DNA from: a virus
Lineage: Duplodnaviria > Heunggongvirae > Uroviricota > Caudoviricetes
IMG/VR virus record: IMGVR_UViG_2617270988_000018
Reading direction: 5' to 3' (one strand)
Length of the DNA: 7,814 bases
Position 1 is the stretch's first letter. Every line of letters begins with the position of its first letter. Both the position numbers and the translations under genes were made by a program. A model generated the notes under the pieces. That model was not told where the DNA came from. It made no database searches and saw only the letters and a list, made by a program, of their open reading frames with translations. Shown one piece after another: positions 1 through 7,814 of this stretch.

Positions 1-531
1 TTATGCTGCTCTCACGATATAGTTAAATGCAATGCTTCTTGGTCTGTTCTCTGAGGCAGTTGGCACTACTCTTGAAGCATCAAAATTGACTAAATGAGGA
101 TTGTTTGGGGTATTTGGAATGATTGTGGTGTTACCTATCGTATTACGAAGTGCTGATTGACTTACAAAAACACCACTCGCTGTATTAAAGCTAATAGCCG
201 CATTAGCTTCGGTTTGTCCATTACCAAATGTGCCGGTTATATTACGAATAGCATCCCCCTGAGCAGACAGAATTTCGCGCCCCGCGTCAATACCGCGCCC
301 GTCATCCCAGCCACGAATAAACTCACCACGTAAATCAGGCAATTTATTTGTCGGATAAGCCTTTGCCAGTTCCGGGTATTCTTCAGCAGAAAAAGCGGCA
401 CCGTTGCATTTCAGCCAGCCTGTTGGCGGAGTGGCGGAAGGCCACGGAACAGGCACGCCAACGGGTAATGCCGAACCTTCTCCCAAACCAACGTTTATGA
501 AAATGCAGAGATAACGGGCAACTGGCATCAT
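1..531 (-). CDS. Tail fibre variable C-terminal cassette (tail-collar-like domain), alternative and currently unfused orientation of an invertible fibre segment. The functional part is about 1..477; the first ~18 codons (478..531) read through the crossover site and are probably fortuitous.
   Basis: Translation contains the motif PTGWLKCNGAAFSAEEYPELAKAY, typical of phage tail-fibre C-terminal (tail collar) domains. The ORF ends with TAA at the window edge (1..3 on the minus strand). A 26-bp inversion crossover site sits at codons ~10-18, as in the Mu S/S' and P1 fibre genes. No convincing SD precedes the ATG at 531. Confidence 0.7.
   Translation of the reverse strand: MMPVARYLCIFINVGLGEGSALPVGVPVPWPSATPPTGWLKCNGAAFSAEEYPELAKAYPTNKLPDLRGEFIRGWDDGRGIDAGREILSAQGDAIRNITGTFGNGQTEANAAISFNTASGVFVSQSALRNTIGNTTIIPNTPNNPHLVNFDASRVVPTASENRPRSIAFNYIVRAA
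478..503. other. gix/hix/cix-like inversion crossover site for a serine DNA invertase (TTCTCCCAAACC-AA-CGTTTATGAAAA)
   Basis: 26-bp imperfect dyad with 12-bp half-sites around a central AA dinucleotide, matching the architecture TTnTCnnAAACC-nn-GGTTTnnGAnAA of Hin/Gin/Cin/Pin sites. It lies ~55 bp upstream of the invertase start and inside the fibre reading frame. Confidence 0.7.
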
Positions 532-558
532 CTCCGGTTTTTATTCAGGGGGATGCTC

Positions 559-1152
559 ATGCTTATTGGCTATGTGCGCGTGTCAACAAATGACCAGAAC
601 ACGGAATTGCAGCGTAACGCGCTGGAGTGTGCAGGATGTGAGCTGATTTTTGAGGATAAAATCAGCGGCACGAAGTCCGACCGACCGGGACTGAAAAAAC
701 TGCTCAGAACATTATCAGCAGGTGACACTCTGGTGGTCTGGAAGCTGGACAGGCTGGGGCGTAGTATGCGGCATCTGGTCATTCTGGTTGAGGAACTGCG
801 CGAACGCGGCGTTAATTTTCGCAGCCTGACGGATGCCATTGATACCAGCACGCCGATGGGACGTTTTTTCTTTCATGTGATGGGTGCCCTGGCTGAAACG
901 GAACGAGAACTCATTGTCGAGCGGACTCGCGCCGGACTGGAAGCGGCCAGAGCTAAAGGTCGTATTGGTGGCAGACGTTCGAAACTCACCGCGAGTGAGT
1001 GGGAGCAGGCCGGGCGGTTGTTGGCTGCAGGGGAATCACGTCAACGCGTGGCACTGATTTTTGATATTGGCCTGTCCACGCTCTATAAAAAATTCCCCGC
1101 CTCCGTGACAAAAAATAAATTGTGTCATCCCTTAGCCAACCGGGATAAATAG
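559..1152 (+). CDS. Serine recombinase, DNA invertase of the Gin/Pin/Cin/Hin family
   Basis: N-terminus MLIGYVRVSTNDQNT carries the catalytic serine motif, followed by the resolvase/invertase catalytic domain (VVWKLDRLGRS, GRFFFHVMGALAE) and a C-terminal HTH (GRIGGRR...ALIFDIGLSTLYKK). Start placed at ATG 559 rather than 553 because the SD AGGGGGA (546..552) is spaced 6 nt from 559 and the Gin/Pin proteins begin MLIGY. Confidence 0.95.
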   Translation: MLIGYVRVSTNDQNTELQRNALECAGCELIFEDKISGTKSDRPGLKKLLRTLSAGDTLVVWKLDRLGRSMRHLVILVEELRERGVNFRSLTDAIDTSTPMGRFFFHVMGALAETERELIVERTRAGLEAARAKGRIGGRRSKLTASEWEQAGRLLAAGESRQRVALIFDIGLSTLYKKFPASVTKNKLCHPLANRDK

Positions 1153-1211
1153 CCTGACATCTCCGGCACAACTGAAAATATCACTCACCCATTAACCACG
1201 GAGTTAAACGG

Positions 1212-2402
1212 ATGAGTGACTATCATCACGGCGTGCAGGTGCTGGAGATTAACGACGGCACCCGCGTCATTTCCACCGTATCCACCGCCATTGTCGGCAT
1301 GGTCTGCACGGCCAGCGATGCGGATGCGGAAACCTTCCCCCTCAATAAACCGGTGCTGATTACCAATGTGCAGAGCGCAATTGCAAAGGCCGGTAAAAAA
1401 GGCACGCTGGCGGCATCGTTGCAGGCTATCGCTGACCAGTCAAAACCGGTCACCGTTGTTGTGCGTGTGGAAGACGGCAGCGGCGACGACGAGGAAACGA
1501 AACTCGCGCAGACCGTTTCCAATATCATCGGCACCACCGACGAAAACGGTCAGTACACCGGACTGAAAGCCCTGCTGGCGGCGGAGTCGGTAACCGGTGT
1601 TAAACCGCGCATTCTCGGTGTTCCGGGACTGGACACCAAAGAGGTGGCTGTTGCACTGGCATCAGTCTGTCAGAAGCTGCGCGCTTTCGGGTATATCAGC
1701 GCATGGGGCTGTAAAACCATTTCCGAGGTGAAAGCCTACCGCCAGAATTTCAGCCAGCGTGAGCTGATGGTCATCTGGCCGGATTTCCTCGCATGGGATA
1801 CGGTCACCAGTACCACCGCCACCGCGTATGCCACCGCCCGTGCGCTGGGTCTGCGCGCTAAAATCGACCAGGAGCAGGGCTGGCATAAAACGCTGTCCAA
1901 CGTTGGGGTGAACGGTGTTACCGGCATCAGCGCCTCTGTATTCTGGGATTTGCAGGAGTCCGGCACCGATGCTGACCTGCTTAACGAGTCAGGCGTCACA
2001 ACGCTGATTCGCCGTGACGGTTTCCGCTTCTGGGGTAACCGTACCTGCTCTGATGACCCGCTGTTCCTCTTTGAAAACTACACCCGCACCGCGCAGGTGC
2101 TGGCCGACACGATGGCTGAGGCGCACATGTGGGCGGTGGACAAGCCCATCACCGCAACGCTGATTCGCGACATCGTTGACGGCATCAATGCCAAATTCCG
2201 TGAGCTGAAAACAAACGGCTATATCGTGGATGCGACCTGCTGGTTCAGCGAAGAATCCAACGATGCGGAAACCCTCAAGGCCGGAAAACTGTATATCGAC
2301 TACGACTATACCCCGGTGCCTCCTCTCGAAAACCTGACCCTGCGCCAGCGTATTACCGATAAATACCTGGCAAATCTGGTCACTTCGGTTAACAGCAATT
2401 AA
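1212..2402 (+). CDS. FI: Contractile tail sheath protein (P2 gpFI)
   Basis: 396-aa ORF, near-identical by recollection to P2 FI (MSDYHHGVQVLEIN...), which has the same length. GGAG SD at 1200..1203, 8 nt before the ATG. Confidence 0.95.
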   Translation: MSDYHHGVQVLEINDGTRVISTVSTAIVGMVCTASDADAETFPLNKPVLITNVQSAIAKAGKKGTLAASLQAIADQSKPVTVVVRVEDGSGDDEETKLAQTVSNIIGTTDENGQYTGLKALLAAESVTGVKPRILGVPGLDTKEVAVALASVCQKLRAFGYISAWGCKTISEVKAYRQNFSQRELMVIWPDFLAWDTVTSTTATAYATARALGLRAKIDQEQGWHKTLSNVGVNGVTGISASVFWDLQESGTDADLLNESGVTTLIRRDGFRFWGNRTCSDDPLFLFENYTRTAQVLADTMAEAHMWAVDKPITATLIRDIVDGINAKFRELKTNGYIVDATCWFSEESNDAETLKAGKLYIDYDYTPVPPLENLTLRQRITDKYLANLVTSVNSN

Positions 2403-2414
2403 GGAGCCTGACCG

Positions 2415-2933
2415 ATGGCAATGCCGCGCAAACTCAAGTTAATGAACGTCTTTCTGAACGGCTACAGCTATCAGGGCGTTGCAAAGTCCGTCACGCTGCC
2501 AAAACTGACCCGTAAGCTCGAAAACTATCGCGGTGCGGGGATGAACGGCAGCGCACCGGTAGACCTCGGCCTTGATGACGATGCGCTGTCAATGGAGTGG
2601 TCGCTCGGGGGCTTCCCGGATTCGGTTATCTGGGAGCTTTACGCCGCAACCGGTGTGGATGCCGTGCCGATTCGTTTTGCAGGCTCTTACCAGCGTGACG
2701 ATACCGGCGAAACGGTGGCCGTCGAAGTGGTCATGCGTGGACGTCAGAAAGAAATCGACACCGGCGAGGGTAAACAGGGAGAAGACACCGAGCCGAAAAT
2801 CTCCGTGGTCTGCACCTATTTCCGGCTGACGATGGACGGTAAGGAGCTGGTCGAAATCGACACCATCAACATGATTGAGAAGGTGAACGGCGTCGACCGG
2901 CTGGAGCAACACCGCCGAAATATCGGCCTGTGA
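2415..2933 (+). CDS. FII: Tail tube protein (P2 gpFII)
   Basis: 172-aa ORF, same length and position as P2 FII. AAGGAG SD at 2401..2406 overlaps the FI stop codon. Confidence 0.95.
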   Translation: MAMPRKLKLMNVFLNGYSYQGVAKSVTLPKLTRKLENYRGAGMNGSAPVDLGLDDDALSMEWSLGGFPDSVIWELYAATGVDAVPIRFAGSYQRDDTGETVAVEVVMRGRQKEIDTGEGKQGEDTEPKISVVCTYFRLTMDGKELVEIDTINMIEKVNGVDRLEQHRRNIGL

Positions 2934-2989
2934 TTTTCATCCGGTCAGCCTGGCTGACCGGTTAACCCTGATTCAGAAGTGAGAAAACC

Positions 2990-3265
2990 ATGAACAAAGA
3001 AAATGTGATTACCCTGGACAATCCGGTCAAGCGTGGTGAGCAGGTTATCGAACAGGTCACGCTGATGAAGCCCAATGCCGGGACGCTGCGCGGTGTCAGT
3101 CTGGCTGCGGTCGCAAACTCCGAAGTCGATGCACTGATTAAGGTGCTGCCGCGCATGACGGCACCGATGCTGACCGAGCAGGAAGTCGCCGCGCTGGAAC
3201 TGCCTGACCTTGTGGCGCTGGCCGGTAAGGTGGTCGGTTTTTTGTCGCCGAACTCGGTGCAGTAA
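2990..3265 (+). CDS. E: Tail assembly chaperone (P2 gpE), zero-frame product
   Basis: 91-aa ORF between tube and tape-measure genes, matching P2 E in length and position. Contains the slippery heptamer T_TTT_TTG near its 3' end. Confidence 0.9.
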   Translation: MNKENVITLDNPVKRGEQVIEQVTLMKPNAGTLRGVSLAAVANSEVDALIKVLPRMTAPMLTEQEVAALELPDLVALAGKVVGFLSPNSVQ

Positions 3266-3417
3266 CGTTCCCGAAAAATCTCTCGGTCGATGACCTGATG
3301 GCGGATGTGGCAGTGATATTTCACTGGCCGCCATCAGAACTGTATCCCATGAGCCTGACCGAACTCATCACATGGCGCGAAAAGGCGCTCCGGCGAAGCG
3401 GAAACACGAATGAGTAA
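2990..3417 (+). CDS. E+E': Tail assembly chaperone fusion E+E', made by a programmed -1 ribosomal frameshift at TTTTTTG (3238..3244); predicted 142 aa
   Basis: After a -1 slip, the frame from 3244 is open for 57 codons (VAELGAVTFPKNLSVDDLMADVAVIFHWPPSELYPMSLTELITWREKALRRSGNTNE) and stops at TAA 3415..3417, overlapping the T start at 3410. The 142-aa total matches P2 E+E' as recalled, and the arrangement is analogous to lambda G/GT. Confidence 0.75.
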
Positions 3418-5857
3418 CAATGTAAAATTACAGGTATTGCTCAGGGCTGTTGACCAGGCATCCCGCCCGTTTAAATCCATCCGCACAGCGAGCAAGTCGC
3501 TGTCGGGGGATATCCGGGAAACACAAAAATCACTGCGCGAGCTGAACGGTCACGCATCCCGTATTGAGGGATTTCGCAAGACCAGTGCACAGCTCGCCGT
3601 GACTGGTCATGCACTTGAAAAGGCACGGCAGGAGGCCGAAGCCCTTGCCACACAGTTTAAAAACACCGAACGTCCGACACGTGCTCAGGCGAAAGTGCTG
3701 GAATCCGCGAAGCGTGCGGCGGAGGACTTACAGGCGAAATATAACTGCCTGACGGATTCCGTTAAACGCCAGCAGCGGGAACTGGCCGTTGTGGGAATTA
3801 ATACCCGCAATCTTGCACATGATGAGCAGGGACTGAAAAACCGTATCAGTGAAACCACCGCACAGCTTAACCGTCAGCGTGATGCGCTGGCGCGTGTCAG
3901 TGCGCAACAGGCAAAACTTAACGCAGTCAAACAGCGTTATCAGGCCGGAAAGGAACTGGCCGGAAATATGGCCTCAGTAGGCGCTGCCGGTGTGGGGATT
4001 GCGGCGGCGGGAACGATGGCCGGAGTTAAATTGCTGATGCCCGGTTATGAATTTGCGCAGAAAAACTCAGAATTGCAGGCCGTGCTCGGAGTGGCAAAAG
4101 ACTCCGCCGAAATGACCGCACTCCGCAAGCAGGCGCGCCAGCTCGGCGACAATACCGCAGCCTCGGCAGATGATGCAGCCGGTGCACAGATTATCATTGC
4201 GAAAGCCGGTGGGGATGTTGATGCCATTCAGGCGGCAACGCCGGTCACGCTGAATATGGCGCTGGCGAACCGCCGCACGATGGAAGAAAACGCCGCCCTG
4301 CTGATGGGGATGAAATCCGCCTTTCAGCTTTCAAACGATAAGGTCGCTCATATCGGGGATGTTCTCTCCATGACGATGAACAAAACCGCCGCCGATTTTG
4401 ACGGCATGAGCGATGCGCTGACCTATGCCGCACCTGTGGCAAAAAATGCCGGTGTCAGCATTGAAGAAACCGCCGCAATGGTCGGGGCGCTGCATGATGC
4501 AAAAATCACAGGCTCAATGGCGGGGACGGGAAGCCGTGCCGTGTTAAGCCGCCTGCAGGCACCGACGGGAAAAGCATGGGATGCACTCAAAGAGCTTGGC
4601 GTGAAAACCTCAGACAGCAAGGGAAACACCCGGCCAATATTTACCATTCTGAAAGAAATGCAGGCCAGTTTTGAGAAAAACCGGCTCGGTACTGCCCAGC
4701 AGGCTGAATACATGAAAACCATTTTCGGGGAGGAGGCCAGCTCAGCCGCCGCTGTGCTGATGACTGCCGCCTCAACCGGAAAGCTGGACAAACTGACCGC
4801 TGCGTTTAAAGCCTCAGACGGGAAGACCGCAGAGCTGGTAAATATCATGCAGGACAACCTCGGCGGTGACTTTAAGGAGTTTCAGTCCGCTTATGAGGCG
4901 GTGGGGACTGACCTGTTTGACCAGCAGGAAGGCGCACTGCGTAATCTCACGCAGACGGCCACAAAGTATGTGTTAAAACTCGACGGCTGGATCCAGAAAA
5001 ACAAATCACTGGCGTCAACCATCGGCATCATTGTCGGTGGTGCACTGGCACTGATTGGTGTCATCGGTGCCATTGGCCTCGTCGCCTGGCCGGTTATCAC
5101 CGGCATCAATGCCATCATCGCGGCAGCAGGCGCAATGGGGGCAATCTTCACGACGGTTGGCAGTGCTGTTATAACCGCCATCGGGGCGATTAGCTGGCCG
5201 GTTGTGGCCGTGGTGGCCGCCATTGTCGCCGGGGCGTTGCTTATCCGTAAATACTGGGAGCCTGTCAGCGCATTCTTTGGCGGTGTGGTGGAAGGGCTGA
5301 AAGCGGCATTTGCGCCGGTGGGGGAACTGTTCACGCCACTTAAACCGGTGTTTGACTGGCTGGGTGAAAAGTTACAGGCCGCGTGGCAGTGGTTTAAAAA
5401 CCTGATTGCCCCGGTCAAAGCCACCCAGGACACCCTGAACCGTTGCCGTGACACGGGCGTCATGTTCGGGCAGGCACTGGCTGACGCGCTGATGCTGCCG
5501 CTTAATGCGTTCAACAAACTGCGCAGTGGTATTGACTGGGTACTGGAAAAACTCGGTGTTATCAACAAAGAGTCAGACACACTTGACCAGACCGCCGCCA
5601 GAACTCAAGCCGCCACGTATGGCAGCGGTGGTTATATTCCGGCGACCAGCTCTTATGCAGGTTATCAGGCTTATCAGCCGGTCACGGCACCGGCTGGCCG
5701 CTCTTATGTAGACCAGAGTAAAAACGAATATCACATCAGCCTGACGGGTGGTACTGCGCCGGGGACACAGCTCGACCGCCAGTTACAGGATGCGCTCGAA
5801 AAATACGAGCGGGATAAACGTGCGCGCGCCCGTGCCAGCATGATGCATGACGGTTAA
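3410..5857 (+). CDS. T: Tail tape measure protein (P2 gpT)
   Basis: 815-aa ORF, same length as P2 T. Coiled-coil-like N-terminal region, then an Ala/Gly-rich segment and a long hydrophobic stretch (~5021..5245), typical of tape measure proteins. Confidence 0.95.
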   Translation: MSNNVKLQVLLRAVDQASRPFKSIRTASKSLSGDIRETQKSLRELNGHASRIEGFRKTSAQLAVTGHALEKARQEAEALATQFKNTERPTRAQAKVLESAKRAAEDLQAKYNCLTDSVKRQQRELAVVGINTRNLAHDEQGLKNRISETTAQLNRQRDALARVSAQQAKLNAVKQRYQAGKELAGNMASVGAAGVGIAAAGTMAGVKLLMPGYEFAQKNSELQAVLGVAKDSAEMTALRKQARQLGDNTAASADDAAGAQIIIAKAGGDVDAIQAATPVTLNMALANRRTMEENAALLMGMKSAFQLSNDKVAHIGDVLSMTMNKTAADFDGMSDALTYAAPVAKNAGVSIEETAAMVGALHDAKITGSMAGTGSRAVLSRLQAPTGKAWDALKELGVKTSDSKGNTRPIFTILKEMQASFEKNRLGTAQQAEYMKTIFGEEASSAAAVLMTAASTGKLDKLTAAFKASDGKTAELVNIMQDNLGGDFKEFQSAYEAVGTDLFDQQEGALRNLTQTATKYVLKLDGWIQKNKSLASTIGIIVGGALALIGVIGAIGLVAWPVITGINAIIAAAGAMGAIFTTVGSAVITAIGAISWPVVAVVAAIVAGALLIRKYWEPVSAFFGGVVEGLKAAFAPVGELFTPLKPVFDWLGEKLQAAWQWFKNLIAPVKATQDTLNRCRDTGVMFGQALADALMLPLNAFNKLRSGIDWVLEKLGVINKESDTLDQTAARTQAATYGSGGYIPATSSYAGYQAYQPVTAPAGRSYVDQSKNEYHISLTGGTAPGTQLDRQLQDALEKYERDKRARARASMMHDG

Positions 5858-5871
5858 GGAGGTGACGAAAA

Positions 5872-6351
5872 ATGATGCTCGCGTTAGGTATGTTTGTTTT
5901 TATGCGCCAGACGCTGCCACACCAGACCATGCAGCGTGAATCAGATTATCGCTGGCCGTCAAATTCCCGTATCGGTAAACGGGACGCTTTTCAGTTTCTC
6001 GGTGTGGGTGAGGAAAACATCACGCTTGCCGGTGTGCTTTATCCCGAACTGACCGGCGGCAAGCTGACGATGACCACGCTCAGGCTGATGGCAGAGGAGG
6101 GGCGGGCGTGGCCGTTGCTGGATGGCACCGGCATGATTTACGGCATGTATGTCATCAGCAAGGTGAGTGAAACAGGGAGTATTTTCTTTGCAGACGGCAC
6201 ACCCCGGAAAATTGATTTTACGCTGTCGCTCACCCGCGTTGATGAATCACTGGCCGCGCTTTATGGCGATATCGGTAAACAGGCGGAATCGCTCATCGGT
6301 AAGGCCGGTAGTCTGGCGACTAGATTCACGGGGATGACGGGGGCGGAATAA
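5872..6351 (+). CDS. U: Tail protein U (P2 gpU)
   Basis: 159-aa ORF, same length and position as P2 U. Strong AGGAGG SD at 5857..5862. Its stop overlaps the D start (TAATG). Confidence 0.9.
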   Translation: MMLALGMFVFMRQTLPHQTMQRESDYRWPSNSRIGKRDAFQFLGVGEENITLAGVLYPELTGGKLTMTTLRLMAEEGRAWPLLDGTGMIYGMYVISKVSETGSIFFADGTPRKIDFTLSLTRVDESLAALYGDIGKQAESLIGKAGSLATRFTGMTGAE

Positions 6352-7514
6352 TGCTGGATGCGCTGACATTTGATGCAGGCAGTACGCTGACGCCGGATTA
6401 CATGCTGATGCTCGACAGCAGGGATATTACCGGCAATATCAGCGACCGTCTGATGAGCATGACTCTGACGGATAACCGGGGCTTTGAGGCTGACCAGCTT
6501 GATATTGAACTGAACGATGCCGACGGGCAGGTCGGGCTGCCGATTCGTGGCGCTGTCCTGACGGTGTATATCGGCTGGAAAGGTTTTGCCCTGGTATGCA
6601 AAGGGAAATTTACCGTTGATGAGGTTGAACACCGGGGCGCGCCGGATGTGGTCACCATCCGCGCCCGGAGTGCAGATTTTCGCGGGACGCTCGATTCCCG
6701 CCGTGAAGGCTCCTGGCATGACACCACGCTCGGTGCGATTGTTGAGGCAATAGCCTCCCGTAACAGGCTGGAAGCCAGTGTCGCGCCGTCACTGGCCGGA
6801 ATTAAAATCCCGCACATCGACCAGTCGCAGGAGTCTGATGCGAAATTCCTGACCCGTCTTGCAGAACGCAACGGCGGTGAGGTGTCGGTAAAAATGGGAA
6901 AACTGCTGTTTCTCAAAGCGGGGCAGGGGGTGACTGCCAGCGGTAAAAAAATCCCGCAGATTACCATCACCCGCAGCGACGGTGACCGTCATCATTTTGC
7001 GATTGCTGACCGTGGAGCCTATACCGGCGTAACGGCAAAGTGGTTACACACCAAAGACCCGAAACCACAAAAGCAGAAGGTAAAACTGAAACGCAAAAAG
7101 AAAGAAAAACACCTGCGCGCACTGGAGCACCCGAAAGCAAAACCGGTCACGCAGAAGAAAGCGCCAAAAGTACCGGAAGCGCGCGAAGGTGAATACATGG
7201 CAGGTGAGGCTGACAACGTTTTTGCCCTGACCACGGTATATGCCACGAAAGCGCAGGCCATGCGCGCCGCTCAGGCGAAGTGGGATAAGCTGCAACGGGG
7301 CGTTGCGGAGTTCTCTATCAGTCTGGCTACTGGTCGGGCAGATATTTACACGGAAACGCCGGTCAAAGTATCAGGCTTTAAGCGCGTCATAGACGAGCAG
7401 GACTGGACAATCACTAAGGTGACACATTTTCTGAATAATAGCGGCTTCACGACGTCCCTGGAGCTTGAGGTCAGGCTTTCTGATGTGGAGTACGAAACAG
7501 AAGATGATGAGTGA
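6351..7514 (+). CDS. D: Tail/baseplate hub-like protein D (P2 gpD, late control gene D family)
   Basis: 387-aa ORF, same length and position as P2 D. Start overlaps the U stop (TAATG at 6349..6353), indicating translational coupling. Contains an internal Lys-rich low-complexity linker. Confidence 0.93.
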   Translation: MLDALTFDAGSTLTPDYMLMLDSRDITGNISDRLMSMTLTDNRGFEADQLDIELNDADGQVGLPIRGAVLTVYIGWKGFALVCKGKFTVDEVEHRGAPDVVTIRARSADFRGTLDSRREGSWHDTTLGAIVEAIASRNRLEASVAPSLAGIKIPHIDQSQESDAKFLTRLAERNGGEVSVKMGKLLFLKAGQGVTASGKKIPQITITRSDGDRHHFAIADRGAYTGVTAKWLHTKDPKPQKQKVKLKRKKKEKHLRALEHPKAKPVTQKKAPKVPEAREGEYMAGEADNVFALTTVYATKAQAMRAAQAKWDKLQRGVAEFSISLATGRADIYTETPVKVSGFKRVIDEQDWTITKVTHFLNNSGFTTSLELEVRLSDVEYETEDDE

Positions 7515-7532
7515 TGTTTTTATTTTATCTGT

Positions 7533-7561
7533 TTGTTTTATAAGGATAAATTAACTAAAAT
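7533..7561 (+). promoter_or_regulatory. Candidate sigma70 promoter for ogr: -35 TTGTTT (7533..7538), 17-bp spacer, -10 TAAAAT (7556..7561)
   Basis: AT-rich 81-bp intergenic region between D and ogr. Hexamers and spacing read directly from the sequence. A GAAGAGG SD follows at 7581..7587. Confidence 0.4.
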
Positions 7562-7595
7562 GGCACCATCAACAAAACCGGAAGAGGTGCTCGCG

Positions 7596-7814
7596 ATGTT
7601 TCATTGTCCTTTATGCCAGCATGCCGCACATGCGCGTACAAGTCGCTATATCACTGACACGACAAAAGAGCGTTATCACCAGTGTCAGAACGTGAATTGC
7701 AGCGCCACGTTCATCACTTATGAGTCGGTACAGCGATACATCGTGAAGCCGGGAGAAGTCCACGCCGTGAGGCCGCACCCGTTGCCGTCAGGGCAGCAAA
7801 TTATGTGGATGTAA
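7596..7814 (+). CDS. ogr: Late-gene transcriptional activator Ogr (Cys4 zinc finger, Ogr/Delta family)
   Basis: 72-aa product MFHCPLCQHAAHARTSRYITDTTKERYHQCQNVNCSATF... with a C-X2-C...C-X4-C zinc-binding arrangement, matching P2 Ogr by recollection. Start set at ATG 7596 (preceded by an SD) rather than the upstream ATG 7533 of the 93-aa track ORF. TAA stop is at the window end. Confidence 0.93.
   Translation: MFHCPLCQHAAHARTSRYITDTTKERYHQCQNVNCSATFITYESVQRYIVKPGEVHAVRPHPLPSGQQIMWM

Follow-up and report, generated by a model that had tools for sequence, protein, structure and literature searches.

An invertible tail-fibre module of the Pin/Gin type very probably occupies the Z/fun position of a P2-like prophage

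The window, meaning the whole 7,814-nucleotide stretch of DNA analysed here, consists of a short left-end module followed by late tail genes of the phage P2 type (Table 1). From position 1132 to 7814, the DNA is 97.4% identical to phage P2 with zero gaps. To the right of the invertase, the open reading frame (ORF) listing and Pfam matches identify the FI sheath, the FII tube, E, the T tape measure, U, D and ogr, and the resulting order pF-FI-FII-E/E'-T-U-D-ogr is that of a P2-like (Peduovirus) tail cluster. In the annotation of P2 itself, G is followed by fun(Z) on the opposite strand, then by the pF promoter and FI, in agreement with the original prediction that the Z/fun slot lies between G and FI. 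The P2 fun(Z) gene (L007 676-2262) has no match anywhere in the window, and P2 homology begins only at 1132. The module thus stands in place of Z/fun, and all window DNA to the left of 1132 is non-P2 cargo in this slot. The window seems to have been cut on gene boundaries, as its end coincides exactly with the ogr stop and its start exactly with the stop of the fibre cassette. At the right end, the mechanically listed ogr frame (7533-7814) starts at a TTG and encodes 93 aa; in relatives the called product has 72 aa, and translation therefore probably begins at the internal ATG near 7596.

Table 1. Features of the left-end module and its borders, in window coordinates; negative numbers lie to the left of the window.
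Feature	Position	Strand or orientation	Remarks
Partner crossover site, TTCTCCCAAACC-AA-GGTATGCAAGAA (read in the sense of the window site)	-1422..-1397	inverted	From contigs L004 and L006
OFF Collar-domain C-terminal cassette of tail-fibre gene H	1..489	-	ORF residues 15-176 (GLGEGSALPVG...IVRAA), stop at 3..1; within the invertible segment
26-bp crossover site (pix/gix type), TTCTCCCAAACC + AA + CGTTTATGAAAA	478..503		2-bp core at 490-491
Non-fibre leader MMPVARYLCIFINV	492..531	-	Outside the invertible segment; gives the OFF cassette an in-frame ATG
Spacer, crossover site to invertase start	504..558	+	Identical in three relatives, partly conserved with Mu
DNA invertase, Pin/Gin family serine recombinase, 197 aa	559..1152	+	Pfam domains, identity to PinE and Gin; C-terminal HTH
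P2 backbone restart, pF late-promoter region	1132..1211	+	Right junction of the module at 1131/1132; activator binding site and transcription start annotated here in P2
FI tail sheath gene, right-hand neighbour of the Z/fun slot	1212..2402	+	Pfam sheath domains; collinear with P2 FI

The gene at the right end of the module encodes a DNA invertase. The plus-strand ORF at 553..1152 matches the Pfam families Resolvase (PF00239, E=1.2e-51) and HTH_7 (PF02796, E=8e-13), and its product shares 87% identity with PinE and 80% with Mu Gin, with E=3.4e-93 against the Gin entry 3UJ3 in the PDB. The catalytic residues R7, S9, D64, R65 and R68 are all present, giving the serine nucleophile, the arginine and aspartate catalytic residues and the C-terminal HTH that characterize small serine recombinases. 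An NCBIfam scan returned no specific equivalog for the invertase, the cassettes or the chaperones. The original prediction placed a Gin/Pin-family invertase in the Z/fun slot, and this family assignment stands; the start of the gene is probably not the codon at 553 but the ATG at 559, since the latter aligns with the start of Mu gin, has a GGGGGA upstream at a suitable spacing and is used by gene callers and PGAP in relatives. At its other end, the invertase ORF extends 16 residues beyond its Gin/Pin homology (window 1119-1152) and ends in the P2 backbone. Its last seven codons (21 nt, 1132-1152) and the stop are P2 sequence, located within the binding site that P2 annotates for the pF activator (Ogr). 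The upstream half of that activator site is module DNA, and a TTGTG motif is still found at the same spacing from TTAGCCAACC.

The spacer in front of the invertase is presumed to contain the promoter and ribosome-binding site of the gene. A scan of window positions 1-1300 for the sigma-70 consensus gave no match within this spacer. In this family of invertases, a cis-acting recombinational enhancer with two Fis sites usually lies in the 5' part of the invertase gene. In phage Mu, the enhancer is located within the 5' end of the invertase gene, and the 5' coding DNA of the window invertase is conserved with Mu gin. A loose scan for Fis motifs in the 5' ends of both genes yielded many candidates, the motif being too degenerate to place the enhancer; one candidate, at +101 from the start codon, is common to the window invertase and Mu gin, with the same degeneracy of the motif applying to it. 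In Hin, residues 47, 48, 51, 151, 154 and 155 are reported to contact Fis or the enhancer and to be uniquely conserved in invertases that depend on Fis and the enhancer (PMC3798978). At these positions, the window invertase carries K46, K47, R50, Q150, R153 and L154.

To the left of the spacer, the crossover site that had been predicted beside the invertase is present at 478-503. It reads TTCTCCCAAACCAACGTTTATGAAAA in full and occurs once in the window, and 200 shuffles produced 0 chance matches even when three mismatches were allowed. The site aligns base for base with Mu gixR, which directly precedes gin, and has exactly the sequence of the site adjacent to pinE in the e14 element of E. coli K-12. 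Its inner half-site (478-489) encodes the residues GLGE on the minus strand.

Translation of the minus-strand ORF that runs through this site (1..531) gives 176 aa, or 175 aa if the next ATG, at 528, is used as the start, and the stop codon of the ORF ends at window position 1. The predicted fibre homology is confirmed by a match of residues 25-72 to the Pfam Collar domain (PF07484, E=1.4e-15). The first 14 codons (531-490), which encode MMPVARYLCIFINV, begin outside the segment, extend up to the crossover core and contain no fibre sequence. The fibre-derived part, which the original prediction began at residue ~19, is real and begins at residue 15, with GLGE. The related claim that the cassette lacks a start context of its own essentially holds, in that the leader is non-fibre and a GGAG directly abuts the two ATGs at 531 and 528 (0-3 nt spacing, poor for a ribosome-binding site), although the ORF does contain these two ATGs.

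The first 95 aa of the Collar cassette are nearly identical to StfE of the K-12 e14 element, whereas the distal half differs and overall identity is 62%. Among 5426 complete E. coli genomes, the best full-length match to the cassette reaches only 93.8%, and most relatives diverge leftward from about position 239, that is, in the distal tip. By this pattern of matches, the distal tip is a mosaic, exchangeable unit. Additionally, window DNA 1-499 is 92.4% identical to stf of HK97, in the stf/tfa junction region of this lambdoid phage, a likeness consistent with the swapping of fibre tips that has long been known to occur between unrelated coliphages.

Although the window itself contains only one crossover site and one cassette, the left half of the module is available from three contigs (L004, L005 and L006) found by searching for exact copies of the 175-aa protein. 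L006 matches window 1-2034 at 100% identity (a 2034-base overlap) and reaches 1.7 kb further to the left, and L005 is 99.97% identical over the entire window. L006 stops before the start of H, and the full left context was therefore taken from L004 (98.3% identity to the window), which contains the whole tail region of its prophage. In L004 and L006, a partner crossover site lies approximately 1.9 kb to the left of the window site, inside H and in inverted orientation; its AA core is identical, and its 12-bp inner half-site matches perfectly. The module thus has two inverted 26-bp sites, both imperfect dyads with 12-bp half-sites and an identical 2-bp core, the partner being known from contigs that are 98-100% identical to the window.

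In L004, H is an intact ORF of 399 aa in which the partner site falls at the motif LAYL-GLGE and is followed by a gp53-like C-terminal domain. From left to right, the 1.9-kb segment between the sites contains the gp53-like cassette (plus strand), a 147-aa Caudo_TAP chaperone (plus), a 200-aa Caudo_TAP chaperone (minus) and the Collar cassette (minus), so that it is composed of two convergent units, in each of which a fibre C-terminal cassette is paired with a dedicated assembly chaperone. The constant N-terminal part of H lies outside the segment, to the left of the partner site, and both C-terminal cassettes are in frame with it, which is the arrangement of an invertible tail fibre. In the sampled orientation, H ends in the gp53-like domain, and the Collar cassette is cut off from H. 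The original prediction had anticipated an inverted partner site, an opposing variable domain with its assembly gene and the constant part of H, all to the left of the window, and each is found where it was expected. It had also named two findings that would speak against it, the lack of a second inverted site and a minus-strand ORF that is a complete gene free of fibre homology; a second inverted site exists, and the ORF is homologous to fibres but lacks an N-terminal fibre part of its own.

A search of L004 7001-11500 for a third crossover site (half-sites with up to 2 mismatches, and a weight matrix with a threshold of 12) found none. In the half-site weight matrix, the two real sites score approximately 30, a value that is somewhat circular, as the matrix was partly built from these sites. 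With two sites in this interval, the locus differs from shufflon-like systems of three or more sites and more than two variants, such as Min of p15B, and is best described as a simple two-state switch. Window positions 1-1152 are, with high confidence, the right-hand half of a two-site invertible tail-fibre module of the Pin/Gin type, located at the Z/fun position of a P2-like (Peduovirus) prophage.

Automated pipelines are prone to breaking up H at the crossover site or close to it. In E. coli KTa005 (L001 6536-7957), PGAP annotates H as an incomplete pseudogene together with a separate 'gp53-like' CDS, and for H of L004 (9566-10765) the gene caller lists only a 136-aa fragment. A broken H was considered and rejected, because the ORF listing gives intact frames of 473 aa and 399 aa, respectively, and the pseudogene flag and the 136-aa call are annotation quirks. 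The shaft of H in KTa005 carries an extra repeat of 74 aa.

When the segment is inverted in silico at the two cores, residues 1-276 of H are joined to GLGEGSALPVG... of the Collar cassette in a single open frame, giving an H of 438 aa. The GLGE at the predicted joint is encoded by the inner half-site that the two crossover sites share. Used as a query, the synthetic junction between the constant part of H and the Collar cassette matched E. coli G47-1 with 100% coverage and 97.8% identity. The annotation of G47-1 at this locus reads I, H (438 aa, tail-collar), tfa (603 nt), tfa (444 nt, minus strand), gp53-like cassette (minus strand), recombinase and FI. Compared with the window prophage, a block of 1905 bp (window-relative -1410 to +494) is inverted in G47-1 at 99.1% identity. 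The flanks are collinear (97.5% identity on the left and 98.0% on the right), and the breakpoints overlap both crossover sites. Both orientations had been predicted, and the near-identical prophage of G47-1 has exactly this segment flipped. By this comparison of near-identical prophages, which present both orientations, the segment evidently inverts in nature.

The four possible junctions are also widespread. Probes of 181-182 nt, counted at a coverage of at least 80% in the 5426 complete E. coli genomes, found the invertase-Collar junction in 881 genomes, the H-Collar junction in 457, the H-gp53 junction in 232 and the invertase-gp53 junction in 855; e14 and other elements whose invertase-side sequence is related are included, and the counts are measures of prevalence, not of orientation or of a switching ratio. 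The orientation in any single assembly is a snapshot. As the evidence for inversion obtained here is comparative, the differences in orientation might in principle have arisen by RecA-dependent recombination between inverted repeats or by errors of assembly, with no part played by the invertase. The inverted sequence shared by the two sites, however, amounts to only about 14-18 bp, a length too short for efficient RecA recombination. Moreover, the breakpoints fall on canonical 26-bp invertase sites beside an invertase gene, and both orientations are found in hundreds of complete genomes. In e14 and P2-like prophages, mixed orientations have been detected within clonal cultures by sequencing and PCR (PMC4272514). 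The probability of an origin by RecA or assembly error is therefore very small.

The prophage of G47-1 also bears on how the minus-strand ORF should be read. Gene callers and PGAP list this ORF among the CDSs of relatives, it contains in-frame ATGs with a GGAG nearby, and the plus-strand TGGCAT (ATGCCA on the minus strand) is conserved as far as Mu. By these features, it could be an independent gene, translated from the ATG at 531 or 528 as a free Collar-domain protein of 175-176 aa. However, the GGAG lies too close to the ATGs for a good ribosome-binding site, the first 14 residues are non-fibre sequence from outside the segment, and the crossover site lies within the ORF, exactly at the GLGE motif that is also present in H. 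In G47-1, the same cassette is the C-terminus of the 438-aa H, and the OFF gp53-like cassette begins at the same ATG as the OFF Collar ORF of the window. One ATG therefore heads whichever cassette is OFF, which indicates that the open frame is a by-product of a shared reading frame. Furthermore, the K-12 RefSeq record treats the equivalent gene of e14, stfE, as a pseudogene. An independent gene is thus extremely improbable, and a 175-aa 'phage tail protein' annotated beside an invertase is better described as a silent H cassette than as a free-standing gene.

The hexamer ATGCCA (TGGCAT on the plus strand) occupies window positions 526-531, just outside the crossover site, and is invariant in the window, two relatives and Mu. 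Its counterparts lie in e14 at about L011 4650-4660 and in Mu at about L008 5550-5560. The hexamer supplies whichever cassette is OFF with an in-frame ATG. Its conservation may simply reflect that it is part of the promoter region of the invertase. It is also conceivable, though highly improbable from what the sequence offers, that the OFF cassette is made in the lysogen as a free receptor-binding fragment by way of the conserved ATG at 528/531; such a fragment could, for example, block receptors or exclude related phages. Equally improbable is a separate suggestion, namely that the overlap between the 3' end of the invertase and the pF activator site might couple inversion to the activation of late genes.

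A switch of this architecture might also have stopped working, through an inactive invertase, a lost enhancer or a damaged site, in which case the Collar cassette would be permanently silent. This is evident for the invertase of some related elements, in which the gene is broken, as for the frameshifted pinE of strain XH988, and in the present locus the enhancer and promoter scans demonstrated neither element. However, the ORF of the window invertase is intact and retains every catalytic residue, together with the residues at the six Fis-contact positions taken from PMC3798978. The cores and inner half-sites are identical in both crossover sites, and a prophage of approximately 98% identity occurs in the other orientation. 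It is therefore very unlikely that the module is a frozen relic, and an active switch is the preferred reading.

How such a switch would operate can be proposed from the Hin/Gin/Cin/Pin family. The invertase would bind each crossover site as a dimer, and a Fis-bound enhancer would drive synapsis of the two sites. Ser9 would then cleave at the AA core, and the half-sites would rotate through 180 degrees by subunit rotation. Inversion would fuse the Collar cassette in frame to H (438 aa) and set the matching 200-aa chaperone downstream of it. As in the family, switching in the lysogen would be expected at low frequency, such that a population of lysogens would release P2-type virions with two alternative receptor specificities, that is, with a phase-variable host range. 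Any host-range prediction for this prophage should accordingly allow for two receptor specificities and not one, if the proposed mechanism holds.

Invertase-driven switching of tail-fibre tips is a textbook phenomenon since Mu, P1 and e14. Cin of the P1 C segment, Hin of Salmonella and Fin of Fels-2 are members of this family too, being Fis-dependent serine invertases that act on 26-bp sites, although Hin switches a promoter and not a fibre C-terminus. The original prediction likened the architecture to the Mu G segment, the P1 C segment and the e14 P region; for Mu and e14, the layout agrees and the sites align. The G segment is laid out as Sc - gixL - Sv U - U' S'v - gixR - gin, with sites that share the 12+2+12 structure; however, it is approximately 3 kb in length, carries other cassettes in a Mu virion backbone, and differs in its core dinucleotide and outer half-sites. 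The closer parallel is the e14 P region (stfP/ycfK-tfaP-tfaE-stfE-pinE), which has the same order of cassette and chaperone, inverted chaperone and cassette, and invertase. Besides the shared site, its similar invertase and its nearly identical Collar start, it shows approximately 85-90% DNA identity to the module over tfaE, the proximal cassette and the invertase. The host elements differ: the window module lies between the H/G unit and FI of what looks like a complete P2-type tail cluster, whereas e14 is defective, has a Mu-like baseplate (GP46/gp47/YmfQ) and carries mcrA downstream. The window invertase is 13 aa longer than that of e14 because it reads into the P2 backbone.

Relatives in the same slot are also known. 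Escherichia phage pro483 and Salmonella phage MET_P1_103_31 share both the position and the order I - H - tfa - tfa' - cassette' - invertase - FI. Over the aligned part, relatives of this type share 95-96% identity with the window, and they have an identical site and a partner in H; pro483 annotates its gene as 'DNA invertase', and MET_P1_103_31 has a Collar-type cassette in the ON position. In P2-like prophages, the distal tips of the cassettes differ between strains. Deep sequencing and PCR by Goldberg et al. demonstrated that e14 and two P2-like prophages of EPEC E2348/69 invert within clonal cultures (PMC4272514). One of these EPEC prophages differs from the window locus, with its two sites, in having three inverted repeats and four variants (PMC4272514). 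Additionally, according to a 2024 preprint, the Z/fun hotspot of P2 often encodes a DNA invertase, with inversion of the adjacent genes (bioRxiv 10.1101/2024.10.15.618418).

The module at the left end of the window is therefore an ordinary member of a well-described, already known system, and the original reading of it is correct. The hint of strain-specific novelty that accompanied this reading does not survive, as the module closely resembles the e14 P region at the DNA level, is found in pro483 and has been described in the literature (PMC4272514; bioRxiv 10.1101/2024.10.15.618418). Switching in P2-like prophages at the Z/fun hotspot has already been documented by experiment and comparative genomics, and the value of the present analysis is chiefly in annotation. 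Beyond ogr, at the opposite end of the window, the chromosomal neighbours of near-identical prophages differ: L004 has a PFL-like/glycyl-radical gene, L005 a peptidase U32 gene and KTa005 fieF/pfkA, which suggests different integration sites for this phage lineage.

Follow-up and report, generated by a model that had tools for sequence, protein, structure and literature searches.

The 26-bp sequence at positions 478-503 of the window, the whole stretch of 7,814 nucleotides of viral DNA that was analysed, is very probably the invertase-proximal, pixR-type crossover site of a Din-family inversion switch in a P2-like prophage. A crossover site at this position had been proposed from the letters of the DNA alone, without database searches; that interpretation is supported because all of the proposed checks that were run came out in its favour.

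Gene content of the prophage tail region

The window, 7.8 kb long, spans the tail end of a prophage of the P2-like (Peduovirus) type, with the gene order derived from the list of open reading frames, annotated relatives and Pfam labels on near-identical contigs. An ORF with a phage tail Collar domain occupies 1-531 on the minus strand. The plus strand carries a serine recombinase (559-1152), followed by the sheath gene FI (1212-2402), the tube gene FII (2415-2933), E with E' next (2990-3265), the tape measure gene T (3410-5857), U (5872-6351), D (6351-7514) and ogr, whose ORF is listed from 7533 and ends at 7814; all tail genes in the window are open. Between 3234 and 3416, a run GGTTTTTTG close to where gene E ends precedes a short ORF out of frame with it; relatives have this ORF annotated as a GpE family protein, and the layout resembles the tail-chaperone frameshift of P2 (E/E+E').

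A pixR-type crossover site

Crossover sites of the Din family (Hin, Gin, Cin and Pin) are 26 bp long and consist of a 2-bp core flanked by two 12-bp half-sites of imperfect symmetry, and the sequence at 478-503 has this form. Read directly from the window it is TTCTCCCAAACCAACGTTTATGAAAA, i.e. TTCTCCCAAACC-AA-CGTTTATGAAAA, exactly as given in the sequence-only reading. The description of this stretch as an imperfect palindrome around a central dinucleotide is equally accurate: TTCTCCCAAACC agrees with TTTTCATAAACG, the reverse complement of the right arm, at eight of 12 positions, with the central AA in between. The 26-mer is unique in the window, where a search with both the 26-mer and the inner 14-mer at up to three mismatches found no further copy, and none of 200 dinucleotide-preserving shuffles matched it.

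Alignment to known sites, taken from the annotated records of Mu, E. coli K-12 e14 and P1, had been suggested as a check and gives a clear outcome. The window site is identical at all 26 positions to the e14 site of K-12 (NC_000913.3 1209605-1209630), which lies 54 bp upstream of pinE, while its identity to cixL/cixR is 19/26 and to gix 17/26. The pixR entry in a published table of Din-family sites, TTCTCCCAAACC AA CGTTTATGAAAA, is the window sequence itself (PMC3241671 Table 3). One detail of the earlier interpretation has to be revised, namely that the CGTTT at the start of the right half is a minor deviation; rather, it is canonical for pixR and also found in the mix sites of p15B (PMC3241671 Table 3).

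The site lies upstream of the invertase gene, with 55 bp between the 26-mer and the start codon at 559, and marks the 5' end of a tail-fibre C-terminal cassette on the minus strand (1-489). The inner half-site (478-489) is located within the invertible segment, is identical in the partner site described below and together with the core encodes GLGE on the minus strand; this left arm and core (478-491) are the only fibre-coding part of the site. The central AA (490-491) is the putative point of staggered cleavage and strand exchange: an AA core is common to the partner, pixL/R, cixL/R and hix, and the crossover positions given for cixL and cixR in the P1 record correspond to these two bases. 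The outer half-site CGTTTATGAAAA (492-503) is conserved with the invertase-side DNA and stays beside the invertase gene in both orientations.

An inverted partner within the fibre gene H

An exact-protein look-up with the cassette ORF led to three contigs. Contig L005 is 100% identical to the window over positions 1-2034, and L003 matches it at 99.97% along the entire 7,814 bases. The proposed leftward search for an inverted copy succeeds in both, where the partner TTCTCCCAAACC-AA-GGTATGCAAGAA (= TTCTCCCAAACCAAGGTATGCAAGAA) is found 1,900 bp from the window site, centre to centre; this places it outside the window, about 1.4 kb past its left edge. The two sites share an identical inner 14 nt, TTCTCCCAAACCAA, and therewith the same core dinucleotide AA. 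In both contigs, the ORF that holds the partner is intact and 399 aa long; it begins where gene I ends and represents the H fibre gene of P2. The segment between the sites comprises the present C-terminus of H with a gp53-like C domain, its tfa gene, a tfa gene in the opposite direction and the Collar cassette. No third site was found in the 20.5-kb near-identical contig at up to three mismatches in the 14-mer, and a multi-site shufflon like Min of p15B or that of an EPEC P2-like prophage was therefore rejected. Some P2-like relatives have three sites and act as small shufflons (PMC4272514); here two were found.

H is not annotated consistently around the partner site. In E. coli KTa005, a 94%-identical relative (L001 4536-5957), H is annotated as an incomplete pseudogene with a separate gp53-like ORF, and in L003 (11566-12765) the gene caller gave only a 136-aa piece of the ORF that is intact at 399 aa.

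Alternative C-termini for one fibre

On the coding strand, H reads CTT GGT TTG GGA GAA across its site (...AYLGLGEAAKR...) and the cassette GTT GGT TTG GGA GAA (...NVGLGEGSALP...). GLGE is encoded in one and the same frame by both sites, which allows either cassette to join the constant part of H. In silico inversion between the core dinucleotides accordingly converts the 399-aa H into an open 438-aa fibre, ...LLAYLGLGEGSALPVGVPVPWPSATPP..., so that the parental and recombinant genes have alternative C-termini, each with its own tfa, and the two tfa genes are opposed.

The junctions also occur in nature. The recombinant junction, 400 nt of H constant part, site and window cassette, matches without interruption, at up to 97.8% identity, in 380 of the 5,426 complete E. 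coli genomes; the parental junction, 400 nt of cassette, site and invertase side, is present in 909 of the same 5,426. In strain AH21, a prophage of the same kind carries H with a Collar-type end and tfaE, with the gp53-like cassette inverted beside the recombinase, which is the flipped state. At the population level, both orientations are thus seen, as a Din-family inversion entails. The in-frame fusion of a constant N-terminus to alternative C-termini, part of the original proposal, is in this way borne out by the two GLGE-encoding sites, the 438-aa product and the natural genomes.

Inversion has been shown at the TTGGTTTGGGAGAAGG / CCTTCTCCCAAACCAA repeats of e14 (PMC12529663), and phase variation by inversion was detected experimentally in the P2-like prophages of EPEC E2348/69 (PMC4272514). 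In principle, however, old events instead of ongoing switching could account for the two orientations found in different genomes. The alternative fibre ends differ in their C-terminal domain, Collar versus gp53-like C, and the orientation of the segment would be expected to change the host range.

The silent cassette in the window

The minus-strand element at 1..489 is an alternative tail-fibre C-terminal cassette of 162 aa from GLGE to the stop, recognised by its Pfam Collar match (E 1.7e-15), its similarity to HK97 stf, the simulated inversion and the natural fusion in AH21 and other strains, where it is joined to the constant part of H. In the window orientation it runs antisense to the late tail operon, and the constant N-terminus of the fibre lies outside the window; since the cassette is thus devoid of the H constant N-terminus and antisense to the tail genes, it is read as silent.

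The ORF at 1-531 does stay open across the site (...IFINVGLGEGSALP...), as the sequence-only reading had stated, but the 14 codons that precede GLGE at 492-531 (MMPVARYLCIFINV) are a read-through of the spacer between site and invertase and not fibre sequence. Likewise, the site is indeed in the fibre frame, but the reading frame in which it is embedded in the window is the silent C-terminal cassette and not the fibre gene itself. RefSeq and gene callers list the cassette as a free-standing 175-aa 'phage tail protein' (L001 7001-7528). The start codon of this 175-aa ORF falls in the site-invertase spacer, and the first 14 codons of the 175/176-aa ORF are therefore probably not genuine coding sequence.

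Over window positions 1-499, the cassette has 92% DNA identity to the C-terminal part of HK97 stf (L089 1501-1999), in which a pix-like sequence, TTCTCCCAAACCAAGGTTTGTGCGAG, is found at the same ...NLGLGEGSALP... junction. No invertase gene is present around this pix-like site in the annotated stretch, and the GLGE/crossover motif is consequently a module boundary in non-inverting fibre genes as well.

Invertase and candidate recombinational enhancer

The gene at 559..1152 (plus strand) encodes a serine DNA invertase of 197 aa and lies outside the invertible segment. Its product contains Pfam Resolvase (E 1e-51) and HTH_7 (E 8e-13) domains, is 86% identical to PinE, 78% to Cin and 76% to Gin, and has Gin as its closest solved structure (3uj3, E 3.4e-93). 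The YVRVS motif with the nucleophile Ser9 is invariant with PinE, Cin and Gin; the ORF is full-length, and none of the residues invariant in all three is changed. Adjacent to the site there is thus a small serine recombinase with the catalytic domain, the serine and the C-terminal HTH of the Din family. The invertase ends in a tail, ...SVTKNKLCHPLANRDK (window 1110-1152), that extends 13 residues beyond PinE (197 versus 184 aa) and is kept in the closest P2-like relatives (residues 1-197, 95-98% identity).

Within the 5' part of the invertase gene, the Gin, Cin, Pin and Hin systems contain a Fis-dependent enhancer in cis. The stretch at 577..648 (plus strand) is homologous to the recombinational enhancer of P1 cin, annotated at cin nt 19-90 in the P1 record, with 57 of 72 positions identical compared with 67% in the rest of the gene. 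Synonymous codon variation in the invertase gene is lowest at the enhancer end (0.55 versus 0.84 bits). A strict degenerate Fis consensus, GNNYRNNWNNYRNNC, matches once, at nt 71-85, in the invertase genes of the window, e14, P1 and Mu alike; the second expected Fis site was not found in the enhancer homologue with this consensus. Overall, the similarity supports 577-648 as a candidate recombinational enhancer, and inversion may, by homology, be Fis-dependent. A sigma-70 consensus scan of 380-1260 detected no promoter-like site for the invertase.

Conservation at the boundary of exchangeable cassettes

The proposed check of conservation at fibre constant/variable junctions covered 75 IMG/VR loci with upstream sequence and an invertase closely related to that of the window. 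The exact 26-mer is present in 46 of the 75, most others being one to three bases off. The distance from site to invertase start codon is always 54-55 bp in close relatives, and an inverted partner is found 1.5-2.5 kb away in most loci with enough flank.

In 71 loci anchored on the site, position-by-position identity to the window is about 30-50% up to 476 and 88-100% from 477 to about 509, except for 78% at 498, with the step located exactly at 477/478. The inner half-site 478-489 is the only part of the cassette that is kept across unrelated cassettes (97-100% per position, except for 88% at C484). Phage records that share the invertase side only have matches beginning at window position 477, 480 or 492. 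The identity step and these match start points together place the border between exchangeable cassettes and conserved DNA exactly at the site.

Five loci depart from this pattern in that the inverted partner is a full pixR-type 26-mer instead of the H site, identical in L030, L038 and L045 and with one mismatch in L019 and L041. In L030 (2707-3202 and 4917-7795), the sequence after the partner is inverted and has 84% identity to the 5' region of the invertase gene, and the invertible segment of this locus seems to be bracketed by two invertase-side ends. Such double ends could represent a duplication, an assembly artefact or a different architecture.

Relation to known inversion systems

The pixR/Pin system belongs to the defective prophage e14 of E. 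coli K-12 and was reportedly described by Plasterk and van de Putte in 1985. The window element and e14 have in common the 26/26 site, its distance of 54-55 bp from the invertase start, the 86% identity of the invertase to PinE, 85.5% DNA identity over window positions 251-989, and the order of fibre constant part, cassette, tfa, inverted tfa', inverted cassette', site and invertase. They differ in that the window element is a P2-like myovirus prophage with FI, FII, E, T, U, D and ogr downstream, whereas e14 is a lambdoid remnant; in the outer arm of the partner, which is GGTATGCAAGAA in relatives of the window and GGTTTTCGAGAG in pixL; and in the 13 extra C-terminal residues that make the invertase 197 aa long compared with the 184 aa of PinE.

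The Cin/cix system of P1 and the Gin/gix system of Mu are built along the same lines, with a constant S (or H) N-terminus, two inverted cassettes that each have an assembly gene, and an invertase outside the segment that is 78% (Cin) or 76% (Gin) identical to that of the window. The core AA of cix is shared with the window site, and the enhancer annotated inside the 5' end of cin has its conserved counterpart here. In contrast, identity between sites reaches just 19/26 for cix and 17/26 for gix, whose core is GA; the invertible segments of P1 (4.2 kb) and Mu (about 3 kb) are longer than the 1.9 kb found here; and the crossover site of P1 lies at the 3' end of cin, whereas the window site lies upstream of the invertase gene.

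Closest in organisation are other P2-like elements. The phage pro483 has the same 26-mer, an inverted partner within a 399-aa H and the same gene order, and E. coli KTa005 has the arrangement seen in pro483 and in the near-identical contigs. Compared with the invertible segments of P2-like prophages there is no difference in kind; the cassette sequences vary from one prophage to another.

A model for the switch and its alternatives

In the mechanism that we propose, the serine invertase, encoded 55 bp to the right, would bind the window site as a dimer and likewise the inverted partner that the near-identical contigs place 1.9 kb to the left, inside the tail-fibre gene H. Synapsis of the sites would follow, by analogy assisted by Fis at an enhancer within the 5' end of the invertase gene, and 2-nt staggered cuts would be made at the central AA of both, followed by rotation of one half and rejoining of the ends. 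As a result, the roughly 1.9-kb segment, containing two cassettes for the fibre C-terminus and one tail-fibre assembly gene for each, would flip, and either cassette could join the constant N-terminal 276 residues of H. In the window orientation, the Collar cassette (1-489, minus strand) would be silent. We infer that the switch is active in this lysogen.

A different use of the same inversion, by the host and not the phage, appears unlikely here. According to this idea, chimeric or free fibre fragments alter the adsorption of unrelated phages, and a recent paper makes this claim for the P segment of e14, whose sites are identical (PMC12529663). One such fragment might be the 175-aa ORF, which starts from an ATG of its own directly past the site. 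If host use were true, invertases encoded elsewhere in the genome might flip the P2-like segment in trans.

We consider it improbable that the site, while a genuine pix-type site, belongs to a relic switch, with the prophage or its invertase unexpressed or inactive and the segment frozen in its present orientation. The consensus scan found no promoter-like site upstream of the invertase, RefSeq annotates H of the 94%-identical KTa005 as an incomplete pseudogene, and e14 is itself defective, with its P segment mostly in one orientation (PMC12529663). A relic is at odds, however, with a full-length invertase in which the residues invariant among PinE, Cin and Gin are all kept, with two intact sites that share an identical inner 14 nt, with an intact 399-aa H in the 99.97%-identical contig and an entirely open set of tail genes in the window, and with the fact that both orientations are common among closely related prophages.

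It is very improbable that the sequence functions mainly as an operator, besides or instead of recombination, at which the invertase regulates its own transcription from 55 bp upstream of its start codon. The high conservation of the site and of the 55-bp spacer, at a fixed 54-55 bp from the start codon, would fit such a role, and the predicted promoters upstream of cin in the P1 record make regulation near such genes plausible. Yet the consensus scan gave no promoter-like hexamers that overlap or flank the site, and in P1 the predicted cin promoters lie upstream of cin while cixL is at its 3' end, so that promoter and crossover site need not coincide; moreover, the sharp homology breakpoint and the recombinant junctions are explained by recombination and not by an operator.

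Finally, the notion that the 26-mer is a chance imperfect palindrome that merely resembles an invertase site deserves practically no credence: its arms match at just 8/12 positions and it lies within an open reading frame, but it is refuted by 26/26 identity to a published, experimentally defined pixR, an inverted partner where one is expected within the fibre gene, the fixed distance to the invertase gene in dozens of loci, the natural recombinant junctions and the failure of all 200 shuffles to match.

Implications for P2-like prophages

The mechanism, the sequence of the site and its occurrence in P2-like prophages are all already in the literature, so that nothing about the switch itself is new and its significance beyond correct annotation is small. 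For annotation, the 175/176-aa 'phage tail protein' ORF beside the invertase is to be regarded as a silent, exchangeable cassette with a probably spurious stretch of 14 codons at its start. With two alternative C-termini available to the fibre gene of such elements, predictions of host range for P2-like prophages should weigh both orientations.

Follow-up and report, generated by a model that had tools for sequence, protein, structure and literature searches.

A programmed -1 frameshift very probably produces the tail assembly chaperones gpE and gpE+E' in a P2-like tail operon

The stretch of viral DNA analysed here (7,814 nucleotides in all, hereafter the window) contains a P2-like tail operon in which a programmed -1 frameshift at positions 3238-3244 very probably yields two products, a 91-aa gpE and a 142-aa gpE+E', which would be paired tail assembly chaperones. 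A tail-chaperone frameshift of the P2 E/E' type had been proposed in an initial annotation of this DNA, and that reading was supported by near-identity to the annotated P2 site and by conservation of the E' peptide. The P2 E/E+E' frameshift, found here in a near-identical prophage copy, is already known: it was demonstrated in P2 in 2002, and tail-chaperone frameshifting of this conserved type is a textbook example of recoding.

The ORF listing and Pfam matches showed that the window contains the FI-FII-E-T-U-D contractile-tail operon, on the + strand and of the P2-like (Peduovirus) type. Its genes are the following:

1212-2402, + strand: FI, sheath (Pfam Phage_sheath_1)
2415-2933, + strand: FII, tail tube protein, the upstream boundary of the chaperone locus (Pfam Phage_tube, 4.2e-60; P2 annotation)
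2990-3265, + strand: E, 91 aa, tail assembly chaperone, read in the zero frame (Pfam Phage_TAC_7)
3410-5857, + strand: T, tape measure, 815 aa (Pfam PhageMin_Tail, 2.4e-45)
5872-6351, + strand: U (Pfam Phage_P2_GpU)
6351-7514, + strand: D (Pfam Phage_GPD)

All six genes are syntenic with phage P2 (AF063097), as judged by Pfam and collinearity, and collinearity with P2-like phages extends from about position 1120 rightward through the whole window. In megablast searches P2 had 98.3% DNA identity to positions 2900-3500, and 74 phage records, many of them Peduovirus genomes and P2 included, matched this interval with at least 95% identity. The chromosome of E. coli AMSCJX04 was 100% identical over positions 2990-3417, and this locus was found in 1582 of 5426 complete E. 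coli genomes. Taken together, the P2-like matches and the E. coli chromosomal copies indicate that the window belongs to a P2-like prophage or phage.

Two overlapping ORFs, E and E', are placed between the tube gene FII and the tape measure gene T. The elements that define their relationship are:

3226-3228, + strand: TAA closing the -1 frame upstream of the slip site, leaving this frame open only from 3229
3238-3244, + strand: slippery heptamer T_TTT_TTG, which in register and sequence equals the annotated P2 frameshift site
3244-3417, + strand: E' segment in the -1 frame, 57 codons and a stop (translation, Pfam, PHROG and tblastn)
3410-3417, + strand: ATGAGTAA, the T start codon and then the E' stop, an 8-nt overlap of E' and T (read directly from the sequence)

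The heptamer stands in the X_XXY_YYZ register within E (GGT 3236-38, TTT 3239-41, TTG 3242-44) and, as had been claimed, seven codons before the E stop, with six sense codons in between and the stop itself (3263-65) as the seventh codon. Both frames are open in a shift window of 3229-3265; the opening of the -1 frame at 3229 is three codons ahead of the heptamer, and the slip site is the first usable position. Translation agreed with the 57 open codons given for the -1 frame (sense codons 3244-3414, TAA 3415-3417), and the 144-bp gap between E and T (3266-3409) is explained, as the initial annotation had argued, by its being coding in the -1 frame. Two details of that annotation had to be corrected. 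The -1 frame had been described as lacking ATG, but ATG codons are present at 3298 and 3349, as well as GTG codons at 3307 and 3313; and the TAA, said to overlap the start codon of T, is in fact found 3 nt past the ATG at 3410. The gpE+E' CDS is join(2990..3244, 3244..3417), which encodes 85 + 57 = 142 aa, and residues 1-85 are common to gpE and gpE+E'.

The window has seven forward genes, and a script identified seven X_XXY_YYZ heptamers in register within them; that at 3238-3244 had the longest -1 extension, 57 codons. The other six, at 864, 1110, 4441, 4567, 4621 and 6896, were rejected as chance occurrences, with -1 extensions of 0-33 codons and positions far from the ORF ends. One of them, G_GGA_AAA at 4567-4573, is in register within T, 428 codons ahead of the T stop; its -1 frame is open for 33 codons, and it is probably due to chance.

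The predicted fusion was constructed by reading E through TTG and then using its G a second time, as the start of GTC. Its comparison with P2 gpE+E', which had been proposed as a check, gave 141 identical residues out of 142 (AAD03292.1 / UniProt O64312), the sole substitution being N29 in the window and S29 in P2; the 57-aa E' peptide was 100% identical to P2 E' by tblastn. When the same construct is made from P2, it reproduces AAD03292.1 / NP_046780.1 / UniProt O64312, 'Tail assembly protein E'', without a difference, and public databases list the window's exact 91-aa E under the name 'phage tail assembly protein'. AF063097 has an annotated 'site of -1 translational frameshift', which maps within one base of the end of the window heptamer. 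The same record presents gpE+E' as a joined CDS that shares its amino terminus with gpE, arises by -1 frameshift and is an essential tail protein, a status it also gives to gpE. P2 and the window agree in gene order (FI, FII, E, E', T, U, D), in the codon at which the heptamer is found, in the 57-codon extension and in the 8-nt overlap with T, whereas the E stop is TGA in P2 and TAA in the window. Judged by this sequence correspondence, the locus is the orthologue of P2 E/E+E'.

For P2, Christie and colleagues reportedly established in 2002 that E' is essential, by complementation, and obtained about 10% -1 frameshifting with fusion polypeptides. The production of a 91-aa E and a 142-aa E+E' in P2 via a -1 shift at TTTTTTG was described by Lynch et al. 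2010 (PMC3091744), who cite Christie et al. 2002 and Xu et al. 2004 for the shift. According to the literature and database annotation, the frameshift occurs in P2 itself and E' is essential there.

Both parts of the fusion contain recognizable domains. E matched Pfam Phage_TAC_7 (PF10109) over residues 7-85 (2.4e-12, 47.1 bits, cut-off 25) and PHROG 103 'tail protein' (3.8e-43), and E' matched Pfam Phage_P2_GpE (PF06528) over residues 104-139 (1.2e-21, 76.3 bits, cut-off 23). PHROG 1756 aligned to residues 82-142 of the fusion, spanning the junction. NCBIfam gave no match for the 142-aa fusion, and no relative was found in the PDB at E<=1.

Besides matching this Pfam family, the -1 peptide proved to be conserved in related phages, one of two points on which the initial annotation had made its reading depend: tblastn with E' alone retrieved 404 phage records, down to about 45% identity, from phages of Escherichia, Yersinia, Salmonella, Klebsiella, Erwinia, Burkholderia, Ralstonia, Pseudomonas, Shewanella, Vibrio and Mannheimia. 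A comparison set of 13 loci was composed of the window and twelve phage loci, P2 among them. All 13 have an in-register slippery heptamer close to where the E homologue ends, with no stop in the -1 frame from that point through the conserved E' core (MADIAxIFHWPP...ELxxWRxKAxxRSG). Eleven of them carry TTTTTTG; Vibrio phage MAR has TTTTTTC instead, and a Mannheimia phage has GGGAAAG, its record itself noting G_GGA_AAG as a slippery sequence. The E' stop overlapped the next gene's annotated start, or was within a few bases of it, in 11/13 loci. Substitutions were counted in the five gaplessly alignable enterobacterial copies, using only the part of E' beyond the E overlap, and variable columns at codon positions 1, 2 and 3 of the -1 frame numbered 18, 11 and 26, respectively (3 > 1 > 2).

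These observations leave no room for the view that heptamer and open -1 frame came about by chance and that the 144-bp gap is a non-coding spacer. The 18 codons from 3244 to the first ATG would be stop-free by chance with a probability of about 40%, estimated as (61/64)^18, but chance is excluded by the conservation of the -1 peptide at the protein level across the 404 phage records. The match of E' to a curated Pfam family, the substitution bias, which follows the codon positions of the -1 frame, and the presence of 2-5 stops in the other two frames of the E' stretch also speak against coincidence.

Within the family, the slip site turns over while E' is kept, as seen in Mannheimia phage 587AP1 (G_GGA_AAG) and Vibrio phage MAR (T_TTT_TTC), where the variant sites are at positions 465-471 and 474-480 of the fetched loci. 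In these two phages the E' stop is not overlapped by the next gene.

E' could alternatively be a separate small gene of 39 aa, starting at ATG 3298 and expressed with no frameshift, which we consider very unlikely. This ATG does exist in the -1 frame, the Phage_P2_GpE domain (residues 104-139) is wholly downstream of it, a separate small CDS is annotated at the E' position in several phage records, and about 1000 contigs as well as RefSeq E. coli genomes list the exact 39-aa sequence as a protein of its own, the 'GpE family phage tail protein'. However, ATG 3298 has no Shine-Dalgarno sequence, its pairing energy of -2.9 kcal/mol being the weakest among the starts scored (those in the -1 frame and those of the genes) except for ATG 3349, whose anti-Shine-Dalgarno pairing was +0.2 kcal/mol. 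The corresponding Met is replaced in 4 of the 13 loci, by Val in 500465-1, Ile in the Mannheimia phage, Trp in Vibrio MAR and Ala in the Ralstonia phage, and in all 13 the -1 frame is open back to the in-register heptamer although the spacer differs in length and sequence. An independent start is also at odds with the PHROG 1756 alignment across the junction, and with the P2 record and the literature, which treat E' as an extension of E.

Even less probable is transcriptional slippage, in which RNA polymerase would add a U in the T6 run and thereby generate an mRNA subpopulation with E and E' in frame. Productive transcriptional slippage usually needs runs of about 8-9 bases or more, and the T run is only six bases long. 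The slip site is nonetheless a homopolymer run, its T7 version encodes exactly the in-frame 142-aa fusion and occurs in three draft assemblies, and transcriptional slippage has been named as one possible reason for the under-representation of UUUUUUU in E. coli genes (Sharma et al. 2014, PMC4066793). Against this, the trailing G and the frame register are kept in 11/13 loci, features that matter for tRNA re-pairing and not for polymerase slippage, and the G_GGA_AAG of the Mannheimia relative is not a homopolymer.

The three draft assemblies are from E. coli and carry T7 for T6 at the equivalent of the slip site (about positions 849-855), with E-E' called as an ordinary 142-aa gene (...GFFVAELG.., RJK13013.1; the P2-type equivalent is QTN08932.1). 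The T7 is likely a homopolymer sequencing error, since two of the three assemblies have truncated tube, sheath or tape measure neighbours.

Under programmed ribosomal frameshifting, the favoured explanation, ribosomes translating E would reach T_TTT_TTG and a minority of them would slip back one base. Tandem re-pairing is the most likely route, in which tRNA-Phe in the P site exchanges one UUU for another and tRNA-Leu in the A site leaves UUG for UUU. Decoding would then resume at GUC 3244 and proceed for 57 codons in the -1 frame to the TAA at 3415-3417. The predicted junction is ...VVGFL-VAELG..., where Leu85 is the expected residue; a slip before UUG is decoded would instead put Phe at residue 85. 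The outcome would be an abundant gpE and a less abundant gpE+E'.

The position of the pair between tube and tape measure genes, and the membership of E in a tail-assembly-chaperone family, make lambda gpG/gpGT the best functional model. Long-tailed phages typically have such chaperone pairs. In lambda, the part shared by both chaperones attaches to the tape measure, while tube subunits are brought in by the extension; neither chaperone is found in the virion, and how often ribosomes shift determines the ratio of the two (Atkins et al. 2016, PMC5009743). By analogy, the shared E part would coat the tape measure protein T, and the E' domain would recruit the tube protein FII, so that the tube would polymerise around T. 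We infer from lambda both the partners of E and E' in P2-type phages and the absence of the two chaperones from the virion. The P2 gpT is annotated in GenBank AF063097 as 'putative tail length determinator'.

The gpG/gpGT pair of lambda, studied by Levin, Hendrix and Casjens (1993) and by Xu, Hendrix and Duda (2004, 2013, 2014), occupies the same place, flanked by the genes for the major tail (tube) protein and the tape measure, and lambda's own G_GGA_AAG is carried by the Mannheimia relative of E. The two systems differ in the heptamer, which is G_GGA_AAG in lambda and T_TTT_TTG here, and in the tail, which is non-contractile in lambda and contractile, with a sheath, in P2. Christie and colleagues are said to have stated in 2002 that lambda has no detectable sequence similarity to P2 proteins, and to have given a ratio of about 10:1 for P2. 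The ratio of short to extended product in lambda is about 30:1 (PMC5009743).

Other counterparts are the Peduoviridae E/E' pairs of phage 186 (orf51/orf52, gene H), the Burkholderia phages KS5, KS14 and KL3, and phiCTX (orf24/24.5), in which TTTTTTG is in register near the end of the E homologue. They share the E' core (MADIAxIFHWPP...L.EL..WR.KA..RSG), and their E' ends at or over the tape measure start. They differ in the length of the E homologues (91-116 aa), in the linker between slip site and core, which varies in length and sequence, and in E' itself, with identities of 45-77%. The signals of E. coli dnaX and of IS911/IS3 have in common with the window a tandem-slippage heptamer of the form X_XXY_YYZ, decoded by bacterial ribosomes. 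These signals consist of A_AAA_AAG with a Shine-Dalgarno sequence 6-17 nt upstream and/or a downstream hairpin or pseudoknot, whereas here a Shine-Dalgarno-like element is only 4 nt upstream and no stimulator was found 5-9 nt after the heptamer.

A downstream stimulatory RNA structure, which the initial annotation had advised looking for, was not detected: the folding of four windows around 3245-3330 did not surpass that of dinucleotide shuffles (z-scores of -1.0, -1.4, +0.6 and -0.4), and RNAalifold on the 13 homologues gave 0 conserved pairs downstream of the heptamer. No downstream structure was reported in P2 or the Burkholderia phages either (Lynch et al. 2010, PMC3091744). Since no downstream structure was detectable, the frameshift efficiency cannot be predicted from the sequence. 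U_UUU_UUG is outside the motifs ranked most efficient in E. coli, and heterogeneous ZZN codons such as UUG shift less well (Sharma et al. 2014, PMC4066793); this agrees with a shift rate deliberately kept low.

A 5-bp hairpin at 3246-3259 (CGCCG AACU CGGUG) begins 2 nt past the heptamer. It was rejected as a stimulator, being too close for the classical type, not significant against shuffles and absent from the consensus folding; by eye it was also only partly kept in enterobacterial relatives, and it is within a doubly coding stretch.

Upstream of the heptamer, one further element was recorded:

3227-3233, + strand: AAGGTGG, Shine-Dalgarno-like, ending 4 nt before the heptamer (scored by pairing to the 16S 3' end)

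Its duplex with the 16S 3' end had an energy of -8.9 kcal/mol, better than all other 16-nt windows scanned upstream in E. Comparable Shine-Dalgarno-like elements precede most TTTTTTG sites and none precedes the TTTTTTC of the Vibrio phage or the GGGAAAG of the Mannheimia phage. The 4-nt spacing is outside the range of 6-17 nt upstream of the heptamer in which stimulatory Shine-Dalgarno sequences were searched (Sharma et al. 2014, PMC4066793), and because the element coincides with conserved (K/E)-V codons, its signal is confounded. Any role of AAGGTGG in the frameshift is uncertain.

The arrangement of ATGAGTAA raises the possibility, unlikely in our judgement, that the frameshift does more than produce E+E' and is also coupled to reinitiation at T, with AAGGTGG involved in a related tuning of the shift rate. 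Frameshifted ribosomes would terminate 3 nt past the T ATG, and part of T translation may come about by termination-reinitiation; if this were true, the amount of tape measure protein would be tied to the amount of E+E'. In the same way, AAGGTGG may tune the shift rate at its unusually short spacing, acting on a heptamer of only moderate slipperiness in E. coli. The Shine-Dalgarno sequence of T is weak (-3.5 kcal/mol, among the weakest in the operon). As a sign of coupling this was discarded as uninformative, the Shine-Dalgarno sequence of E being weak too and that of T ranging from -1.5 to -7.0 kcal/mol across lineages.

An ORF track alone hides an essential tail protein at this locus, and annotations should give the joined CDS, join(2990..3244,3244..3417), in place of the 'non-coding gap' and of the stand-alone 39-aa ORF. 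At the sampled copies, RefSeq/PGAP gives E and a 39-aa ORF from ATG 3298 (3298-3417) in place of the E+E' fusion.

To the left of the tail operon, the window contains an ORF with a tail-collar domain (1-531, minus strand) and a DNA invertase with Resolvase/HTH_7 domains (553-1152); P2 has fun(Z) left of the operon instead. The invertase and the tail-collar ORF suggest an invertible tail-fibre host-range switch, like those of Mu (Gin) or P1 (Cin). This left end is common to only some P2-like phages, namely pro483, the P2 of O157:H43 T22, MET_P1_103_31 and S164.
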